From IMG/VR virus record IMGVR_UViG_3300033407_000005, positions 11,735-75,734 of that record: 64,000 nt of DNA; one strand, given 5' to 3'. The translations under genes and the position numbers were made by a program. The notes below the pieces were generated by a model. That model saw nothing but the letters and a program-made list of their open reading frames with translations, was not told the origin of the DNA and searched no databases. Every line of letters begins with the position of its first letter. The first letter of the stretch is position 1. Of the stretch, positions 1-64,000 are shown piece by piece. The stretch is from a virus. Its lineage: Duplodnaviria > Caudoviricetes.

Positions 1-314
1 AGGGCGGGAGTTTTCCCCTCGCCATAGATATGCTCGTCATCCCGGCAGACCGCGAAGGCCTTTGGGTAGATCTGAACCTCGGCTCGCACGGCGCCGTCGT
101 TGACGAGGATCAGGATTTCTACGTCCAGCCCCTCCGGCACCAGCGTCAGCGCCGCGCTCTCGTAGGCGCCGCTTTCGGCCCACGCCGAGGCGCGGTTCCA
201 TGTCTCGAATGTGATCCAACGCCGTTTCTGGGCAAAATAGAGCGCGGCTTGGACATCCGCCCGCTGCGTTTCCTCAGTCGCCGCCTCCAGCCGGGCGATC
301 ATCTCGGCGCTCAT
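1..314 (-). CDS. Phage hypothetical protein (runs off window edge), paralog of 619..975
   Basis: Manual translation MSAEMIARLEAATEE...SAALTLVPEG...; shares N-terminus with 619..975; ATGA overlap with upstream ORF. Confidence 0.7.
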   Translation of the reverse strand, partial: MSAEMIARLEAATEETQRADVQAALYFAQKRRWITFETWNRASAWAESGAYESAALTLVPEGLDVEILILVNDGAVRAEVQIYPKAFAVCRDDEHIYGEGKTPA

Positions 315-622
315 GGTTCACCCTTCCCGGCAGCCCGTGCCGCCTCCAGCCGCTTGCGGGTGCGCCAGGCCTTTTGCGAGGCGAGCGACCAGGTGCGGAG
401 CTGGCGCGTGATGCGCCACGCCGAGCGTGTTTCACGTGAACCGGCCGCAGCATCAACGGGTTGTGCCGATTTACCCGTTTCAGGTTCACCACGGAGACAC
501 GGAGGGCACGGAGCGTCATCGGCGCGTTCTGTGTCTACACATCGCGCGGGAGGCCCCAGGCACGCTTCGCTCGGCCGCGCCTCCGTGCCCTCCGTGTCTC
601 CGTGGTGAACTTTCCTGCTCAT
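311..622 (-). CDS. Small phage protein containing an in-frame palindromic element
   Basis: MSRKVHHGDTEGTE...PPCLRGEP...KAWRTRKRLEAARAAGKGEP; ATGA overlaps at both ends. Confidence 0.55.
   Translation of the reverse strand: MSRKVHHGDTEGTEARPSEACLGPPARCVDTERADDAPCPPCLRGEPETGKSAQPVDAAAGSRETRSAWRITRQLRTWSLASQKAWRTRKRLEAARAAGKGEP
484..610. repeat. REPIN/MITE-like element: perfect 30-bp inverted repeats (484-513, 581-610) around a 67-bp spacer
   Basis: gttcaccacggagacacggagggcacggag and its exact reverse complement; second copy at 3516-3665. Confidence 0.9.
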
Positions 623-975
623 GCTGCCCTCGCCTTCAGTGCGGCGATGCAGGCGCTGATCGGTCGGGATCGGTGGTCGGCTTGTCCAAGACGCAGGATT
701 ACCGAGCTGCCGTCCTTCAACTCCCACGCATTGGCGTTCCAGGCCATTTTCCCGCCCGGGAGCACGGCATAGAAAAGGTTGATGCCGCGCCGCGGGTAGT
801 CGTGTCCGATGTCGGGGGTGTCCCAGAGCGTCAGCGCCGCGTCGAGCGAGGTCGTGTAATCAGGAACGCGCGGTTCCTGTCTCGCAATGCCGCGTATGGC
901 GAGTTCGATATGGACATCGAGGGCCGCGCTCCCCTCGGTCGCCGCCTCCAGCCGGGCGATCAGCTCGGCGCTCAT
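619..975 (-). CDS. Phage hypothetical protein (ABA-sandwich-like, YTTSLDAALTL motif)
   Basis: DYTTSLDAALTL and C-terminal ISACIAALKARAA, typical of alphaproteobacterial prophage early genes. Confidence 0.75.
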   Translation of the reverse strand: MSAELIARLEAATEGSAALDVHIELAIRGIARQEPRVPDYTTSLDAALTLWDTPDIGHDYPRRGINLFYAVLPGGKMAWNANAWELKDGSSVILRLGQADHRSRPISACIAALKARAA

Positions 976-1208
976 GGTTCACCCTTCCCGGCGGCCCGTG
1001 CCGCCTCAAGCCGCTTGCGGGTGCGCCATGCCTTGCGCGAGGCATTCGCCCAGATCGCCAGCTGACGGGTGATCCTGTTCACAACCCGTTGATTTGTCGG
1101 ATGTTTCACAGAATACCGCCGACTTATTGTGGTTTCATCGGCGTTCGGCGCCGACGGCCCGGTTCCGGGCAACCCGGAGAGTGGCGAGGCTTTGGGGAGG
1201 GCGGTCAT
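972..1208 (-). CDS. Small phage protein, paralogous C-terminus to 311..622
   Basis: Ends RITRQL...KAWRTRKRLEAARAAGKGEP; start MTALPKASP with ATGA overlap. Confidence 0.55.
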   Translation of the reverse strand: MTALPKASPLSGLPGTGPSAPNADETTISRRYSVKHPTNQRVVNRITRQLAIWANASRKAWRTRKRLEAARAAGKGEP

Positions 1209-1375
1209 GGCGTCGGGCCGAAGAGTAACGCGAGGATGAGGATCGGCACCGCAATCAGCAGACCTCCAGCGATCCCCGATTGCGGACGCCAGCATTGCCA
1301 CCATCGGGCGGGGCGAGCGAACCATGCGGCAATCGCAGCGACGATAGGTGGCGAGGCTTTGGGGAGGGCGGTCAT
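1205..1375 (-). CDS. Small membrane protein (56 aa)
   Basis: Manual translation MTALPKASPPIVAAIAAWF...GLLIAVPILILALLFGPTP; overlaps both neighbours by ATGA. Confidence 0.5.
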   Translation of the reverse strand: MTALPKASPPIVAAIAAWFARPARWWQCWRPQSGIAGGLLIAVPILILALLFGPTP

Positions 1376-1761
1376 ACGACGCGAACCGGAATAAGCGTCG
1401 GCCGTTTCATCTTCGGCTTCAGCATGTGTTGCTTATAGGATCGCAGCGCGGCCTCAATTTCATCGAGGCACATCAGGATCGGATCACTGAGAATGACACC
1501 CGGCGGCGGTGCCTGTCCGCTGTTGATCAGCATGAGCAACGAGACAGTCTCGTTGACAAGCCTCAGCTCCCGGCCAATGGGGCGCGCGGCGACGATCATT
1601 GGACTGGCCCTCGCAGCGAGGCCATTGTGAAACCGGAGACCATTCGCCGCGGCCTCAAGCTGTTGCGCGAGGATCAGCGGCTCGACGTAATCGTAATCGA
1701 TAAGCAATCGCCCCAGCGCGGAAGCAAAGTCGGCCCGATCTTCCAGCGGCCGGTCGCTCAC
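1372..1761 (-). CDS. Phage hypothetical protein
   Basis: 129-aa ORF, translationally coupled to neighbours. Confidence 0.7.
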   Translation of the reverse strand: MSDRPLEDRADFASALGRLLIDYDYVEPLILAQQLEAAANGLRFHNGLAARASPMIVAARPIGRELRLVNETVSLLMLINSGQAPPPGVILSDPILMCLDEIEAALRSYKQHMLKPKMKRPTLIPVRVV

Positions 1762-2348
1762 AGCAGCTCTCCCACAGCCTTTGCCTCCCCGGGCCTGACC
1801 CGGGGATTGTCCGGGTCGGGGAAATTCTCTCTCCGGTAAATGCCGACCAGACTGTCGCCGTCGTCCGCGAGTTGTCCGTCAAGAGTATGAGGACAATCAT
1901 TCGCGCCAGGAGCACCTCCACACGCGCCACATTGAGGAGCGTTATGCATAAGAGCTAACTCTCCATCTTTCTCAACCACCTCAAGTAAAGTCCAAGGGAT
2001 AAAGCACCCCTCAAACCCGTCATCGACCACAACTATGTCGCCGACTTTGAGTTGGCTGAGCCGAGCATAAGGTCGCCCCTGAATATCGCTCACAGCAGTT
2101 CTCCCACAGCCTTTGCCTCCCCGGGCCTGACCCCGGGGATTGTCCGGGTCGGGGAGGAGACTTTTGCAGCGTCGGCAGGTCACCGCCTCGGCCCGGTTCG
2201 TCCATGTCGCCTTTTTCAGGTCGATCGCTCGCGGCGACTTCGCACAGAGCGGTGACACATGGCCTTCCGGCGAGATGAGTTTCGCCATGTGGACCGTTCG
2301 GACGTGCGGACGCGCTCCCACGGCGTTCAAGAGATCGGCGCCGTTCAC
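1758..2348 (-). CDS. Fusion of two small phage ORFs (GTG starts at 2348 and 2093)
   Basis: VNGADLL...TCRRC read through a junction repeat into VSDIQ...; a 1-bp insertion in the repeat puts its stop codon out of frame. Confidence 0.55.
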   Translation of the reverse strand: MNGADLLNAVGARPHVRTVHMAKLISPEGHVSPLCAKSPRAIDLKKATWTNRAEAVTCRRCKSLLPDPDNPRGQARGGKGCGRTAVSDIQGRPYARLSQLKVGDIVVVDDGFEGCFIPWTLLEVVEKDGELALMHNAPQCGACGGAPGANDCPHTLDGQLADDGDSLVGIYRRENFPDPDNPRVRPGEAKAVGELL

Positions 2349-3016
2349 AGCAGCACCCCGCTCGCCTTTGCCGGCTTGTCCGGGTCGGGGAGGTAGCGCA
2401 GCACCGGCGGGCCTTTGTGGCGCCAGTCCCACAGATACCAGGCGTAGGGGAAGCGCGGGCTGGCCTTGTCGTCGCCGGACCAGCGCGGGCGCTTGTGCAG
2501 CACCAGCTTGGCGGCGAACGGCGGTTTGAATAGCGGGTGGTTCTTGGCCGGCGCGTCGAATTCGTGGCGCTGCACGATCGCGACCTTGCCCTGGCTCGCC
2601 CGGGTCAACTCGAGCGCGCGGGTGATGAAGGCGATGGCCCGGTCGAACGGCGGATTGGTGACGATCGCCGCGACGGCGCCGGCCCGGCGATCGGCGAGCC
2701 ACTTGACGGTAGCCGGGTCGAGAAAATCGCGGCCGGGCTCGCCATAGCCGTAATCGGCGATATCGGAGGCGACGACCGCCGGATGCCAGCGGTCCAATTC
2801 CCTCGCCATCCGCCCGTCGCCGCAGGCCGGCTCCCACAGGAGGCCGCGATTGTCGAATTCGACCGCCCGGCACAGCGCCCGCGTCACCCACGGCTCGGTC
2901 GGGTAGAAATCGTTGGCCGCGCGCTCGTACCCGGCCTCGCCCAGATTTGGCGAACGGCGGCTGGCGCTCTTGCGCTCGGGCCGGCGTTCGGTTTCGAGGA
3001 GGTCGGCGGCGGTCAC
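2345..3016 (-). CDS. Phage SAM-dependent DNA amino-methyltransferase (likely N6-adenine)
   Basis: DFYPTEPW, EPACGDG (motif I) and IVTNPPF (motif IV). Confidence 0.85.
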   Translation of the reverse strand: MTAADLLETERRPERKSASRRSPNLGEAGYERAANDFYPTEPWVTRALCRAVEFDNRGLLWEPACGDGRMARELDRWHPAVVASDIADYGYGEPGRDFLDPATVKWLADRRAGAVAAIVTNPPFDRAIAFITRALELTRASQGKVAIVQRHEFDAPAKNHPLFKPPFAAKLVLHKRPRWSGDDKASPRFPYAWYLWDWRHKGPPVLRYLPDPDKPAKASGVLL

Positions 3017-3071
3017 AGCAGCCGCTCCATCGGCGGCCGATAATTAGTCTGGCGGTGCACCGTGGCGTGGA

Positions 3072-3377
3072 TCACGACCCACCTCCGCCGACCAGAGGCA
3101 ACCCGCCCCGCTCCTCCCGCTGCACCAACGCCGCCTGGCGGATCAAGAGCGCCCCGAGGGTGCGCACCCGGCGGTCGTCCTGGTCGAGCATCAGAAGCCC
3201 GACGGCGTATGCCTCCTCCGGCGACATGACAAAGGCGAGCCGGTCGGGGTCGGCGCCGGATTCATCGCCCGGGCGGGCCAGCGCCACGTCGACCCGCACC
3301 TTTGGGCGCTCGTCGAGCCCCACGCCCGACCCGACCCGGATGCCGGGCGGAAGGAGGGGGTCGCGGGAGGTTTCCAT
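3072..3377 (-). CDS. Phage hypothetical protein
   Basis: METSRDPLL... ORF in the coupled early operon. Confidence 0.55.
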   Translation of the reverse strand: METSRDPLLPPGIRVGSGVGLDERPKVRVDVALARPGDESGADPDRLAFVMSPEEAYAVGLLMLDQDDRRVRTLGALLIRQAALVQREERGGLPLVGGGGS

Positions 3378-3769
3378 CAGGCGGCCTGCAATGCGGGATC
3401 GTCGGAGCCCGCGCCGTCGACGTAGACGACGCCGTCGAGCTGCTTGACCTCGTGCCCCGCCCGGCGCATCGCCCTGCGCGCGACGCGCCAATCGATCGCT
3501 TCGGCGATCTCAGGTTCACCACGGAGACACGGAGGGCACGGAGATAGGTCACATCGTTTCGCACCAGGCCTCATCAGGCTCCCGTCATCTTGTCGAGCGC
3601 CGGTCTTTGACATCGGAGGCGAAACGATAACTGTAAACTCCGTGCCCTCCGTGTCTCCGTGGTGATTTTCCGCTTCCGTCTCGATCGCGGCGATCATCGC
3701 GCGGATCGCCCGGCGATCGGCCCCCGAGCTGTATTTGAGGGCGGTGCGCAGCCGGTCGAGCCGTGTCAT
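3377..3769 (-). CDS. Small phage protein containing an in-frame palindromic element
   Basis: MTRLDRLRTALK...HHGDTEGTE...PPCLRGEP...ALQAA. Confidence 0.55.
   Translation of the reverse strand: MTRLDRLRTALKYSSGADRRAIRAMIAAIETEAENHHGDTEGTEFTVIVSPPMSKTGARQDDGSLMRPGAKRCDLSPCPPCLRGEPEIAEAIDWRVARRAMRRAGHEVKQLDGVVYVDGAGSDDPALQAA
3516..3665. repeat. Second REPIN/MITE-like element: 28-bp inverted repeats around an unrelated 94-bp spacer
   Basis: tcaccacggagacacggagggcacggag at 3516-3543 and its reverse complement at 3638-3665. Confidence 0.9.
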
Positions 3770-3948
3770 GCGCCGGCCCTCTCGATCGTCCAGATGCAGG
3801 ACAGCCGCCGCGCGATCGTCCAGGCCTCTTCCTCGGAGGCGCAGAACCGCACCATGGTCCGGGTGTAGGCGTTGCTGCCGCCGGCCTTCCATCCGGGCCC
3901 GAGACGGGCGGCATCCTTGTGCGGGAGGACGGCGACGATCTGGGTCAT
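3766..3948 (-). CDS. Phage hypothetical protein
   Basis: 60-aa ORF with ATGA coupling. Confidence 0.55.
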   Translation of the reverse strand: MTQIVAVLPHKDAARLGPGWKAGGSNAYTRTMVRFCASEEEAWTIARRLSCIWTIERAGA

Positions 3949-4202
3949 GCTGCGGTGTCCGGTTCGGCCGCGCCGTCATCGCCGGCAACCGGTTCCGGGC
4001 GGTCGTCACGATACCAAGAGGCCCAGCGCCAGGGGTTGCAGCGCCAGCGTTCCCGATTCGGTCCGACCACGGCGGCGGCCACCTTGGCGCTCCCGCTGCG
4101 GCGCTTCATGTCGTAGATCGCCTGGGCCTCCGCTAAGGTCGCGAAGTAGACGCGATCCTGGCCCTCGCGCAGCAGCACCCATGGCTTGTTGAAATCAGCC
4201 AT
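3945..4202 (-). CDS. Phage hypothetical protein
   Basis: 85-aa Trp-rich ORF, coupled. Confidence 0.6.
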   Translation of the reverse strand: MADFNKPWVLLREGQDRVYFATLAEAQAIYDMKRRSGSAKVAAAVVGPNRERWRCNPWRWASWYRDDRPEPVAGDDGAAEPDTAA

Positions 4203-4503
4203 CAGGCCAGCCCCAAGGGCGGCTGAACCGCGATGCCCGGGCGTCGATCTGATGCTTTGGCCGGATCGGCCCGGCGGTTGCGGTCTCGACGATCTCGACC
4301 GCGAGCCCGCGCGCCTTCAGATCGGCGATCGACTGCCGCAGCACGTCGGGCCGGCGGCGAACGTCGGAGCCCGGCGGGCCGATCGTCGTGATGCATTCGG
4401 CACGGAGCACGCCGCGCAGCAGCTGGGCGACGACCGATTTGCCGACCGCCGAGGCGCCCATGATCTCGACCCTGACCTGCGGCTGCGCCGTGCCGGGCAT
4501 CAC
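4195..4503 (-). CDS. Phage hypothetical protein with a P-loop-like GASAVGKS
   Basis: Walker A-like motif after a hydrophobic strand; too short for a full NTPase. Confidence 0.55.
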   Translation of the reverse strand: MMPGTAQPQVRVEIMGASAVGKSVVAQLLRGVLRAECITTIGPPGSDVRRRPDVLRQSIADLKARGLAVEIVETATAGPIRPKHQIDARASRFSRPWGWPDG

Positions 4504-4766
4504 GCGGCCTCCGGCTCGATCTGGATTGCCGTAGGGCGGATAAACCCACGGACTTGATCCGTGGGGCCATCCGCCGCCGCCGCCGCCGCCTCACCGAGAT
4601 GCCGCGCCCGCGACAGCACCAGCGCGGTTTCCGGCTTACCCGGGAACCGGGCACCGGTGCGCGGGCAGAACCGGCCGATCGCCACCCGGCGCTCGACCAG
4701 CCAGCCGGCGGCTTCCAGCACCGCGCGCTCGGCCGCCGGCCGGGTGATCCAGTCGCGGCCCGCCAT
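4500..4766 (-). CDS. Phage hypothetical protein, paralog of 5449..5694
   Basis: Shares RFCPRTGARFPGKPETALVLSRARHLGEAAAAAADG. Confidence 0.6.
   Translation of the reverse strand: MAGRDWITRPAAERAVLEAAGWLVERRVAIGRFCPRTGARFPGKPETALVLSRARHLGEAAAAAADGPTDQVRGFIRPTAIQIEPEAA
4545..4565. repeat. REP-like hairpin cccacggacttgatccgtggg (identical copy at 10762-10782)
   Basis: 8-bp stem, 5-nt loop; both copies lie inside ORFs. Confidence 0.75.
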
Positions 4767-5263
4767 CACGCCACCTCCCGGGAGGAGGGCCGGACCTCGC
4801 GGCGCGCCTCCGCCAGGGCCTCGATCCGACCCAGGCCGTGTGCCCTCAACTTGTTGTAGATACGGCGCTGATCCGGCGTAAGACCGGCAAGCGGGTTTTT
4901 CTCGGGGTCGGCGAACGCGGCCTGGATCGCCGCCGACATCTTCGCCCGCATCTCGGGGTCGGCCCACGCGGCCTTCCTCGCCGCCGACATCTTCGCCCGC
5001 ACCTCGGGGTCGGCCCACTGGGCCTTCGTCGCGGCCGACATCTTCGCCCGCACCTCGGGGTCGGCCAACGCGGCCTTGCTCGCGGCCGACATCTTCGCCC
5101 GCACCTCGGGGTCGGCGAACGCGGCCTGGATCGCCGCCGACATCTTCGCCCGCACCTCGGGGTCGGCCCACGCGGCCTTCCTCGCCGCCGACATCTTCGC
5201 CCGCACCTCGGGGTCGGCCCGGCGGGCGCGGACTTCTGGCGACAGGCGATAGGGGCGGGGCAT
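4766..5263 (-). CDS. Tandem 17-aa repeat protein, NUMOD3-like helical DNA-binding repeats
   Basis: Six 51-bp units ADPEVRAKMSAAxxAxx at 4913-5218. Confidence 0.8.
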   Translation of the reverse strand: MPRPYRLSPEVRARRADPEVRAKMSAARKAAWADPEVRAKMSAAIQAAFADPEVRAKMSAASKAALADPEVRAKMSAATKAQWADPEVRAKMSAARKAAWADPEMRAKMSAAIQAAFADPEKNPLAGLTPDQRRIYNKLRAHGLGRIEALAEARREVRPSSREVA

Positions 5264-5448
5264 CTCAGGCGGCCTCGCCGAGCCGTTTAATCAGTTCGCG
5301 CTCGGCCGCGCATTCGCACCGCATCGCGAGGCCGGCAACCACGGGTAAACCGCACCTCAAGCAACAGGGTGTTGCGATCGGAATTTCGCGACCTCGCAGG
5401 ACGAATGTCTTCGGTTCCGACCGCGGGGGGAATTGGTGTTTCATGCCG

Positions 5449-5694
5449 CTATCGCCCCTCGCCCAGAGGGCGGATAAGCGACACGCCATCCGCCGCCGCC
5501 GCCGCCGCCTCGCCGAGATGCCGCGCCCGCGACAGCACCAGCGCGGTTTCCGGCTTACCCGGGAACCGGGCACCGGTGCGCGGGCAGAACCGCCGGGTCT
5601 CGACCTCGCGCGCGACCCGCCAGCCGGCGGCTTCCAGCGCGGTCCCTTCCGACGGTGCGCGGGTGATCCAGTCGCGCGGGGTCAAGCCGGCCAT
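5449..5694 (-). CDS. Phage hypothetical protein, paralog of 4500..4766
   Basis: About 190 bp of near-identical sequence. Confidence 0.6.
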   Translation of the reverse strand: MAGLTPRDWITRAPSEGTALEAAGWRVAREVETRRFCPRTGARFPGKPETALVLSRARHLGEAAAAAADGVSLIRPLGEGR

Positions 5695-5793
5695 CAGGCG
5701 GCCCTCCGCGCATGGCAGACCGGCTCAAAGCCAAGGGCCAGCAGCCGGTCGCGCTCGTCGGGGCTGAGGGGCGGCGGGTCGACGGGGAGGCGT

Positions 5794-6234
5794 TTACGCC
5801 GGCTCTGGGCCGCGGTTGCGAGGGCGATTGCGGCGCGGGCGACGCGGTGCAGCAGCCGGTCGTATGCCCTCAAGAGGATCGAGGAAGGCCAACTCCGCCC
5901 GCAACGCGTCGAGCTGGCGTTCCATGCGCGCGATTTCGGATTGCCGCGCCGCGACGGCGTAGCGCCGGATGGTTTCTCCTTCGTAGTATTCGACACGCCG
6001 GACCTCCCCGTACCACCAGTCCGCAACCCGCGATCGTGGCAGTCGCAGCACCCTGGCTGCGGCCGTGATCCGGTCGCTGACCTTGAGGCCGGGGGAGCGC
6101 CTCACAGTCCCTTTGACGAGCTCGCCCAAATCGGCGAGCAGAACCACCGCGTTAGCGGCGGGCAACTTTCTTTGCTCGCGGAACGAAAATCCGGGCTCGC
6201 GGAATTCCGCGAGACCGGACGGGTTCGCCGTCAA
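5794..6234 (-). CDS. CII-like phage regulator (start approximate)
   Basis: DRITAAARVLRLPRSRVADWWYGEVRRV helix-turn-helix-like segment, located downstream of cro. Confidence 0.6.
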   Translation of the reverse strand: MTANPSGLAEFREPGFSFREQRKLPAANAVVLLADLGELVKGTVRRSPGLKVSDRITAAARVLRLPRSRVADWWYGEVRRVEYYEGETIRRYAVAARQSEIARMERQLDALRAELAFLDPLEGIRPAAAPRRPRRNRPRNRGPEPA

Positions 6235-6484
6235 CCTTGGGGGGATTGACGACGAGGATACGAGCCATGCCGCTGACCCGGCAATCGCGGCTCGGGGGGT
6301 CACCCCGGCCGCAATGCGACGACACGCTCGATGGATGGTGGCGGCACCCGTGTATGGAGCCACGCGGTGCCGCCTCTCCCAGGGCTGCGATCAGGGTGCT
6401 AACCGGGGGAGAACTCGAGTGGCTGGCGAGAGAAAGGCTTGCGCCGCGCAGCTGGTCGAAATCTGACTGGCTGGGGCTCGACAT

Positions 6485-6697
6485 CTATGCTGCCTTGTTG
6501 GATTCGGCGGGCGCGCAGAGCAACCGGTCATCCAGCGGTATCCCACGTTCTGCACATTCTTTCGCGAGACGATAATGCAGGCGCGCGGGAAAGCGATTGA
6601 ACGATCGCCAGTTGCTGACGGCGCTGCTCCGCACCCCGAAGAGCGCCGCCACAGGACCATTGCCGCCCAACTTGTCGATGATCTCGCTCGCCGTCAT
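6485..6697 (-). CDS. cro: Cro-like antirepressor (YdaS-type HTH)
   Basis: IIDKLGGNGPVAALFGVRSSAVSNWR; divergent from the cI-like gene. Confidence 0.85.
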   Translation of the reverse strand: MTASEIIDKLGGNGPVAALFGVRSSAVSNWRSFNRFPARLHYRLAKECAERGIPLDDRLLCAPAESNKAA

Positions 6698-6708
6698 GGG
6701 CTCGATAT

Positions 6709-6742
6709 TTCACGTATCCTGAATTATGTCAAGAGCCGTGAA
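6709..6742. promoter_or_regulatory. Two operators between cro and cI (TTCA-N7-TGAA at 6709-6723; GTCA-N7-TGAA at 6728-6742)
   Basis: Dyad motif also repeated twice downstream of cI. Confidence 0.7.
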
Positions 6743-6784
6743 CGTGAATTTTTTGCGGCGGGAGGCCAGGGCATTCTCGCAGGC

Positions 6785-7114
6785 ATGGTTCGAGCGTTGC
6801 CTTCCGAGCACACCCCCCAAGCCATCGCGCGGCGCCTCATACGAACGCGCGAGGCCTTGCGCCTTACGCCGACCGAGATTTGCCGCCGCGCCGGTCTCGA
6901 AACCAACGCCTATAGCAATTGGGAGGGCGGTCTGCGGCCCGGCATCGACGGCGCGATTGCTCTTTGCCTTGCTTTCGGGCTTACCCTCGATTGGATTTAT
7001 CTGGGCGACCCGTCCGGGCTACCCTACGAATTGGCGGTGAAACTGGCCAATCCCGGCGACACCCCGCCCCCTCCTCGGCGACGCGGGCGCCCAAGGGCCG
7101 CCCCGCTAAGCTGA
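6785..7114 (+). CDS. cI: CI-like XRE-family repressor
   Basis: RRLIRTREALRLTPTEICRRAGLETNAYSNWEGG...FGLTLDWIYLGD. Confidence 0.85.
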   Translation: MVRALPSEHTPQAIARRLIRTREALRLTPTEICRRAGLETNAYSNWEGGLRPGIDGAIALCLAFGLTLDWIYLGDPSGLPYELAVKLANPGDTPPPPRRRGRPRAAPLS

Positions 7115-7118
7115 CAAA

Positions 7119-7170
7119 TTCAATCAACGTGAAATTTCTCTTGTAAAACTTCAAAAGGCGTGAATATAAT
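7119..7170 (+). promoter_or_regulatory. Early promoter TTGTAA-18-TATAAT with operators at 7119-7133 and 7150-7164
   Basis: ttcaatcaacgtgaa and ttcaaaaggcgtgaa; the second lies between the -35 and -10 boxes. Confidence 0.75.
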
Positions 7171-7267
7171 CCCCCCCACTCGCGAACAACCTCTCTCCTG
7201 GAGGTGATCATGCGGCCAGCACCCGGGAAAGCCGGGTGCACCGCTCGCGAGGGAGGGGAGGCCCGAC

Positions 7268-7858
7268 GTGCCAGACCAGATCCCGATCCGCGGCCAGGCG
7301 GCGGTGCCGCCCGGCACTCCGCTGCAGGGCCTGCGCCAGGCCGAGGGCGACCTCGCCGTGGCGCTCGCCGAGCTGCACGGCATCGTCGCGGCGATCGACG
7401 CCGCGGCCGACAAGGTGCGCTTCGCCCGGGCCGAGCTTGAGGCGGCAGCGCTGCCGCGGGTCGCCGCGGCCGAGGCCTGGGCCGAATACTGCGCCCGGGA
7501 TCCACGCCGAGCTCCTGGCGGCGCCGCGGATCGCCGCGGAGGGCCGGTGATGCCGCACCCGTCCGTTCTCCCGGTCCGGGAGCCCGCCTCGTCAGATCAG
7601 ATCCGGACAGCCGGAAGCCCCGCCCCGCGCTACACCGTCCGCATGCGACCCGCGGGGCTCGTCGTCTTCCCGGCATGGGTCCACGACGCGCGGCACCCCG
7701 ACGACCCGGCCGGCGCCCCCTGCTGCTGGTGTCAGGATATCCGGGACGCCGAGCGCATCGCGGCCGGGCTGAACCGCGACGAGATGTACCGCGCGACGCT
7801 GGGGTTCCTGATCGTCGACGAGGCCGCCAAACCGCTTGACGCCGAGGCGGCGGCATGA
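7268..7858 (+). CDS. Phage hypothetical protein (possibly two fused ORFs)
   Basis: Near the start of the rightward operon; internal VMPHP start-like site. Confidence 0.55.
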   Translation: MPDQIPIRGQAAVPPGTPLQGLRQAEGDLAVALAELHGIVAAIDAAADKVRFARAELEAAALPRVAAAEAWAEYCARDPRRAPGGAADRRGGPVMPHPSVLPVREPASSDQIRTAGSPAPRYTVRMRPAGLVVFPAWVHDARHPDDPAGAPCCWCQDIRDAERIAAGLNRDEMYRATLGFLIVDEAAKPLDAEAAA

Positions 7859-8151
7859 GGCTCGTACCCGCGCGCCATCCGCCGCCCGCCAACTCCGATC
7901 GCGGTCTCGACGAGTACGACGCCCCGCCCGGCGAAGAGGCCGGCAGGGAGATGATCCGGCTCGACGATCACCTGAGCCCCGACGCGGTGAAGGAGCGCCT
8001 GGCGCATCTCGACCGGATCGCGGCCGGCGGGGCGTTGCAGCCGCCGCGGCGCCGGCGCGAGCCGGCCTGGCACGGCTGGCTCGTCATGTGGGTGCTCTGG
8101 CCGATCGCCGCGCTTTGCGCGGTCGGGCTGATGGTTGGGGTGGTTGGGTGA
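7855..8151 (+). CDS. Membrane-anchored hypothetical protein
   Basis: C-terminal hydrophobic helix WLVMWVLWPIAALCAVGLMVGVVG. Confidence 0.65.
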   Translation: MRLVPARHPPPANSDRGLDEYDAPPGEEAGREMIRLDDHLSPDAVKERLAHLDRIAAGGALQPPRRRREPAWHGWLVMWVLWPIAALCAVGLMVGVVG

Positions 8152-8720
8152 TGGAAACCCTGCCTCTCGACCACGTCGAGCAACCCAACCCGCCGCCACG
8201 TCCTACGCTGGCGGACGAGAGCGTGAGGCGTGCCGCCGCCGAGGCGCTCATGCCCGAGATCATTCGGTGGCTTGGTAAAGATTGGCAGGAAGCCGAGCGC
8301 GAGGACTACATCGAAGACTTGATGGAAGTCGCTCACGTATGGGACGGCTACCAGGCCGCGCGGCTGCTGGAAAGTCGCAGCCATTGGTCGCCCGATCAGG
8401 AGCTTGTCGAGATCCTCGGGGGCGCGGACGGACCGATGGCGGCCGATCGGGCTATCGAGGCGTGGGTCGCGGCCAACAACATCACCCCGAAACTGGCGAT
8501 CGGAGACACCGTTCGAGCGCGACCCCGCGGCGGAATCGGCCCAATCGTCAACATAGACGCGGCTCATGCAACCTATACCGTGGCGACCACCGATTTTTTT
8601 CGGGAATACCCGGATCAGGCAGGCAAAGGCGGCGGTATCGTCGTTGCGTTCGAGGACTGTGCCCTAGCCGCCACATCCGAGGCGCCCAACCCCCAAGACA
8701 CCGGCGCCGAACCCCGATGA
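8151..8720 (+). CDS. Phage hypothetical protein
   Basis: METLPLD...; acidic globular ORF with TGATG coupling. Confidence 0.7.
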   Translation: METLPLDHVEQPNPPPRPTLADESVRRAAAEALMPEIIRWLGKDWQEAEREDYIEDLMEVAHVWDGYQAARLLESRSHWSPDQELVEILGGADGPMAADRAIEAWVAANNITPKLAIGDTVRARPRGGIGPIVNIDAAHATYTVATTDFFREYPDQAGKGGGIVVAFEDCALAATSEAPNPQDTGAEPR

Positions 8721-9013
8721 ACCCAAATCCCCCAACCTTACGACGCGGCCAAGGGCATCTTTACGGTGCCGTCCTGACTGGCGGAAAAGAAGCTGCTGGA
8801 TTGAGTGCCGGACAAGACGGTGAGTGTCCGAGGACAGCCACGGGTCAACTGAGCCCGTCAAGATGTCAAACAACCCCGTCCGCCGGTGGAGGGCCTTTGT
8901 GTGGCGTCTTCCCTTCTACCCTCGCGACCGGCACCCTTTTTCCCCCACAAGGACATTCCCCCATGCCCTTCCCCCAGACCGGGCATGCGGCTGTCGCTGG
9001 AGGAGGTGGCTTG

Positions 9014-9481
9014 ATGCGCACCAAACGGCTGTCGAAAGAGCAGAAGTTACAGCTCCCCGCAGTGCTGGCCGCAATCGGCGGCGCCGCGACTATCGACGAG
9101 CTGGAAGAGGCATTTCAGGCCGGGCATCGCGCGCTCGACGATCACCCGTTCTCGACGGCTTGGAATGAACGCGGCAACGCGATGCGCGCCCGCGGTTGGG
9201 ATTTGATTGAAGCTGATCCTCAAGGCCACCTGATCCCGCGCCTCGGCGAGCGCCATAAGTTGTCAGTCGCTGGCGAGACGACGCGCGTCGGGTACGGACA
9301 TAACGCCGCCGGCGTGCGGTGGGTTTGGGCTGAAGCCGAAGCGTGGGCTATCGGGCACCTGAAATCGCATGGCGTCGCCGAAGAAACGGCCAAGACCGTC
9401 TGGGGATGGTGCTTTGAATATCCCCATCGCGCTCTAAAGGTTCTTCGCAGGCGAGTGAAAGAACCATGCTTATCCGGTTGA
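9014..9481 (+). CDS. Phage hypothetical protein; its stop codon lies inside a cassette TIR
   Basis: RBS ggaggagg; ends KEPCLSG* within CATGCTTATCCGGTTGA. Confidence 0.65.
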   Translation: MRTKRLSKEQKLQLPAVLAAIGGAATIDELEEAFQAGHRALDDHPFSTAWNERGNAMRARGWDLIEADPQGHLIPRLGERHKLSVAGETTRVGYGHNAAGVRWVWAEAEAWAIGHLKSHGVAEETAKTVWGWCFEYPHRALKVLRRRVKEPCLSG

Positions 9482-9899
9482 CACCCACACTACCTCTAGG
9501 AGTTAGGAAATGTCCGAAACCCGCGAATTTCCGACAGCCGCCATCGCCTCGCTTTCGACAGGCACCTTGCTGTGCAAGTTCAGCGACATACACGAGGCCG
9601 CTGAGTATTTGATGGGCCACCCAATCTGGACGCATCAATTCGCCGATAAGCAGCTTTTCGCTGATATGCGAGCGATGATCATCGAACAGTGCCCTGGAAT
9701 GCCCGCGAGAGACGGCCAAATCACGCCTGAGAACTGGCGCGAGAAGCTCGCCGAGTTGGTCGCGGAATTAGGCCCCACACAGACAATCCGCAAAGGGGCC
9801 GGGTTGACCGCGATGCTGCCGACTGACGGCATCCCAGAGCACGTCGAATTGCTCGTGGTCAATGTTCCTTAAGGGTGGGTAACAACCGGATGAAGCATG
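9465..9899 (+). mobile_element. TIR-bounded single-gene cassette A1 (no transposase)
   Basis: Ends catgcttatccggttgacaccc / gggtaacaaccggatgaagcatg; flanked by gaaagaac at 9457-9464 and 9900-9907. Confidence 0.8.
9510..9872 (+). CDS. Cargo hypothetical protein of cassette A1
   Basis: 120 aa, RBS ctaggag, visibly lower GC than flanks. Confidence 0.8.
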   Translation: MSETREFPTAAIASLSTGTLLCKFSDIHEAAEYLMGHPIWTHQFADKQLFADMRAMIIEQCPGMPARDGQITPENWREKLAELVAELGPTQTIRKGAGLTAMLPTDGIPEHVELLVVNVP

Positions 9900-9907
9900 G
9901 AAAGAAC

Positions 9908-10499
9908 CATGCTTATCCGGTTGACACCCAAGAAACCTTATACCCACTACATCTAGGAGCGGCAAATGAACGTCAAAAAGCTCTACGAAATCCTTCGCGA
10001 GACAACTGTCCAACTGCGCAAGGGTGAAGTTTACGAAGGGACGCCAGAGCTTGTGGAACAAGCCAAGCGTGGCGACGAATTGAAGGGCGGCGGCGTTCTT
10101 GAAGTCTACGCCATGCCTCATGTCGCCGATGCCAATCCCGACATCGAAAAGGTCGATCTCGAATTTCTCGTAATCGGCGTCAATAAGGCCATCGCTGAAA
10201 CGCGTAAGGCCGAATTGATCGAAATTCTTAAGGATTATCCTCAACCGGAGCGCCTTGCGGGCGGCCCGTCCTACATCGAAGTCGGTGCAGAGATCGGCGA
10301 TCAAGGCGCGGCCTTCCAACTTTTTGCGCTCGGGAAAGTGCTCGGGCTTTGGGACGTAATCACGCCCGCGACGATGGGATTCGCGGGCGCGGAAGCGCGC
10401 CAGATGGCAGGCAGCGGTTTTGTCATGATGACGGGCTTCAAAGTGGCGGCCTAGGGGTAGTGGGTATGGGAGCGGTTGGGTGTCAACCGGATAAGCATG
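9908..10499 (+). mobile_element. TIR-bounded single-gene cassette A2, tandem to A1
   Basis: About 50-bp imperfect TIRs; flanked by gaaagaac at 9900-9907 and 10500-10507. Confidence 0.85.
9966..10454 (+). CDS. Cargo hypothetical protein of cassette A2
   Basis: 162 aa, RBS ctaggag. Confidence 0.8.
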   Translation: MNVKKLYEILRETTVQLRKGEVYEGTPELVEQAKRGDELKGGGVLEVYAMPHVADANPDIEKVDLEFLVIGVNKAIAETRKAELIEILKDYPQPERLAGGPSYIEVGAEIGDQGAAFQLFALGKVLGLWDVITPATMGFAGAEARQMAGSGFVMMTGFKVAA

Positions 10500-10509
10500 G
10501 AAAGAACCG

Positions 10510-10824
10510 ATGATGCTGAGCACGCTGGCGCCCCCGTTTCTCGCCGCCGCCTTCGTGCTCGCGGGGTCGCTCGACTACGACCCGCGGATCCTGACGCTTC
10601 GCTGGCCCGACGGCCACGAGGAGCGGATCGCCGCGACCTCGCCCGATACCTGTGCGACGGCGGTCCGGGCGGTCGGGCTCGCCATCTGGCCGGCCGGCCA
10701 GCCGCCGCCGGTCAGCGCGTCGTGCCGGCCCGGGAACGGGTTTGCCGCCGTGGACCGTCAGCCCACGGACTTGATCCGTGGGGCCCATTGCATCCGCGGC
10801 TTCAACTGCGAGCACCCCCGCTGA
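10510..10824 (+). CDS. Secreted or membrane hypothetical protein
   Basis: Signal-like N-terminus; contains a REP hairpin (PTDLIRG). Confidence 0.6.
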   Translation: MMLSTLAPPFLAAAFVLAGSLDYDPRILTLRWPDGHEERIAATSPDTCATAVRAVGLAIWPAGQPPPVSASCRPGNGFAAVDRQPTDLIRGAHCIRGFNCEHPR

Positions 10825-10853
10825 CATCCACGACCTGTCGCCAGGAAAGGAAG

Positions 10854-11369
10854 GGGAATTATATAGATGACTTCCTCTGCCGAAATTTACGCCATTTCGC
10901 TCTGGCAGCCGTGGGCATCCCTGATCGCGATCGGGGCCAAGCCATTCGAGACGCGCGACTGGTTCCCGCCGAAGTGGCTTATCGGGAAGCGAATAGCGAT
11001 CCATGCCGCAATCAAGGCGATGCCGCGAGACGCGGAGGATCAACACGATTTCACCGAGGCGTTCGGCGGCCGAGGGTGGCGGGCCGTCGTGCCGAAGGGC
11101 GCGATCGTATGCACGGCGATCCTCGCTGGCGCTTACCAATGCGGCCATTCTGACCGCGAGAGCGTGAACGTGGTCCGGGCGATAACAGGATCGCGGGCAC
11201 TTAACCGCATCGCGCTCGATACGTTCGGGGACTATGCGCCCGATCGTGTCGCGTGGTGGCTGACGGACATCGAGCCGCTTGATCCGCCCATCCCAGAAAA
11301 GGGGCATCAAGGTTTTTGGAAGTTGAACGGACTCCTGGCATGACGCAGGTAGTCAAGTATGTAATTCCC
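10854..11369 (+). mobile_element. IS1595-like TIR cassette B1 carrying the ASCH gene
   Basis: gggaattatatagatgacttcc / ggtagtcaagtatgtaattccc (18 of 22 match); 8-bp TSD aaaggaag at 10846-10853 and 11370-11377. Confidence 0.8.
10867..11343 (+). CDS. ASCH-domain protein
   Basis: AISLWQPWASLIAIGAKPFETRDW...IAIHAA...KGHQGFW. Confidence 0.9.
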   Translation: MTSSAEIYAISLWQPWASLIAIGAKPFETRDWFPPKWLIGKRIAIHAAIKAMPRDAEDQHDFTEAFGGRGWRAVVPKGAIVCTAILAGAYQCGHSDRESVNVVRAITGSRALNRIALDTFGDYAPDRVAWWLTDIEPLDPPIPEKGHQGFWKLNGLLA

Positions 11370-11382
11370 AAAGGAAGCACCC

Positions 11383-11685
11383 ATGACCAAAGCCGACATG
11401 ATCACATTGATCGCCGCCTACTGCGGCATTTCCTCCCGAGCGCGCGCCGGCGAGGCGCTCGATGCCATCCTCCACGAGATCGCCGGTGAATTGGTCCTTG
11501 GCAGGCGGGTGATCCTGCCGCATGTCGGCATTCTGGTCGCCACCGGGCCGATCGGCGCCCGCAAGGGGCGCAATCCGCGCACCGGCGCGGCGATCGAGAT
11601 AAAGGCCTGCCGGCGCATCCGGTTTCGCCCGACCAAGTTGCTGAAGGCGAGGCTCGGCGCAACCATCCCGACGGCGGCGGAATAG
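11383..11685 (+). CDS. HU/IHF-family DNA-binding protein
   Basis: MTKADMI...VILPHVG...ARKGRNPRTGAAIEIKA...FRPTKLLK. Confidence 0.9.
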   Translation: MTKADMITLIAAYCGISSRARAGEALDAILHEIAGELVLGRRVILPHVGILVATGPIGARKGRNPRTGAAIEIKACRRIRFRPTKLLKARLGATIPTAAE

Positions 11686-11696
11686 AGGCCCGGCCG

Positions 11697-12134
11697 ATGC
11701 TGTCGCGGAGTCATAAACTGTTCCACGCGATCGAGGCGGTGCTCGACATCGCCTGCCACCACCCCGCCGCCGTGCGCTCGGCCGACATCGCAAAGCGCGC
11801 CGGGGTCGACGGCCGCTATCTCGAGCCGGCGCTGCAGGCGCTGGCGGCCCACAATATCCTCGCGAGCAAGCGGGGGCGCGCCGTCGGCGGCTACCGGCTG
11901 ACCCGGCCGCCGGCCAAGGTGACGCTCGGCGAGGTGGTGCGCGCGATCCGCAGCCTCGATGCGCCGGTCGCCGATCCGGCAAAGAGCCCGCTCGCCCTCC
12001 TGGTGGTCGGCCCGGTGCTGCGCGAGATCGAGGACACCGAAAACCTCGCGCTCGACAGGATATCGTTCGAGATGCTGTGCCGGATCGCGCGAACAGCCGC
12101 GGCGCCGGCCGGCGATGCGGAGGAGGCGGCATGA
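11697..12134 (+). CDS. Rrf2-family transcriptional regulator (IscR/CymR-like, no Cys triad)
   Basis: AIEAVLDIA...RYLEPALQAL...ILASKRGRAVGGYRL...TLGEVVRAI. Confidence 0.85.
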   Translation: MLSRSHKLFHAIEAVLDIACHHPAAVRSADIAKRAGVDGRYLEPALQALAAHNILASKRGRAVGGYRLTRPPAKVTLGEVVRAIRSLDAPVADPAKSPLALLVVGPVLREIEDTENLALDRISFEMLCRIARTAAAPAGDAEEAA

Positions 12135-12312
12135 CCCGAGATCAAAAAGCCCTCAAGCTGCGCCACGTGACCGGCGTATCCGCAAAGGAAGCATTTCGTT
12201 TTCTGCTGTTGTACGAGGCCGTCAAAGACATTGAGGCCGAGGCTGCTGCTGCCGAACGGATCGCGCGAACAGCCGCGGCGCCGGCCGACGATGCGGAGGA
12301 GGCGGCATAAAA

Positions 12313-13188
12313 ATGGCGGAGCATCTGATCGACGGTGAGTTTCAGAGCGATAAATATCCGACGACGCCGCGCGGCAAGGTTCCGCTGTCGTGCAAAGACA
12401 TGATGGCGCAAGACCTGCTTTGGGAATATGCGCAGCGTCGCCGAAAGATTGACGCCGACTTTTCGGCTGATCTTGAAGCCGCCCTTCGCGCCCAAGGCTA
12501 TGTACCGCTCGATGAGCCGGTGCCGGCCCTCGATGCGAAGCATCAGCAGGTGTCCGACCAGTGCCGCGCGGTCGCGCACATCGCCAAAACCATCAGCGAG
12601 GTGCATGGCGATCTCGCCAAGACTTATGCGCACCACGGCCCCGAAGCACATATGGACTTTGTTGGTCGTTTAACCGCCGAGCGCATGGAGGTGCTCGGTG
12701 ATATGGCGAACGGTATGGACATCGTTCAGCCCGAAGATGAATGGCTGAACCCGATCTTTGAAGGCGTGCCCGCGCTACCAATGGACCCCGCCATGACCGG
12801 CCGCTTCGACGCCAAAACCGCCTTCGCCGCATTGTCGCCCGACGAGCAGCGCAGCATCGGCGAGGCCGGTCTCCTCCTCGCCTATTGCATCGACCGCAAG
12901 GAATTTCTGGACCCGCCCGGCCGCGCCAAGCCGGTACCCCGGACCGATCTCTACCGTGCCTTCGAGACCGCCGAGAGCGAGGCCTACGAGTTGCTGCTCG
13001 ACGCGGCGCGCGCCTGCGAGCTGCCGGAATTCGACGCATCGCCGCCGGCGCCGCCCGGCCTCGCAATCTTCGGCATCGCGCAATGCGCGGTCTGCGGCTG
13101 CACCGAGGCGCACGCCTGCCCGGAAGGCTGCGGCTGGGCAACCGAGGCGCGGGATCTGTGCACGCGCTGCGCCGCAGCGGCGCATTGA
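12313..13188 (+). CDS. Mosaic hypothetical protein with C-terminal Zn-finger-like motif
   Basis: CAVCGCTEAHAC...LCTRC; internal start-like sites suggest fused ORFs. Confidence 0.6.
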   Translation: MAEHLIDGEFQSDKYPTTPRGKVPLSCKDMMAQDLLWEYAQRRRKIDADFSADLEAALRAQGYVPLDEPVPALDAKHQQVSDQCRAVAHIAKTISEVHGDLAKTYAHHGPEAHMDFVGRLTAERMEVLGDMANGMDIVQPEDEWLNPIFEGVPALPMDPAMTGRFDAKTAFAALSPDEQRSIGEAGLLLAYCIDRKEFLDPPGRAKPVPRTDLYRAFETAESEAYELLLDAARACELPEFDASPPAPPGLAIFGIAQCAVCGCTEAHACPEGCGWATEARDLCTRCAAAAH

Positions 13189-13196
13189 CACTGAAG

Positions 13197-13212
13197 CATG
13201 CTTATCCGGTTG
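13197..13212 (+). repeat. Solo left end of TIR family A
   Basis: Exact catgcttatccggttg immediately upstream of ORF 13230; no clear partner end. Confidence 0.7.
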
Positions 13213-13229
13213 TCGCTCAACGAGGCTAG

Positions 13230-13721
13230 ATGTTGATGACCAAAAAAGCACGACAATCTCTCATTGATTTCCTGCTGGCGTGTGCCCATCGGCGGGTTGA
13301 TGCGCGGGCGGCGGTTACTCCGTGCTTCTATTACGAGTGTCGCGAGTGCGGCGGCTCTGATCTAAACCGAGAAGATTTGCACGTCCGACCGACGCTCGCT
13401 GGGGTGACGCACAGGCCCAACTGTCTTGTCGGGCAGTACCGCGCTATCGCAGAGAATGACATGCTCACCACGGAAGCAAACACACAACTGATCGCGGAAC
13501 GCGATGCGATGAAGGGGCTGATGAAGAGACGAGCAGTTTTCATTCTTGGACTGTTGTGGAATGCGGCCAAGAAGCAGGAAGCGATTGAGAGAGAAGTCGC
13601 CGGGGAGCGGGAGGCGCGGCACAAACTAGAAGCCGCACTCACCGGGAAAGACAAAGCGATGGGCGTGCTGTTCGAGCGGCTGACAGCTGCGGGCGTCGAT
13701 TGCTCCGACCTGATCCCATAG
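13230..13721 (+). CDS. Phage hypothetical protein with CxxC and coiled coil
   Basis: YECRECGG; coiled-coil C-terminus. Confidence 0.65.
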   Translation: MLMTKKARQSLIDFLLACAHRRVDARAAVTPCFYYECRECGGSDLNREDLHVRPTLAGVTHRPNCLVGQYRAIAENDMLTTEANTQLIAERDAMKGLMKRRAVFILGLLWNAAKKQEAIEREVAGEREARHKLEAALTGKDKAMGVLFERLTAAGVDCSDLIP

Positions 13722-13749
13722 ACCTGCGCCCTGCGCCGTATCCGAGGGG

Positions 13750-14715
13750 ATGCCTGACATGGCCGACAACACGCACATCGGATGGACCGACGCCACCTGG
13801 AACCCGGTGCGCGGCTGCTCGCGCGTGTCGCCGGGCTGCGGCGGCGCCAACCACGAGGGCGGCTGCTATGCCGAGAAGATCGCGGCGCGGTTCTCCGGCC
13901 CGGGCCAGCCCTACGAGGGCTTTGCCCGGCGCACCCCGAACGGCGGCCAGTGGACCGGCAAGCTGGCGCTGGTCGAAGAGTCGCTTGACCTGCCGCTGCG
14001 CTGGAAACGCCCACGCCGCATCTTCGTCAACTCGATGTCCGACCTGTTCCACGAGGCGCTGCCCGACGCGGCGATCGACCAGGTGCTTGAGGTCATCGGA
14101 GCCTGCGACGATCAGGACCGAGGGCATATATTCCAGATCCTCACGAAGCGCGGCGTGCGCCAGCGCGACTACATGCGCAGCGCACGCGCCTATGACGCCT
14201 GGAACCGCCGCTGCATGGCACAGGAGGCATGGCCGCCGCGGAATATCTGGCTCGGGGTCTCGGTCGAGGACCAGGAGCGCAAGCATCGCATCGACGAGTT
14301 GCGCGCGACCCCGGCCGCCATCCGCTTTCTGAGCCTTGAGCCTTTGCTTGAAGACCTCGGGGCCATTGACCTGACCGGCATCCATTGGGTCATCGTCGGA
14401 GGCGAGTCCGGCCCCCGCGCGCGGCCGATGCATCCTGACTGGGCGCGCTCGCTCAGGGATCAGTGCCAGGCTGCCGGGGTGGCGTTCTTCTTCAAGCAAT
14501 GGGGTGAGTGGATCGCCGGCGACGATCTGCCCAGCGAACATCAGGAGGCCGTCGAGCTCGGCGAGCGCCGGCTGCTGACCTATGACCAGGGGCAAAAACT
14601 GGCGGGCCGGCGAGAATATGAATTCCACAGCGACGGCTCGACGCTGATCCGCGTCGGCAAGCACGCCGCTGGCCGGCTGCTCGACGGCCGCGAGCACAAC
14701 GAGTTTCCGGTATGA
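13750..14715 (+). CDS. Phage Gp37/Gp68 (DUF5131) family protein
   Basis: IGWTDATWNPVRGCSRVSPGC...CYA, IFVNSMSDLFH, WVIVGGESG, FFFKQWG. Confidence 0.92.
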   Translation: MPDMADNTHIGWTDATWNPVRGCSRVSPGCGGANHEGGCYAEKIAARFSGPGQPYEGFARRTPNGGQWTGKLALVEESLDLPLRWKRPRRIFVNSMSDLFHEALPDAAIDQVLEVIGACDDQDRGHIFQILTKRGVRQRDYMRSARAYDAWNRRCMAQEAWPPRNIWLGVSVEDQERKHRIDELRATPAAIRFLSLEPLLEDLGAIDLTGIHWVIVGGESGPRARPMHPDWARSLRDQCQAAGVAFFFKQWGEWIAGDDLPSEHQEAVELGERRLLTYDQGQKLAGRREYEFHSDGSTLIRVGKHAAGRLLDGREHNEFPV

Positions 14716-14776
14716 GCAATCACAGCAGCGGGATTCCGGCATGAGCGTGGCGCGCTGTTTCGATTGCGGCCCTGGT

Positions 14777-14915
14777 CGCGATCCGGGCGCTGCTCGGCTG
14801 GTGGGGCGAGCGGACCTGCGATTACGTGAGGCCCGAGACGTGCCGGGCTTATGTGAAGTGGCGGTCAATTGGCGGTCAATTGGCGGTCAATTGGCGGTCA
14901 AGGGACTAAATTTAG
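14777..14915 (+). repeat. Left arm of long inverted repeat, with 4x tggcggtcaat
   Basis: Reverse complement of 16818-16945, which has 3 units. Confidence 0.95.
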
Positions 14916-15130
14916 CCGATAGGCTAAACGATACTAAATATCGGCACGGCGCCGCTTCCACCGCCGGCAGAGAACTCACCGTCCTCCGTACCGCCCTCGG
15001 CTACGCGCACAGGAACGGCAAGCTGATCGACCGCCCGTTCGTCGAGCTGCCGCCGCGCCCGCCCGGTCGCGACCGCTGGCTGACCCGCTCCGAGGCCGCC
15101 GCGCTCTTGTGGGAGAGCCGTCGCGATCCC
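14777..15130 (+). pseudogene. Tyrosine integrase fragment interrupted by an 11-mer tandem array
   Basis: IRALLGWWGERTCDYVRPETCRAYVKWR then, frameshifted, STAGRELTVLRTAL...RDRWLTRSEAAALL. Confidence 0.75.
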
Positions 15131-15185
15131 CATTGCCACGTCGACGTGATCATCGAAGCGATCGACGCGCTGATCGAGATCGCCA

Positions 15186-15695
15186 ATGGCTGAAGCTCTT
15201 CCCGGTTGGCTTGAAGGGCTGAGCCACAAGGACTTCCTCTTCAACGGGTCGACGTGCACCGAGGATGCCTGGGCCAGGCTCGATTGGCATCGCGCCTATG
15301 TCGACATGGGGCCATCGCCGGCGGGAAACGCCGGGCCCTATTGGCACGTCCCGCGACCCTGCGACGAGACGATACAACGGCTCTACCCGAAGGTGCTGCG
15401 CTCAAAATGGCTGCTGCTGATCAGGCGCGCCGTCGAAGAGGCGATCGAGCGGGACCGGCGGCCGGCGGCGGCGCCGAGGACCCCAGCGCCCCGTAATAAC
15501 CTTTCGGCGGCTATCCTGCAGGTATTCGCGAACAACCGCGGCCTGCGCCTCAACAGCGCCACGGTAATAGCGCAACTTCGGCGGTCCCATCGAGGGGTGT
15601 CGGTCAGACAGATTAACAACGCGCTCGATTACCTGAAACGAACGGGCCGCCTGATTCGCGTCGAACGAGGCCGATACGAGGCCGCCAATGGCTGA
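15186..15695 (+). CDS. Hypothetical protein with C-terminal winged-helix-like domain
   Basis: AAILQVF...QINNALDYLKRTGRLIRVERGRY. Confidence 0.65.
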   Translation: MAEALPGWLEGLSHKDFLFNGSTCTEDAWARLDWHRAYVDMGPSPAGNAGPYWHVPRPCDETIQRLYPKVLRSKWLLLIRRAVEEAIERDRRPAAAPRTPAPRNNLSAAILQVFANNRGLRLNSATVIAQLRRSHRGVSVRQINNALDYLKRTGRLIRVERGRYEAANG

Positions 15696-15906
15696 ACGCC
15701 GCACCCCACCCTCGTTCTGCTTTCTGCCGACCCAGATGCCGGGCGAGAAGGCGGAAGCCTATCAGGCGATCCACGAGCATCATTGCGCCGACAAGCGGCC
15801 GGGCCATCTCTGCGCCGGCAAGGTGACCCTCGATCGCCTCGGGATCACCCTGTCGTGCCCCCGGTGCGGCGATCACCGCTCGCTGTTCCCGAAGGCCGCC
15901 GGATGA
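15688..15906 (+). CDS. Small Cys/His-rich protein
   Basis: HEHHC...HLC...CPRCGDH. Confidence 0.6.
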   Translation: MAERRTPPSFCFLPTQMPGEKAEAYQAIHEHHCADKRPGHLCAGKVTLDRLGITLSCPRCGDHRSLFPKAAG

Positions 15907-15918
15907 AGGCGATCAGAC

Positions 15919-16188
15919 ATGGCTGAGGCGCCCGCTGCCGGCTGGTATGTGATCCGCCGCGCCGGCGACGGCGCGGTCTCTTGCCTCTACACCGCCGGAG
16001 ACGGCTGGTGGGCGATGTGCGGCCGGAATTGCCTGGGATTGCCCCCCGGCTGGTCCCTCGGCCCGTCGCTCGACGAGCTGCTCGACATCTACGAAGCGCG
16101 GCTCAGTCGCGCCCGCCGCCCCCGCCAGCACAACGCCGACCCGCGCGAGATCGACGGAGCAGCCGATGGCCGATCGGCCCGATTATAG
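15919..16188 (+). CDS. Phage hypothetical protein
   Basis: 89-aa ORF with RBS gaagg. Confidence 0.55.
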   Translation: MAEAPAAGWYVIRRAGDGAVSCLYTAGDGWWAMCGRNCLGLPPGWSLGPSLDELLDIYEARLSRARRPRQHNADPREIDGAADGRSARL

Positions 16189-16456
16189 AGCCGACGGCGA
16201 GATCGTCGAAATTTCCGGACTCAGCGGGGAGTGGAAGCGGATGCCCGACGACATTCGCTACGTCTACGCCGCCGGCTCAATGACCTGCTGTCCGATCTGC
16301 CAAGAAGCCGCCGCGGGAGTGCCGTGGGGCGGTTGCTTCATTTGCGACAAGCGAGGCTGTTGCGTCGCACTCGTCGATACCGGCGAGGTCTTCGTGCCTC
16401 TACCCGATCGTTCGCCCGCGTCGAGAAGCCGCCCCAGCGCCCGATCCGTTGAATAG
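16166..16456 (+). CDS. Small Zn-ribbon-like protein
   Basis: CCPIC...CFICDKRGCC. Confidence 0.6.
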   Translation: MADRPDYRADGEIVEISGLSGEWKRMPDDIRYVYAAGSMTCCPICQEAAAGVPWGGCFICDKRGCCVALVDTGEVFVPLPDRSPASRSRPSARSVE

Positions 16457-16479
16457 ACGAGCACCGGCATTCTAAATTT

Positions 16480-16817
16480 GGGAATTATATACATGACTTC
16501 CTCGAACTCAGGAGAAAAGCAGATGCTTGACAAGCTCGGTAACGTCATGCGCGGCGCGGAAATTGACCGCGAGGTTATAGACAGCGGTCTCGCGGTCCTC
16601 ACGCGACAGGTGCGCGAAACATGGCTTGCGACCGACTATCCAAAGGCTATGCGCAGTGATGGCGCTCAATTTAGGCACGCTTGCCTTCACGCGACCAAGG
16701 CGATCGGCAAAATCACCGCGTTGATCGATCATGCCGATCACGAACGCCTTGACGACCCAAGAAGCCCTGGCCGCGAGCCTAGGGCCATTAGGCGAGGAAG
16801 TCATGTATATAATTCCC
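16480..16817 (+). mobile_element. IS1595-like TIR cassette B2 (338 bp)
   Basis: Perfect 25-bp TIR gggaattatatacatgacttcctcg; 8-bp TSD ctaaattt at 16472-16479 and 16818-16825. Confidence 0.9.
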
Positions 16818-16846
16818 CTAAATTTAGTCCCTTGACCGCCAATTGA
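16493..16846 (+). CDS. Cargo ORF of B2, probably truncated
   Basis: Starts at the ATG in the TIR (MTSS) and runs through the right TIR. Confidence 0.5.
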   Translation: MTSSNSGEKQMLDKLGNVMRGAEIDREVIDSGLAVLTRQVRETWLATDYPKAMRSDGAQFRHACLHATKAIGKITALIDHADHERLDDPRSPGREPRAIRRGSHVYNSPKFSPLTAN

Positions 16847-16945
16847 CCGCCAATTGACCGCCACTTCACATAAGCCCGGCACGTCTCGGGCCTCACGTAA
16901 TCGCAGGTCCGCTCGCCCCACCAGCCGAGCAGCGCCCGGATCGCG
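16818..16945 (-). repeat. Right arm of long inverted repeat
   Basis: Reverse complement of 14777-14915 minus one 11-mer. Confidence 0.95.
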
Positions 16946-16953
16946 TAGCCGGC

Positions 16954-17850
16954 ATGGCTGACAGAGCCCTCGGCAAATGGCCCAGCGACGGGCTTGCCGA
17001 ATGGCAAGAGGGCGATACCGCCTTCCTGTCGCTCGCCTTCACCTGGCGTCTCGACGACGCCTACATGCGCGCGATGTGGTGGCGCGCTCGCGGGTTTCGG
17101 GTGCGCGCCGGCGGCCCCGGCATCTTCACGCGGAAGCACTACCTCGCCGAGGTCGCGGAGATCGGCGGCGATTATCCCGACGCGATCGCGCGGCACAGCC
17201 CAAACGCGACGATTGCCAGCCGCGGGTGCCCGGTCGGATGCTGGTTCTGTATCGTGCCGAAGATGGAGGGCCGCAACTTCACGCTGCTACCGGAGTTCCC
17301 GGTGCGGCCGGTGCTGTGCGACAACAACCTGTCGGCGCTCCCGCCCGCCTATCAAGATCACATCATCGCGCGCTACCAGGGCGCCGGCGTGCCTTTGCTC
17401 GACGCGAATAGCGGTTTCGAGCCGCGCACCTTCGACGAGGATGTGTTCGCGCGCTGGCGGGTGATCAACAAAGGCCCCTGGCGCTTCGCCTATGACGATC
17501 AGGCCGAGCGGGCTTATGTCGAGCGCGTCATGCGGATGCTGCGCGCCGTGCCGCGGCGGCGGAAGCAGATCTACACGCTGATCGGCAACGAGCCTTTCGC
17601 GGCGTGCAAAGAGCGGATCGACGAGGTTGTCGGCTGGGGCGGGGAGCCCTACGCCCAGCCCTATATGAAGCTCAACGCCCTGGAAAAGCGGCCGCACGTC
17701 CGGTTCGACTGGACGGAAGGGCTGCTGCTGCGGTTGCAACGCTGGTGCAACTATTCCCGCCGCTCGGGAGTGACCTGGGAGGAATACCGCGCCTCGGCCA
17801 AGACCAGCCGTCGCGACGACGGCCCGATGCTGGATTTCGCCGATGGCTGA
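16954..17850 (+). CDS. Radical SAM superfamily protein
   Basis: ASRGCPVGCWFCIVPKMEG (CxxxCxxC), upstream AGGP, DNN. Confidence 0.85.
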   Translation: MADRALGKWPSDGLAEWQEGDTAFLSLAFTWRLDDAYMRAMWWRARGFRVRAGGPGIFTRKHYLAEVAEIGGDYPDAIARHSPNATIASRGCPVGCWFCIVPKMEGRNFTLLPEFPVRPVLCDNNLSALPPAYQDHIIARYQGAGVPLLDANSGFEPRTFDEDVFARWRVINKGPWRFAYDDQAERAYVERVMRMLRAVPRRRKQIYTLIGNEPFAACKERIDEVVGWGGEPYAQPYMKLNALEKRPHVRFDWTEGLLLRLQRWCNYSRRSGVTWEEYRASAKTSRRDDGPMLDFADG

Positions 17851-18196
17851 GCGCTTCTACACGCTGGCGGAGGCCGCGGCCGAGCTCGGCATCCACAAGC
17901 GCACGCTGCAGCGCCGCATCGCCGAATCGGGGCTTGCCTTTGCCCGGCCGGGGCGCGCTCCCTTATTGACCGAAACGGACATGAAGCTGCTGCTGGAGAC
18001 CACGCGATGCCGCTCAAGCTCATCCCGCCCGGACAGCGCCGCGGCAACCCGTTCTTCCTCCTCCGAGGGTCGGTCGGCGGCCGAGAGCTTGAGGTCTCTA
18101 CAAAGACGGCGGACCGGAAGGCTGCTCGGCGATTTAAGGCGGAGTTCGAGCGGGCCCTCGCGCAGGATCGTCTCCCTGGACCTGGAGAGACGCTGA
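17843..18196 (+). CDS. xis: Excisionase-like HTH protein
   Basis: FYTLAEAAAELGIHKRTLQRRI; overlaps the start of int. Confidence 0.8.
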   Translation: MAERFYTLAEAAAELGIHKRTLQRRIAESGLAFARPGRAPLLTETDMKLLLETTRCRSSSSRPDSAAATRSSSSEGRSAAESLRSLQRRRTGRLLGDLRRSSSGPSRRIVSLDLERR

Positions 18197-19017
18197 GCTT
18201 TGCCCGGGCGGCCGAGCTCTACATCGACTGGCGCGACCCCAGCCGCGCCGATCGGCGGCGCCTGGCGCGGCTCGGGGCCGTCATCGGGCGCCGGATGGTC
18301 GCCGATATCCGCCAGGTCGACCTGGTCGAGGCGGCCAACCTGCTCGCCCCCGACAGATCGGCGGCGACCAGGAACCGCGAGGTCATGCGGCCGGCCGCCA
18401 CGGTGCTGCACTACGCCGCGACGAACGGGTTTTGCCAATGGCTCCGGGTCGCGCTGTTCCGCGAGCCCCGGCCAAAGACGCGGGCGGTCTCGCTCGACAC
18501 GGCGGCGACGCTGGTCCAGGCCGCGCCGGACGGGCCGCGCCGGCTCTTCCTCCTATGGAGCTTTCGCCAGGGGACCCGCATCTCGGACACGCTGCGCGTC
18601 GAATGGGCGCAACTCGACCTGCCGCGGCAGACCGTGCGCATGAAGATCGGCAAGACCGACCGCTGGGCCAAATACCCGCTGCACCCGGAAGTGTTCGAGA
18701 TCCTGGCCGCGATCCCCGCCGAGGCGCAGCGCGGCCGGCTCTTCCCGTGGCGCCAGAAAACCGGTGTCTACGCCTGGCTGCGGCCGATGACCCGCCGGCT
18801 CGGCATCCAGTTCACCCCGCACATGGCGCGCCACTCGCTCGGCACCTGGCTCAACGGATCGGGCGCGGGCCTCCGAACGATCATGGCCGCGCTCGGCCAC
18901 GCCGACGCCAAATCCTCGATCCGCTACCAGGACGCCGATGTCGAGATCGTGCGTGCCGCCAGCCAAAAACTCGGGCAATTATCGGGCGGACCCTTACGCA
19001 AGGCGCAGGGAGGCTAG
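18007..19017 (+). CDS. int: Tyrosine integrase
   Basis: GTRISD, HMARH, LGH and IRY catalytic residues. Confidence 0.95.
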   Translation: MPLKLIPPGQRRGNPFFLLRGSVGGRELEVSTKTADRKAARRFKAEFERALAQDRLPGPGETLSFARAAELYIDWRDPSRADRRRLARLGAVIGRRMVADIRQVDLVEAANLLAPDRSAATRNREVMRPAATVLHYAATNGFCQWLRVALFREPRPKTRAVSLDTAATLVQAAPDGPRRLFLLWSFRQGTRISDTLRVEWAQLDLPRQTVRMKIGKTDRWAKYPLHPEVFEILAAIPAEAQRGRLFPWRQKTGVYAWLRPMTRRLGIQFTPHMARHSLGTWLNGSGAGLRTIMAALGHADAKSSIRYQDADVEIVRAASQKLGQLSGGPLRKAQGG

Positions 19018-19029
19018 AGAGTGCACCAG

Positions 19030-19075
19030 CTTGGTAAGGGAGAGGTCGAAAGTTCAATCCTTTCTGGCAGCACCA
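19030..19075 (+). other. att core: 3' half of tRNA-Thr(GGT)
   Basis: Anticodon loop ttggtaa, T arm gaaag-ttcaatc-ctttc, tggcagc-a-cca; 5' half absent; 13 bp after the int stop. Confidence 0.9.
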
Positions 19076-19802
19076 CCTAACGCGTTGAGATTGTTGCGAC
19101 CAGGAAACCCGGCCCGACGCTGCGACGAGGCACCAAGATGACACAAAACGACAGAACGTGACGGAAACTGTCGGGGAATCGCCGGGTAAAATGTTCGCGA
19201 TTCGCCCTCACGACGCAAGCCGCAGGCTTGTTGGTTAGCGCAAGCTGGGGTTGATCTTTGGGTGATTGCGGGTTGGCTCGGACATTCTCACGCTCGTACT
19301 TCTGAGTTATATTTGCATCATCATCCATCGTTCCCTACAATCCGCCAGGAAGGTCATGGACTGATGGACCCCGTATCAAGCCATCGAATACGCGGTTGAA
19401 TTGCTAGTAAAAACGGGGTTCGTCTTCAAATACCAGTCGATGAAGACTGAAGCGAGATATTATCGGTGGTCCGACAACGAGCATAACGTGATCCGAGTCC
19501 GCCGCTCACAAACACGATCGTGGGATGCCTGGAATGGGGCGAATAGTGGCGAGAGTTACTTTCTCACCTAAAGCGACACCCGCGCATGGATTCTCTCACG
19601 AGCATGTCGAGAACGTAGTAGCCAGCGCTATCGGCCTGTACCACCTTCGGGTGACAGGGGCGATCGTCTACAAGGGGAAGCAGCCGCGACGGACATCTAC
19701 CACCAGAACTACCGTGCCGGAGCCTCCGCTGGTCGCGGTGTCCGGATAACGGTTTACCACAGCCCCGATCATCTCGGGCAAGCACGGAAGGTAATCCCTA
19801 GC

Positions 19803-20087
19803 ATGGCACTCTACCAACTTCCCATATCGGGAGACTTCATCGACCCCGAGACTGTGCGAGAGATCACGGTCTTGCCGAAGTCGCGGCATTTCAGCGTCGC
19901 GCATCCGGCGGCAACCTACCCGCCCCGCGTTGTTTTGGTCACCGCCGGCGGCGGGTCCCGAGTCCTGGTTTGCGACGGTGATGCCCACGCAATCGAGATC
20001 AGGGACGAGATCGCGCAAGGCTGTGGTGCGGCACCTCGCGAACGAGGCTTTGGAGCACGGAAAGGTGATGGAGGAACCGGACCGTGA
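19803..20087 (+). CDS. Hypothetical protein
   Basis: 94 aa, coupled to the next ORF. Confidence 0.55.
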   Translation: MALYQLPISGDFIDPETVREITVLPKSRHFSVAHPAATYPPRVVLVTAGGGSRVLVCDGDAHAIEIRDEIAQGCGAAPRERGFGARKGDGGTGP

Positions 20088-20413
20088 TTGACACCTTCAA
20101 GCTCGTCGGCAAGCGGGTCGAGCCAAATCCCGACCCAATCTATAGCCCGATATTCCACCAGATGGTCGGCCCGCTTCTGGTTTCGACGGTCTTTCTCGGC
20201 AGCGCCCCGCGGCGCGGCGACGGGCCGCCGTTGCCGTTCGAGACGATGATCCTTGACGACGGCGAGTCTCTGCACGAAGCGCGGACCGCGACTTGGGAAC
20301 AGGCCGAGCGGGCGCATGCCGAAGCTGTCGCCATAGCGACGGCCCGGGTCAATGGCGCGGACCGGGGATATCCGGACTCCCCGCCCATCTCGTGCAAGCA
20401 CGGAAGGTCATAG
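20084..20413 (+). CDS. Phage hypothetical protein
   Basis: LLVSTVFLG...PLPFETMI...TWEQAERAHAEAV, a common phage motif. Confidence 0.7.
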   Translation: MIDTFKLVGKRVEPNPDPIYSPIFHQMVGPLLVSTVFLGSAPRRGDGPPLPFETMILDDGESLHEARTATWEQAERAHAEAVAIATARVNGADRGYPDSPPISCKHGRS

Positions 20414-20418
20414 ATTTG

Positions 20419-20745
20419 ATGGACAACATGGTTGAACGAGCAGCGCGGGCCGCCTACGGCAAATGGCGGGAAGCACTAGGGACCGGCGCGTTCCCGTCAT
20501 GGGAGGTTATCCCGCCGACAACCCGCGAAATGTATGTCTCGACACAACGCGCCGCGATCGAGGCGATGCGCGATGTCGATAGCGGATCACCTGAGATATT
20601 GGCTGCTGGCAAGCAATCCCTCTACTCATGCTCAGAAGACCCCGAGCTTGAAGACGCTCGCGGCTGCTGGCACAAGATGATCGACGCCATGCTCGCCGAG
20701 TTCTCCGGACTGTCCGGAAAACCCCCGTCGATGACCGGAAAATAA
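20419..20745 (+). CDS. Phage hypothetical protein
   Basis: MVERAARA...ARAAIEAMR...WHKMIDAML family. Confidence 0.7.
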   Translation: MDNMVERAARAAYGKWREALGTGAFPSWEVIPPTTREMYVSTQRAAIEAMRDVDSGSPEILAAGKQSLYSCSEDPELEDARGCWHKMIDAMLAEFSGLSGKPPSMTGK

Positions 20746-20798
20746 TGGCAACATCCGTCAAACTGTGGCACCTAAAGGCTTGATACGTCGTGTGGCCG

Positions 20799-20848
20799 CT
20801 GCCTTCACACGGCAGGGGTCACTGGTTCAATCCCAGTCGCGCCCACCA
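20799..20848 (+). other. Second att-like core: 3' part of tRNA-Val(CAC)
   Basis: ctgcc-ttcacac-ggcag anticodon arm, actgg-ttcaatc-ccagt T arm, cgcgccc-a-cca; no matching 5' acceptor strand. Confidence 0.88.
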
Positions 20849-20929
20849 TTGTTTCAATGCGTTATGATATACGAGAAAATGGTGGCCATTATAATATGAC
20901 CGGATTGCACCGCAGCATCGCAGGCGCAC

Positions 20930-21388
20930 ATGACCGACTATGATCCCTATCTCCATCGCCTTGAGGCCGACAGCGCAGCCAAGTCCGAGGCCGTGCGCCA
21001 GATGATCATAGAGGCCGGCCGACCTGACGTGCTGGCCCAATATGACGAGGCGATGCGGCTCAACCGGCTCGGCATCACCGGCGCGCGAGCGACCTGGCAT
21101 AGCATCTCACCGGCACAGCGTGCCGCTCTCTTCGGCGCGGCGCATTGGGGCGGGAGGGTAGCGAAGCGCAAGGATTCTCCACGCTGCTATGGTTTCGCCG
21201 TCAACGGCGGGGTGACTGGGACGCTCTATCCGATCCGCATTTCGACAATTCGCAACCTTTGCGAGCGAGAGTTGATGGCGTGGGACGGCGGCGCGTTTGA
21301 TCCAGAAGCCGAAGCGGTTGTCACCGAGCGCGGGTGCTTCGTGCTGGCCCACGGGCCGATGCCGAACGGCGAGAGATTCACCGGCTGA
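20930..21388 (+). CDS. Moron-like hypothetical protein
   Basis: AT-rich upstream region with tataat; own terminator. Confidence 0.7.
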   Translation: MTDYDPYLHRLEADSAAKSEAVRQMIIEAGRPDVLAQYDEAMRLNRLGITGARATWHSISPAQRAALFGAAHWGGRVAKRKDSPRCYGFAVNGGVTGTLYPIRISTIRNLCERELMAWDGGAFDPEAEAVVTERGCFVLAHGPMPNGERFTG

Positions 21389-21396
21389 AACGACGA

Positions 21397-21436
21397 AGGC
21401 CGGCGCGGGAATCGCTCCCGGCCGGCCTGTCTTTTT
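21397..21436 (+). terminator. Rho-independent terminator
   Basis: aggccggc...gccggcct stem followed by gtcttttt, between convergent genes. Confidence 0.65.
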
Positions 21437-21497
21437 GCGGCGGATTTATTCCGAACCTATTCCTGGAGCATCACTCCCGCCCCGCTGCCTTGGCGTC

Positions 21498-21878
21498 CTA
21501 CCGGACGGCGCCGGCGACCTTGGCGGCCTCGGCGATCAGCTGCCGCGCGATGCCGGCGATCCAGGCGGCGCGCTCCTCGGGCGAGGTGCTGTCGCCCTCT
21601 GGCGGCCCCAAGGCGCAGAACCGCTCGCCAAAGCCCCTGATCGCCGCGACCGCGAGCCCGGCCGCCCCGCCGGTCGCGGCGTTGCCGGCCATCGTGCCGG
21701 CGGCAAGGGCGAGCTGCACCAGCGGGTTGGCCTCGGCCTTGTGGAACTCGGCGCAGCCCCGCGCGATCGCCGGGCCGGCGCGCTCCTCGAACCGGGCGAT
21801 TGCGGCGGTGATGCCGGCGCAGCCGGCGAGCAGGGCAACAGCGATCACGCCGGCCAGCGCCGGCTTCCTGAGACACAT
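21498..21878 (-). CDS. Lipoprotein (spanin-like)
   Basis: Lipobox LLAGC, located in the lysis region. Confidence 0.65.
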   Translation of the reverse strand: MCLRKPALAGVIAVALLAGCAGITAAIARFEERAGPAIARGCAEFHKAEANPLVQLALAAGTMAGNAATGGAAGLAVAAIRGFGERFCALGPPEGDSTSPEERAAWIAGIARQLIAEAAKVAGAVR

Positions 21879-21938
21879 CGGAGTTTTCCTTTTCGGCGGG
21901 GGAGAGGGAGGGGGCCGCGATCCACGCGCGGCGCGGGT

Positions 21939-22418
21939 TCAGCCCGCGGCCGAGGCGGTGTTGAGCTGCCCGGTGGTCATCGAGCCGGCCGGGAACACCG
22001 GCGGCGACACCGGCGGCGTCACCGGCGAGGCGGCGACCGGCATCATCGCGGTCGGGAAGAGGCGGTTGAGTTCGGCCCGAAGATACGTATCGGTTGCGGC
22101 CGGATTGTCGGGGTCCAGGCCGATCGAGCGCAATGCCGGCGCGAACTTGGCGACCGCATAGGGCAGCGCGAACGCCAGGATCGCATTCTTCGTTTCGATG
22201 TGATCGTAGCCCTTGGCGGCAATCGTATCCCGCATGGCGCCGGCGCCGGCCTGGATCGCCTTGCCGAGCGCATCGTCGAAGGCCTGGATCGCCTCGCTGT
22301 TCGCCTCGATGCCCAGCTTCCGGGCAAAGCGGCTCAGTGCCCATGTGCCGAACGTCGTGAGCGCAATCGCGCACAGCGATATGACCGCGCCGAAGATCGG
22401 CGAGAGATCGACTTCCAT
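21939..22418 (-). CDS. Holin-like membrane protein
   Basis: N-terminal transmembrane helix; DDALGKAIQAGAG pattern. Confidence 0.65.
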   Translation of the reverse strand: MEVDLSPIFGAVISLCAIALTTFGTWALSRFARKLGIEANSEAIQAFDDALGKAIQAGAGAMRDTIAAKGYDHIETKNAILAFALPYAVAKFAPALRSIGLDPDNPAATDTYLRAELNRLFPTAMMPVAASPVTPPVSPPVFPAGSMTTGQLNTASAAG

Positions 22419-22485
22419 TGCCGCTTCCTTTTGGTTCCGAGGATCGTCAGCGCCGAGCGCCTTGTGTGGGGAACGGATGCGTCGG

Positions 22486-22959
22486 CTAGGGCAGGATGGG
22501 GCTGGCGCTCGCGTGCGCCGGCGGGCTTCTACCCTTCCAGAGATGCGAGTAGATTCGCGCCGCCCCATCGAGCGAATGCCAGGCGAATTCCACGTCGCAA
22601 AACGAGTCCCAACTCGGTTTACCCGCGAGCTTGTCCCACGCGAGGAAACGGCCGGTTTCCGGCAATCGGGATCTGAAGTGGTCGGCCCCCCACAACAATA
22701 CGTTGCCGAATCGGAAGAGCGGGGTCGGATCAAAGAGACCAGCGTCGCCCGCAATACCAATGCCGGCGTGTCGATCGGAACCTGCCCAATTTTTTGGCGC
22801 GCCATTCGGCATGCTGCCTTTGCTGCCGCACGACCCTCGCGAAAAAGCGATGCCATAGGGCGGATCACTGATCACTGCATCGGCCGTCAGCCCTCGCGCA
22901 ATCTCCCGGCAGTCGCCGAGATACAGCGTCGCATCGCCGATGCGCTCGATCCGGGGCAT
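22486..22959 (-). pseudogene. Truncated DNA amino-methyltransferase
   Basis: TLYLGDC, ISDPPYG, WDK, DVEFAW; ends before HPTQKP and the FxGxG SAM-binding motif. Confidence 0.75.
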
Positions 22960-22969
22960 CGGGCGCGGC

Positions 22970-23725
22970 TCAGACCCCGTGCCGGGCGCGATAGGCGCGC
23001 ATCGCCCGGCGGGTCAGCGGGCCCGGGTCGCCGTCGATCGCGCCGCGGTAGTCGCCGGCCGCGGCAAGCGCGCGCTGCGCCGCCTTCTGCAGCTCCACCG
23101 GATCGGCGGGCGATTGATGAAGCGGCGCGGGAGCGGCGTCGGGGCCGGCGAACTCGCCGCTCGCCAGGTATTGCTCGAACAGCCGGTTCTTTTCCGCGTC
23201 GACAGTGCCAAAGCTGTTGCCGACAGCTTTCTTGATCTTATCCCAGCCGCCGCCGCGGTAGCGCCAGCGCATGTAGGCGACCGTGATCACGGCCGAATTT
23301 TCCGGGACGTTCACGAGGTCGGGGTTCACCACCAGGTCGAGACCGGACAGCTCGGCGAGCTTTGCGTAATTGGCGCGCCCGGTGAGCTGCACCCCGCCGC
23401 GGCCGCGGAACTTGTAGCCGTCGCCGGGCTCGGTGTTGCCGAGCTGCCGGCCCGTGCCGTGCGACCCGTACACGTAGTTGAAGAACCACTCCGGGTAGGG
23501 CTTCAGGTCATCGATAAAGGCGTCGCCTTTTCCCCCCAGAGCGGTCTTGAAGATCGAGCGGATCCTGTCGTTGGCGGTGCGGGTATAGGCCATTTCGGTT
23601 TGCGGTATCCAGCCGCTCTCGCCGCCGACGATCGCCGCGATCCCCGCGCGCAGCTCGTTGTCCGCGATCCCCTGCGCATCCATCGCCGCGCGCAGCAGAT
23701 CGGCGTTCAGTGCCTGGTCGCTCAT
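22970..23725 (-). CDS. Endolysin, GH19-like with C-terminal peptidoglycan-binding domain
   Basis: GNTEPGDGYKFRGRGGVQLTGRANY; QRAL...YRGAIDGDPGPLTRRAM. Confidence 0.9.
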   Translation of the reverse strand: MSDQALNADLLRAAMDAQGIADNELRAGIAAIVGGESGWIPQTEMAYTRTANDRIRSIFKTALGGKGDAFIDDLKPYPEWFFNYVYGSHGTGRQLGNTEPGDGYKFRGRGGVQLTGRANYAKLAELSGLDLVVNPDLVNVPENSAVITVAYMRWRYRGGGWDKIKKAVGNSFGTVDAEKNRLFEQYLASGEFAGPDAAPAPLHQSPADPVELQKAAQRALAAAGDYRGAIDGDPGPLTRRAMRAYRARHGV

Positions 23726-23907
23726 CGGCGCAATACCTTGATCGCGTGCGGCCCGAGGCTCAGCGTCACCGGCTCCCCGCTGCGGTCCTTGTAGACCACG
23801 GTGCCGGTGTCCTCGTCGGCGCTGACCAGTTCGCCCTTGTTGGCGTTCGCCAGGCTGTCGAGCCGCACCGCGTTGAAGGCCTTGGCGCCGTCGCCGTCGA
23901 TCGTCAT
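23722..23907 (-). CDS. Small hypothetical protein
   Basis: 61 aa, coupled. Confidence 0.6.
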   Translation of the reverse strand: MTIDGDGAKAFNAVRLDSLANANKGELVSADEDTGTVVYKDRSGEPVTLSLGPHAIKVLRR

Positions 23908-24419
23908 GGTTTCCGCTCCTCCGTTTCCGTCTCAGCGAGCCGGAACTGCGTCATCCGGTCGGCGATGATCGCCTCCAGCTCCGCGATCCGCATTTCGGTC
24001 CGCTCGATCTCCGACTGTTCGGCCGGCGTGATCTCGCGCCCGGCCGCCTCGGTCAGCGCCACGACCCGGCGCAGCATGATCAGCGCCAGCCTGGCCTGGT
24101 CCAGCTCGCCCTGCCGCGCCGCGGTCATGTCGCTGTTGACCAGCGTGTGGATCTGCCGCAGCTGGGCGTGCGTCTCCGCGACATCGGTCCGGGTCGCCGC
24201 CGCGACCGATCGCGCCACGGTCGCCGCCACCTCGGCCACCTCGTCGGTCTTCGCGAGAGTGCGGCGCGCGGTCTCGTCGGCCTTCACCGCCACCTGGTCC
24301 TGCCGGGCGATGTCCTCCGCCCTCTCGCGGCGCCGGGAGCGCTCGTTGAAGAGGTTGATGGCGATCGGCGTCCCGAGGGACAGCACCCACACGACGGCAA
24401 TCGCACCCCAGACGCCCAT
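23904..24419 (-). CDS. Membrane-anchored coiled-coil protein (holin-like)
   Basis: N-terminal TM; IHTLVNSDMT motif. Confidence 0.65.
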   Translation of the reverse strand: MGVWGAIAVVWVLSLGTPIAINLFNERSRRRERAEDIARQDQVAVKADETARRTLAKTDEVAEVAATVARSVAAATRTDVAETHAQLRQIHTLVNSDMTAARQGELDQARLALIMLRRVVALTEAAGREITPAEQSEIERTEMRIAELEAIIADRMTQFRLAETETEERKP

Positions 24420-24722
24420 CTACCGGTACTCCAGCCGGCTCTTCATCCAATCGATCTGCCCGGGGATGTCGGGGCGGGAAGCCGCCGGCTCCCGCCTGTC
24501 GGTGTCCTCGAGGCCGGCCCGCGACGGCGCCGCCGGCAGGGGTGACCCCCGCTGAGCTTGTCCTCGCCCCCGCTTTCGCGAGGACAAGCTCAGCGGGGGC
24601 GAGGGCAGGCTTGGGGCGGGGCTGAAATAATCCGCCGGCACCGCGCACAGCGACGGCGGGCCGTCGGGGCACGCCGCGCACCCGCCCAGGAGCGCCAGCA
24701 CAAGGGTCAGCGCGCGCCTCAT
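24420..24722 (-). CDS. Lipoprotein (Rz1/spanin-like) containing a hairpin
   Basis: LALLGGC lipobox, Pro-rich. Confidence 0.55.
   Translation of the reverse strand: MRRALTLVLALLGGCAACPDGPPSLCAVPADYFSPAPSLPSPPLSLSSRKRGRGQAQRGSPLPAAPSRAGLEDTDRREPAASRPDIPGQIDWMKSRLEYR
24546..24599. repeat. Perfect 22-bp-stem hairpin with REP-like loop
   Basis: cccccgctgagcttgtcctcgc / gcgaggacaagctcagcggggg. Confidence 0.85.
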
Positions 24723-25033
24723 TTCTTCGCCCCAGGTTGCAGCGACCTGATCGCGTTCGACACCGCCAGGTTCGTTTTTAGATCGCTGAGCGCGGTCCGC
24801 ATCTCACTGGTGAACAGCTTCTCGTCGGTCTTTGCCTGCTCGAAGCGGGCCGCCAGGGTGTCGACCTTCGCCGCCAACAGCATCTGTTCGGTCGCCAGGC
24901 CGTTGAGAACCTGCTTGTCGTCGTACCGCATGACGGCAAGGCCGACAGCCGCCGACCCCAGGAGCGCGACAGCCGTGGCGATCGTCGGCAGGTTGAGGGT
25001 CGTGTCGACCTTGAGCATCGGCCGCAAGCTCAT
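24719..25033 (-). CDS. Single-TM coiled-coil lysis-region protein
   Basis: LNLPTIATAVALLGSAAVGLAV. Confidence 0.65.
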   Translation of the reverse strand: MSLRPMLKVDTTLNLPTIATAVALLGSAAVGLAVMRYDDKQVLNGLATEQMLLAAKVDTLAARFEQAKTDEKLFTSEMRTALSDLKTNLAVSNAIRSLQPGAKK

Positions 25034-26028
25034 GCGACCGTCAGGACGCCGGCATTGCTCCACACCGTACCCGCGACCAGCCCCGCGGCGCTCGTCGGCA
25101 GGAGCGTGGTGTTGAACGTGATCGTGCCGTCGCGGTTCATCGTCAGGATGTTGCCGACGAGGCTCCCGGCGGCGTCGTGAGCCCAGAAATCGAGCCCGCC
25201 ACCGGTGTTGCCGCCCCCTTCGGCTATAAGGTTCTTGCCGATCTTCCACCGCAGGATGCCGCCGGAATAGATCTTGAGCCAGGCGCCCTGGCCGGCGTCG
25301 GAATCGAGGTTGATCGCGGCCTCGGTCGCGGCGTCGGCGGTGACGCTCACCGTATTGCCGAACGATCCCTCGCCGACGAAGTTTGCCTCCCCGTCGCCGG
25401 TAAGGGTGCCATCGACGCCAAGATTCCCGGCGACGCCGCCGTTCCCGGAGATGCTGAGCGTGACGGCGGTCACTATACCGTCGAAGGTGGCCGTGCCGAC
25501 GACCCCAAAGGTGCCGCCTACGCTCGCGTTAACGTCGATGACGGCGCTGCCGCCGACCGTCAGGTCCTCGGTGACGGCGAGGTCCGTGGTGATCAGCAGG
25601 TCGCCGATGATCTTGGCGCCGGTCGCGGTGCCGATGACGCCGGTGTGCAGCGTGAAGTCTGTCCCGTCGCACACCGCCGCCGTAACGCCGCCCGTGACGA
25701 TCGGAACAGTATCGCCAGCGGCCAGCCCCGCGATCAGGTCAGCATTGGTCAGATTGACGATGACCGCAAGGCCCAAGAACCCCGCCGCGAAAGTGATCTT
25801 GTCCCCCGCTGTCGCGGTCCCAGTAATCACGAATGCGATGTTCTGGCTTTCCGGGCCGCTCAGCGTGACCGGGCCGGTGATCGCCTTCGGCAACAGGCCG
25901 GCCGCTTCAATCCCAAGCTGAAAATTGACAATTGACTCAATAGCGAGGACAATCGTGCCTTCCCAATCCGCGCGCCACATTGCATCGGTGATTACGTTGC
26001 CGTGGACATCGAGCGTCGATATTGTCAT
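25030..26028 (-). CDS. Tail fibre / minor virion protein
   Basis: G/T/V-rich beta repeats (VxGxLxVxG); ends GTVWSNAGVLTV. Confidence 0.75.
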   Translation of the reverse strand: MTISTLDVHGNVITDAMWRADWEGTIVLAIESIVNFQLGIEAAGLLPKAITGPVTLSGPESQNIAFVITGTATAGDKITFAAGFLGLAVIVNLTNADLIAGLAAGDTVPIVTGGVTAAVCDGTDFTLHTGVIGTATGAKIIGDLLITTDLAVTEDLTVGGSAVIDVNASVGGTFGVVGTATFDGIVTAVTLSISGNGGVAGNLGVDGTLTGDGEANFVGEGSFGNTVSVTADAATEAAINLDSDAGQGAWLKIYSGGILRWKIGKNLIAEGGGNTGGGLDFWAHDAAGSLVGNILTMNRDGTITFNTTLLPTSAAGLVAGTVWSNAGVLTVA

Positions 26029-26056
26029 GCGGGATCACTCTCCGGAGAGACAAAAG

Positions 26057-26308
26057 ATGGCGGAAGGCAAGGCGACAGATACAATCTTCGTCCCGTCCGG
26101 CGCGCTGGGCGGCTTCACCGCGACCGGGATGGTGGCGCTCGACACCACACCCCCGCGGATCACCTTTGAGCCGCTTGAGCGGTTGCGCTCCCTCGCGGAA
26201 CGCGCCCAACGCGGGGCAAACGCCGGTGGTGATGCGACGCGAGCCAAAGAATTGGCCGCGATTGCCGATTGCATCGACGCGCTGTTCCAAGCGGTGCTCA
26301 GGCGATGA
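26057..26308 (+). CDS. Antisense-oriented hypothetical protein
   Basis: RBS ggagag; opposite strand to the late operon. Confidence 0.5.
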   Translation: MAEGKATDTIFVPSGALGGFTATGMVALDTTPPRITFEPLERLRSLAERAQRGANAGGDATRAKELAAIADCIDALFQAVLRR

Positions 26309-26390
26309 GCGAGGGCCTATTCAGCATGAACCGAAGGGGATTGCTTCTTGGCCTGTTGGCCGCTCCCGCGATCGTGCGGATGAGCGCGAA

Positions 26391-26669
26391 ATGATCGTTA
26401 AATTCGCCGCCGCTGACACTTTCCCGTTCCCCATCGGATATCCGGTGCGCCCAGCCTGCGAGGATCGCGAACACGAGGTTTATTTCGATGCTCGGTTTCT
26501 GCGGGTCCCGATAAGCGAGGTGAGAGTCGGCGGCATTCCGTGGGGTCGGGTTGCCGGCAATCCCCAGGGTGGTGAATGGTCTTTACTGACCAGCGGGCGA
26601 ATTAAATTCGGCGACGATACGTTCGGCGGTGAGGTCATCGTCTATCTTGAGCGGTATGCTGCGGCCTAG
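26391..26669 (+). CDS. Stand-alone paralog of an internal domain of tail protein 30349..32076
   Basis: ISEVRVGGIPW...GGEWS versus ITEVRVGGVPW...DGEWS. Confidence 0.6.
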   Translation: MIVKFAAADTFPFPIGYPVRPACEDREHEVYFDARFLRVPISEVRVGGIPWGRVAGNPQGGEWSLLTSGRIKFGDDTFGGEVIVYLERYAAA

Positions 26670-26723
26670 ATCGAACTGGTCGATCTGGAACGGGCTGGGC
26701 GTAGCGGGCGAAGAACGGGTTTG

Positions 26724-27593
26724 CTATAGCTGGTCAATCTGCGACGAGAACGACCGCAGCGCAAAGAATGGGTTTGAGATCGGGCTGTCCCTTGAGATCG
26801 TGCCGTAAATAGCTTCTTTCTCAAGATTGTACGTGTCGTCGGGGAACATAACGACTACCAAGGGCTTTGAACGCCCCTTGATAAGTACAAGGCCGAGCAC
26901 CTTGCTGCGTACCTCCGCCTCGGGCAAAACCGTGAAACCAAGATTGAGCCGGCGGCGGGTCATCCGCTCGGTGAAATAGGTCGAGCCTCCCGGAACCCGC
27001 GAGACATCGCTTTCGTCGATGGCCGTCCATTCCCAGCCGGGCGCAAGCCGGTCCTCCGCCGGTTCCCACACCTCGCAGGCGCCGAAGCAGCCGATCTGCA
27101 GCGGGGTCGAGCTGGTCGGATCAATGAATTCGACCTTGATGTACCGGCAGGAGATCGGGGCCGCCGGGACCAGGATGCGCGGATAGCCGAGCTTTTCGTA
27201 CTCGTCGGGCATGTAGACGTGGGTGAGGGCGAGCTCGCCCCAGGGGTTCGCCTCGAACGGTGTGCTGCCGTCGGGCGGCCAGCAGGTCGTCCAGTCGGTA
27301 TCGTAGGTGTTGGTGACGAAGGCCGGGTCGTTGCCGGCGCGCAGCCGCATGATCCCGAGCGACGTTGCCCGCAGCTGGGCGAAAAAGAACAGGCCGACGA
27401 TGCGGGCGTACCCCAGGTCGACGGTGAACTGGGTCGAGCCCCAATCGAGGTTGGTCACCGCCTCGGCGACGAGCTGCGGGCGATGGTCGATGAGGTTGAC
27501 CAGCGGCAGGCCGGGTTGCCAGACACCGCCCGCGAGGCTCGCCGCCGGGTCCTGCAGCCAGTCGCGGCGAGAGATCAGGATGCGGCGCGCCAT
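26724..27593 (-). CDS. Distal tail-like protein
   Basis: Position after tail genes; QIGCFGA...W...GWEW...D.S pattern. Confidence 0.7.
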   Translation of the reverse strand: MARRILISRRDWLQDPAASLAGGVWQPGLPLVNLIDHRPQLVAEAVTNLDWGSTQFTVDLGYARIVGLFFFAQLRATSLGIMRLRAGNDPAFVTNTYDTDWTTCWPPDGSTPFEANPWGELALTHVYMPDEYEKLGYPRILVPAAPISCRYIKVEFIDPTSSTPLQIGCFGACEVWEPAEDRLAPGWEWTAIDESDVSRVPGGSTYFTERMTRRRLNLGFTVLPEAEVRSKVLGLVLIKGRSKPLVVVMFPDDTYNLEKEAIYGTISRDSPISNPFFALRSFSSQIDQL

Positions 27594-27784
27594 CAGCACT
27601 CCTCTTTCTGAGGAGGCCAGCACCCCGTCCAGCCGCTATCGTAAACATCGCCGACGCGCGAGGCGTCGACTCCTGGCCGAACGGTGAGCATTCCGGTGAT
27701 CGGCACAGCCCATGTCCCGCCGCGCAATGGCAACGATGCGTCACCTTGCCAGTCGCGGCGGCTTATGAGAATCCGGCGCGCCAT
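27593..27784 (-). pseudogene. Internally deleted duplicate of the 5' end of 26724..27593
   Basis: MARRILISRRDW...YDSGWTGCWPP. Confidence 0.65.
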
Positions 27785-27794
27785 CAGTACGATC

Positions 27795-28136
27795 CATGCT
27801 ATCCGGTTAAGACCCATGAACACGACTGCTTGTGTTTTGTAGTTTTTCTTCCAGATTTTCAACGCGCCTAAGCGCATACATTGTTGGACGCGAAACTGTT
27901 TCGATAGGTCCTGACATAAAAGCCCCTTCACAGGTTATCCCTGCGTCGTGAAGACGCTTACAGATGCAAGAGGGGCAGAGTAAACCGCCCTCGTCGCCAC
28001 TCGGAGAGATACCTCTCCATACCGAAAGGGGAATAATCAAGTCAGGGAAACCATGATCATTTCCATATGGGCGTTTGCAGTCGTGGCACGCGGCATTCAT
28101 CGATCAACTCCTAGTGCCTGTGTGTGACAACCGGAT
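27795..28136 (-). mobile_element. Degenerate family A cassette (A3) in the tail operon
   Basis: Minus strand atccggttgtcacac...ctaggag-ATG...TAA-ccggatagcatgg. Confidence 0.7.
27807..28100 (-). CDS. Cys-rich cargo protein of A3
   Basis: CHDC...LLCPSCICKRL, lower GC. Confidence 0.7.
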   Translation of the reverse strand: MNAACHDCKRPYGNDHGFPDLIIPLSVWRGISPSGDEGGLLCPSCICKRLHDAGITCEGAFMSGPIETVSRPTMYALRRVENLEEKLQNTSSRVHGS

Positions 28137-28139
28137 CCT

Positions 28140-29888
28140 TTAATACAGGCTCGCGACCGGCCCGAGAGCGGTTGTGAAGGTGGTCGGGGCGAGGGCGGCA
28201 TTGGCGACAAACCCGGTCGCATAGTCCTGCGCGGTCAGCTTCCCGGCGCCGCAATTGCCCTCCGTATGCGTCGAACCACGAACCGTCGCATTGTCGTATA
28301 AGGTCAGAACGTAATAGGTCGCCGGCCCGGCCGCGGCATAAGCGCCGCCGGTGAAGGCGATGCGCTGATAAACGCCGGCGGCGCCCGCAACGGCGGTGGA
28401 GGCCGAAGTCTTGAGGATGTTGCCTGCCACATCGCCGAGCCCGACCTTGACGTTGCCCGAGGCAACCGACCCGCCGCGGATCGCGATACCGGTCAATGTC
28501 GCGTTGGCGGGAACGAATATCTCGGCGGCATAGACTTCCGTGGCGACCGGCGTCTGGTCGGTGAAGGCCGCGGCCGCGCCATTCGATCCAACGCCGCAGG
28601 ATGCCCAATTGCGCGGCGATACCGAAAATCCGCCGGCAGCCGCGACGCCGCCGGTTCCGGTAATTTTCCCCTCGACCGTCAGGTTGTTGACCCCCGGATC
28701 GGCCATCGTCGTGCCGAGGTACAACCCGCCGCTCGCGTTCAGCCGCATGCGGCCCGCGAGCGAACCGGCCGTGTTCATCGTCCAGAAGTCGAGCCGCGTC
28801 GGTACTATGTCCGCCGAAACAGTGCCAACCACCGTACCAAGTATTTGCGCTCCCACCTTGTAGATCGTTCCGTCCGAACCAGCCATCTGGATAGACATCA
28901 CCTGGTCGGCGGCCGCCACCGCCGTATGGCTGCCGACCGTTGCGTTTCTTGATTTGGTGAACTGCAGGCCGGGGCCGGCCGTATTTGCCGAGTGCCTGCC
29001 GAACTGCACGCCGGGGTTTGAATAGAACTGATATTGCCTGGCAAAACCATCGGAGCCAACAAATGATGCCGTAGCCCCACCGACGAAAGTGCCGCTCTGC
29101 GTCTGCGTGCCCGAGAACACCGGGCTCGCGATCGTCGGCGCGGTGTTCATCACGAATGTCGATCCGGTCCCGGTCTGCGAGGCAATCGCCGTCGCGTTCC
29201 CGGTCGAGGTGATCGGCCCCGTCAGGTCGGCGTTGGTCGTGACGTTGCCAGCGGTCAGCCCCGAGGCCGTCCCGGTCAGGAACGTCCCGACCCCTGATGA
29301 CGGCGTGCCGAGCGCACCACCCGACACGAGAACCGCGCTCGTCAGGATACCGCCGTCCTTGATGAGCTTGCCGGTCGTGCCGTCGAACGCGGCGATGCGG
29401 TCGTCTACGGCGGACGCCGGCCCGACGACATCACCAGACCCGGCCGCACACGCCCCCGCCGAGGTCGCGAGAACCCCTCCGGCAGTCAGCCCGACACAGC
29501 GATCCTGCGTGCCGCTTGCCGCTCCCGACAAGACGATCGCCGTACCGCTGAAATCCGGGTCGCCGCTGAACGTACCGGACAGCGCGTCGCCATTGTTCTT
29601 GAGAAAGGCACCCGCTGATCCAACGTTTATTCCCAATGCGGTTGCGACTCCGGTGCCAAGGCCGGAAAGCTCGGAAACTCCGAGCGTCCCGACCGTAATA
29701 GCAGCGCCCGCGCTCTCCTGCTTGAGCACCTGCCCCGCACCGCCCGTCGCGCTCAGATCGGCTTCAAGTCCACCCAAATTCAAAGCGAGCGGTGCGGGAA
29801 ACGAGTTGACGACCTGCGTCTGCGACAGCCCAGGAACCGGCCAAAGCGAGGCCAGCAAGCCAAGAGCAGCGATGATCCTCGATTTCAT
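28140..29888 (-). CDS. Tail fibre-like protein with signal-peptide-like N-terminus
   Basis: G/A/T/S-rich, GDVVGPASAVDDRIAAFDGTTGKLIKD fibre motif. Confidence 0.75.
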   Translation of the reverse strand: MKSRIIAALGLLASLWPVPGLSQTQVVNSFPAPLALNLGGLEADLSATGGAGQVLKQESAGAAITVGTLGVSELSGLGTGVATALGINVGSAGAFLKNNGDALSGTFSGDPDFSGTAIVLSGAASGTQDRCVGLTAGGVLATSAGACAAGSGDVVGPASAVDDRIAAFDGTTGKLIKDGGILTSAVLVSGGALGTPSSGVGTFLTGTASGLTAGNVTTNADLTGPITSTGNATAIASQTGTGSTFVMNTAPTIASPVFSGTQTQSGTFVGGATASFVGSDGFARQYQFYSNPGVQFGRHSANTAGPGLQFTKSRNATVGSHTAVAAADQVMSIQMAGSDGTIYKVGAQILGTVVGTVSADIVPTRLDFWTMNTAGSLAGRMRLNASGGLYLGTTMADPGVNNLTVEGKITGTGGVAAAGGFSVSPRNWASCGVGSNGAAAAFTDQTPVATEVYAAEIFVPANATLTGIAIRGGSVASGNVKVGLGDVAGNILKTSASTAVAGAAGVYQRIAFTGGAYAAAGPATYYVLTLYDNATVRGSTHTEGNCGAGKLTAQDYATGFVANAALAPTTFTTALGPVASLY

Positions 29889-30349
29889 CAAAGCACACCC
29901 CAGTTGCCGGTTGCACTCTCGACAGCCCATTGGTCGACGACAGAAGTCGGCACCAAACAAAGCGCGCAAAAGGGTTGATTATTCTGAATATACCCGGCCG
30001 CGGCGCTGTTGGTCACGTCATTCGCGATCTTCGCCGGTGACGGGGCTTTTATCCGCAGCATCTGCGCCGCCGTGACCATGAAATAAAACTTCAGATTAGG
30101 GTCCGCTACCCATGGCGGAAGCGTCAAAATCACGATGCCGCCGGCCCCGGTGTTGTCGAATACGTTGCCCGCGTCCGTGGTAAGAAGCGTGTAGTTCAGG
30201 GTCTTGGTGGTGAGACGCCTCGCGGCCTGCAATCCGCCGCCCGGTATCTTCCTGGTCGCGCCGCCGTTGATGAAGACGAAATACCCGGTGTCCGGGTAGG
30301 GCGGGCTTTGCGTCGGCCGCGTCGGGACATATGCCTTCAAGGCCGACAT
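29888..30349 (-). CDS. Minor tail protein
   Basis: KTLNYTLLTTDAG...LTLP fibre-associated motif. Confidence 0.7.
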   Translation of the reverse strand: MSALKAYVPTRPTQSPPYPDTGYFVFINGGATRKIPGGGLQAARRLTTKTLNYTLLTTDAGNVFDNTGAGGIVILTLPPWVADPNLKFYFMVTAAQMLRIKAPSPAKIANDVTNSAAAGYIQNNQPFCALCLVPTSVVDQWAVESATGNWGVL

Positions 30350-32076
30350 CAGGCGTCCTCCGTCAGCGGCGTAACAACGTCGTCCTCGAACAGGACGGCG
30401 AACCCGTCATCCTCGGTCAGGGCGCCGGGGTGCGCGATGGCATAGAGCGCCGCCGTTGGCAGCTGCTCCGACCACAGCTGCACCGCGTTGGCCCCGCCGC
30501 CCACTGAGCGCAGCACCGAATGCACCCGCGCGACGGCGTTGATCATCCGGTATTGGACCCCGATCGTGTCGTAGAGCGCCGGCATCTCGTCGGACGCCAG
30601 CAGATTGTCGCGGTCCACAACCTCGTAGAGCTTCCGGGCGACGGTCCAGGCCGGGATCAGCCGGGCGCCGATCGAGAGGGCGTCGGCTTCGTTGTTGACC
30701 AGCGAGGGGATCAGCGGCACGTCGACCGCGAGCGGTTCCGCCGTCTTGATCGATGCATCCTCAAAGACCACCACGGCGATGCCGGTCGATCGCCACTTCT
30801 GCTGATCCGCCTCGCTCACCGCCGTATCGGGCGGGAAATTGGTCTGCGGGTGCTCGTTGCCCGAATGCTCGATCCGGATCCGCCAGGCCGGCGGCACGAG
30901 CTGCGTCTGGTTCGCCGCGCCGATCGACAGCGCCGTCAATGTGCGACTCGCGGTCGTGGTGTCCGCCTGCACACCGGCGGTAACCGCGCCATCCACCATG
31001 CGTTCCGTCCACCAGCCGCCGAGCCCGCCCATGATCCGATCGAACCCGTCGAAACGGTTTACCGGGTCGGTTCCGGTGTAGAAGCCGATCAGGTACGGTG
31101 CCGCCGCGTCGAGCGCCGCCATCGCCGCCGTGTCGACCGTGCCGCCCGCCTCGGTGACGAGTGCCGTCATCAGGGCCGCGGTGGTCAGCGTCGCCCAATC
31201 GGCGCCGCGAGCGTCGCACCGGACCTCCATGCCCAAGCTGTCCTGGCCGAGTTGGAATTTTCCCGCCGCGAGGTCGGCCGACCACTCGCCATCCCCGGGC
31301 GGGCTCGCCGCCTCCTGCCAGGGAACACCGCCGACCCTGACCTCGGTAATCTCGGCGAGCGGCAGCCGCGACACCTGGTAGATCTGCGCAACGCCGTCGA
31401 TCAGCGTCGGCGCGATGCACTTGCGCTCGCCCCGCAGCTCCGGTTTCGGCCGGCCGCGCAGCGCTTCCGGCGCGTCGTCGCCGTAGAGATCGGAAACAAT
31501 CGGGCCGTCGAGCGCGGCGATGCCGGCCAGCGTCTTGATCTTGCCCGTCAGCGTGTCGTGGGTCAGCTCATCGACCCGGCCGGTGAAGACCAGCTCGAAA
31601 TCGTCGTGATCGTCGCCCGGCGCCGCCAGGTAGACCCTGAGCGCCCGCCCCTTCCAATGGTACTCGAGTTTCGGCCAGATCGTCTCGTCGAGCGCAAAGT
31701 CGATCTGCCCGGCATTGACTTCGCCGCGGAGCGGTTCGCCGTACTGCTCGCCGGAAATCCGCGTGCCGAATTGCAGCGGCACATAGAGCCGCGGGTCGTA
31801 CTGCACCCGGACGCCATCGACCGTCGCGGCCAGCGGGACGAGGCCGGAGGCCAGCCGCAGCGTCTCGACCACCGTGCCGTCGTGCAGGTCGATTTCGACG
31901 GCGACCAGGGTTTTTGGAATAACCGCGATTGGCGGGACTATCGGGACAGGGATGATCGCGGCAGGGAAAATACCCTGCGCCGGCAGGCCTTCAAACCAGA
32001 ACTTCTGATCCACGCCTTCGTTATTTGAGAAAACCGGCGAGCCATTAAACCAGAACTTTTGATCGCCGTCAGGCAC
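30349..32076 (-). CDS. Tail hub / baseplate-like protein
   Basis: Position; LRGRPKP..G...IAPTLID motif of GTA-like tail proteins. Confidence 0.7.
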   Translation of the reverse strand: MPDGDQKFWFNGSPVFSNNEGVDQKFWFEGLPAQGIFPAAIIPVPIVPPIAVIPKTLVAVEIDLHDGTVVETLRLASGLVPLAATVDGVRVQYDPRLYVPLQFGTRISGEQYGEPLRGEVNAGQIDFALDETIWPKLEYHWKGRALRVYLAAPGDDHDDFELVFTGRVDELTHDTLTGKIKTLAGIAALDGPIVSDLYGDDAPEALRGRPKPELRGERKCIAPTLIDGVAQIYQVSRLPLAEITEVRVGGVPWQEAASPPGDGEWSADLAAGKFQLGQDSLGMEVRCDARGADWATLTTAALMTALVTEAGGTVDTAAMAALDAAAPYLIGFYTGTDPVNRFDGFDRIMGGLGGWWTERMVDGAVTAGVQADTTTASRTLTALSIGAANQTQLVPPAWRIRIEHSGNEHPQTNFPPDTAVSEADQQKWRSTGIAVVVFEDASIKTAEPLAVDVPLIPSLVNNEADALSIGARLIPAWTVARKLYEVVDRDNLLASDEMPALYDTIGVQYRMINAVARVHSVLRSVGGGANAVQLWSEQLPTAALYAIAHPGALTEDDGFAVLFEDDVVTPLTEDA

Positions 32077-34601
32077 TAGGCCAATTCCCAGTCATCCACG
32101 TTGATCCACGCGCCGCTCGTGCCGTCGCAATCAACCACGAACTCAAACGCCCCGTCGTCGGTCGCCGCCCCGGTCGTGCCTGTGAGCTGTTCCCAATCTC
32201 CCGAGTCGTCGGCAACCGTCATCGTGTCGAGCACCACGTCATCATTGACCCCGAGAGCCGGGTTGGACTTTAGGATCAAGCGCGGCTGGCTCCCGGCGTA
32301 GAGCACGCCCCCGGCGTCGCCGGCGATCGACTTCCTCACCCACACCGATATCGTGATTGTCTCCGTATCGGCGACGGGAGCCAGTATCCCCCGGTGCTTC
32401 AGGGCGCTTTCCAGCTTGACGCTCGCGCTTGTCGGCGTGCATCTCTGCGACGGAGAAGCGGTATGGGAAATCACGCTGTCCGTGCGAAGCGCCCCAGTCG
32501 TCGCACCCTGGCCGACATAGGTTCGGTGATCCCCCGCAACTCCGTTGTGTCGCTGCGACGTAACAAACGCCTCGCTAATCAGACCTTCCACTCCCGAAAG
32601 TTGGGTTGCCGCTCCGAGCTTGGTGTTCGTCATCCTGAGCTGCGTGCCGGTTCCGAGAACGATGTCCGTCGTGTGCGCCGTCTTGATCCCGCTGACCGTC
32701 GAGAGGTCGCCGTTCACGATGTCGAGAATGAATATCCCCGGAGAACCATCACAAGCAATTCCATTCGAGACAGGAAACGACGTGTCTCCGTTGAGCACCG
32801 GATTTATTAAATAAACAATCCCGCCTATTGGGCTTAGAATTCGTATGTTCCCCCCATTACCAAAAAGCACAGGCGAGTCAAAGATCAGGGGATATGCGCG
32901 ATTTTCAATAACTATACCCTGAAGATTATTTCTCCATGCTGTAAGATTTGTAACAGTTCCATTTATTCCCGAAATCTCAAACAGAAATCCTTCATTCGAA
33001 TTAGAATGCGCAACATTTCCGCTATTAGGTCCCAACGTCGCACCTTGTTGAAACTCAAAGCCCCTGGCGCAAGAAACCGCGGTGTTGTTATTTACTGTTA
33101 TTCCCACATCAGAAAATTCAAAGCCACTACGGCCTATGATGATATTATTATCAATAACAATATTCGTTCCCGTAGTTACAGCTACTGTAACGCCTCTAAT
33201 AATACTAGCATTGGATACCCACCACATTACGTTATTAGCGAACGTAATGTTATCGGTTACAGAGCCAACTACCGTAAATGCTCCATCCTCGGTATCATGG
33301 ATAGACGAGAATTGTATTGAGCACGAGCCGGTCGTTGTGTTTACTTCAACCCCACGTTGGTTCGTGCTGTTTTGCCCAAGGTAATAGAATTCAGCCCAAT
33401 CAATATCGACTATCGATGTCGCGTTGAAATTCGCATAGGCCATGAGTGTTGACGAAACGCTGCGAATCTTAACGTTGCGGGTTATGTTGATGACTTCGGC
33501 TTGTGTCGGCGCCGTACCTGAATGGGCAAAAGCCAATCCGCCGCCAGCCCCGGCAAATCCATCTACCGTCAGGCTCGACGCCCCTGCGTTGCCGTTCAGC
33601 GCCCCAAGCTCTGATTGCAATACCGTCTTTGTCGTTGACGCAACCGCGATCTGGTCGTCATCAAGCCATCCGGTATCGGTATCTACCCCCAGGCTCGTTG
33701 AGTCGATCGCCTCATCCGTGTTGAGCTTGCACGAAACGGTATTGTTGCCGCTGGTTCTGGAAAGCCCCTGGATGTTGGTTGTCGAGCCATTCCTCCCGAT
33801 CAGCCCGTGGCCGCCATCGACGGTCGAATCGAACTCCAACACGGCCACGCTGTCCCGCGGGATCGGCGTTCCGGTCGTGCCGATGTTGAGCGTTCCGCCG
33901 CTATAGACAATCGCGTGGCCCGACAGCCGCAACAGCGGATTGGCGGCGGACGTGTCCTTGAAGGTTAGCGTGCCGTTCTGGCAGATCGCCAGCGCGGGCG
34001 TGACGGTCGAAGTCGTGTCCGATCCGTAGTCGGTCGCCGCCGTCTCGTCCATCGTCACGACGTAGGCGTTGGCGCTCGCCGCCGAGTTCCAACTCCCCGC
34101 TACAATTACGTCGTCGCCCGTTGTCGGGGCCTGGTTGGTATCGGTGATCAGCAGCCGTGACCAGTTATTGCCCGAGGCCGAATACACCGTCGCCTGGTTG
34201 GCCGATGACGTGGTTACGTCGATCTTGTAGGCCGTGATCCCGTCGACCACCAGGCCGGTAGCGGGCTTGAAGATGATCCAACCGCCGTCGAGCCCGGCTG
34301 TCGTTGCCTCGGGCAGATCGGTCATGTTGACGGTGACGGTCTTCTGAACGCTGTTGTCGGATGACAGGATGATCGCGACCGTCATCGTCCCGGTCGTGCC
34401 GGTGCGGTTGCGGAACTTGATCCCGAAGGCGTCTATCGTTCCGGCGGCCGGCGTGAACGCGGCCGATCGCGAGGTCGTGCCCGAAGCCGTAGGGGGAACG
34501 GCCCCGCTCGCCTCGCTGTTGGAATAACTCGCCGCGTCGACGAGACCCCATGTACCAGCGGTCAGCCAGTTGCCCGATCCGATTGATGCGACAACGGCCA
34601 C
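32076..34601 (-). CDS. Large tail protein with right-handed beta-helix (receptor-binding or depolymerase-like)
   Basis: Asn-ladder repeats (IDNNIIIG, VNNNTAV, NLTAWRNN). Confidence 0.75.
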   Translation of the reverse strand: MAVVASIGSGNWLTAGTWGLVDAASYSNSEASGAVPPTASGTTSRSAAFTPAAGTIDAFGIKFRNRTGTTGTMTVAIILSSDNSVQKTVTVNMTDLPEATTAGLDGGWIIFKPATGLVVDGITAYKIDVTTSSANQATVYSASGNNWSRLLITDTNQAPTTGDDVIVAGSWNSAASANAYVVTMDETAATDYGSDTTSTVTPALAICQNGTLTFKDTSAANPLLRLSGHAIVYSGGTLNIGTTGTPIPRDSVAVLEFDSTVDGGHGLIGRNGSTTNIQGLSRTSGNNTVSCKLNTDEAIDSTSLGVDTDTGWLDDDQIAVASTTKTVLQSELGALNGNAGASSLTVDGFAGAGGGLAFAHSGTAPTQAEVINITRNVKIRSVSSTLMAYANFNATSIVDIDWAEFYYLGQNSTNQRGVEVNTTTGSCSIQFSSIHDTEDGAFTVVGSVTDNITFANNVMWWVSNASIIRGVTVAVTTGTNIVIDNNIIIGRSGFEFSDVGITVNNNTAVSCARGFEFQQGATLGPNSGNVAHSNSNEGFLFEISGINGTVTNLTAWRNNLQGIVIENRAYPLIFDSPVLFGNGGNIRILSPIGGIVYLINPVLNGDTSFPVSNGIACDGSPGIFILDIVNGDLSTVSGIKTAHTTDIVLGTGTQLRMTNTKLGAATQLSGVEGLISEAFVTSQRHNGVAGDHRTYVGQGATTGALRTDSVISHTASPSQRCTPTSASVKLESALKHRGILAPVADTETITISVWVRKSIAGDAGGVLYAGSQPRLILKSNPALGVNDDVVLDTMTVADDSGDWEQLTGTTGAATDDGAFEFVVDCDGTSGAWINVDDWELA

Positions 34602-34604
34602 TCG

Positions 34605-34895
34605 TTATGCCCCATCCGAATCGAGGTAGACGAATTTCCGGCCCGGGCCCCAATCGATCGGCGCGCCGCCGTTCGTGCTGGCCTCGATCGTGATGCGGCT
34701 CAGGCTGTTCGATGCACTCGAGAACAGCCCGCTGACCCACTCGGTCTGCCGCCGGTCGGTAACCCGGTAGCTGCGGACCGTGCCGTTCGCCACACGCGAT
34801 GCGAACGTGACGGACCCCGGCAGCGCTCCGCCAAGCACATAGGGGCCGAGCCCGGTTGTCGCCGTCGTCTCGGCGGCGGCGTTGGCGGCGGCCAT
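34605..34895 (-). CDS. Small tail protein
   Basis: ETTATTGLGPY.LGGA motif of fibre N-termini. Confidence 0.7.
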   Translation of the reverse strand: MAAANAAAETTATTGLGPYVLGGALPGSVTFASRVANGTVRSYRVTDRRQTEWVSGLFSSASNSLSRITIEASTNGGAPIDWGPGRKFVYLDSDGA

Positions 34896-37800
34896 CTATG
34901 CCACCCTCCTGCGCGGCGTCTCGGTCAGCGGCGGGGGCTTCCCCGTGTTCGACGTGATGGCGCGCAACTGGCCGACAGTTTCGACGCCGACGGCTTGAGT
35001 CAGTTTTAAGCCGCCGTCGAGCCGGGCGATCACCTCGCGCAGCAGCGCGACCACCTCGGCGTTCGATGCCCCCATAGTCTGCGCCGGGGCCTCGCCGCGG
35101 GGCAGGACCGTCGCCCCGCCTCGTTGGTACATCCATTCGTCCTGATGCACCTGCACCCACCCCGGCGGCGTGCTCTCGGTGCCCGCGGCGAACGACCGGC
35201 GCGACAGGACATCCTCGACCGCCGCCAGCACCGCCGCCCGGATCGCCGCCGTCTGCGGGGCGTTGCCGTAGGCCGCCGTCGACCGCGCGACCACATCCTG
35301 CCCGGCCGTCGCGAGATTGGCCGCCTCGGACAGGTTCCCGCCCCGCACGAGCGCAAGCGTGCGCTGGAAATTGTCGTTGGCCGCCGTCACCGACGCGGCG
35401 CCGGTCAGCCCGGACAGCCCACCGGTCGTCAACTGCTCTTTCAACTGCATCAACCCCTGCGCCTGCGTCTTCCACAGCGCGTCGAGCGTCAGCGCATTCA
35501 GCTTTTCGGCCTGCACCCGGTTGGCGCCGGTCGCGATCGCGTCGTCGAGGATCGCCTTGTTGGCCGCCTTCACCTGGTCGAGCGCCAGCTTGAACGGGTC
35601 GGTGATGCCGAGGATGGCGTCGGCGATCGTCTTGTTGTGATCGTCGACCAGCCGGCGCATCGCCTCGGCCTCGGCCGCCACTACCGGCGCCAGCGAGAGC
35701 CCGTACTGCTGGGTCTTCAGGGTGATTTCGTCGAATATCGCGCCGATCTCGTTGAGCGCCTGCTTGAACGGGCCGATCTTCTGCGTGTCGGCGACGATCG
35801 AGGAAAACGCCGAGTCGGCCGCCGTCTTCATGTTGTCGTAGATCGCGATGAAGCCGATGAAGTCCTGGATCTCGGAGGGGTCGGTCAGCGTGCCGATGCC
35901 CTGCTTGAAGGCGGCCGACACGCCCTCCAGGCTCTTCGCGATCTGGAGGCTGATCGCGCTGACCGCCTCCTGGGCCGATCCGAATTTCAGCTCGCCGCTC
36001 GCGCTGCCGATCTGCCCCCCGACGATCAGCCCGTCGCGCGACCCGATGTTGGTGTAGAGGCTTCCCGAGACCGACGACCCGGGCAGCGCCTGCAGGAGAC
36101 CCCGCGTGAACTGCTGAACCGAACTCAGGATCTGGTTGGACACCTGATCGTTCTGCGCGTTGCCCGACGAATTGACCCCGGTGATCGCGCCGCCGCCGGC
36201 GCCGAGCGTCAGGAGCCCGCCCGAGGCGAAGTTCGACGGCTTCGAGTTGCCGAAGAGTCCGCCGAGCCCGCCACCCCCAAGACCGCCGAGCAGACCGCCG
36301 ATCAACGTCCCGATGCCGGGGATGATCGAGCCGATTGCCGCGCCGGCGAGCGAGCCGATGCCTGATCCGACCGTGCCGCCGAACGTATTTCCGCCGAGGA
36401 GGCTGTTGAGGAGCATCCCGCCGCCAAAGCCCGCCCCCGCACCGGTGAGGAAGGAGCCGAACGTCGTCGATCCGAACAGCGATCCGGTGGCTGCCGGATT
36501 CCCCGGACCAAAGAGCGTCGAGGAGAACGGTGAACCGATGCCGGAAAGCCCGGCCCCAGGCTGGGCAAAGCCAAGGCTGCCGCCGATGTTGTTGAAGAAA
36601 CCCGAGATCCCCCCGTTGCCGAAGAGTCCGTTGCCGCCGCCCAGCCAATCCGGCAGCAGCCCCGGTGAGCTTTCACCGAAGAATGATTTCCCGATCGACA
36701 GCGCACTTGATGCATTGCTCAACGAGAATGTGTTTGGGCCGGTCTGGGTGACCGACAGCCCGGAACCGCCGCCGCCGCCGCCTCCAAAGAGGCTCCCGAG
36801 CCCGCCGAAGCTGCCGAAGCTCTGTGCCGCGCTGCCGAAGCCAAGGGCGCCGATCAGCGAACCCAGCAGCGGCCGGATAAACAGCGCGTCCGAAATCTGC
36901 GCCGCGATCGACCCGAGCATCGTCTTGATGCGGGTGCCCCAATCCTCGACCTTGCGCCCGGAGAAGGCGTCCTCGATCGAGCGGGCGAGCGTGTTCTCGA
37001 CCGTGCTGGCGATCTGGCGGATGCCGTCGTCGAGGCGCTGCTGATTGCGCTGGGCTTCCTGTAGCTGAACGTTTGCCTGCGACAGCGCGTCGACGGATTT
37101 CAGGTAGTTTTGACCAATCTCGCTCGTTAGCGATACGCCCCGGCGCTCCAACTCTTGCCGCGCCTGGAGAAGCGTAACCTGCCGGGCGATCGTATCAGCC
37201 GTCTCGCCCTGAAGCCCGGCCACAACCCGAAGGATCTCGACCCGGCGCTGGTTGTCATTGATGCCTCGCTGCAGCTCGCCCGTGTGCCGCGCGGTGTTGG
37301 CGTCGAGGATTTCCTGCGTCCGCCGCGCCACGTCGCCGCCCCGCTGGCGCACCTCCAGCCGCGCTTGTTCTTCCGCCGCCACCCGGAGCCCCGCCGCTTC
37401 GCCGGCCTTGAGCGCCTCGGCGAGGCGAAGTTCTCCCGCTGTCCGCATTTCGACGAGGGTGGCTTCCTTGCCGAGCTCGATGTTCGCTTTCGCGCGCGCC
37501 GCGGTCGCGGCGATCGTGGCGCCGGATTCCGCCTCCGTCGCGGTGGCGCCGAGCCCGATCAGCCGGTTCCGCTCGACCAGCCGGGCACGGGCTACGTCCT
37601 GCTCGGTATTCCACAGCTTTTGGATTGCCAGATCTTCGGCCGTTTCCTTCTTCAGATTTGAGATTGCCTTGGCAACATCGGCGATCTGCTCGTCCGAGCG
37701 GACCGCGATCCCGCCGCCGATCCCGCTCGACGCGAGGTCGGTATTCGCCGGCGACGTGAGCCTTCCCACGATCCCGGCTAACCTGTTTTTGGCCAGGATA

Positions 37801-39848
37801 TTCTCGACCGACCCTTCGGGAATGGCGCCCATTCGTTGCTGCGCCCATAGGGCGCTGACATCGCCGGTCCCACCTGCCTCGATATCCCGACGGGATTGCG
37901 CACCGGCGAACTCAAGCTGGTTGGCCCGCGGGTCGCCCAGATCGGGAAGCAGGTTCCACAGCGTCCGCGCGGCGCCCCCCGTCCCGACGGCCCTCAGCGG
38001 AAGCATGCCGACATCAAGAGCATTGCGCCCGATCCATGCCCCCACCGCGCCGGCTGTGCTGATCGACTGCGGCGCCTCTCCGCCCGTCACGGCATTGGCG
38101 ATGCCCTGCATCATCCCAACGAGCGCGTCGCGCGCGCGCTGAATCGCGTCGGTGTTGCTCAGCTTGTCGAGCATCTCGTCCCAGGCCGTGCCGATCGATT
38201 TTATCGACTCGGCGGCCGGACCCATGACCTCCTTACGGGCTCCCTCGATGTTCTTGGCGATGGTGTCGATGATCCGGTTCTGCGCTTCGAGGGCGCCGCC
38301 GGTGCGCGCCAGGTCGCGTGCCGCCGTCGCCTGGCTCGCGGACAGCGCGCCGAGGGCGAAGCCCAACTTGATCGTGCTCTCCAAGCCGCCGGAGACCGCC
38401 GCCGTGAACCGCTCGATCCCCGCCACCGGCTCAAGCCCGAGCCGGGCGCCGACATTGGCGCCGATAGTCCCGATCGCGCTGGTCTGCGCCGCGTTCAGGG
38501 ACGGATTGCGCAAGAGCACCGCCTGTGCCGCTTCGGCCTCCGCGCGGGTCACACCGAGCCGCTGGAGATCACGCGCGGCGGCTTGGACGTTTGCCGCCGT
38601 CGTCACCGCGCTTTTGCCGGTGCCCTCCAAGGTCAGGTTGAAGGTGCGCAGCATCGCCGCGTTGTCGCTGGCGCGCGACAGCAATATAGCAAACCCGCCG
38701 GCAAGCGCCGCGAGCCCCGCGACAGCCGCCGTCATCGGCGTGATCCAGCCGCGGATCGTCGTCCCCAAAGTCCCCCAAATACCGGGCGCCTGCTGGCCTA
38801 TCTGGTAGAACTGCCCGGCTTGCTGAGCGAAGATCCGGAACGGCGCCTGCCCCATGAGCAGCCCGCTCACTACATCGTTGATTTGAAACGATAAATTCGT
38901 CAGGGCGAATTGCATGTTGCGGGTCGCCGCCGTCGAAGCGCCCATCGCGTTGGTAGTGGCGGTCAACGCCGCCCTGTAGCGCTGGTGGAGCAATCCCTGT
39001 TGCTGGGTCGTGATCAGACCCGCCTTCGCGACCTCATCGACCCCGGCAATCTCCTTTTTGTACGCACGCTCGGCCGTCAGAGTGGGAGTAAGCACCTCCT
39101 CATAACGCCGCGTCGCAGCGGTAAGGCGTTCTTGTTCTTTGACGGCATTGGGATCAACGGGCGAAAGGATGCCTCGCACCTGACCCGCAAACGCGGCCTT
39201 GGTTTTTTCCAAAGCAGCGATGTACCCGCCCTGTATTCTAATGCCCGCCTCATTTGCAGCATTCAAATCTCTGAGCTTCGCGCGGTATGCATCCTGCGCT
39301 GTTGCGAGGGGATTGAATTCCGCCCTCAGCCTGGCGACTTCGGTGCCGTAAGCAGCCGTAATGGTTAAAATCTGATTGTAAAGCTGTGCCTGTGCCGCCG
39401 TGGCAGCCGCTCCTGACCGTTGTGCGGCAGCCGTGCTCTCAAGCACCGCCACTTGAGCTACGAGCCGGCGATTTGTCTGATCAATAACCTCGGAAAATTT
39501 CCGGTATTCGCTGCTGGAAGCAATGGCAGCGGCAGCATTCGACACCATGATCTTGTTAGCTTCGGCCTGGCTCCCCGTCCCCAGCGACACCGCACGCTGG
39601 AGCTTGGTCTGCGCATCGGCGAGCCGGACCATCGAATCGTGGGTCGGATCGACGGCCCGCTTCAGCGATTCAAAATCTTTCGCGGAATTCTGCAAAGCCC
39701 GTGTGGACTTCGCCAGCTTGTCGTTTACCGCATCCTCGGCAAGCCCGGCCCGACCCGCGGCAGCCGCCATCAAGTCCAAGCCCTGCGCAACCCGCGCCAG
39801 GACATTGGAAGCGCCGTCCTTGATGACAACTTCGGAAACGAGCGGCAT
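34896..39848 (-). CDS. Tape measure protein
   Basis: 1650 aa Ala-rich helical; NLSFQINDVVSGL.GQAPF.IFAQQ motif. Confidence 0.95.
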   Translation of the reverse strand: MPLVSEVVIKDGASNVLARVAQGLDLMAAAAGRAGLAEDAVNDKLAKSTRALQNSAKDFESLKRAVDPTHDSMVRLADAQTKLQRAVSLGTGSQAEANKIMVSNAAAAIASSSEYRKFSEVIDQTNRRLVAQVAVLESTAAAQRSGAAATAAQAQLYNQILTITAAYGTEVARLRAEFNPLATAQDAYRAKLRDLNAANEAGIRIQGGYIAALEKTKAAFAGQVRGILSPVDPNAVKEQERLTAATRRYEEVLTPTLTAERAYKKEIAGVDEVAKAGLITTQQQGLLHQRYRAALTATTNAMGASTAATRNMQFALTNLSFQINDVVSGLLMGQAPFRIFAQQAGQFYQIGQQAPGIWGTLGTTIRGWITPMTAAVAGLAALAGGFAILLSRASDNAAMLRTFNLTLEGTGKSAVTTAANVQAAARDLQRLGVTRAEAEAAQAVLLRNPSLNAAQTSAIGTIGANVGARLGLEPVAGIERFTAAVSGGLESTIKLGFALGALSASQATAARDLARTGGALEAQNRIIDTIAKNIEGARKEVMGPAAESIKSIGTAWDEMLDKLSNTDAIQRARDALVGMMQGIANAVTGGEAPQSISTAGAVGAWIGRNALDVGMLPLRAVGTGGAARTLWNLLPDLGDPRANQLEFAGAQSRRDIEAGGTGDVSALWAQQRMGAIPEGSVENILAKNRLAGIVGRLTSPANTDLASSGIGGGIAVRSDEQIADVAKAISNLKKETAEDLAIQKLWNTEQDVARARLVERNRLIGLGATATEAESGATIAATAARAKANIELGKEATLVEMRTAGELRLAEALKAGEAAGLRVAAEEQARLEVRQRGGDVARRTQEILDANTARHTGELQRGINDNQRRVEILRVVAGLQGETADTIARQVTLLQARQELERRGVSLTSEIGQNYLKSVDALSQANVQLQEAQRNQQRLDDGIRQIASTVENTLARSIEDAFSGRKVEDWGTRIKTMLGSIAAQISDALFIRPLLGSLIGALGFGSAAQSFGSFGGLGSLFGGGGGGGSGLSVTQTGPNTFSLSNASSALSIGKSFFGESSPGLLPDWLGGGNGLFGNGGISGFFNNIGGSLGFAQPGAGLSGIGSPFSSTLFGPGNPAATGSLFGSTTFGSFLTGAGAGFGGGMLLNSLLGGNTFGGTVGSGIGSLAGAAIGSIIPGIGTLIGGLLGGLGGGGLGGLFGNSKPSNFASGGLLTLGAGGGAITGVNSSGNAQNDQVSNQILSSVQQFTRGLLQALPGSSVSGSLYTNIGSRDGLIVGGQIGSASGELKFGSAQEAVSAISLQIAKSLEGVSAAFKQGIGTLTDPSEIQDFIGFIAIYDNMKTAADSAFSSIVADTQKIGPFKQALNEIGAIFDEITLKTQQYGLSLAPVVAAEAEAMRRLVDDHNKTIADAILGITDPFKLALDQVKAANKAILDDAIATGANRVQAEKLNALTLDALWKTQAQGLMQLKEQLTTGGLSGLTGAASVTAANDNFQRTLALVRGGNLSEAANLATAGQDVVARSTAAYGNAPQTAAIRAAVLAAVEDVLSRRSFAAGTESTPPGWVQVHQDEWMYQRGGATVLPRGEAPAQTMGASNAEVVALLREVIARLDGGLKLTQAVGVETVGQLRAITSNTGKPPPLTETPRRRVA

Positions 39849-39850
39849 GG

Positions 39851-40540
39851 CTATTTGACGCTGAACACGATCGTCGGGTAGGACGATGCCCGCTTCACAT
39901 CCTTTATCGTCTTGGGCACCCCGCCCGTCCGCGTGCGGCCGACCAGGTGCCCCGGATAATGCTCAAAGGTGAACCGGAGGTTCAGCACCCCGCCGAAGCG
40001 CGACCGGACGCTTTGCATCGTCCGCTGCATGACCCCGTTCGGCACGCTCATCTTCATGTGTCCGACTTCGATCTTGCGGCTGTACGGCAACAGGCTGGTC
40101 AGAGTGACGACATCGGCGGCCTGAAACTCGATCGGCCCCTCGCCGGGCACAAACGGCCGCTCGACCCCGTTGACCAACAGCATCAGCGATTGGGCATAGA
40201 GGCCCGGATGCGGGTCTCGGGGCGAGCGCGGCCCGCCGCCGATCGGCGCCAGTTGCGAGAACACGACCGCGGCATAATCGACCGCATCGGCCAGCACCTT
40301 CGCCCCGACATCGAACAGGTAGACGATCGTGCCGCCCGGCTGCACGCTCTCCAGCGCAGCCCCCTTGTGCCCGTCGACGAATTGCTCGAACGGCGGGTCG
40401 CGCCCGAGGATCGCGCGGTTCTGGGCCTGCGCCTTGGCGAACTCCTGCCGCGCGGCCCGCGCCATGATCTCGACGCGGGTCCCCTCCAGCCCGAGCGTGA
40501 AGGCGTCGACCTCGCGAGCAAAGGCTTGAAGACGGGCCAT
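39851..40540 (-). CDS. Tail completion protein (HK97 gp10-like)
   Basis: PYSRKIEVG motif; position. Confidence 0.65.
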   Translation of the reverse strand: MARLQAFAREVDAFTLGLEGTRVEIMARAARQEFAKAQAQNRAILGRDPPFEQFVDGHKGAALESVQPGGTIVYLFDVGAKVLADAVDYAAVVFSQLAPIGGGPRSPRDPHPGLYAQSLMLLVNGVERPFVPGEGPIEFQAADVVTLTSLLPYSRKIEVGHMKMSVPNGVMQRTMQSVRSRFGGVLNLRFTFEHYPGHLVGRTRTGGVPKTIKDVKRASSYPTIVFSVK

Positions 40541-40606
40541 TTCAGCTATCCCGCGATTCCATTAACCCTGATTTCCTATTGCGTATTGCGCGTCGGCGTG
40601 CCGACG

Positions 40607-40882
40607 ATGGCCCACATGAAATCTGCTCTGTTCGTCATTGGCTTTGTGAGTCTGGTCTTCGCTGGCGCTGCCGCCACGTCAGGGCCAGCCCCTCGTGACG
40701 ACCGCTGCAAACTGACCGAGCGGCAGATCAGGGAGTTTTGGGCGGCGGCTGGTCGGTTTAAAGACGAGAGCGAACGCACGCGAATGACGGTGATTGCGGT
40801 TGAGGCAGCAGAAAACCTTTGCCGTGACCTCCAGAAAGCACCAACGCCATTACCCCCGGAGCTTCAACAACTGCTTCGCTAA
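40607..40882 (+). CDS. Moron: small secreted protein
   Basis: Signal peptide, two Cys, antisense to the tail operon. Confidence 0.7.
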   Translation: MAHMKSALFVIGFVSLVFAGAAATSGPAPRDDRCKLTERQIREFWAAAGRFKDESERTRMTVIAVEAAENLCRDLQKAPTPLPPELQQLLR

Positions 40883-40914
40883 GGTCCGCCAGTTACCGGG
40901 CAGGGGATTTTGCT

Positions 40915-41343
40915 CTAACCCCTCGCCGCCGCCCGCTGCCGTGCCCGCTCGGACTCCCAGGCCAGAAACTCATCGTCGAGAACGTCGACGAAACGCAGCA
41001 ACAAATCGAACGCGCTCCCATCGATCCCGAACCGCCGGGCGTAGCGGTCGATCGCCCCGAACGGAATCCGCCCCGGCCGCGGCTCGATCAGCGTCGCCCC
41101 GCCCATCCCCGCCGCGATGACCGACCCCTCGATGATGTGCGGCCGGTCGCCATGCAGACGCCAGAAAGCCGCCCACGCGAATTCCGCGCCGGCTGGGACG
41201 AAGGCTTCTTCAGGCTTTTGGGGTGGGGGGTTGGCGGCGAAATGCGCGGCGGCATCCGGCTCCTCCTCGGCTAGATCGGCTTTCCAATCAGCGATCAGGC
41301 CGCCGTCTTCGAGCCGCCAACGGAGGAGCACGGCGAGTTTTTT
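40915..41343 (-). CDS. Tail assembly chaperone frameshift extension (gpT-like)
   Basis: -1 frame after the slippery site: KKLAVLLRWRLE...AWAAFWRLHGDR...IDRYARRFGI. Confidence 0.8.
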   Translation of the reverse strand, partial: KKLAVLLRWRLEDGGLIADWKADLAEEEPDAAAHFAANPPPQKPEEAFVPAGAEFAWAAFWRLHGDRPHIIEGSVIAAGMGGATLIEPRPGRIPFGAIDRYARRFGIDGSAFDLLLRFVDVLDDEFLAWESERARQRAAARG

Positions 41344-41738
41344 GAGGTGTCCGTGACGTATTCCGCCTCGATCTCGGACACCCGGGCCGCGGCCCATATT
41401 GTATAGTCGACGATTGCTGAAAAATCGGGCTGAAGAACCATCTCCCGATCGTAGGGTTGTTCGCTGCCGTCCTCCTTTTGGAGACCCCGCCAATCCAGCA
41501 GCAAATGCTTGACGCACAGCCTCGCCAGAGCCGGGCCGACAACATCCGGCGGCGCATCGGCGGCGTCACCATACTTGCGACGCCACTGCCCTCGCACGAC
41601 GCTGTGCTCGGCCGCGAACGGGGCGTAGTTCAGCCCCCGCACCTTCAATTCGAGACCGGGGACCGCCGTAATCCAGACCCAATCGCCTTCGTCGATGCGA
41701 GTGCGATTGGCACGCAGGGAATTGATGTTGATTGCCAT
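41295..41738 (-). CDS. Tail assembly chaperone (gpG-like)
   Basis: Follows the major tail gene; LLLDWRGL motif. Confidence 0.85.
   Translation of the reverse strand: MAININSLRANRTRIDEGDWVWITAVPGLELKVRGLNYAPFAAEHSVVRGQWRRKYGDAADAPPDVVGPALARLCVKHLLLDWRGLQKEDGSEQPYDREMVLQPDFSAIVDYTIWAAARVSEIEAEYVTDTSKNSPCSSVGGSKTAA
41337..41343 (-). other. Programmed -1 frameshift site A AAA AAC
   Basis: TCA AAA AAC near the 3' end of the chaperone gene joins the two ORFs. Confidence 0.8.
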
Positions 41739-41885
41739 GTCTCTAGTTTTCCTTCTGCCGGAAGGGGAGGCGGGACACCCCGGCAGGCGCCCCGCCTCGC
41801 ACGCGCGTGCCCCTGGGCCTCGCCCTAGAGTGACGGGCCAGGGGTCGTTTCCCCGCGCTGCCGGGCGCGGGGTTACGGTGTTGGA

Positions 41886-43367
41886 TTACGCCTCGAAATA
41901 CGACAGACGGTCGAAGCAGATCTGGGCGTTCGTCAGCGCTTCGTCCTTGCTGGCCTTGAAGTTGAGCGGCAGCATCTGGTCCTGGTTCTTGCCCGAGCTG
42001 TTCGGAGACCCGCCGCCGTTGTAGATCGCTCGCGGGATCTGGACGATGAACGCCTGGCTGCCCTTGGTCGCACGGATGCTGATCGATGTCGCCGTGCCGG
42101 CGAAGAACTTGGTCAGCAGCGAATTGTCGCCGAAATAGGGAGTCAGGGTGCCGGTCACCGTGCTTTCATGCCCGGTGATCCCGGCGGGACCCAGAGTGGT
42201 GATGTCATCGATCGGGGTGTCGTTGTTGTTGATCGTCACCATGAATTCCCTGACGAAATTTGGCCCCGTCAAGGTGGCGCCGGCCTCCCCGACCCGCCCG
42301 ACATTGGCGCTCGATGCGAATACCGGGTAGTCGGCATTGGTCAGCACCGCGTCCGGGGCGGCATCGAGCGCGACGGTTCCTTGCGTTCCGCCCATGCCGA
42401 GATAGGTCACCGCGACCTTGATGTCCTGGTGCGCCACGTAATTGAGCTGGTATTGCGACGCCACGAGACCGGCCTGCGCGATATAGGTCGGGACGGTCTG
42501 GCCGAGGAACCCGCGCTCGAGCGTCTGCCCGAGCTGGGTCGAGCCGTTGATGATGTGGTCGCCGAACCACACCTTGATCGTCTTGCCCGCGCCGGCATCG
42601 ATGGCCCACCCCGACGGGAGATTGTCGAGCGGAATGGCGGTCGCCGTGATCGCGCCGGATATCCGCACCCACGCATTGTCCGCCGCGGTGCCGGTGAACC
42701 TGTCGCCGGCCGCGGTGCCGCCGATCTTCAGCGATTGACCAACCGTGAGGCCCAATGTCGTGAAGTCCAGTACGGTCGACGCCAGGCCGGCAGCTGCCGC
42801 CGTGATGTCGCCAGCCTCGCCGGCGAACCCGACGACCTCCATCTTCGCCGCCGCCGCCGGGGCCGCCTCATCGGTGATGCCGGACCCGACAAAGGCCGGC
42901 ACGGTCGCCGATGCCGTCGTGGCGCGGAAGACGCCGTTGTTGTTGGCGACGCCAAACCCGGTGAAGTTCACGAGATGCCCCACGGCGAAGGCGTCGCCGG
43001 TCAGCACCGTTACCACCTCGCCGGCCGTCGCAACGTCGGCGATGTCGCTGTCGTCATCCCCGTCGTTGTCGCGCGTCGGGGCGTTCGTCCAGGTATTGTA
43101 CATCGCCGACTTGATGTCGGAATCGTTCGGCGAGGATGCCGCGGGGTAGATCAGCGGGTAATTGATGCCGCCGGTCGATTGCGTCCCGACATTCAGCTCG
43201 TCGCTGGTCATCCGGTCCGACCGCAACTCCCCCGGGTCGAGATAGATCGGCGTATAGTTCAAACTCTCGCCGGTGACCCGCCGCAGCCGCATCCGCGGAG
43301 TGGTCGGGGTCGTGCCGAGCGTGACTTCCTCGACCGAGGCAATCTGCAACGTATTGGTGCTGGGCAT
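41886..43367 (-). CDS. Major tail (tube) protein
   Basis: EVTLGTTP...RVTGESL...ELRSDR N-terminus; position. Confidence 0.85.
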   Translation of the reverse strand: MPSTNTLQIASVEEVTLGTTPTTPRMRLRRVTGESLNYTPIYLDPGELRSDRMTSDELNVGTQSTGGINYPLIYPAASSPNDSDIKSAMYNTWTNAPTRDNDGDDDSDIADVATAGEVVTVLTGDAFAVGHLVNFTGFGVANNNGVFRATTASATVPAFVGSGITDEAAPAAAAKMEVVGFAGEAGDITAAAAGLASTVLDFTTLGLTVGQSLKIGGTAAGDRFTGTAADNAWVRISGAITATAIPLDNLPSGWAIDAGAGKTIKVWFGDHIINGSTQLGQTLERGFLGQTVPTYIAQAGLVASQYQLNYVAHQDIKVAVTYLGMGGTQGTVALDAAPDAVLTNADYPVFASSANVGRVGEAGATLTGPNFVREFMVTINNNDTPIDDITTLGPAGITGHESTVTGTLTPYFGDNSLLTKFFAGTATSISIRATKGSQAFIVQIPRAIYNGGGSPNSSGKNQDQMLPLNFKASKDEALTNAQICFDRLSYFEA

Positions 43368-43412
43368 GGGACCGGGCTCCTGTGATTGGAATAACCGCGC
43401 CTCGGGGGAGGG

Positions 43413-43643
43413 TTAGGGTTGAGCGCCGCGGGCAGGTGCGGGTTGCCCAGGGGCGGCCCTTGGTGGCGCCGCCGTCGACTCCGGCTCGACCCGTTTCTTC
43501 GGCGCCCCGATAGCCTCCAGCCTCCCCAGCTCGACCCAGCGCTCGGGCGTGATCCGGCCGTCGATATCGCCGCCCTCGACTTCCGTGCCCGCATGAAAGC
43601 GGTGACCGGGCGTCGCGAATGTCTTGATTACGCGGTAGCGCAT
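43413..43643 (-). CDS. Small virion-region protein
   Basis: MRYRVIKTF... Confidence 0.6.
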   Translation of the reverse strand: MRYRVIKTFATPGHRFHAGTEVEGGDIDGRITPERWVELGRLEAIGAPKKRVEPESTAAPPRAAPGQPAPARGAQP

Positions 43644-43697
43644 GGCTTTTGCCTCGTCGGTTGGGGTATCGTGCGTCACTTGAACGGAAGGAGCAGC

Positions 43698-43963
43698 AGA
43701 TGGACGATCTGCAAGAACTCAATCTGACGGCGCGCCAGATGCTTTCGCCGCAAGGGCTGATCGCCTATGAAGCTCGGAAGGCCGAATTACTACGCTCTCC
43801 GAACACGACCGGGTGGACGATCGAGGAAATCCTGCGCGGCTGGCTTTGGGACGAAAGCGAACAGGAGGCGTCACAAGAGATGGATTACGTGGAGCGCACG
43901 CACCTACGCTCTGATCGCCTTCTTCGGCCCCTCTTCGCCAAAAAGGAGACGGATAATGGATGA
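43698..43963 (+). CDS. Antisense moron, hypothetical
   Basis: RBS aaggag; coupled to the next ORF. Confidence 0.6.
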
Positions 43964-44252
43964 GGATGGGGCGAACGGCACCGCACCTCAAGGAGAGAGC
44001 GACATGCCGAAAGATTCTCACCTCCGGCAAAAAGACGTTTCGGTTGCAGAACAGCTGCTGTGGGCAGCATCCAGGTCCGGTTGGGCTGTTTGGGACACAT
44101 CCTGCAAGATGAGCAACGATGCCTATGAAGCCTCGGAAGCTGATGCCGAGCGCCTGCTAACGGCGCTGCGTTCGCTTGGGCTCGATCTCGTCCGCACGCG
44201 AGAACTTTCCGATCGCGAATTCTTTAATGTAAAATGGGGCCAAGACGGTTAA
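43956..44252 (+). CDS. Antisense moron, hypothetical
   Basis: MDEDGANG...; RBS present. Confidence 0.5.
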   Translation: MDEDGANGTAPQGESDMPKDSHLRQKDVSVAEQLLWAASRSGWAVWDTSCKMSNDAYEASEADAERLLTALRSLGLDLVRTRELSDREFFNVKWGQDG

Positions 44253-44266
44253 AAAGCGCCGGCCGA

Positions 44267-44698
44267 TTAAGCCGTCTCATCGAAATCGAACGGCACCGCG
44301 GCCGATTGGCCGAAATAGAGCCCCTCTTCGGCGTCGGCCTGGCCGCCGGGCATCATCGCCTCGCAGACGACGCCGGAGAAATCCTGGCCCTCGAACATGC
44401 CGGCCGCCGCCGCGGCGAGTTGGTGGGCGCGGGCCTCGCCGGTCCCCTGCGGGATGAAGGCGAAGACCCAGATATGTCCCTGCCGACGCGCTAGGTTGTA
44501 GCCGGGGGCGCCGATCGACATGAACCCGCCGCCGTTCCACCGGACCTCGATCACCAGGAACGGCAGCGGCGCGCCGGCAGCGCTGCGCGGGCGAGCAAAT
44601 GCCTCGTTAGGGAACGCCATCGGCACCGCTGCCTCCAGCGCCGGCCATAGGCTCTCGGCGCGAGCGCGGATCGCGGCTATGGCGGTGTCGAGCGACAT
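44267..44698 (-). CDS. Tail terminator-like protein
   Basis: VPMAFPNEAF...G.IWVFAFIPQGTG. Confidence 0.75.
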   Translation of the reverse strand: MSLDTAIAAIRARAESLWPALEAAVPMAFPNEAFARPRSAAGAPLPFLVIEVRWNGGGFMSIGAPGYNLARRQGHIWVFAFIPQGTGEARAHQLAAAAAGMFEGQDFSGVVCEAMMPGGQADAEEGLYFGQSAAVPFDFDETA

Positions 44699-45287
44699 GC
44701 TTTATAGTCTCCGGCGAGGCTCACCCCGTTCCAGGTCCCTTGTCCTAGGCAACCAGCGTGAGAGTGACGGGGTGGGTCCTCAATGTTCAAAGTCGCATCG
44801 AAAACGCCAGATCGCGGCTATGGCGGTGTCGAGCGACATCGGGCTATTGTCCCTGCCGCTGTGGCGGCGCGGGGGGGGGTGGCTGCCTTGACCCTGGCCG
44901 GTGAGATGCTAAAGCATCTCAAGCCTCTGTTCCCGGACGATCTACAGATGGCTGAGGTGCTGACTTCGCCGCCGCCCGGCGAACAACATTGAGCCGCCGG
45001 GTGGGGTAGAGCAGCCCCGCCGGCCATATGAACAGGCTGTTGACATCGAAGCCCGGCGACGGCTCGCCATCGGGCCAGATCAAAAACTCGAGGTTATACG
45101 CGGTCGTCGATGATCGGAGCGTAGCCATGCTGGTCTTTCTTATTGTCGTGCTGGCGCAGTCGTCCACTATGACTATTACGCAGTTACCGTCCATGGCGGC
45201 TTGTGAGGCGCTACGAAGTGAAGCCGTCGCGGTCGCCAAGGCGGGAGCGCCGTCAAATATCACCGCAAAATGCGTTGCTGTTCGGCC

Positions 45288-45485
45288 TTAGCTGCGTGCC
45301 GCGCCCTTACGAACGCGGCCCTTCGGTGGTGGGGGCCGCCCTTTCGTCTTTGTCGGCGGCTCGCCGCGATGTTTCGGCCCGCTCTTTGCCGCCGCGTGAA
45401 CCGCTTCTCTAAACCGCTCCCAGCCGTCAGGCCGTAGCTCGATCTCTTCTGCTGTCGGCGGCTTGGCTTTGTCGCGAGGGACCAT
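45288..45485 (-). CDS. Small basic protein typical of IS1595 3' ends
   Basis: RPDGWERFREAVHAAAKSGPKHR. Confidence 0.6.
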   Translation of the reverse strand: MVPRDKAKPPTAEEIELRPDGWERFREAVHAAAKSGPKHRGEPPTKTKGRPPPPKGRVRKGAARS

Positions 45486-46080
45486 GAGTGATCTTAACAC
45501 CGATCCGTGGATTCAGGCCAATTCCCCGCTGCCAGCCGACAAGTTGCACGCCATCGGCGTCATTGCCTTTCGCTGGGGCCGGTGCGAGTTAGGGCTGTTC
45601 CTGCTTCTCTCTGCCGTCGCTAAACTATCGCGCCGAGACGTGTGGGGTATGACACACGATCTAGGGGATGTCTCGATTTGCGACAAAATCCATACGTTCG
45701 CGCTTCGCCGAGGCTATCACCCCGATGGGCTCGCCCTGATCAAGAATGCGCTGGCGCTCTACGATAGGTGCCGGCAAAACCGTAATACGGTTGTCCATGC
45801 ATGGACATTTTCGCGTAGCCTTGACCCGCCGTTGGCGCGGAGAAGCCGGAAAGCGATTGAACCGGAGCCGACACCATTTCCAAGTTCGCTCGCCGATCTC
45901 CGGCGCGTCGCCGACGATATCGGCGGTCTCGAAACTAGGTTGTGGTTGCTCGACTGCCTTCTTGAAGAGGGCATGCTGAACGGGCCAATAACATTCCCCG
46001 GAATACAGCCTCTGCCTGAAATTCTCTCGACGCCTCCCCAGCCGTATAGCAAAGAACATTCGCGCCCGCCTCGATCATAG
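45484..46080 (+). CDS. Passenger hypothetical protein
   Basis: AIGVIAFRWGRCE...RQNRNTVVHAW helical-bundle pattern, lower GC. Confidence 0.7.
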   Translation: MSDLNTDPWIQANSPLPADKLHAIGVIAFRWGRCELGLFLLLSAVAKLSRRDVWGMTHDLGDVSICDKIHTFALRRGYHPDGLALIKNALALYDRCRQNRNTVVHAWTFSRSLDPPLARRSRKAIEPEPTPFPSSLADLRRVADDIGGLETRLWLLDCLLEEGMLNGPITFPGIQPLPEILSTPPQPYSKEHSRPPRS

Positions 46081-46166
46081 CCTCCGTGATCTCAATCTCA
46101 TCCGCCCCGGCCTGTCGGCTGTCGTCTACCATATCTAGCACCTGTTATGCAAAAGCTATAATTCCC

Positions 46167-46240
46167 CCTTCCAGATACGTCCGCGCAGTTTCCTGATCCG
46201 GGAACATCGCGAAAAGCTGAAAGGTTGAAAGGTTGCTGGA
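46167..46240 (-). pseudogene. IS1595 transposase N-terminal fragment
   Basis: Manual translation LSTFQLFAMFPDQETARTYLEG, cut off at a GGGAATTATA TIR. Confidence 0.7.
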
Positions 46241-46244
46241 CTAA

Positions 46245-47030
46245 TTACGCTGCGAGCGGCGCTAGGTCATTCTTCCATTGCGCGTCATCGTCCCCACACG
46301 GCCTCCCCTCATCGGGGCAGCGTCGCGAGAAAACGAACTTCAATTCTTCGCTCACATCAAAAACAGGACTGATCCGCAAGTCAAAGAACAGCTTTCTTAT
46401 AGCCTCCAATGCTTTTTGCGCATCGTCTGGCGTCACCTCTTTCCTCGGTCCCAAGCGCACCGCATCTAAGATATTCTTGTCGCGCAGAACGCTGGCGACG
46501 AAAACATATCCCCTGTAGACTTTTTCAGTTGCTATAGACATGGTCTTTTGCCCAGTCTCGCACCTACTGTAATGCTCCGGGGTAAGTTCTAGCGCGCGCG
46601 CTAGAGCTTTCGACTGTAAGCATAGCGCTGACCGGATGAACTTCAAATCAGCTCCGGACAACTTGCGCGGGTGCGATACCCGCGACTGTACGATCGCCGC
46701 CATAAGCCCAGGCAGATCGGTGATGCTCGTCATCATTTTCCCGGACGCCGGGTCAGGCGTTATCTCAAAGCCGTTCGTCAGGTACACTTCGAACGGAGAA
46801 CCGATAGACTTGGCATGGTAATGACCTGCAACAGGACCGCTGCCGGCCAAGTCATGCTGCATGATCTCGTTCATTGTAACTGATGCAGTACCAAAAATGC
46901 TGGTTAGTGACACGCCGCCAAGATCATCCTCGCAGAAGCGAGTAATGCGATCGGTACCGTGGAAGCTGACAAACTCGCGCAACCACGTCTCCTCATGAGG
47001 AAAATTCTTGACCTTCCGACGTTCGCCACC
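46245..47030 (-). CDS. XRE-HTH protein, MqsA/HigA-like antitoxin with N-terminal extension
   Basis: VYLTNGF...ITDLPGLMAAI...LSGADLKFIRSAL...EHYSRCETG. Confidence 0.7.
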   Translation of the reverse strand, partial: GGERRKVKNFPHEETWLREFVSFHGTDRITRFCEDDLGGVSLTSIFGTASVTMNEIMQHDLAGSGPVAGHYHAKSIGSPFEVYLTNGFEITPDPASGKMMTSITDLPGLMAAIVQSRVSHPRKLSGADLKFIRSALCLQSKALARALELTPEHYSRCETGQKTMSIATEKVYRGYVFVASVLRDKNILDAVRLGPRKEVTPDDAQKALEAIRKLFFDLRISPVFDVSEELKFVFSRRCPDEGRPCGDDDAQWKNDLAPLAA

Positions 47031-47089
47031 TTTGGCCATCCCGGCCCCCTCTCGTGGAGCCATCCCGTTAACAACCAATTGATCTTAGA

Positions 47090-47323
47090 TCAAGAGCGAT
47101 CCTTGCGCCAGCGTTCTTTCGCAGCTTTTCTGGCAATTTCTAGGCGTTTTTCTGGCGACATTCCCGCCGCTCGTGCCTTGCCGCCTCGGCTCCCAAGCGC
47201 GGCTGCCGCAGATTTTGCCGAATCGACTTCCTCGGTTTCCTCGCCGGTCGCGATCCGCATGACCTTGACGGCCGCGCCGATCACGTCGGCGGGGCGCTTC
47301 TCGCCTCGGGGTCCGCGCGGCAT
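47090..47323 (-). CDS. Small basic KGG-like protein typical of IS1-family neighbourhoods
   Basis: MPRGPRGEKRPADVIG...GSRGGKARA...EIARKAAKERW. Confidence 0.8.
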   Translation of the reverse strand: MPRGPRGEKRPADVIGAAVKVMRIATGEETEEVDSAKSAAAALGSRGGKARAAGMSPEKRLEIARKAAKERWRKDRS

Positions 47324-47325
47324 GG

Positions 47326-47529
47326 CTACTGGTTCCCTTGCGGATTGGCGGCCATGAACTTGCCGACATCATAGTCCTGACCGGTTTCGGCATCCGTCAT
47401 GGTGAGGAGGGGGTAGCCTTGCGCGCGCATAGAATGGAACCGAAAGATCGCCTCGTTCGCGGACAGCGGATCGGATACCGCCCGTTTCCCGTCCAGTGTG
47501 CCGCCTACCACGATGTTTTGATCGTGCCT
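47326..47529 (-). CDS. Passenger hypothetical protein
   Basis: RBS ggag; coupled to the next ORF. Confidence 0.55.
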   Translation of the reverse strand, partial: RHDQNIVVGGTLDGKRAVSDPLSANEAIFRFHSMRAQGYPLLTMTDAETGQDYDVGKFMAANPQGNQ

Positions 47530-47794
47530 CATGCCACTCCGCTCCATGCTTTCCGGTAGCATATGGGAACGAAACGGCCAGCGCGACACCCGCGTCAAGG
47601 GCTGTTACATTCAAACTGAGACACTACCAAATACACCACCAGAACGATCCCGTCGACGATGCCGTAGAGATCGTGACTACCGCAGCGCGGGCACAGCATG
47701 GCGCCGCAATCGGCGCACAGCAGCACCCGGAGTTCGCCGGGCCGGCCGGGTGGCCGGTCGGCGCGGCAGCCGCATGTGGCGCAGACGCAGGGCA

Positions 47795-48151
47795 TCAGCC
47801 CCGGACCTGCAATTCGTAGGCGACCAGCACGCCGGCGACCCGCCGCGTCGAATCATCGGCGGCCATGATCGCCATCGCTTCGCCGCGCACCACAACCCGG
47901 TCGTTCGTGGTCACCGGCAGCGCAAATTGCGCATCGATCAGATCGTCCGCCAGGAGGACGATTTTCCGGTCGCCCTGCTGAATGGTGCCGATCAGCTCGT
48001 GCGGCTCATAGCCGGTGACCCGGCCCTTGGCCGCGGTATCGAAGAACGGCGGGTTCGCGCCGGCGCCGGTATACCGGCGGATGTACACCACCTCGCCGAC
48101 CTCATCGAATGCCCGGCGATAGTCCGCCCTGATCTCGTCCGCCAGCGTCAT
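47795..48151 (-). CDS. Head-tail adaptor
   Basis: IQQGDRKIVLLA...NDRVVVRG. Confidence 0.8.
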   Translation of the reverse strand: MTLADEIRADYRRAFDEVGEVVYIRRYTGAGANPPFFDTAAKGRVTGYEPHELIGTIQQGDRKIVLLADDLIDAQFALPVTTNDRVVVRGEAMAIMAADDSTRRVAGVLVAYELQVRG

Positions 48152-48576
48152 CGGACCGCGGCGCGGACGCTGATCGTGGTGTTGCCGGCATAGACCCCGG
48201 TACTGGTGTACTTGGCCCGCAGCCGGTCGCCGAGGATGCCGTCGAGCACGCCCTCCGCCGAGAGAACCGCGACATCGGCGACCGCGACCGGGGTCAACCC
48301 CGAGAGGTTGGCGCGCTTGGCCTTGCCCGCCGTCGCAAAGTCGAACCGGGCGATGTCGATCCAATTGACCGTGTCGAGGCACGTCTGCACGATGACGATC
48401 AAGGTTGTTCCGCCCGAACCATAGGTCAGGTTGCAGAACAGCGTCGCGGCGGCCATCCAGTCGAGCCCGTCGATGAACTCCTGCACGACGCCCTGGCTCG
48501 ATACGCCGGACGTGATAACCTCGTCGGTCAGCGCCGCGGTTATCGCCCGGTCGCCGAGATTGTAGATCCCGCTCAT
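48148..48576 (-). CDS. Virion structural protein, hypothetical
   Basis: YGSGGTT..VQT.LD..NWIDIARFDF jelly-roll-like pattern. Confidence 0.7.
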   Translation of the reverse strand: MSGIYNLGDRAITAALTDEVITSGVSSQGVVQEFIDGLDWMAAATLFCNLTYGSGGTTLIVIVQTCLDTVNWIDIARFDFATAGKAKRANLSGLTPVAVADVAVLSAEGVLDGILGDRLRAKYTSTGVYAGNTTISVRAAVR

Positions 48577-48589
48577 CGCGCCCCCTGTC

Positions 48590-50437
48590 TCATCGCCGGC
48601 TGCGGCGGGCCCCGAGGTGACCGAGGCTCCTCAATGCGCCCCACTGCGGCGCGATCGACTCGCGGGCGCCCGGCCTGATCTCCGCCCGGCCGAGAAACCT
48701 GCCGGGGCGCCGTGTTGCCGCCTGCGCCGCAATGGCGACCGGCGACGGCAAGAAGCCGGCAAGCGCAAGGGCGTCCAGCGTTGCCGTTGACAAGACAATC
48801 AACTCACAGGCGCCGCCGATCGCCGCGTCCCCGGCGAGATCGGCGACCGGGGCAACACTCAGCCCGGCGATTCCGCTCAAGACAGCCGCGCCGGTCAGTT
48901 GCGACGCCGGCGCGAAACCCAGGCCGGCAAAACCGGCGAGCGGCACCGCAACAGCCAGACCGGCGGCCACGGCGAAGCCGAAATCGGCGGCGCCGGCAAG
49001 GGTCAGGGCACCGTCCAGCGCCACCGTCGGCGAAAAGCCCAGACCAGCCGCCGCCGCGAGCGCGCCCGCGCCGCCGATGGTTCCGGCCGGGCTGAAATTC
49101 AGCGCCGCGGCGCCCGCCAGCGGCAAGGCGCCCGCCAGGTCCGCATCCGCCGTAAAGACCAGATCGCCGGAACCGGCGAGGGCTGCGTCTCCTATCAGCC
49201 CGCCCGCGGCGACAAAGGACAGCGCAACTACGCCGGCCAGATCGCCGCCGGCCCCCGCCGTCAGATCGGCGGTCGGAGCAAAACCGAAATCTGCCGAAAC
49301 GGCCAAGGTTGCGGCGCCGGCCAGCAGCCCCGCGGGGGCGAACCCCACCCCCGCGATTGCCGCGAGGGTGGCCGCGCCATCGAGCGCCGCCGACCCGGCA
49401 AACGCGAGGCCCGACGCGCCGGCAAGCGTCGCCGCACCGTCCAGCCCTGCGGCCGGCGCGAAGATCAGCCCGGCATCCCCGGCCAGCGCCGCGGTCGTTC
49501 CGATGTCGGCATCGGCCGAGAAAATCATCGCCGACGCGCCGCCGACCGGTGCAGCCCCGATCAGAACGGCCAGCGGAGCGAATGCCATCCCCGCGGTTGC
49601 CGCGAGGGTGGCAGCGCCATCGAGCGCCGCAGACCCGGCAAACGCGATGTCCGAGGCGCCGGCAAGCGTCGCCGCACCGTCCAGCCCTGCGGCCGGCGCG
49701 AAGATCAGCCCGGCATCCCCGGCCAGCGCCGCGGTCGTTCCGATGTCGGCGTCGGCCGAGAAAATCATCGCCGACGCGCCGGCGACCGGCGCCGCCCCGG
49801 TCAGAGCGGCCACCGGAGCGAATGCGAGGCTCGATGCTCCCGCCAGCGGGGCAGCGCCAGCCAGGGAAGCGGCCGGGGCGAAGCCGAGCGCCGCGACGCC
49901 CGCCAGCGCCGCGCTGCCGGCCGCAACGGTGATCGACGGCACTACCGTCGCCGCAATCGCCGTACCGGCGAGCTCGACGACCTTCAGGGTTATCGTCTCT
50001 CCAGGGGCCGTGTCGGCGTCGACGATCTGAAGCCCGAACTCGTATTCGGTGTTGCGGTTGCCGACCAGATCGACATCGGTCGAGGTCGAGCCATCCTCGG
50101 AATAGCGTCCGACCGTGTAGATGCCCGTTCCCGATAAGCGCTGCGTCGTGACCGCCGCCTCATCGGCGTCCGTGCCGGCATCGACCGCCTTGACGATGGT
50201 CGAGCTGGTAGTGACATCGAAGAACAAGCCGCCTTCGTGGTTCGCCTGCAGCTTGACGGTGTGCGCCGCCGGGTTGCCGCCCGCCGTTTCCTGGATCGTG
50301 ACGCGGACGCGAATGTTGGTGTCCGCCGCCTGAGACCAGTCCGCGTCTTCGTTCGCGCCCCAGGTCGGGGTATCCTCGACGGCACCGCCATCGGTGCGGA
50401 CCCGGAAGTGCGATTGCGAGAGAACCGCTACCGTCAT
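48590..50437 (-). CDS. Ala/Gly-rich repeat virion protein
   Basis: About 20-aa LAGxAxLxF repeats; 240-bp tandem duplication at about 49365-49790. Confidence 0.75.
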   Translation of the reverse strand: MTVAVLSQSHFRVRTDGGAVEDTPTWGANEDADWSQAADTNIRVRVTIQETAGGNPAAHTVKLQANHEGGLFFDVTTSSTIVKAVDAGTDADEAAVTTQRLSGTGIYTVGRYSEDGSTSTDVDLVGNRNTEYEFGLQIVDADTAPGETITLKVVELAGTAIAATVVPSITVAAGSAALAGVAALGFAPAASLAGAAPLAGASSLAFAPVAALTGAAPVAGASAMIFSADADIGTTAALAGDAGLIFAPAAGLDGAATLAGASDIAFAGSAALDGAATLAATAGMAFAPLAVLIGAAPVGGASAMIFSADADIGTTAALAGDAGLIFAPAAGLDGAATLAGASGLAFAGSAALDGAATLAAIAGVGFAPAGLLAGAATLAVSADFGFAPTADLTAGAGGDLAGVVALSFVAAGGLIGDAALAGSGDLVFTADADLAGALPLAGAAALNFSPAGTIGGAGALAAAAGLGFSPTVALDGALTLAGAADFGFAVAAGLAVAVPLAGFAGLGFAPASQLTGAAVLSGIAGLSVAPVADLAGDAAIGGACELIVLSTATLDALALAGFLPSPVAIAAQAATRRPGRFLGRAEIRPGARESIAPQWGALRSLGHLGARRSRR

Positions 50438-50805
50438 GGTTTAGGCTCGGCGCGCTCCAAGGCGTCCCGCGAGCTGCGCGGCGGCAGTCGCGGGTCGCTA
50501 TCGGCCGCGTTGTAGATGGCGTAAAAAGTCCGCGGCGACACGTGGCGGCCGATCAGCACCGTCTTTTCCTTGCCCGGACGGGTCAGGTAGTCGATCAGCC
50601 CGACAAAATCGCAGCTGATCCACTCCGTGTCCCAGACGTAGTAATCGGTGCCGTGCCAGATCATCCGCCCGTGATCGGCCGAGTAGGCGGCGATGCACAT
50701 GACCCCCCAGCGCGGCGCCTCGTGCGGCTCGCCATCCCGGTCGGTGAACGACGACCCGTCGTCGTACCAGACGATCCACCGGTGCGGCGGCGGCGGCACG
50801 GCCAC
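50434..50805 (-). CDS. Trp-rich hypothetical protein
   Basis: WIVWYDDGSSF... Confidence 0.7.
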   Translation of the reverse strand: MAVPPPPHRWIVWYDDGSSFTDRDGEPHEAPRWGVMCIAAYSADHGRMIWHGTDYYVWDTEWISCDFVGLIDYLTRPGKEKTVLIGRHVSPRTFYAIYNAADSDPRLPPRSSRDALERAEPKP

Positions 50806-50808
50806 CCC

Positions 50809-51060
50809 TTATCCCCGCGTCACCCCGGGGCCGCGCGAGGCGTCATGCAGGGTGCCGATCAGGCTCCAGTGGTGCGAGGTGTCGCCGGCGAAGCGCTTGG
50901 CCTCCTTGGCCCGCATCCGCACCCACTGCGACAACAGGAGCGCCGTCTCGTAGGGCAGCCGCACCTCGATATTGCCGAGATGCATGACGACATTCTCGCC
51001 CTCGCTCTCGACGGCGATGCGCTGCTGCGTCAGCAGTTCGTTTCGGACGATGGCGACCAT
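50809..51060 (-). CDS. Small hypothetical protein
   Basis: MVAIVRNE...; partly duplicated at 51637-51735. Confidence 0.6.
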   Translation of the reverse strand: MVAIVRNELLTQQRIAVESEGENVVMHLGNIEVRLPYETALLLSQWVRMRAKEAKRFAGDTSHHWSLIGTLHDASRGPGVTRG

Positions 51061-51065
51061 GAAAA

Positions 51066-51605
51066 TCAGTCCCAAAACGCGGCGAGGCCGCCATCGACAT
51101 GCCAACGCAACCCGTGCAGCGGGCAAACAATCGTGCCATCGCTCTCGACCGGACACGATCCTAAGGGCATGCCCTGATGAGGACACACCGGACGACCGTA
51201 ACGTCCGACCGAGATCCGGGACCCGGCGTAGGTCTTTTCGAGCTCGGGGAAAAATAGTGGCCGCAGCGCGTATGACCATTGGGCAAAACCAGCGACGTCA
51301 AACCGGCACTGCCGACGCCGCCATTCCAACCTCGGCTTCTCCGAAACCAGCATCACCATCACTGTTGTGTTCCGCGTCCGCCAATGGTCTCCACGGCCGC
51401 ACGATCTCCACTGCGCGGCAGTCAAAAACCTCGCATCAATGTGAAAATGCAGACACTCAACACCGAGTGAGGGATCGCTGTGCATCGGGCCTATGACGGG
51501 CCACCAGGCTCTTTGTCCTCGCCAGTGGCTCAGGACGGTCGGAACTAGGTAATTCTCACCTATTACGGGAGGCACGCGCAATTCGTCGATCCGCTGCTGC
51601 GTCAT
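51066..51605 (-). CDS. Rieske-type [2Fe-2S] motif protein
   Basis: CPHQGMPL...VCPLHGLRW (CxH...CxxH). Confidence 0.75.
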   Translation of the reverse strand: MTQQRIDELRVPPVIGENYLVPTVLSHWRGQRAWWPVIGPMHSDPSLGVECLHFHIDARFLTAAQWRSCGRGDHWRTRNTTVMVMLVSEKPRLEWRRRQCRFDVAGFAQWSYALRPLFFPELEKTYAGSRISVGRYGRPVCPHQGMPLGSCPVESDGTIVCPLHGLRWHVDGGLAAFWD

Positions 51606-51872
51606 CTGACGATGGCGACCATGACAATCAATCAGTACCCACTGCGACAACAGGAGCGCCGTCTCGTAGGGCGCACCTCGATATTGCCGAGATGCATGAC
51701 GACATCGGCGCCCTCGCTCTCGACGGCGATGCGCTGGCGCTGGAGGATGGCGTTATTGACGACGGCTGTTTTCGGGCGGTATCGTTCGGCCGCCCATGGC
51801 GTCAGAGTCTTCAGGCTCTCAGCCATCGTTGCGATAACTTCGCTAGAATCATTCCCTTCTTCCATTTCTTCC

Positions 51873-52313
51873 TCAATCCAGGCTAATATCAAGCGCACCG
51901 GCGGCGAAACTCGGGGTAATCCCCTCGTTGATGATCCGCGACGCCGTGAGCGCGCCGAACAGGAACAGATTGCCGGCGGCGGACGAATCGGAGCCCAGAC
52001 CGAAATCCGTCACGGTCGAGCCGGTCGCGCCGCATTCCGGGAAGCCGATCGCGTTGTCGTTGTCGGCGGTGTTGCCGCTCACGGTCCACTGCGTCGTGTC
52101 GCGCGCCTCGTCCTGCCGCGCGTAGTTGGTATAGGCGCTCTCGGAGGTCGTCTGATCGCCGGTCTCGCCGGGCGATCCTGTGTGCAGCGATATCCAGAAG
52201 ACTCCCGCGGAGGCCGAGGGCAACAGCCCGCCGGCATCGCCGACATTCGTCGCCGCGGCATTGGTGATGATCAGCCCGAGCAGGCTGGTCTCAAAGGCGT
52301 TTGTCGCACTCAT
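51873..52313 (-). CDS. Virion structural protein (head/tail fibre-like)
   Basis: WISLHTGSPGE...YARQ...I.FP...ITPSFAAGALDI family. Confidence 0.8.
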   Translation of the reverse strand: MSATNAFETSLLGLIITNAAATNVGDAGGLLPSASAGVFWISLHTGSPGETGDQTTSESAYTNYARQDEARDTTQWTVSGNTADNDNAIGFPECGATGSTVTDFGLGSDSSAAGNLFLFGALTASRIINEGITPSFAAGALDISLD

Positions 52314-52329
52314 GGTCTCACCATCCCTT

Positions 52330-52995
52330 TCACCACACCCTCCACGATCGGTATTGCGACAGCTTCTCGGCCATGTCCAGCGTGATATCCGACGCAACGG
52401 TGGCGTCGACCCAGAATTGCTGCTCCTTGGCCCAGGCGCCGGGAACCTCGGTGCGCTCGCTCCGCATCATCGGGTCGCGCTTGGCGCCGGCCCGCCGCGC
52501 CACCATCTCGGCGGCGACATCGGCGAGCGGCGTCGGCACCGTGGCGAAGCCGGCCTGATAGGTCACCACGACCAGGTTCGCCGACCAGATGATCCGCTGG
52601 TCGCTGGAGAGGCGGTAAAGCAAGCCCGCCCCGGCATTGACCTCAAAATCGGTGTCCAGAACCAGGGTCTCGTCATCCTCGACGACCGCGACCGTGCCGA
52701 GGAACCGCCGCGCCAGCCTTAACGGCGCCGGGCCATCCGGGGTTTCGGGCCGGCGCAGCACCGGGTACCGGAACGTCTCGATCAGCGTCTCTTGCCGCAG
52801 CGTCACGGGCGTAATGCCGTCGCCCACCAGGTTGCAGCCGCCGGACCCGCAGATGATGTCGGCAACCGTCAGACCGATCGCCGCGAGGTCGATGTCGCGC
52901 GAGGTGTCGGTGGCGGCGAGGCCGGCCGCCGCTCGGAGCTGGGCCGGGGTTAGCAGGGTCCGCGTCGTGGCGGGGACGGATATAGCGAGCGTCAC
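52330..52995 (-). CDS. Head-tail connector (gp6-like)
   Basis: VVVTYQAGFATVPTPL motif. Confidence 0.8.
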   Translation of the reverse strand: MTLAISVPATTRTLLTPAQLRAAAGLAATDTSRDIDLAAIGLTVADIICGSGGCNLVGDGITPVTLRQETLIETFRYPVLRRPETPDGPAPLRLARRFLGTVAVVEDDETLVLDTDFEVNAGAGLLYRLSSDQRIIWSANLVVVTYQAGFATVPTPLADVAAEMVARRAGAKRDPMMRSERTEVPGAWAKEQQFWVDATVASDITLDMAEKLSQYRSWRVW

Positions 52996-53609
52996 GCCGC
53001 CAGCCCGAGATGCCGCTCAGCCCAATCGGCCATCCACGCCTTCCGCCGGCCTCTGAAATGCACAACAACCGGCATCCCCGCCGGATCATCGACATTTGCC
53101 GGTGCCCAATTCCCGTCCTCGGCCCGGATGCGCCTCACGTCGAGCCCGGACGCCCGAACGCAGGCATAGAGCGATGTCTGGTCATCTCCCCACTCTGTCG
53201 GCCTCCAGTCCACAGCAGCCTCCCAAACGGGCGCGCACGCCGGCCCATCCGCGCACCAGATCGCGCCCGTGTTCATCTCGCAGTCGGAAAACGTCGGGCT
53301 CGTGGTGATCGTGATGTCGCCGGCGAGGTATGGGCGCGGATCGCGCGTCAGCAGACAGTCGGCGCCGACGAGGAGCACCGGCCCCGGAGTCGCGGCGAGG
53401 AATTGCCGCTGTCCGTCGAGCAACGCCTGCATGAGGTTGCTCGGCAGATCAAACCGCGCGGTTTCCAACGGCGCCGGGCGCTCGCTGTCGCTGATGACGA
53501 TGTGGCGAAGGCCGAACCGCCGACATGACGCGTCGAGCAGCATCAACAGGGCATCGTAGTCGCAGCCCCAGCGATCCTCGCGTGGGGCAAAGAAACTCGC
53601 TATAATCAT
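52992..53609 (-). CDS. Nucleotide-diphospho-sugar transferase-like protein
   Basis: VLLVGADCLL (DxD-like), NTGAIW, WGDDQTSL, VVHFRGRRK. Confidence 0.7.
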   Translation of the reverse strand: MIIASFFAPREDRWGCDYDALLMLLDASCRRFGLRHIVISDSERPAPLETARFDLPSNLMQALLDGQRQFLAATPGPVLLVGADCLLTRDPRPYLAGDITITTSPTFSDCEMNTGAIWCADGPACAPVWEAAVDWRPTEWGDDQTSLYACVRASGLDVRRIRAEDGNWAPANVDDPAGMPVVVHFRGRRKAWMADWAERHLGLAA

Positions 53610-53733
53610 TTTCAGTCCCTGGGATAGCTCATCCGCTAGAGCGCAGGAGGCGGCGCATAGCAGGTCACGCCTGCGCCGAGTGATCGGTGCCGCAAGTGAG
53701 GGTCGGTAGAAATCCGACGCCCAGGGGCCACCT

Positions 53734-54312
53734 TCACCGTAGCGCCTCCGCCAGTACTTCCGGCAGCCGCCCGTCATCCTTCAGCGCCCGCGGCAGGTCA
53801 TGCCCACCTGACGGCCACTCCCTCATATCAGCGCCCAGCCGTGCCGCGTGCATCGCGTCGAGCGGATCGTTTGCCGCGTAGTGGATGATCGCCTTGGGGT
53901 ACGCGCCCGCGATGTCGCCCGCCGGCGTGTTGCGGCAGAACAGCGGCCAACGATCGTCACCGAGCGCCCGCTTGACCCGCCCGCATGCCGATTGCGGACA
54001 GAGCGCGATAATCCGGTCGGCACCGAGTATGCGGCCGAACATCAGCGCCGCAAACCCGCCGGCCGAGCCGCCGACGAAAGCCGTCCATCTCGCGCCGACT
54101 GCCGCCAGCGCCACCCAGAGCGACGCGGCGGTGAAGGCGACCCCGCGCCGATACCAGCAATCGCCGGGGTCGCGCACACCGATGAAGTTGGCTGGGAAAC
54201 CTGACAATGCCGTCGCCCACTCGAAAATATGGTTGCGTGGCGCGAGGCCGGAAAAGGCCACGACCGTCGCCGGATAGCCGCGATTGTCGATAACGAGATC
54301 AGACCTGAACAT
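53734..54312 (-). CDS. Alpha/beta hydrolase-fold protein
   Basis: GGSAGGFAALMFG nucleophile elbow; Asp and C-terminal His. Confidence 0.75.
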   Translation of the reverse strand: MFRSDLVIDNRGYPATVVAFSGLAPRNHIFEWATALSGFPANFIGVRDPGDCWYRRGVAFTAASLWVALAAVGARWTAFVGGSAGGFAALMFGRILGADRIIALCPQSACGRVKRALGDDRWPLFCRNTPAGDIAGAYPKAIIHYAANDPLDAMHAARLGADMREWPSGGHDLPRALKDDGRLPEVLAEALR

Positions 54313-55072
54313 GAGGGATGCTGCCGCCGGGATCGTCGGGGTACACACGCCGCGGCAGTCCTGCGATCAAGTCGTCATCGGAAAGGAAGCCCATCAGCGC
54401 GCCACAGGCGGGGCCGTTATCCTCGGCCGATCGCGCCTCGACCCGCGCCGGCATGCCCTTGACGGTGGCGCCGACCGGCACATCGCGCGTCACGACCGCG
54501 CCCATCGCCACCGTCGCGCCGACGCCGATCACCACGCCCGGCCGAAGCCGCGCGCCCGCGCCGATCACGCAGTCCGCTCCGATTGTGGCCGGCGTAACGC
54601 CCTTCCACTTGTAGCCGCGGGGCCGATCATCGTTGACCGCGAGCACCTGAACCGAGATGAAGCACCGATCGCCGATCACGGTGCCCCCACTAATGTGCGT
54701 ATCGTCCATGAGCTGGCAATCATCGCCGATCACGGCGTCATAGCCGATCCTGACGCCAACCCCGATCACGCAGCGCTTGCCGATCCGGGCGCCCTCGCGG
54801 ATGTGCGCATAGGGGCAGACCTGCGTGTCCTCGCCGATCGTGGCGCCGGCATAGATGATCGCGTAGGGGCCGATCACGACGCCAGTGGCGATACCGGAGA
54901 AAGGTCGCAGGTTCTCGTCGATCGGTTTTGCAAATGCCTTGCCGCGCATCGGCTGAAACCCAACAATCGCGGTCGAGTGAACCCGCGCACCGTTCGGCAA
55001 CTCCCGCCACGACGGGCCTTCGCCTTCTACAGGGCTTCCGTAATTAACCGAAAGACTCAACATTTTCTCCAC
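54299..55072 (-). CDS. Hexapeptide-repeat (LbH) acyltransferase
   Basis: IGEDTQV...IGKRCVI...IGDDCQ; GATVAMGAVVTRDVP...GMPAR. Confidence 0.9.
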   Translation of the reverse strand: MEKMLSLSVNYGSPVEGEGPSWRELPNGARVHSTAIVGFQPMRGKAFAKPIDENLRPFSGIATGVVIGPYAIIYAGATIGEDTQVCPYAHIREGARIGKRCVIGVGVRIGYDAVIGDDCQLMDDTHISGGTVIGDRCFISVQVLAVNDDRPRGYKWKGVTPATIGADCVIGAGARLRPGVVIGVGATVAMGAVVTRDVPVGATVKGMPARVEARSAEDNGPACGALMGFLSDDDLIAGLPRRVYPDDPGGSIPHVQV

Positions 55073-55743
55073 CTCAATGCCTCGCTGAGCTCGACAAAAC
55101 GAAACTCCGCAATCGCGGACCCCGGCGTGGAATTGATAACTTCGACACCCCGCCGATCAAACGCCTGCGCCAGCCCGCGCCAGCCCGGCAGAAACCGCTC
55201 CCCGAACGGCGCCAGGTCGTGCATCTGATAATCGGCGTGCCCATGCGTCCGACCGTCGACTGCGGCACACTCGAACCCGACGAGAACGATCCGTCTGGCC
55301 CCCATCTTCGCAGCAAGGCACGCCGCAACATGGCCGCTCGATGCCATCGCGTGATCTGGCGCGGCACCGATCCATTCCGTCAGCACCAGCACGTCAAACC
55401 GGCGCACCAGATCGCCCAATCTTGCTTTCGCGTGCCGATTTGTGGTGACAGCCACGCCGGGCCAGCCGCGGATTAGGTCTTCGTACCGCTCGGCCCACGC
55501 ATTATCCTGAAAGAGCAAGAAATCGTCTTCGGTCGCTGCCGATGTCACCTTTCGGCAAGCCGAATTCACGACAATGAAGCGGTGCCCTCGCAGAACATCA
55601 AGATCAAGATCGGCGATACCTGGGCCGCCGCCGATGATTGCGACAGTCAGCCCGTCGAAAGATCGATCGGGCGCCCACATCGGCCAATCGGGGGTCTGGT
55701 TGTCGATGTGGTAGTGACGCGGCGCGACATAGATTAGCCCCAC
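55057..55743 (-). CDS. DUF115/Maf-like sugar or nucleotide transferase
   Basis: VAIIGGGPG, FIVVNSA, SSGHVAACLA..MGARRIVLVGFEC. Confidence 0.7.
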   Translation of the reverse strand: MGLIYVAPRHYHIDNQTPDWPMWAPDRSFDGLTVAIIGGGPGIADLDLDVLRGHRFIVVNSACRKVTSAATEDDFLLFQDNAWAERYEDLIRGWPGVAVTTNRHAKARLGDLVRRFDVLVLTEWIGAAPDHAMASSGHVAACLAAKMGARRIVLVGFECAAVDGRTHGHADYQMHDLAPFGERFLPGWRGLAQAFDRRGVEVINSTPGSAIAEFRFVELSEALRWRKC

Positions 55744-55780
55744 CGCGTCACCTCACCGGGGCCGGCGTGCGGCTAAAACG

Positions 55781-56134
55781 CTAACGCCCCCTCGCTGCGC
55801 CGGCGACCGATGCGGTGCTGCCGCTGCTTGTCGCCGAGCCGGAACTGAGCACCTGTCCGCCGCTGCCGGCCGAACCGCCCCCCGGCACCGTATCGGTCGC
55901 GGCGCCGGTCGTGGTGTCCGGCTCCGCGCCAGAGCGCGAGGTAGGGGAATGATCTGCCGCCGCAGGACGGCGCGCCGGCATGGTCGTGGCTTCCGGCACG
56001 ATCACGGCAACGCCTCGGCGCAGCCAGCGGTTGGCCTGGTCCGCCGTCATGTCGGCCTCGTAACCCTCGCGATAGGGCAGATGCCTCCAGTCGAGCGGGA
56101 GTACCGGATCGGCGGTGAAACGGACGCGCGGCAT
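55781..56134 (-). CDS. Small head-region protein
   Basis: MPRVRFT...ANRWLRRGVA. Confidence 0.65.
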   Translation of the reverse strand: MPRVRFTADPVLPLDWRHLPYREGYEADMTADQANRWLRRGVAVIVPEATTMPARRPAAADHSPTSRSGAEPDTTTGAATDTVPGGGSAGSGGQVLSSGSATSSGSTASVAGAARGR

Positions 56135-56210
56135 GGCAGATGATCCTTTGCAATAAGGCCAGGCCCGGCGAGATGCAAAACACCTCGCCGGGATAGTCAG
56201 AAAGACCCGC

Positions 56211-56720
56211 TCAGTCGATGATGGCCGACGGCATGCTTTCCGGCGCCGCCGCGAACCGCGGCTCGTAAAGCAGGTATTCGAGCGCCCCGATCTGAGACAC
56301 CGAGCCGACATCGCCGATCGATGCGCGGATGCAGTCGTAGCCGCCGTCAACATCGAGATCCTCCGCCTTGATGTCGATGGCCCAAACCGCCGCCTGCTCG
56401 CCGGAAGTCGCGTCGGTATAGGTGTTGGTTGCTGCCTGCGTGACCTTCGTCCACTGCCCGACATCGGAGAGGGCGGTCGGGTCTTGCTTGACGTGGATGG
56501 TCGTGAAATCGAGCGCCTTGTTGGTGCCGAACGCGACATCCGTGCCCTGGAGGAGGGTCAACGTCGGGTCTTCGCCGGCCCCGCCGATGCCCTTGTGGAA
56601 GAGGATCAGGCATCGGCCGTAATTCTTCAGGCTCACGGCATCGGCGGTGCGGGCCGTCGTGATCTCGACCGGCGCGAAACCGCTGACGATCTGGATCTGT
56701 TCGAGGAGGGACTTGTTCAT
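56211..56720 (-). CDS. Capsid decoration-like protein
   Basis: Immediately follows the capsid gene; VSLKNY...DLDVDGGYDCI. Confidence 0.7.
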   Translation of the reverse strand: MNKSLLEQIQIVSGFAPVEITTARTADAVSLKNYGRCLILFHKGIGGAGEDPTLTLLQGTDVAFGTNKALDFTTIHVKQDPTALSDVGQWTKVTQAATNTYTDATSGEQAAVWAIDIKAEDLDVDGGYDCIRASIGDVGSVSQIGALEYLLYEPRFAAAPESMPSAIID

Positions 56721-56806
56721 GGGACCGTTCCTTTTCGGTCTGAATTTCAGAGAGACGAGGCGCGGGCCAGCCCGCCAGGGCCGGCACCGCTACCTCAGGC
56801 CAGCCG

Positions 56807-58306
56807 TCATCGAGACGCGAGCGTGACGAATGCCGACAGCGTGTTGCTGCCGTTCGCGCGGGCGATCGGCGCGCTCCACCACGGCTGACCGGCCAGCCGG
56901 AAGATGAACCGGAACGCCATCACGTCCTGATCGAACCAGAGGTGGATGCTGGTATCGGTGCGCACCCCGCCGGCCTTGGTGACCGCCAGGTATTTGGTGA
57001 AATCGGCGAGCATGATATCGCCGAGATCGCCGAGCGCGCTGCACACCTCGTGCGGGATGACCGGCCGCCCCATCAGGAGGCCGAAGGGCGAGGCGTTGAT
57101 GCCGCCGGCCGGGATGTAAACCGCGGAGCCGCCGACATTCTCGGTGCCGGCCTGGTTCCTGACGTTGACCGTCATGCTGTAGAGCTGCGGCTCGAGGTCC
57201 TGGTTGATCAGCCAGACCGAGGTGCGGCGGCACGGCGCATACATCCGCGACCACATCTTGAAGACGTTGGCCGAGACAACCGTGTCGGCGGGCTGCGAGG
57301 TCTCCGCCGCCACAGTCACCAGCGCGGGCGACAGGAGCGCGCCGAGCGGCATCCCCCCGCCCGAACCCCGGTAGATCGCGTCGCTGACCTTGTAATCGAT
57401 CTTCTCCGGCCCCTTGCGGCGAAGGTAGCTGTCCATCTGCGTCACGTCGCCCATCTGCTCTTCGGTCACCGGCACGAGCGCGGTCAACTTGTGCAGCCGG
57501 AGATTGACCTGCCCGAGCGCCGGCTTCGATTGGGTGATCGCTGCGGCCTCGCCTTCCCAATACGCCTGAATGCCGCCGGTGCTCTGCCAGGCTGTCGTTT
57601 CGTCGGTTGGGAAGCTCATGTTGTTGGAGGCGGTCTCCTGGTTGTCGCACATCCCGAGGAGAGTTTCCGGCGCCATGACCTTTTCCATGATCGCCGGGCG
57701 GAAATCGGGCGGCACGGCAAACCCGCCGTCGGCCCCGACGCCCTCGCTGCCATAGGTCGATAGCGCGGCGTTGCGGATCAGCCGCTGATCGGTCTCACCG
57801 CCGCGCCAGCCGGCGATCCGCACCGCATTGGCAAATTCGCCGAGGCTGCGGAAGCCGTGGTTCCCGGCGGTGCCCTGCCGCGGCTGCGGGAAAATCGGCG
57901 GCTGCGGCGCCTGTTGGTTCCGCGGCTGCGGCTGGGCATGGTTCTGCGGGCGAACCGGGTCGGCACCGGGCGCCGAGTCCGGTTCGTTCGGGTCGGTGAC
58001 CCGCCCAACCGGCGCGTTCAGCACCTCCATGTGCGCCGCGACACGCCGCCGGGTCTGAATTTCGCCCTCCAGCCGCTCGAAGTCGGTCTGGTTCTCGTCG
58101 ACCTCGGTCTTTTCTTCCTTGGTCAGCTCGCGACTTTCCGCCGCCGCCCGATCAAGAACGGACTGACTCGCCGCAAGGAGCTGGTCCTGCTTATCGCGAA
58201 AGTTGTGGATGACGGGATCGTCCTGGGCGAGAATAACCGCGCCAAGCGGCGCCCCCATAGCGAGCACGGCGAGCACGCTCGCCGGCACATGCTGCCGTAC
58301 TTGCAT
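56807..58306 (-). CDS. HK97-fold major capsid protein with delta domain
   Basis: ADGGFAVP, WEGEAAAITQSKP, HKLTALVPVTEE, AFRFIFRLAGQP. Confidence 0.95.
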   Translation of the reverse strand: MQVRQHVPASVLAVLAMGAPLGAVILAQDDPVIHNFRDKQDQLLAASQSVLDRAAAESRELTKEEKTEVDENQTDFERLEGEIQTRRRVAAHMEVLNAPVGRVTDPNEPDSAPGADPVRPQNHAQPQPRNQQAPQPPIFPQPRQGTAGNHGFRSLGEFANAVRIAGWRGGETDQRLIRNAALSTYGSEGVGADGGFAVPPDFRPAIMEKVMAPETLLGMCDNQETASNNMSFPTDETTAWQSTGGIQAYWEGEAAAITQSKPALGQVNLRLHKLTALVPVTEEQMGDVTQMDSYLRRKGPEKIDYKVSDAIYRGSGGGMPLGALLSPALVTVAAETSQPADTVVSANVFKMWSRMYAPCRRTSVWLINQDLEPQLYSMTVNVRNQAGTENVGGSAVYIPAGGINASPFGLLMGRPVIPHEVCSALGDLGDIMLADFTKYLAVTKAGGVRTDTSIHLWFDQDVMAFRFIFRLAGQPWWSAPIARANGSNTLSAFVTLASR

Positions 58307-58389
58307 CTTTGATTTCCTTCTGAGGGACTGGCGCGTCTCACGACGGGCCTTTCGGGTTGCGCCTCACGGCGCGGGATCGCGGGATAGCT

Positions 58390-59103
58390 TTAGGATCCGG
58401 CGCCGCGATTTTGGTTGATGCGCGCATATTCCAGCGTTGCGCGCATACGTTTCAATTCTTCCTCGGCCGACAGCCGCAGCGGCGCGTCTATCTTGGCGTC
58501 ATTGGCGTGCGGAGGCGCGCGACGCCAATGCAGCCGCGACAGTTCTTGTCGCGCGGCAAATTTCAAGTTCGGCGCAATCGACTGCGCAAACCCATGTTTG
58601 ACCGCATCGGCCGATTGAAACGTGGTCTCCGCCTTCATCCACTCTTGAATTTGAGTTTTCGGCTGACCTGTGCGGGACACATAAACATCGGCGATGCTTG
58701 CCGACACAGCCTCCAGCCGGTCAGCGACAGCCCTCATGTCGGCCGGCGGGCCGATCGCGATACCCCACGCTTCATGGATCATAATCTCGCCGGCTTCGGC
58801 GATGATAATTTCGTCGCCGGACATCGCGATCACCGAGGCGATCGAGGCCGCGATACCATCGATGTGCGCGATCACCACGGCCTTATGCTCAACAAGCAGC
58901 CGATAGATAGCCAAGCCGTCGAACACATCGCCGCCATAACTGTTGATCCGCAGATCGATAGTCTTGACCTCACCGAGAGTCTTCAGGTCGACAGCAAATT
59001 GCTTCGCCGACACCCCGCCGAACCACCCCTCGCCGACATCCTCATAGATCAGGATCTCGGCTTTGCGGTCGCCCTTGGCGCTAACGCGATACCCCAGCGC
59101 CAT
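58390..59103 (-). CDS. ClpP-like prohead protease
   Basis: INSYGGDVFDG, DGIAASIAS, IMIHEAW. Confidence 0.95.
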   Translation of the reverse strand: MALGYRVSAKGDRKAEILIYEDVGEGWFGGVSAKQFAVDLKTLGEVKTIDLRINSYGGDVFDGLAIYRLLVEHKAVVIAHIDGIAASIASVIAMSGDEIIIAEAGEIMIHEAWGIAIGPPADMRAVADRLEAVSASIADVYVSRTGQPKTQIQEWMKAETTFQSADAVKHGFAQSIAPNLKFAARQELSRLHWRRAPPHANDAKIDAPLRLSAEEELKRMRATLEYARINQNRGAGS

Positions 59104-60409
59104 TGGCGGCTCCATTCGGTTTTGGCGGCGCAGGATCGGCCGGCGCCACGGGTGTTGCCGCGGGCATTTGCTTCCCGACGTTTTTCAGATCGGTCATCTG
59201 GACCTGAACCATATGAACGTCGCCCTCGGGGCCGATCCGGTCCCAATCTTCCAACTCGCGAATGTCGTTGACCGTCGCAATCCCGTTCAGGAGCAAGTCC
59301 TTGTAGAACTGCGCCCGCGCCTGCATGTCGCCGCGCAGGAAGGCGTTGACGTTCATCTTTGTGTAGAAATTGCCGCGGTTCTGACCGAACATCTTGCGGT
59401 TGGCTTCCTGCTCGATCCGCAGGACCCACGGCATCAGGTCGTAGAGCAGGAACTCCCGGCTCTGATGCTCGATGTTATTGTTCGTCGCCCGACTGAGGTC
59501 CCCCAAAAGATGCGGCCGGGCACCGAGCCAACGCGATGATTCGCCGATCTGGTGTTGCCGCGCGCCGAGCAGTTGGCTTTCTTCCGGCGACATCCCGACA
59601 CGCTCGATCTCCGCGCCGATCTCCCCGAAGACAACCTTGTGCGAATTCCGCGGGCCAGCATGGATCTGGTTGAACTCCTCGCGCATTCGGTCCATGCCGT
59701 CGGGTGACGGCTTATTCTTCAGCTTGACGACCAGACCGACATTTGCGCCATTGCCGAAGAACGCGGCGGAGTATTCTTCCATCGCCTTTGCCGAGCCCAA
59801 CGACTCGCCGGCGAGCGCCACGGTGTCAAAACCGCTGATCCCGTCCCAACCCATCCCATGGAGGTGGAAGATGCTCGATGGCGGCAGGTCGTTGTACCCA
59901 CCGCGCGGGTTCCAGACGCGATAGAACAGCCGATCGGCATCATCGCGCAGCGGCTGAACACGTTCCGGCACCAGCGGCCAGAGGTTCGCCACGCCGCCAG
60001 CATTGTTTAATTCGATCTCGCTATAATGATTGCCCGCCGTCAGAGCATGCAGCACCGCTGTCTCACGCCAAGCGAACCCGGTCATTTCACTGTTCGGCGC
60101 CGTCTGCAGCAACCACTCGACGGCGTGGGTCGCAAAGCGCTCCCGCCCCCCATCCTGCTTTCGCCGGTAAACCTGCCACGGGAGCTGGGCAATCGCCGAG
60201 GAAACGAGCGCCGACCCGCGATAGAATGCCGGGAGCGTAAACGCGTTCTCGTGAGTGATCGTCGTCCCGGCGAGGGAGCGCATTGCCCAGCGGTAGGATT
60301 GCGCCGGCCGTGCGACCCCCGTTAACCGGTTCCAAACCGCACCGACGCGATCACGCCAACCAGACACCGATTGTTTCCTCCTTCGCCGGCCAATATGCAG
60401 GATCGTCAT
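59081..60409 (-). CDS. HK97-family portal protein
   Basis: LLQTAPN, GNHYSEI, IFHL, DLSRATNNNIEHQ, LRGD. Confidence 0.95.
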   Translation of the reverse strand: MTILHIGRRRRKQSVSGWRDRVGAVWNRLTGVARPAQSYRWAMRSLAGTTITHENAFTLPAFYRGSALVSSAIAQLPWQVYRRKQDGGRERFATHAVEWLLQTAPNSEMTGFAWRETAVLHALTAGNHYSEIELNNAGGVANLWPLVPERVQPLRDDADRLFYRVWNPRGGYNDLPPSSIFHLHGMGWDGISGFDTVALAGESLGSAKAMEEYSAAFFGNGANVGLVVKLKNKPSPDGMDRMREEFNQIHAGPRNSHKVVFGEIGAEIERVGMSPEESQLLGARQHQIGESSRWLGARPHLLGDLSRATNNNIEHQSREFLLYDLMPWVLRIEQEANRKMFGQNRGNFYTKMNVNAFLRGDMQARAQFYKDLLLNGIATVNDIRELEDWDRIGPEGDVHMVQVQMTDLKNVGKQMPAATPVAPADPAPPKPNGAANGAGVSR

Positions 60410-62168
60410 ATATCGACCCCTCGACCGTCGGATTGAGCGACATCACATCGGCGGCGAAGAACAGCGGCATGGCGATATCGATTTTCAAGTCGCCCGCGTT
60501 CTGCTTTGTTGCCCGGATTGCCGTAGCGGTCGGCTCGATCTTCAGATTGTCGACGCACCAGCCCATGGCCGACGAGCCGGAGTGCCACAGCATTCCGTGC
60601 TGCAGCTTCAGTTCAGTCGTCTTCAAGGCGTTCATCAGCCGGTAGCCCTGCCCGATGCCGGCGAGGAGCTTGTTTTCCTCGGTGACGCCGATCTGCTTCA
60701 GCGCCTCGACCGTGAGGCCCAGCCCCTCGGGGTCGAGCCCGACGCAGTAGAGCAGCCCCAGATCCTTGATCTGCTTGACGATCGCGACAAACTCGGTGAT
60801 GTGGCGCGGGAAGCCTCGGGTCTTGAATTGCGCCCGGATGGTCGCCTGGGCCTGAACATCTCCGCCGCGGATCGCCTCCGACAATTCCTCGACCCAGGGG
60901 TCGACATCGCAGATCGTCAGTTCGCCCCGCTTCTCGAAGTCGAGGAGGTAGGAGGCGATCGACTTCCGGTCCTCGAGGACGTTCCGGAAGCACCAGCCGT
61001 AGGACCAGCAGAGCCAGTCCTGCGTTTCGCGGTCGCGTCCGAGGACAACGAGGCCGAGGAGATCGTCGAGCCCGCCGCCGTCGCCGGCGGTAACGATGAC
61101 CTCGCAGCGCCGGATCACCTCGTCGAGCGTCAGGCTCGGGTCGGCCCGCCTCTCCCAGTATTGCGCCCCCGGCCAGCGATCGGTGCGCATGCCGACGCCG
61201 ATCTCGATGTTGAGGTGCTGGGAGGCCCAGATGCGCGCCGGATGGTTGCCCTTTTCCTTTTCGCTGTTCCAATCCGGAATCAGGTCCCGCAAATGGGTCG
61301 AACGGCCCAGATTGGGCATGACCATCGGCCAGTTTTCCGGGTCCTGCCATTTGGCAGGATCGCGCGCGATGTCCGGCGGGAACTCGTAGAGGATCGGCAG
61401 CATCGGCCGGATTTCGCGCCCGCGGAACTCGCCGTCGCGGATCTTCCGGGCATAAATCAGCTCGTCGAGGAAGGCGCCGGTCGGGATCTCGTCGCTCTGC
61501 GTTGTGGTGATGACCAGGAGACCTTCGGGCGTCTTGTCGAGGCCGCCCCTGATCTGCCGCAACACCTTCGTGGTATGAACGCTGCGCCCCAGGAGGTGCA
61601 ACTCGTCGATCATCGCGAAGATCAGGATGGCGCCGGTCAGGATGTTGAGATCGAAGGTCTTGACCTTGCCCTCGACGTTGTAGTCGAGGTCGATGATCGT
61701 CTTTTCGTGGTGAACCGGATGAAACCGCCTCCTGAAATCCGGGCTCAACTCGATCATCGCGGCTGCCTGTTCAAAGGCACGGTCGGAAACCGATTGGGTC
61801 GGGCCGACGAAGATCGCCTGGCAGTTCCGCCGCTTGTTGAGCCACATCACCGCGAGGAGGAGGGCCGCGGCATAGGTCGTTTTCGAGCTGCCCTTGGGCG
61901 CGAGACAGAAGATGTCGCGGATGAACCGCTCGCGCGCTACCGGGTCCCACGACCCGAAGGCGGCGCGCACGATGTCCCGGAACCATTGACCGGCCGCATC
62001 CCCGAGCCGCGGCGGACCGTCGGCGCTCACAAACCCATCAGGCAGCCGGCATTCGTCAAACGCGATCAGACCCCGCGCCGCCTGGTGCTCATTGAGCGGC
62101 AGGTCGGGGATCAGCGACCGGCCGGCTCGCAGCCGCTGTTCCCAATTGGGGCAGCTCAGATCCCACAT
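60351..62168 (-). CDS. terL: Terminase large subunit
   Basis: APKGSSKTT Walker A, IDELH Walker B, DGGGLDDL nuclease. Confidence 0.95.
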   Translation of the reverse strand: MWDLSCPNWEQRLRAGRSLIPDLPLNEHQAARGLIAFDECRLPDGFVSADGPPRLGDAAGQWFRDIVRAAFGSWDPVARERFIRDIFCLAPKGSSKTTYAAALLLAVMWLNKRRNCQAIFVGPTQSVSDRAFEQAAAMIELSPDFRRRFHPVHHEKTIIDLDYNVEGKVKTFDLNILTGAILIFAMIDELHLLGRSVHTTKVLRQIRGGLDKTPEGLLVITTTQSDEIPTGAFLDELIYARKIRDGEFRGREIRPMLPILYEFPPDIARDPAKWQDPENWPMVMPNLGRSTHLRDLIPDWNSEKEKGNHPARIWASQHLNIEIGVGMRTDRWPGAQYWERRADPSLTLDEVIRRCEVIVTAGDGGGLDDLLGLVVLGRDRETQDWLCWSYGWCFRNVLEDRKSIASYLLDFEKRGELTICDVDPWVEELSEAIRGGDVQAQATIRAQFKTRGFPRHITEFVAIVKQIKDLGLLYCVGLDPEGLGLTVEALKQIGVTEENKLLAGIGQGYRLMNALKTTELKLQHGMLWHSGSSAMGWCVDNLKIEPTATAIRATKQNAGDLKIDIAMPLFFAADVMSLNPTVEGSIYDDPAYWPAKEETIGVWLA

Positions 62169-62380
62169 TGCAATCTTGACAACTTCATCAGCCTCACTGA
62201 ACGTCTGGGTGCTGCGGCGGCGTGGAAAGCAGACACGCAAGAGGCCGGAGAGCGGCTGTAACTCATCGGGGCAGCTTAGGGCTGGAGAGTTCGTCTGGCA
62301 GTCTGCGGTTCGACTCCGTAGGCCGTCCGGGATACCAAGCCAGGAAGCCGGAGTAGCGACCGGCCCGCAGCAACGGCATT

Positions 62381-62707
62381 TCAGGCTGGGTTCGCGGCCC
62401 GAATATCGGCGACGACCCGCTCAAGTCGAATAAGCGTCTCCGGCTTAACGTTGGCCACAACGGAAGAGTCGATGACGATCTGGCCGCGCAGGCCCAGGAG
62501 TTTGTCGCAATCGCCGGCGCTGGAAACCGCGATTGTCTTACAACGGCGCGCCAACGCCGCGCCGCGCCGTTCTTTGATACCCTCCTTGACCGACCGGCCG
62601 ATCTCGTTGGTGATCACCGCAATGACCGCGCCAGAGTCAGGAATGAGGGCGATCATCTCCTTCGCCATTGCTTTCCATTGTTGATGTGCCGAGGCACGTT
62701 CACGCAT
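62381..62707 (-). CDS. Hypothetical protein
   Basis: Coupled to the HNH gene. Confidence 0.55.
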   Translation of the reverse strand: MRERASAHQQWKAMAKEMIALIPDSGAVIAVITNEIGRSVKEGIKERRGAALARRCKTIAVSSAGDCDKLLGLRGQIVIDSSVVANVKPETLIRLERVVADIRAANPA

Positions 62708-63023
62708 TCGCCCGCCTCGCCCGCTCGTCCATCGTTTTTCGCGTATGGTGCGACCCGCAGAGGCACTGGCCGTTGGCCGGGTCGAACTCGGCGCCGCCAT
62801 CCCTCAGCTCGACCCGGTGATCGGCAAACATACGGTCCTCGGGCTCTCTCTTCGGGCAACGCTGGCCTTGTTCCACCCACTCGCACCGCCCGCCGGCCCG
62901 TCCGATGACCTTCGCCCGCCAGGCCCGGTATTCCGGGGTCCGGTAGATCAGGGCCGCGGTCTTCGGGGGCGGCTTCAGGCGGCGGTTGTCGCGCACCGAG
63001 AGGCGCGGCGGGAGGGTCTTCAT
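62700..63023 (-). CDS. HNH endonuclease (packaging-associated)
   Basis: RCE...ADHRVELRDGG...NGQCLCGSHH. Confidence 0.9.
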   Translation of the reverse strand: MKTLPPRLSVRDNRRLKPPPKTAALIYRTPEYRAWRAKVIGRAGGRCEWVEQGQRCPKREPEDRMFADHRVELRDGGAEFDPANGQCLCGSHHTRKTMDERARRANA

Positions 63024-63027
63024 CCGG

Positions 63028-63498
63028 TCAGTTCAGCCGCTCTCCGCCGGGCCCGTCTTCCGCCAGGAGCCGCCCGAGGGGGGTGGTGAGGTCGGGCTTC
63101 CGCGCGGCGAGGATCGCCTCCTCTTTCTTACCGAGCTTGGGCGGCTTCGGCGCGGGCTCCGACCGACCGTAGAGCATCAGATCGTTGTGCTCCATGAGAT
63201 CGCGGAACTCGCGCAATGCGCTGACGTTTCCGGCTTCTACCTGCTTCCAGAGGGTCATCGCGAGCGTCGCGTCGAGCCTGTCGCGGGCCTCCTCGCGGTA
63301 TTTCAGTTCCGCAAAATACCTTGCCCGCAGCGTCGGCAGCGAGACGTGTATCGCCCGGGCGATCCGCTCGTTGTTCCAGCCGAAGGCCAGCAACATGCTG
63401 ACCTTGTTGCGGTTTTCCTGCGTGGCGACATGCTGCGGCCGTCCGCCCTTGGGGTGGTACTCGCGAACCGGGTCGCCAAAGAGGTCGAAAGTTTGCAT
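63028..63498 (-). CDS. terS: Terminase small subunit
   Basis: GRP.H..T...HTH ERIARAIHVSLPTLRARYFAEL; GKKE. Confidence 0.85.
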   Translation of the reverse strand: MQTFDLFGDPVREYHPKGGRPQHVATQENRNKVSMLLAFGWNNERIARAIHVSLPTLRARYFAELKYREEARDRLDATLAMTLWKQVEAGNVSALREFRDLMEHNDLMLYGRSEPAPKPPKLGKKEEAILAARKPDLTTPLGRLLAEDGPGGERLN

Positions 63499-63499
63499 C

Positions 63500-63600
63500 A
63501 GAAGAAAAAAACTCCGCGACTGAGCCCCGAGCGGTTCCGGGCCCCGCCGGGGCTGGGGATTTGACCCGCCCCCCCTGGTGGGTGGCGAGCCGCCGGCGCG
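63500..63600. other. Candidate cos / packaging region
   Basis: Minus strand ggggggcgggtcaaat...ggaaccg...gagttttttt immediately upstream of terS, as in cos phages. Confidence 0.5.
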
Positions 63601-63651
63601 CTAGATGTTGTGTTGTTGACCGGGGCGCGCCGCGCCACTACATCTTGCGGC

Positions 63652-63930
63652 ATGGCACAGAAACCAAGGCGTTCCGCCCGTTCGGCTGTTATAGGGGCGC
63701 CGGCGGATGGTCCCGCCGCGATCGGCGCCCGGTTGCGCCAGCTGCGGGTTGACCGCGGCGAAAGCCCGGCCCAGGCGGCAAGCTCCATCGGTTGCGCCGG
63801 CCAGCACTTACGCGACATCGAGGGCGGCAAATCAGCCAATCCCGGATTGCAGCTGTTGCGCTCGCTGGCCAGGCATTACGGCGTGACGGTCGCCTACATA
63901 ATCGGAGAGGCGTCGCAAGATTTATCTTGA
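63652..63930 (+). CDS. XRE-family HTH regulator
   Basis: IGARLRQLR...HLRDIEGGKSANPGLQLL...YGVTVAYII. Confidence 0.85.
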   Translation: MAQKPRRSARSAVIGAPADGPAAIGARLRQLRVDRGESPAQAASSIGCAGQHLRDIEGGKSANPGLQLLRSLARHYGVTVAYIIGEASQDLS

Positions 63931-64000
63931 CGCTGCGCGCTGCCGTCCTTATGTTCTGATCCGTCAACAGCGCATCAACGCGCAAAGAGGATCAGACGAC

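Follow-up and report, generated by a model that had tools for sequence, protein, structure and literature searches.

Two tandem single-gene cassettes in a phage genome are non-autonomous IS1595-family elements sharing one 8-bp target sequence

The window considered here is the whole stretch of 64,000 nucleotides that was analyzed, part of a 75.7-kb phage record in IMG/VR. At positions 9457-10507, the window reads as GAAAGAAC, a 435-bp cassette (A1), a second GAAAGAAC, a 592-bp cassette (A2) and a third GAAAGAAC, with the cassette ends being CATGCTTATCCGGTTG. Both cassettes start with CATGCTTATCCGGTTGACACCCA and have the reverse complement of CATGCTTATCCGGTTGACACCCA as their other terminus. An exact 31-nt repeat, comprising the spacer and the left end, lies at 9457-9487 and 9900-9930, AAGCATGGAAAGAACC is found at 9893 and 10493, and a 15-nt repeat, CACTACNTCTAGGAG, is common to A1 and A2. 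The features of the locus, together with two further copies of the same family in the window, are as follows.

9014-9481, plus strand: upstream phage ORF, its final codons and TGA stop supplied by the left end of A1
9457-9464, no strand: target-site duplication copy 1, GAAAGAAC (from the sequence and the family-wide 8-bp duplication rule)
9465-9899, plus strand: cassette A1, 435 bp, left end 9465-9489, right end 9875-9899
9496-9502, plus strand: CTAGGAG Shine-Dalgarno sequence of A1, in the left subterminal region, 7 nt 5' of the ATG
9510-9872, plus strand: A1 passenger gene, 120 aa, DUF7736 (PF24875, E 8e-17)
9900-9907, no strand: target-site duplication copy 2, GAAAGAAC, the 8-nt loop of the end-to-end palindrome
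9908-10499, plus strand: cassette A2, 592 bp, inverted ends 9908-9931 and 10476-10499 (end profile)
9953-9959, plus strand: CTAGGAG Shine-Dalgarno sequence of A2, 6 nt 5' of the ATG
9966-10454, plus strand: A2 passenger gene, 162 aa, no known family (Pfam, PHROGs, ESM Atlas)
10500-10507, no strand: target-site duplication copy 3, GAAAGAAC (from the sequence)
10510-10824, plus strand: downstream phage gene, intact, starting 3 nt past duplication copy 3
13197-13721, plus strand: third family copy, exact 16-nt left end preceding a 163-aa ORF of lower G+C (13230-13721) (E 1.3e-5)
27795-28136, minus strand: fourth, decayed cassette with a 97-aa ORF (27807-28100, minus strand) (end profile)

A sequence-only reading had described the locus as three spacers and two cassettes with no transposase. 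This layout was confirmed on the sequence, and the 75.7-kb record (84% complete) was found to contain no IS1595 transposase. The same reading had taken the passengers for two unrelated genes of low G+C content. Indeed, the G+C content of A1 and A2 is 0.56-0.57, as compared to 0.63-0.76 in the flanks, and sequence comparison revealed no relationship between the two genes. The inverted ends of A2 match perfectly over 24 nt and at 82% when extended to 51 nt, while the right end of A1 has diverged and contains one additional G (CCGGATGAAGCATG). When scored against the family end profile, the left and right ends of A1 gave E values of 4.9e-8 and 0.0087, respectively. The abutting ends at the A1/A2 junction form an imperfect palindrome, for which RNA folding yielded -35.1 kcal/mol (z -8.9), and transcripts crossing the junction are predicted to contain a strong hairpin between the two genes.

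In addition to DUF7736, the A1 protein matches PHROG families of unknown function, and a homologue of 65% identity is present in another phage, where it is found without the ends. For A2, 11 homologues of 40-70% identity were found on other viral contigs, none of the 11 being flanked by the ends. Neither A2 nor the gene at 13230 gave a usable match in Pfam, PHROGs or the ESM Atlas. As the homologues occur without the ends, the A1 and A2 genes can be considered ordinary phage genes that were taken up by the element.

The genes on either side of the pair were considered as well. The left end had been proposed to bring a stop codon with which the cassette can end the upstream ORF. The ORF at 9014-9481 does end at a TGA inside the A1 left end, but this TGA is one variant of a variable position, with position 16 of the end being G in 64% and position 17 being A in 61% of the family elements among the matches listed, and the capping thus looks incidental. 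Homologues of the upstream ORF, of 152 and 240 aa, have different C-terminal tails, and the downstream gene has stand-alone homologues of 79-109 aa. Were both cassettes to be precisely removed, the upstream ORF would read in frame into the downstream gene without an intervening stop, a predicted fusion that is odd, given the stand-alone homologues of each gene. No close relative of the phage was found in IMG/VR by means of the upstream protein, and the best IMG/VR match of a neighboring gene is only 45% identical.

The ends of the cassettes are not restricted to this phage. The exact 16-mer of the end occurs at a minimum of 119 IMG/VR loci and, among the matches listed, at least 107 end-bounded units of 241-2685 bp were found, at least 100 of them distinct, such that the same ends do occur elsewhere around different cargo, as the sequence-only reading had proposed to check. 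Among the matches listed, a perfect 8-bp repeat flanks 74 of 100 elements and a repeat with one mismatch flanks 5 of the 100, with a control shifted by 8 bp giving no matching repeat for the same 100 elements. The sequence of the repeat, again among the matches listed, differs at nearly every locus. Since the 8-bp repeats are locus-specific, they reflect target-site duplication by staggered cuts and not a recombination site, as in ordinary transposition. The boundary of the element is thus settled as CATG...CATG with an 8-bp duplication, this being one of two options that the sequence-only reading had offered. The other option, namely, CCATG ends with a 6-bp duplication, is ruled out by these same 8-bp duplications. 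The inverted repeat has a consensus of approximately 25 nt, CATGCTTATCCGGTTGACAC(A/C)CACA, and the 25-nt end of A2 is also one end of each of three autonomous copies (L014, L075 and L079). In bacterial genomes, the same ends are found as plain IS of 1.0-1.15 kb, as MITEs of 90-250 bp and as cargo cassettes. The 16-mer scan of bacterial contigs is mostly at chance level, with about 280 random matches expected in 596 Gb, and of 120 loci, the bacterial set used retained those 44 that had either paired ends or a transposase.

The cognate transposase, which the sequence-only reading had left to be sought, was also found. Among the matches listed, 13 end-bounded elements of 1.57-2.0 kb encode an IS1595-type enzyme of 338-350 aa that adjoins one end. 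These proteins contain the Zn_ribbon_IS1595 and DDE_Tnp_IS1595 domains (E down to 6.5e-35) and score 185-190 bits against the NCBIfam model NF033547, 'IS1595 family transposase', for which the cut-off is 75. In an alignment of the 13 transposases, residues D156, D237, H272-x6-K279 and E301/R305/R308 are invariant. In ISfinder, ends of the form nnnGcnTATC, combined with a DDHK+ER4R7 motif, belong to the ISSod11 group of IS1595; the ends found here (CATGCTTATC) conform to this form, and the elements may be members of that group. The IS1595 family is characterized by 8-bp duplications, one transposase, a zinc finger at the N-terminus as well as a DDE_Tnp_IS1595 domain (PMC8101967), all of which were found in the autonomous relatives. 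A1 and A2 are non-autonomous derivatives of this family, that is, mobile insertion cassettes (MICs). Derivation from IS4/IS231, as suggested by the sequence-only reading, does not hold, as the autonomous relatives carry IS1595 domains only and the duplication is of 8 bp; no IS4-family transposase with these ends was found, and the link to IS4/IS231-derived MICs is thus one of analogy only. The more general idea of transposase-less passenger cassettes of the MIC type is, nonetheless, supported by IS1595 ends around diverse cargo.

Passenger genes of the autonomous copies are situated between the transposase gene and one of the ends and are read in the same direction. In elements whose two ends are distinguishable, one end contains an extra T. 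When the largest ORF was considered, namely, the cargo gene in cassettes and the transposase gene in autonomous copies, the end with the extra T was located downstream of this ORF in 28 elements and upstream in 4, among the matches listed. Cargo upstream of the transposase gene, together with such constant polarity, is in line with a passenger-carrying IS having lost its transposase gene, and judging by their sequences, this is what the cassettes look like. A transporter IS minus its transposase gene is, by definition, a mobile insertion cassette (PMC3129680). The cassettes are very compact, with a 5' leader that usually measures 33-60 nt and consists of the inverted repeat and a short subterminal block, often with (C)TAGGAG. 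The proposed supply of a ribosome-binding site by the left end was upheld, with CTAGGAG being found 6-7 nt before each ATG in A1 and A2 and recurring at the inner edge of left ends family-wide. At the other side, 25 of the 74 single-gene cassettes among the matches listed terminate their gene inside the right inverted repeat, with the stop codon in the final 25 nt. As for the cargo, the 141 ORFs in 100 elements among the matches listed fall into 108 clusters, of which 94 are singletons. Identifiable cargo, likewise among the matches listed, includes several DNA methyltransferases, two NADAR genes, three TnpB genes, and MazG-like, HNH and PAPS-reductase-like proteins.

Within the window itself, the 16-mer of the end, allowing up to 3 mismatches, is found 4 times, as compared to 0.40 expected, with none of 100 shuffles reaching 4. 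This phage carries at least four copies of the IS1595 lineage. For the copy at 13197, neither the mismatch scan nor the end profile revealed a right end. In the decayed cassette at 27795-28136, one end lacks a T and the other is cut after CCGGAT, the 97-aa ORF has CTAGGAG ahead of its ATG, and the cassette is flanked by two long minus-strand ORFs without a Pfam match. The copy at 13197 is absent from the sequence-only reading.

Considering all of these data, A1 and A2 are very probably two separate IS1595 cassettes that were moved in trans and inserted successively into one 8-bp target. Each cassette comprises inverted repeats of about 25 nt, a subterminal Shine-Dalgarno sequence and one passenger gene replacing the transposase. 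An IS1595-type Zn-ribbon/DDE transposase provided from elsewhere, be it by the host or by a co-resident element, would move the cassettes, cutting at their CA...TG termini and joining these to 8-bp staggered cuts in the target. As no transposase is encoded in the 75.7-kb record, A1 and A2, if still mobile, would have to move in trans, and the same ends at many unrelated sites with fresh duplications lend indirect support to such movement by an IS1595 transposase. The second insertion would have used one of the duplication copies made by the first, yielding three copies of GAAAGAAC. A1 probably preceded A2, because the ends of A1 are decayed while those of A2 are perfect, and A2 would then have entered the duplication copy to the right of A1. 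Along with trans-mobilization and this order of insertion, we infer why the site may have been reused: the GAAAGAAC site fits the weak palindromic target of the family, T-n-[RWWYRWWY]-n-A, the terminal CATG of the resident element would supply the preferred flanking T and A, and the phage would already tolerate an insertion at this point. The empty allele that the sequence-only reading had suggested looking for did not emerge, with the predicted exact 20-mer giving no match in IMG/VR and the 24-mer of the upstream flank and duplication giving none in the JGI metagenome contigs; in these two collections, neither an empty, an A1-only nor an A2-only allele was found.

Stacking at one target is not unique to the window. 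Among the approximately 100 elements in the matches listed, exact 8-bp end-to-end junctions were also found in L076 and in L123/L338 (L338 is a sister contig of L123 from a different sample), giving three independent cases including the window. In L076, the junction spacer is identical to the outer duplication, and of the second element's ends, only that at the junction is seen in L076 as well as in L123/L338. An abutting end is mutated in all three stacks; selection against a reactive junction was considered as an explanation and rejected, as the observation is not significant when about half of all ends are mismatched. The 72 distinct target sites of the family yield the weak palindromic logo given above. 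With a position weight matrix (PWM) derived from 68 sites, among which neither the window nor the other stacks were included, the reconstructed empty site scored 1.49 bits (the 96.5th percentile of window positions), whereas a duplication beside a resident end scored 4.05 or 5.57 bits (the 99.4th or 99.8th percentile). This gain arises because the terminal CATG of the element supplies the favored T and A. About 130-400 window positions score equally well, however, and the gain is modest, such that sequence preference alone under-predicts exact stacking. A weak target preference improved by the resident end, together with reuse of permissive sites, may explain part of the stacking, and either selection, in the sense of few insertion-tolerant sites, or end-directed targeting must add to the sequence preference.

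If stacking were end-directed, a transposase bound to the resident end would steer the newcomer to the adjoining 8-bp duplication and head-to-tail accretion would be intrinsic to the element. Three independent 8-bp junctions were seen where the gap distribution predicts about 0.1 by chance, all three are head to tail, the PWM preference leaves hundreds of equally good sites per genome, and none of the other small gaps, of 29, 45, 91 and 106 bp, is seen again in an independent phage (91 bp occurs twice, in L022 and L042, which are the same phage stretch). At the same time, these are three cases only, insertions would likewise be concentrated by selection for permissive sites, given how compact a phage genome is, and when all of IMG/VR was scanned for intact ends abutting at a distance of 0-30 nt, no match was obtained, with relaxed termini returning only L123 and its sister L338. 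We thus regard end-directed stacking as possible but rather unlikely. Somewhat more doubtful still is the broader proposal that preferred insertion beside a resident end leads to head-to-tail build-up of cassettes, with the ends serving as an expression module (the left one through its Shine-Dalgarno sequence, the right one through the stop codons found in 25 of 74 cassettes) and the cargo being swapped at ORF boundaries; if true, this would be a transposon-made counterpart of the integron array in phage genomes. The array-like addition system put forward by the sequence-only reading was not borne out, as nearly every member of the family is inserted singly, at a site unrelated to the others, consistent with ordinary DDE transposition, and no dedicated array-building machinery was found.

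Two further readings were considered. In one, single-gene cassettes would be captured at one attachment site through site-specific recombination, be it by an integron-like or by another system. The cassettes are, indeed, single compact ORFs, an imperfect palindrome that has a loop of 8 nt and is superficially attC-like is formed where their ends abut, and the record encodes one tyrosine integrase. Yet, the flanking 8-mers are locus-specific and duplicated, as produced by staggered-cut transposition, the enzyme associated with the ends is a DDE transposase, and the junction contains no GTTRRRY core, while the sole tyrosine integrase lies some 8 kb away, at about 18.5 kb of the window, and no resolvase was found. 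Such recombination is highly improbable, and an integron cassette array proper is excluded by the locus-specific duplications, the DDE transposase and the lack of an attC core and of an adjacent integrase. In the other reading, two phage variants with different cassettes at one site were chained into a false tandem during assembly, as the 31-nt repeat of spacer and end could confuse a short-k assembly. Allelic cassettes would, however, produce a bubble rather than a tandem, and the A1-specific right end with its extra G, followed by GAAAGAAC and a left end (CCATGC, not the CCGATG of the host), constitutes a k-mer that must exist in the reads. Moreover, two samples independently gave assemblies with a comparable tandem junction (L123 and L338). 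Misassembly of the A1/A2 tandem is, accordingly, unlikely, to the point of being hardly credible. Successive insertion of two IS1595 cassettes remains our preferred reading.

Phage genomes are considered to contain insertion sequences only rarely. In the present case, a single IS1595 lineage is present in at least four copies in one phage and as at least 100 different cassettes across environmental phages. The cargo includes DNA methyltransferases, NADAR, MazG-like and TnpB proteins, which are typical counter-defense or accessory functions, and IS1595 cassettes thus offer a plausible route by which single accessory genes could pass between unrelated phages and between phages and hosts. As a resident end improves the neighboring duplication as a target, permissive sites can collect cassettes. 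No new machinery is needed for the stacked pair, and the modest addition offered by this locus is the reuse of a target.

When compared to known systems, the stacked pair resembles integron arrays in the head-to-tail arrangement of single-ORF cassettes, in the imperfect palindromes between them and in the highly diverse cargo pool. It differs in that IntI, attI and an attC core are lacking, in that DDE transposition takes place at many unrelated sites and in that the stacks are rare and short. Reactive junctions of the IS30, IS21 and IS3 type, in which two inverted ends of one element or dimer lie a few bp apart, are transposition intermediates. The A1/A2 junction likewise presents two inverted ends with few bp between them, but joins two different cassettes through a full target duplication.

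The kind of element itself is already known, be it as IS1595, as passenger-carrying IS or as MIC, and is not a new system; the MIC and transporter-IS concepts are set out in PMC3129680. The IS1595 family includes passenger-carrying 'transporter IS', to the extent that the work of Siguier, Gagnevin and Chandler (2009) is related in PMC8101967 and PMC3129680. The elements described here share with these the 8-bp duplications, the inverted repeats, the Zn-ribbon/DDE transposase of the autonomous relatives and the passengers inside the ends, and the plain copies of 1.0-1.15 kb in bacteria likewise resemble the known family. Unlike known IS1595 elements, those in the window are without a transposase and reside in a phage genome, and the cargo consists mostly of single small phage accessory genes. 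Our literature search for IS1595-derived cassettes in phages found no paper. The Bacillus cereus group cassette MIC231 (De Palmenaer et al. 2004, as cited in PMC3129680) is similar in having IS ends, passengers and no transposase, as well as presumed trans-mobilization by the cognate IS and modular cargo. MIC231 originates from IS231 of the IS4 family, with a transposase of another fold family and longer duplications, whereas the cassettes described here are of the IS1595 type.

When both cassettes, A1 (9465-9899) and A2 (9908-10499), are deleted together with two of the duplication copies, such that window 9455-9466 is joined to 10508-10824, the upstream ORF beginning at 9014 would come into frame with the gene at 10510-10824, and the predicted fusion of the two has zero stops between them. 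Stand-alone homologues exist for both, and there is an upward step in G+C content at the insertion point (about 0.63 before it, about 0.75 after it). At L123, a locus elsewhere with another exact 8-bp junction of stacked ends, a 10-nt GAGCTGGCTG-type unit forms a long tandem array at the end of the locus (L123:4270-4539).

The further features considered are as follows:
Window 13197-13721: lone IS1595-type left end, an exact match to the family, with a 163-aa ORF after it
Window 13750-14715: DUF5131 gene, the next gene after this copy
Window about 18530-18940 (G000:C1:30266-30673 on the phage record): phage-type tyrosine integrase (PF00589, 69.6 bits)
Window 27795-28136: fourth cassette of the family, decayed, between two long minus-strand ORFs
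L081:695-1750, L094:9836-10915 and L037:1269-2372: three TnpB-carrying cassettes with IS1595-type ends

No right end was found for the copy at 13197, and its ORF, which is of lower GC, belongs to no known family. In the decayed cassette, a T is missing from one end and truncation has shortened the other. The cargo is a 97-aa Cys-rich ORF on the minus strand, preceded by the Shine-Dalgarno motif CTAGGAG; neither of the flanking ORFs matched a Pfam family. Within ORF 14741-15193, for which there was no family match, an 11-bp unit (TGGCGGTCAAT) is repeated perfectly in tandem, 3.9 times over (window 14859-14901).

The open frame that contains the integrase match is 388 aa long, and directly downstream of it lies another, weak fragment. 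The phage is probably temperate.

Outside the phage, many end copies are located at contig ends in the Terriglobia MAG of locus L124, which suggests an IS expansion there. Near one contig end (L124:6344-6520), the left end lies within a 59-bp unit present in three tandem copies.

The TnpB cassettes are 1136-1156 bp long, with TnpB (OrfB_IS605 and a Cas12f1-like TNB) as their sole cargo; here an RNA-guided nuclease gene is carried within the ends of a different transposon.

Follow-up and report, generated by a model that had tools for sequence, protein, structure and literature searches.

How did a complete ASCH gene come to lie between short inverted repeats directly upstream of an HU gene in a phage genome, and from which signals could it be expressed there? 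Insertion sequences are usually regarded as disrupters of genes and are considered rare in phages, because phage genomes tolerate little disruption. The locus was analyzed within a 64,000-nt stretch of the viral record IMGVR_UViG_3300033407_000005 (soil; whole record 75.7 kb, estimated 84% complete). This stretch is referred to as the window, and coordinates given without a locus name are positions in it. A 516-bp element at 10854–11369 carries 22-nt inverted ends, with one copy of an exact 8-bp duplication, AAAGGAAG, on either side. We consider it highly probable that this element is a non-autonomous, single-gene derivative of an IS1595 element, that is, a mobile insertion cassette, and that it arrived and is expressed in the manner proposed below. 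Sequence comparison establishes its anatomy, its family ancestry, the chimeric N-terminus of its product and the recurrent fusion of the same end to other cargoes.

Anatomy of the ASCH cassette and its IS1595 relatives

The features of the locus are as follows.

10846–10853, unstranded: left copy of the target-site duplication AAAGGAAG, read from the sequence
10854–10875, plus strand: left terminal inverted repeat GGGAATTATATAGATGACTTCC ("IRR type"), with TAG-ATG at end positions 11–16
10867–11343, plus strand: ASCH cargo gene, 158 aa, TGA stop at 11341–11343
11348–11369, minus strand: right terminal inverted repeat ("IRL type"), reverse complement GGGAATTACATACTTGACTACC
11370–11377, unstranded: right copy of the target-site duplication AAAGGAAG, which is the HU Shine-Dalgarno sequence
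11383–11685, plus strand: HU-like DNA-binding protein gene (PF00216, E 3.4e-17, residues 1–91 of 100)

The cargo fills the element almost completely. From left to right it consists of 13 nt of end, the 477-nt ORF, 4 nt and the 22-nt right end (92% coding), with the ASCH ATG at positions 14–16 of the left end and the stop codon 4 nt short of the right end. The two arms agree at 18 of 22 positions, and an inverted-repeat search returned a match of 23 nt at 83% as the best in the region. Two of the four mismatches, GA versus CT at positions 13–14, reproduce a family-wide difference between two kinds of end and do not reflect decay, because the cassette keeps one end of each kind. The left-end 22-mer is identical to the ends of IS1595 elements in loci L011, L034, L027, L158 and others, and the right end has two private changes relative to the family consensus. 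The first-pass annotation had described imperfect 22-bp repeats around the ASCH gene, an 8-bp target-site duplication and an ATG inside the repeat; the coordinates, the arm match and a chance control all agree with this description. In the control, the end 12-mer GGGAATTAYATA (at most one mismatch) was found four times in the window against 0.05 expected, and none of 100 shuffles reached four. These four matches form two inward-facing pairs, each flanked by an exact 8-bp direct repeat. The second pair bounds a further element, which shares its ends alone with the ASCH cassette and has an unrelated cargo.

16480–16817 (16472–16825 with the duplication), plus strand: sister cassette, 338 bp, with perfect 25-nt ends and an exact 8-bp duplication CTAAATTT

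In scans of other collections, this 22-nt end was located at the borders of elements in 81 further DNA stretches (32 viral, 26 genomic and 23 metagenomic); the viral and bacterial-genome scans used the exact 22-mer with two variable positions allowed, and the metagenome scan used the ATG-bearing variant alone. The bacterial genomes that carry the end belong to many phyla, including Acidobacteriota, Desulfobaccales, Dehalococcoidia, Planctomycetota, Oligoflexia, and Alpha- and Betaproteobacteria. When inward-facing ends were paired, 20 complete elements were obtained, which are 161 to 3065 bp long and each have an 8-bp duplication; two of these duplications contain one mismatch, and nearly all are exact. 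The 20 duplicated targets are 81% A+T, within flanks of 32–67% G+C. Both ends of the ASCH cassette start with GGGAATTA, in keeping with the GG that begins IS1595 terminal repeats. In addition, GGGAATTAT fits ggnnatTAT, the consensus of the ISNwi1 subgroup, which makes an ISNwi1-like placement no more than a lead.

The longer members of this end family encode a 296–333-residue protein with transposase domains. Those in L025, L029, L011 and L034 contain PF12762 (E 1e-43 to 2e-44) together with PF12760, and the L029, L025 and L011 proteins score 194–203 bits against NF033547, "IS1595 family transposase", for which the cut-off is 75. The IS1595 family makes 8-bp duplications, and these, together with the PF12762/PF12760 domain pair, define it (PMC8101967); the 8-bp duplications of ISApl4, an IS1595-family element, are likewise A/T-rich (PMC12561309). 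Since the same ends bound true IS1595 transposase genes, the ASCH element can be assigned as a transposase-less derivative of this family, which bears out the membership suggested in the first-pass annotation. The DDE_Tnp_IS1595 and zinc-ribbon transposase is absent from the ASCH element itself and present in the relatives bounded by the same 22-nt ends; considered as a non-autonomous derivative, the element thus has a transposase between the same ends elsewhere, an 8-bp duplication and the preference for A/T-rich targets seen across its family. The transposases of this lineage are at most 47% identical to any in 72,556 plasmids and at most 38% identical to any in 50,697 GenBank phage records, and the home of the lineage is apparently uncultured (pro)phage DNA.

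One alternative is that the repeats are a chance or regulatory feature, such as a hairpin, an operator, or an integron-like or homing recombination site, around a native phage gene. This would fit the lack of an empty site in the searches described below and of a transposase in the record, but it is exceedingly improbable given the excess of the end 12-mer over expectation and the presence of the same 22-mer around IS1595-transposase elements with 8-bp duplications in unrelated DNA. The 80 other viral ASCH loci that lack such ends around the gene also argue against it.

Exact empty-site scans of the viral collection gave no match for either window cassette, and scans for two sister insertions likewise gave none. 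Contigs of the probable source run contained the filled site only, on one 2210-bp contig, and none joined across the element; this check covered contigs, in which rare empty-site variants are invisible. Searches for HU relatives in the viral and metagenome collections yielded 54 and 599 pattern matches, respectively, none of which was confirmed, and a blastn search of GenBank phages with a 3.2-kb query aligned no more than 108 nt, within ASCH (Microcystis and Rhizobium phages). The blank means little, because this phage region is without relatives in the collections searched.

Assignment as an IS1595 derivative raises the question of where the transposase went. A profile search of the 75.7-kb record gave no PF12762 match and no intact transposase, and the sole transposase trace in it is a short remnant.

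46157/46163–46240, minus strand: remnant of an IS1595 transposase gene, residues ~3–28 (STFQLF...ETARTYLEG), E 2.5e-4

The remnant is 58% identical over 26 residues to the L029 protein and breaks off abruptly at the start of a GGGAATTATA end, which looks like the result of a nested or truncating event. Further evidence on transposase loss comes from relatives. The 947-bp transposase-less cassette of L006 is 93% identical over 872 bp to the 1675-bp transposase-bearing element of L029, and the two occupy different sites (AAAGTTAT versus ATCCAAAA). In the Terriglobia genome of L061, two non-coding 192-bp copies (5696–5887 and 6489–6680), identical at 190 of 192 positions, lie 800 bp apart at different A/T-rich sites. 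These pairs show for other members of the family that transposase-less forms evidently come from full ones and still move.

The ASCH element could instead have arrived as a full cargo-carrying IS whose transposase was deleted in situ; it would then be a dead relic with no history of movement as a cassette. No second copy of the ASCH cassette at another site was found in the viral, genome and metagenome scans, the right end carries two private changes, and the transposase remnant elsewhere in the phage shows that decay occurs here, all of which would fit such a loss. However, the deletion must have cleared everything from the ASCH stop to the inner edge of the 22-nt end while sparing 4 nt. Moreover, the family includes transposase-less sisters at other sites (L006 versus L029) or in multiple copies (L061), and the sister cassette in the window retains perfect 25-nt ends, so that deletion in situ appears unlikely. 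The preferred reading, a mobile insertion cassette, matches what the element contains, namely IS ends and a target duplication around a non-transposition gene, with no transposase. By analogy with its relatives, we infer that the ASCH cassette would move when the parent transposase acts on it in trans.

The start codon in the end repeat

The cargo protein matches phrog_3193 (E 2.6e-30) and has 452 homologues, some of which contain PF04266 or bear the name "activating signal cointegrator 1" (ASC-1). Its own Pfam ASCH score is sub-threshold (14.1 bits versus a cut-off of 21.2); PF04266 is matched by 28 of 40 aligned homologues, and the alignment profile matches the ASCH structures of ASC-1 and EOLA1 (E 8e-8, roughly 1e-7). 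The assignment as a true ASCH protein is therefore confirmed only via the homologues and the profile.

The N-terminus of this protein differs from that of its relatives. Codons 1–3 (M-T-S) coincide with end positions 14–22, where family-wide conservation stops, and native ASCH sequence runs from about residue 6 (EIYAISLWQPW...). The window protein begins MTSSAEIYAISLWQPW, whereas the closest homologues, at 86, 79 and 76% identity, begin MNEIYAISLWQPW, MKEIYAISLWQPW and MMIEMYAISLHQPW, respectively; the nearest N-termini (79–86% identity) read MNEIYAISL or MKEIYAISL. An in-frame TAG stands directly 5' of the ASCH ATG, no alternative start codon is present upstream of the conserved ASCH core, and the C-terminus is full length relative to the homologues. 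Because the native N-termini differ, it follows at the sequence level that the end repeat supplies the ASCH start codon. The gene is evidently a capture, its first two codons having been replaced by the ATG-ACT-TCC of the end, and we infer that this ATG is used in vivo. A survey of ASCH genes for an MTS start and terminal repeats, which had been put forward as a check, supports the fusion: none of the 120 homologues listed (452 in all) has an MTS N-terminus, and 80 ASCH loci in other viral contigs lack such ends around the gene. A single TIR-like 22-mer, ~180 bp downstream of ASCH, is present in L125 and L142 only.

The same end serves other genes. In autonomous copies with assignable ends, the ATG variant, (G/C)ATGAC, is confined to the end farther from the transposase start, and the transposase-proximal end reads CTTGAC or a close variant (CTTTAC, CTTAAC). 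Two different N6_N4 methylases begin at the end's ATG, one in L047/L158 (E 1.4e-18) and one in L166 (E 2.2e-18), as does the HTH_31 cargo of L027, the domain of which starts at residue 7; in L163, the same ATG begins a fragment in which a C5-methylase-like motif was recognized by eye. More generally, ORFs in frame with ATG-type ends have a median length of 98 codons (20 of 35 reach 90), compared with 14 codons for TTG-type ends (2 of 41 reach 90). The difference is significant across all distinct ends (Mann-Whitney p = 4e-6), although this value is generous because some ends are related copies.

These fusions bear on a further alternative, that the end's ATG is not a working start, ASCH being untranslated or a pseudogene and the fusion an accident without function. 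The sub-threshold Pfam score of the protein and the long Shine-Dalgarno spacing described below could be taken in its favor. Yet the ORF is full length relative to the homologues and retains all 19 invariant residues (by construction of alignment A1), and it has no alternative start. Independent cargoes with recognizable domains are fused at the same ATG, and ATG-type ends are strongly tied to long in-frame ORFs, which together make a non-working start very unlikely and favor translation of ASCH from the end.

The sister cassette may be read differently. Its ORF starts from the end's ATG at 16493 or from an internal ATG at 16523, runs out past the right end and stops 29 nt beyond, at 16846. 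The internal site AGGAG (16510–16514) gives a predicted duplex of −7.4 kcal/mol with a spacing of 7, compared with −4.2 kcal/mol for the end alone; with such a strong site before the second ATG, this cargo appears to bring its own signal. At L027:5588–6089, a 502-bp cassette, the HTH ORF crosses the far end and extends into the flank for another 153 nt, where it is possibly fused or coupled to the gene downstream.

Methyltransferases recur among the cargoes of the lineage.

L006:5868–6509: DNA methyltransferase, phrog_757, E 1e-65
L029:4331–4972: methyltransferase
L047:5002–5742: methyltransferase
L166:73–780: methyltransferase
L163, near 351: methyltransferase
L025:4130–4642: weak methyltransferase-like match

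At least three unrelated kinds of DNA methyltransferase are represented in addition to the weak L025 match, which suggests traffic in anti-restriction genes. In L036 (2991–4365; also L149 and L161), the same ends surround a 389-residue TnpB-like gene (PF01385, PF07282, PF12323); this element is without an IS1595 transposase, and no matching 8-bp duplication was seen at that copy. Pfam and PHROGs searches gave no match for the cargoes of L051, L053, L054, L060 or the sister cassette.

In several autonomous copies, the distal-end ATG opens an antisense ORF of 550–612 codons, which spans the whole element and passes through the passenger and transposase genes in codon register with them.

L011:9067–10719, minus strand: long antisense ORF
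L034:192–1919, plus strand: long antisense ORF
L153 from 670: long antisense ORF
L164 from 69: long antisense ORF
L165 from 264: long antisense ORF

Eight transposase genes (58–89% mutual identity) contain no TTA, CTA or TCA codons at all, against an expectation from their own third-position composition of 3.2–6.7 per gene and 38.5 over the eight. Nine sister transposase genes have 4–7 of these codons each, and the flanking genes have 2.9–8.4 per 305 codons. The missing codons look like the result of selection for an open antisense frame, which may be the reason that the end carries a start codon. The antisense ORF could instead encode a real protein; the long products have no Pfam or PHROGs match, and the literature searched describes no antisense ORF over an IS1595 transposase. 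Whether the distal-end start codon is a family-wide device that keeps the elements translated from end to end is a tentative idea, and on balance we doubt it. If true, such translation would let the elements sit in tightly packed phage operons without polar effects. A general rule that the through-ORF of autonomous copies is co-oriented with its neighbors was considered and discarded, since it holds in L155 and L153 and fails in L011, L050 and L054.

Ribosome-binding sites, target choice and polarity

The HU start at 11383 lies 5 nt past the right AAAGGAAG copy, which forms a predicted anti-Shine-Dalgarno duplex of −5.6 kcal/mol at a spacing of 5–6 nt from the HU ATG. The proposal in the first-pass annotation that the duplicated sequence is the HU ribosome-binding site thus holds. 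On the left side, the AAAGGAAG copy and the first G's of the end together give a Shine-Dalgarno-like AGGAAGGGG upstream of the ASCH ATG, with a predicted duplex of −8.3 kcal/mol and a spacing of 11 nt, which is long. It is plausible that the left copy serves ASCH in this way. The Shine-Dalgarno likeness of the target is incidental: across the family, the targets are 81% A+T and mostly not Shine-Dalgarno-like, and HU keeps its Shine-Dalgarno sequence at the native distance because any target duplication leaves it so. The choice of target is better explained by a transposase preference for A/T-rich 8-mers, which in a phage of ~65% G+C would cluster around ribosome-binding sites.

The ASCH cargo is co-oriented with its neighbors, and the same is true of the sister cassette, L027, L053 and L160, the remaining single-gene cassettes in which orientation could be resolved. 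A signal scan of the element and its immediate surroundings revealed neither promoter-like nor terminator-like sites. With 40 nt between the stop codon of ASCH and the start of HU, the insertion would be expected to have almost no polar effect. Non-polar insertion of the cassette is a reasonable reading of this arrangement, with which the scarcity of non-coding DNA in the element also agrees.

The window also contains single-gene cassettes with a different type of end, CATGCT(T)ATCCGGTT..., at 9457–10507 and 27795–28136. Two of these cassettes form a head-to-tail stack within the duplication GAAAGAAC and stand 2 nt upstream of the next gene's ATG, a position that is consistent with A/T-rich targets around ribosome-binding sites.

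Proposed origin of the cassette and comparison with known elements

A route is proposed in which a full IS1595 element would have lost its transposase gene and kept both ends recognized by the DDE transposase of the family. The cargo is an ASCH gene, apparently captured from another phage or prophage and complete except for its first two codons; it is fused in frame to the ATG of the end, which gives the N-terminus M-T-S-S-A. The transposase for cut-and-paste insertion would have come in trans from a full copy, carried either by the host or by a co-resident phage. The target would have been an A/purine-rich 8-mer, the ribosome-binding site of the phage HU gene, and repair of the staggered cut would have duplicated it, leaving HU with a Shine-Dalgarno sequence at its native distance. 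Since the end supplies the ATG, the element can do without its own 5' leader. Translation of ASCH would probably start from the composite Shine-Dalgarno sequence formed by the left duplication copy and the GGG of the end, and transcription would come by read-through from the surrounding co-oriented early operon.

Several known systems share parts of this design. In some IS elements, the start or stop codon of the transposase lies within the end repeat. The family of the ASCH cassette likewise embeds a coding signal in a transposase-binding end, but here the embedded start serves passengers at the transposase-distal end and not the transposase. Passenger-carrying "transporter IS" are known in the IS1595 family (Siguier, Gagnevin and Chandler 2009, as cited in PMC8496243 and PMC12561309). 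The present lineage resembles these in its GG ends, its A/T-rich 8-bp duplications, the zinc ribbon and DDE_Tnp_IS1595 of its autonomous members and the location of passengers inside the ends; it differs in that the ASCH copy is without a transposase and the passenger start codon falls within the conserved end. Mobile insertion cassettes have been described for qnrS2 on Aeromonas plasmids (PMC5444012) and in the Bacillus cereus group (PMC6199540, PMC6542083). As in those cassettes, IS-type ends and a target duplication surround a non-transposition gene, the transposase is missing and mobilization in trans is presumed; unlike them, the ASCH cassette has an IS1595 parent, sits in a phage operon, has its cargo fused to the end and contains essentially no non-coding DNA. 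It is also small and non-autonomous with inverted ends and a target duplication, as are MITEs. However, MITEs are non-coding, whereas 477 of the 516 bp of the ASCH cassette are an intact ORF, which places it outside that class. MITE-sized members of the same end family, of 161–192 bp, occur in L056 and L061.

The literature searched contains no description of a passenger start codon in the transposase-distal end that is reused by unrelated cargoes, and no report of such a near-absence of non-coding DNA, of these phage cassettes or of a lineage whose home is apparently uncultured (pro)phage DNA. What is known is thus the IS1595 mobile insertion cassette; what appears to be new, in that we did not find it described, is the passenger start codon within the conserved end.

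In this lineage, a transposon can evidently be reduced to two ends plus one gene, with the start codon borrowed from its own end. The lineage lands in the A-rich ribosome-binding regions of GC-rich phage operons, where the duplication would spare the downstream translation signals. Its recognized cargoes, namely DNA methyltransferases, ASCH, an HTH regulator and the TnpB nuclease, are accessory genes of the kind that decide phage–host outcomes, and the lineage is therefore a plausible vehicle for single-gene exchange between phages and across bacterial phyla. Such cassettes would explain unexpected "MTS..." N-termini and merit annotation as mobile units, and their ends suggest a compact design for the non-polar delivery of genes.

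Follow-up and report, generated by a model that had tools for sequence, protein, structure and literature searches.

The segment at 27795-28136 of the window (the whole 64-kb stretch of phage DNA analysed here) is very probably a decayed, non-autonomous cassette of the mobile-insertion-cassette type, derived from an ISAcr1-like lineage of IS1595 transposons. The repeated ends that bound it and recur elsewhere in the phage are the terminal inverted repeats of an IS1595-family DNA transposon, with the consensus CATGCTTATCCGGTTGACACACACA. Between its two ends the cassette contains one open reading frame of 97 amino acids and no transposase.

Terminal inverted repeats of an IS1595-family transposon

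Within IMG/VR contigs, at least 119 stretches contain an exact match to the 16-mer CATGCTTATCCGGTTG. Nearly all of these matches extend with ..ACACACACA, and conservation drops abruptly at the first C. Among the 103 nearest converging end pairs at the IMG/VR loci, 70 are flanked by a perfect 8/8 bp duplication, the sequence of which varies from pair to pair. We identify the ends as the terminal inverted repeats of a DNA transposon because these flanking 8-bp repeats are target-site duplications. The end pairs with a duplication correspond to 67 distinct elements, between 241 and 2223 bp in length. A transposase of the IS1595 type is encoded by each of the 16 that are at least 1.7 kb long (1.7-2.2 kb), often beside a passenger ORF. 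The 16 transposases match NF033547 with 183-185 bits (cut-off 75) and contain the DDE_Tnp_IS1595 domain (PF12762) together with the zinc ribbon Zn_Tnp_IS1595 (PF12760); the latter is N-terminal and reaches E values of 1e-9 to 8e-13 in the proteins of loci L088, L015, and L010. The 51 short elements (241-1336 bp) carry passenger genes and no transposase.

Near-identical copies are found at different positions. The 365-bp cassettes of L009 and L046 are 98.3% identical and occupy different targets (CTATATTT vs AATGGATA), and the 1.7-kb copies of L070, L093, and L112, at 90-95% identity, each have a duplication of their own. Because near-identical cassettes occupy different targets, the family has moved recently. 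The sequence-only reading, an earlier inspection of the letters of this DNA, had taken the shared ends as a sign of a mobile family and not of a local duplication. This proposal is supported by at least 67 distinct elements sharing the same ends and exact 8-bp target duplications, with the IS1595 transposase of the long members, and with the near-identical cassettes at differing targets.

Single viral records contain 4-9 ends, and a reversed control pattern gave none. The ends are also present in bacterial genomes, mainly metagenome-assembled genomes (MAGs) of Alphaproteobacteria, with a variant in Terriglobia. In 596 Gb of bacterial sequence, about 100 of the 129 matches to the 16-mer are chance matches, as expected, and about 25 show the extended consensus. 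In a Terriglobia MAG, the end variant CATGCTTATCCGGTTGTTTCAGCAAGCC... is found in many copies (L156:6344-6477 and other contigs), including three tandem copies 59 nt apart. The targets across the family are A/T-rich 8-mers, for example GAAAGAAC, GGAGAAAC, and ATGTATAT, often lying where the downstream gene has its ribosome-binding site or start codon, or next to it; the duplication then provides both the cargo side and the host gene with a copy. Searches for empty sites, made with the target of the A1 and A2 cassettes (described below), with the L020 element, and by an all-against-all comparison of the retrieved loci, revealed none for any element.

Other types of element were considered for these ends. 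Direct reading revealed no attC-type core sites in them, and an integron gene cassette, which would insert through an integrase and leave no target duplication, is contradicted by the 8-bp target duplications and the DDE transposase of the family. PeSL-like and RNase III-hairpin readings, prompted by the palindrome that adjoining ends form, were dropped together with the attC reading because 8-bp duplications and transposase-bearing members were seen.

Family ends in the window

An end profile was built from 115 ends validated by target duplications, all taken from other contigs to avoid circularity. In the 64-kb window, exactly seven sites stand out with this profile, and the next match has an E value of 5. 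The sites at 9908 and 9465 on the plus strand and at 10499 on the minus strand have E values of about 1e-8 to 1e-7, followed by 13197 on the plus strand (E 1e-5). The fifth and sixth sites, at 28136 on the minus strand (E 4.5e-4, aligned to profile positions 8-27 only) and at 27800 on the plus strand (E 2.3e-3), are the two ends of the tail-operon cassette; they converge and bracket one ORF. The seventh site is at 9899 on the minus strand (E 0.016). The profile independently matches both ends around ORF 27807-28100, which confirms the earlier placement of this ORF between ends of the A1/A2 type.

Two copies that look intact lie side by side on the plus strand. Cassette A1 (9465-9899) carries a DUF7736 cargo and has the target GAAAGAAC at 9457-9464 and 9900-9907. 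Cassette A2 (9908-10499) carries a 162-aa cargo between 51-nt inverted repeats and is followed by GAAAGAAC again at 10500-10507, so that this 8-mer flanks the pair of cassettes and also separates them. The ends of both cassettes consist of CATGCTTATCCGGTTGACAC and its inverted copy, with an internal CTAGGAG ahead of the ATG in each.

A solo intact left end, CATGCTTATCCGGTTGTCGCTCAA..., is located at 13197-13224 on the plus strand (nhmmer E 1e-5), and its CTAGATG provides the start codon of ORF 13230-13721. The earlier description of this end as exact holds for its first 16 nt, which are identical to those of A1/A2, whereas 3 of the next 6 nt differ. No right end was found as its partner, and the flanking CACTGAAG is not repeated; it is therefore a one-ended remnant of the same IS1595 family lineage. 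All four cargo genes of the window are co-directional with their neighbours, as previously noted from the sequence.

No IS1595 transposase is present in the entire phage record, including the region beside an end at 46157. The latter belongs to a second, different type of IS1595-like end, GGGAATTATA, which is found in the window at 10854-11369, 16480-16817, 46157-46166, and 7165-7174. The ends of this type at 10854 and 11360 bracket an ASCH gene with the duplication AAAGGAAG, while 46157 and perhaps 7165 are solo ends.

Structure of the tail-operon cassette

The cassette is positioned on the minus strand between a tail-fibre ORF (28140-29969, minus strand, 609 aa), whose stop codon TAA at 28142-28140 is followed by AGG, and gene X (26724-27593, minus strand), the next gene of the tail region. 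Its left terminal inverted repeat, ATCCGGTTGTCACACACAGG, is truncated and occupies 28117-28136 on the minus strand (nhmmer E 4.5e-4). The inner segment of the left end (28101-28116, minus strand) contains CTAGGAG at 28114-28108. The passenger gene extends from its ATG at 28100 to the stop codon TAA at 27809-27807 (27807-28100, minus strand). The right terminal inverted repeat, CATGGGTCTTAACCGGAT-AGCATG, is found at 27795-27818 on the minus strand with a 1-nt deletion (nhmmer E 2.3e-3), and CCGGATAGCATG forms the right-hand end of the cassette, with 27795 as its last base. The distance between the reconstructed left tip and the cargo start is 43 nt, and that between the stop and the right tip is 12 nt. 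The CTAGGAG motif, a putative Shine-Dalgarno sequence, is separated from the cargo ATG by a 7-nt spacer.

Both ends closely resemble those of other members. The left end is 88-96% identical over 25-34 nt to the left ends of L087, L118, L116, and L084. With L087 and L118 the similarity runs on through CTAGGAGTTGAT, over 34 nt, and the inner part of the L087 left end reads ...CACTAGGAGTTGAT. The right end shares 25 of 26 bases with the right end of L100, with one gap, and also aligns with the right end of L123; its segment GTCTTAACCGGATA is exact in L074, L014, and L103. The core ATCCGGTTG.CAC is undamaged in both repeats. From these sequence features we assign the cassette to the IS1595-type end family with high confidence. 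The earlier statement that the ends match A1/A2 thus stands as far as family membership is concerned; it does not extend to the left outer CATGCTT (7 nt), which is absent, or to the right repeat with its 1-nt deletion.

The 97-aa cargo is a small Cys-rich protein with the pattern CxxC...CPSCIC, in agreement with its previous description as an unrelated Cys-rich protein, and the Cys residues are invariant among its homologues. Its GC content is 49-52%, compared with about 65% in the flanks. The cargo family is widespread: at E <= 0.01 the protein has 423 homologues, and the 120 of them that were listed are 60-83% identical. No Pfam or PHROG match was obtained for it. The AF2 model has a pLDDT of 76, and a search of the PDB with this model gave no fold match at E <= 0.001, the hits being generic zinc-finger folds with E > 1. 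At 26 other viral loci, homologues of the cargo are not flanked by family ends. We therefore regard the cargo as an ordinary gene of phages, captured on a single occasion.

Ends as putative translation adaptors

Across the family, the distance between the left tip and the start of the cargo ORF is 33-60 nt, and that between its stop and the right tip is 5-66 nt. Many members take their start codon from the ATG within the conserved CTAGATGTTGA, and their N-termini begin with 'ML..'. The CTAGGAG of A1, A2, and the tail-operon cassette sits where other members read CTAGATG. The internal ribosome-binding site recognised by the sequence-only reading is indeed present, and can now be defined as a part of the conserved inner left end. 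At the opposite side, several cargo ORFs run into the right repeat, which provides their C-termini and stop codons. The TAA of the tail-operon cargo (27809-27807) is inside this repeat, within ...CTTAACCGGATAGCATG, and reads in the context ..CTTAACCGG... Since the left end holds the start codon or ribosome-binding site and the right repeat holds the stop codon, the ends seem to serve as translation adaptors as well.

No sigma70-type promoter or terminator was predicted in the window copies, and a consensus scan of 27500-28400 was empty. The TTGACA of the repeat was considered as a promoter and rejected, with no sigma70-like site called in the window copies. Family-wide, a crude and noisy count of flank orientation, with 25 co-oriented and 10 opposed cases, lends weak support to co-orientation. 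We infer that the cargoes are expressed through operon read-through.

The cargoes are diverse and mostly belong to no known family; the assigned ones include one NADAR protein, one TnpB, one DNA methylase, and the DUF7736 protein of A1. The NADAR-domain protein is the cargo of L090:127-720, and the N6/N4 DNA methylase is carried by another member in the alignment A3. The IS1595-type cassette L038:1253-2408, with the duplication ATATCAGA, has a TnpB (OrfB_IS605 and Cas12f1-like TNB) as its sole cargo, so that the nuclease of one transposon rides as the passenger of another. In addition, the element L010:400-2382 has family ends and the duplication ATCCAAAT, and contains an ORF of 307 aa (1267-2190). 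In this protein, the zinc ribbon of IS1595 and roughly 55 residues from the start of the transposase core are joined to an HNH_3 nuclease and an HTH, the DDE domain being replaced by HNH.

Decay and history of the tail-operon cassette

The left repeat is incomplete. Its outer CATGCTT is replaced by the TAA of the tail-fibre gene and AGG (28137-28142), and these outer 7 nt are invariant or nearly so in the validated ends. Beyond the right tip, direct reading places GATCGTAC (27787-27794, minus strand) at the position expected for a target duplication; no matching copy is found at the left flank, and the cassette thus has no 8-bp duplication. The cassette is decayed and probably immobile, because its left tip is lost and the target duplication is missing.

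Next to the right tip lies a 63-aa ORF (27593-27784, minus strand), which by blastn and blastp is a truncated, internally deleted paralogue of gene X. The two share 81% of bases in blastn over the first 43 nt, pre-ATG bases included, and blastp aligns them with an E value of 1e-12 and a 49-aa gap. A second island of similarity to gene X surrounds ..YD.GWT.CWPP, and the ORF also matches the N-termini of the homologues P0122-P0141, of which P0122 is the closest to gene X at 78%. This ORF is best read, from its sequence, as a recombination scar adjoining the cassette.

These features lead us to favour, with moderate confidence, a history of two steps. The cassette would have inserted just upstream of a gene X homologue, in the region of its ribosome-binding site. 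Recombination between phages would then have joined the cassette and the fragment of this homologue (X') to the end of the tail-fibre gene seen today, with loss of the left tip. Alternatively, the arrangement of the locus could reflect arrival of the cassette entirely by recombination. Most likely, the cassette arrived at its present position, or was reshaped there, by recombination between phages, and would now be fixed as an accessory gene.

The gene order in related phages was compared with that of the window. This phage has no match in the phage database by DNA or protein and no close match among viral contigs, and a profile search for relatives yielded only gene X homologues at 45-55% identity. 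In none of these relatives does the cargo precede X. Three of them have X immediately after the large upstream gene, and two have a different small ORF or an AT-rich spacer ahead of X. This arrangement points to a variable spot, although it does not amount to an exact empty site. In the distant relatives L153-L155, gene X directly follows a homologue of the 575-aa protein encoded at 30349-32076 of the window. In the window, a 153-aa ORF, the 609-aa fibre gene, the cassette, and the X' remnant lie between the 575-aa gene and X. This part of the tail module is therefore a site of variable insertion.

Proposed mechanism and alternative explanations

A cassette of this type consists of two inverted ends of about 25 nt and one passenger gene, with no transposase. 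Intact members of the family would move by cut-and-paste through a DDE transposase with an N-terminal zinc ribbon. The enzyme is expected to recognise the CATGCTTATCCGGTTGACACACACA ends and to cut the target with an 8-bp stagger, which would give the 8-bp duplication. As the phage record lacks an IS1595 transposase, movement would have required a transposase in trans, and we infer that transposase-less members depend for their movement on a full-length copy, carried either by the host chromosome or by a co-infecting phage. The 98.3% identity of L009 and L046, which occupy different targets and have no transposase, supports mobilisation in trans indirectly. After insertion, the inner left end would supply a ribosome-binding site (CTAGGAG in the tail-operon cassette) or a start codon (CTAGATG), and the right repeat would often contain the stop codon, as in this cassette. 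Read-through transcripts from the operon around the insertion, presumably the tail operon in this case, would then serve for translation of the cargo.

A broader proposal, which we put forward tentatively and consider somewhat doubtful, is that IS1595-derived cassettes form a large 'plug-and-play' shuttle of single accessory genes among soil phages. The repeats would have evolved into expression adaptors, with the ribosome-binding site or start codon on the left and the stop or last codons on the right. Very different ORFs could be swapped in and expressed wherever a cassette lands in an operon, and the cassettes would be mobilised during infection by full-length copies that reside in the host or in co-infecting phages. 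No literature description of such cassettes in phages was found, which is weak evidence that none exists.

It is very unlikely that the motifs are fixed regulatory sites, such as promoters, operators, terminators, or RNase hairpins, instead of transposon ends. Such a role would fit the TTGACA within the repeat, which some full-length members extend to TTGACA-N17-TAGTAT, the long palindrome made by adjoining right and left ends, and the use of CTAGGAG and CTAGATG as translation signals. However, regulatory sites would not explain the 70 pairs with exact 8-bp duplications of unrelated sequence, and these duplications are no artefact of a palindromic target, the 8-mers all being different. The same ends are found on transposase-coding members and in unrelated phages and bacterial genomes, and near-identical cassettes stand at different sites. 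Furthermore, the inverted 3' copy would aim an antisense promoter into the cargo, and neither promoter nor terminator is called in the window copies. An equally slight chance is given to the idea that the two ends at 27795-28136 match the family by accident and that the gene came in by illegitimate recombination as an ordinary moron. The single ends are only moderately significant (E 4.5e-4 and 2.3e-3), and the cargo family usually lacks such ends. Nevertheless, they rank fifth and sixth in the window with no sites between them and noise, they converge and bracket one ORF at distances typical of the family, and the left-end similarity continues through CTAGGAGTTGAT (34 nt).

Having accepted the ends as transposon ends, one may ask whether the cassette is still active and mobilisable and transposed straight into the tail operon. 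Both of its repeats are recognisable with the ATCCGGTTG.CAC core intact, and A1 and A2 of the same phage look intact. Loss of the left outer 7 nt, invariant or almost so in validated ends, speaks against activity, as do the lack of an 8-bp duplication, the 1-nt deletion in the right repeat, and the adjoining pseudogene remnant, which points to a recombination joint. We regard an active copy as improbable, and retain the reading of a decayed IS1595-derived cassette.

Comparison with known systems

The identification has several consequences. The repeated cassette ends of this phage are transposon ends, and not a new regulatory or recombination system. Their anatomy (ends, 8-bp duplication, and cargo frame) can guide the annotation of hundreds of such elements in metagenomic virus sequences. 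IS-derived cassettes without a transposase bring single accessory genes into phage genomes, structural operons included, and such spread is observed here among uncultured soil phages. The DNA methylase and NADAR passengers may have counter-defence roles.

The IS1595 family is defined by an 8-bp duplication, a zinc ribbon, and DDE_Tnp_IS1595 (PMC8101967). The closest named insertion sequence is ISAcr1 of Acidiphilium, to which the family transposase is 60% identical. The ends of ISAcr1, read in L276 as CTTGCCTATCCGGTTGAC, have 16 of 18 bases in common with the family sequence CATGCTTATCCGGTTGAC. ISAcr1 likewise has an 8-bp duplication (GAATCAGC), and the zinc-ribbon and DDE_Tnp_IS1595 architecture is found in both. 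We take ISAcr1 and its relatives to have the ISSod11-type end pattern nnnGCnTATC of the ISfinder tables. As read in this analysis, ISAcr1 is a plain insertion sequence of about 1.1 kb on plasmids, whereas the tail-operon cassette has no transposase, carries a passenger gene, resides in a phage tail operon, and is decayed. Passenger-carrying members of IS1595 were reportedly described by Siguier, Gagnevin and Chandler in 2009 (cited in PMC3281130), and the full-length members of the phage family resemble them in carrying passengers beside the transposase.

Mobile insertion cassettes are defined as transposase-less, passenger-carrying elements with the ends of an insertion sequence, such as MIC231 of Bacillus cereus (PMC3281130). 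The phage cassettes are similar in having IS-family ends around passengers, no transposase, and movement that would depend on an enzyme in trans. They differ in their parent, which is of the IS1595 type, whereas MIC231 is derived from IS231 (IS4 family) and is found in bacterial genomes. Unlike MIC231, the phage cassettes have repeats that give the cargo its start codon or ribosome-binding site and its stop.

The tail-operon cassette may also be compared with elements known from phages. Morons are extra genes that have inserted between conserved genes of a phage and bring their own promoter and terminator. Like a moron, the cassette is a single low-GC accessory gene between tail-region genes in the direction of the operon; unlike a moron, it is bounded by transposon ends, with no promoter or terminator predicted. 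Cassettes of this type are one concrete route by which the morons of mosaic phages can arise. The mycobacteriophage elements MPME1 and MPME2, of about 440 bp, have inverted repeats and their own small ORF, and their presence varies among phages. They resemble the cassettes as small elements bounded by inverted repeats, but have no diverse passengers. As element types, IS1595 with passengers and mobile insertion cassettes were known before; the points of moderate interest here are their occurrence in phages, the ends that resemble adaptors, and the variety of the cargoes.
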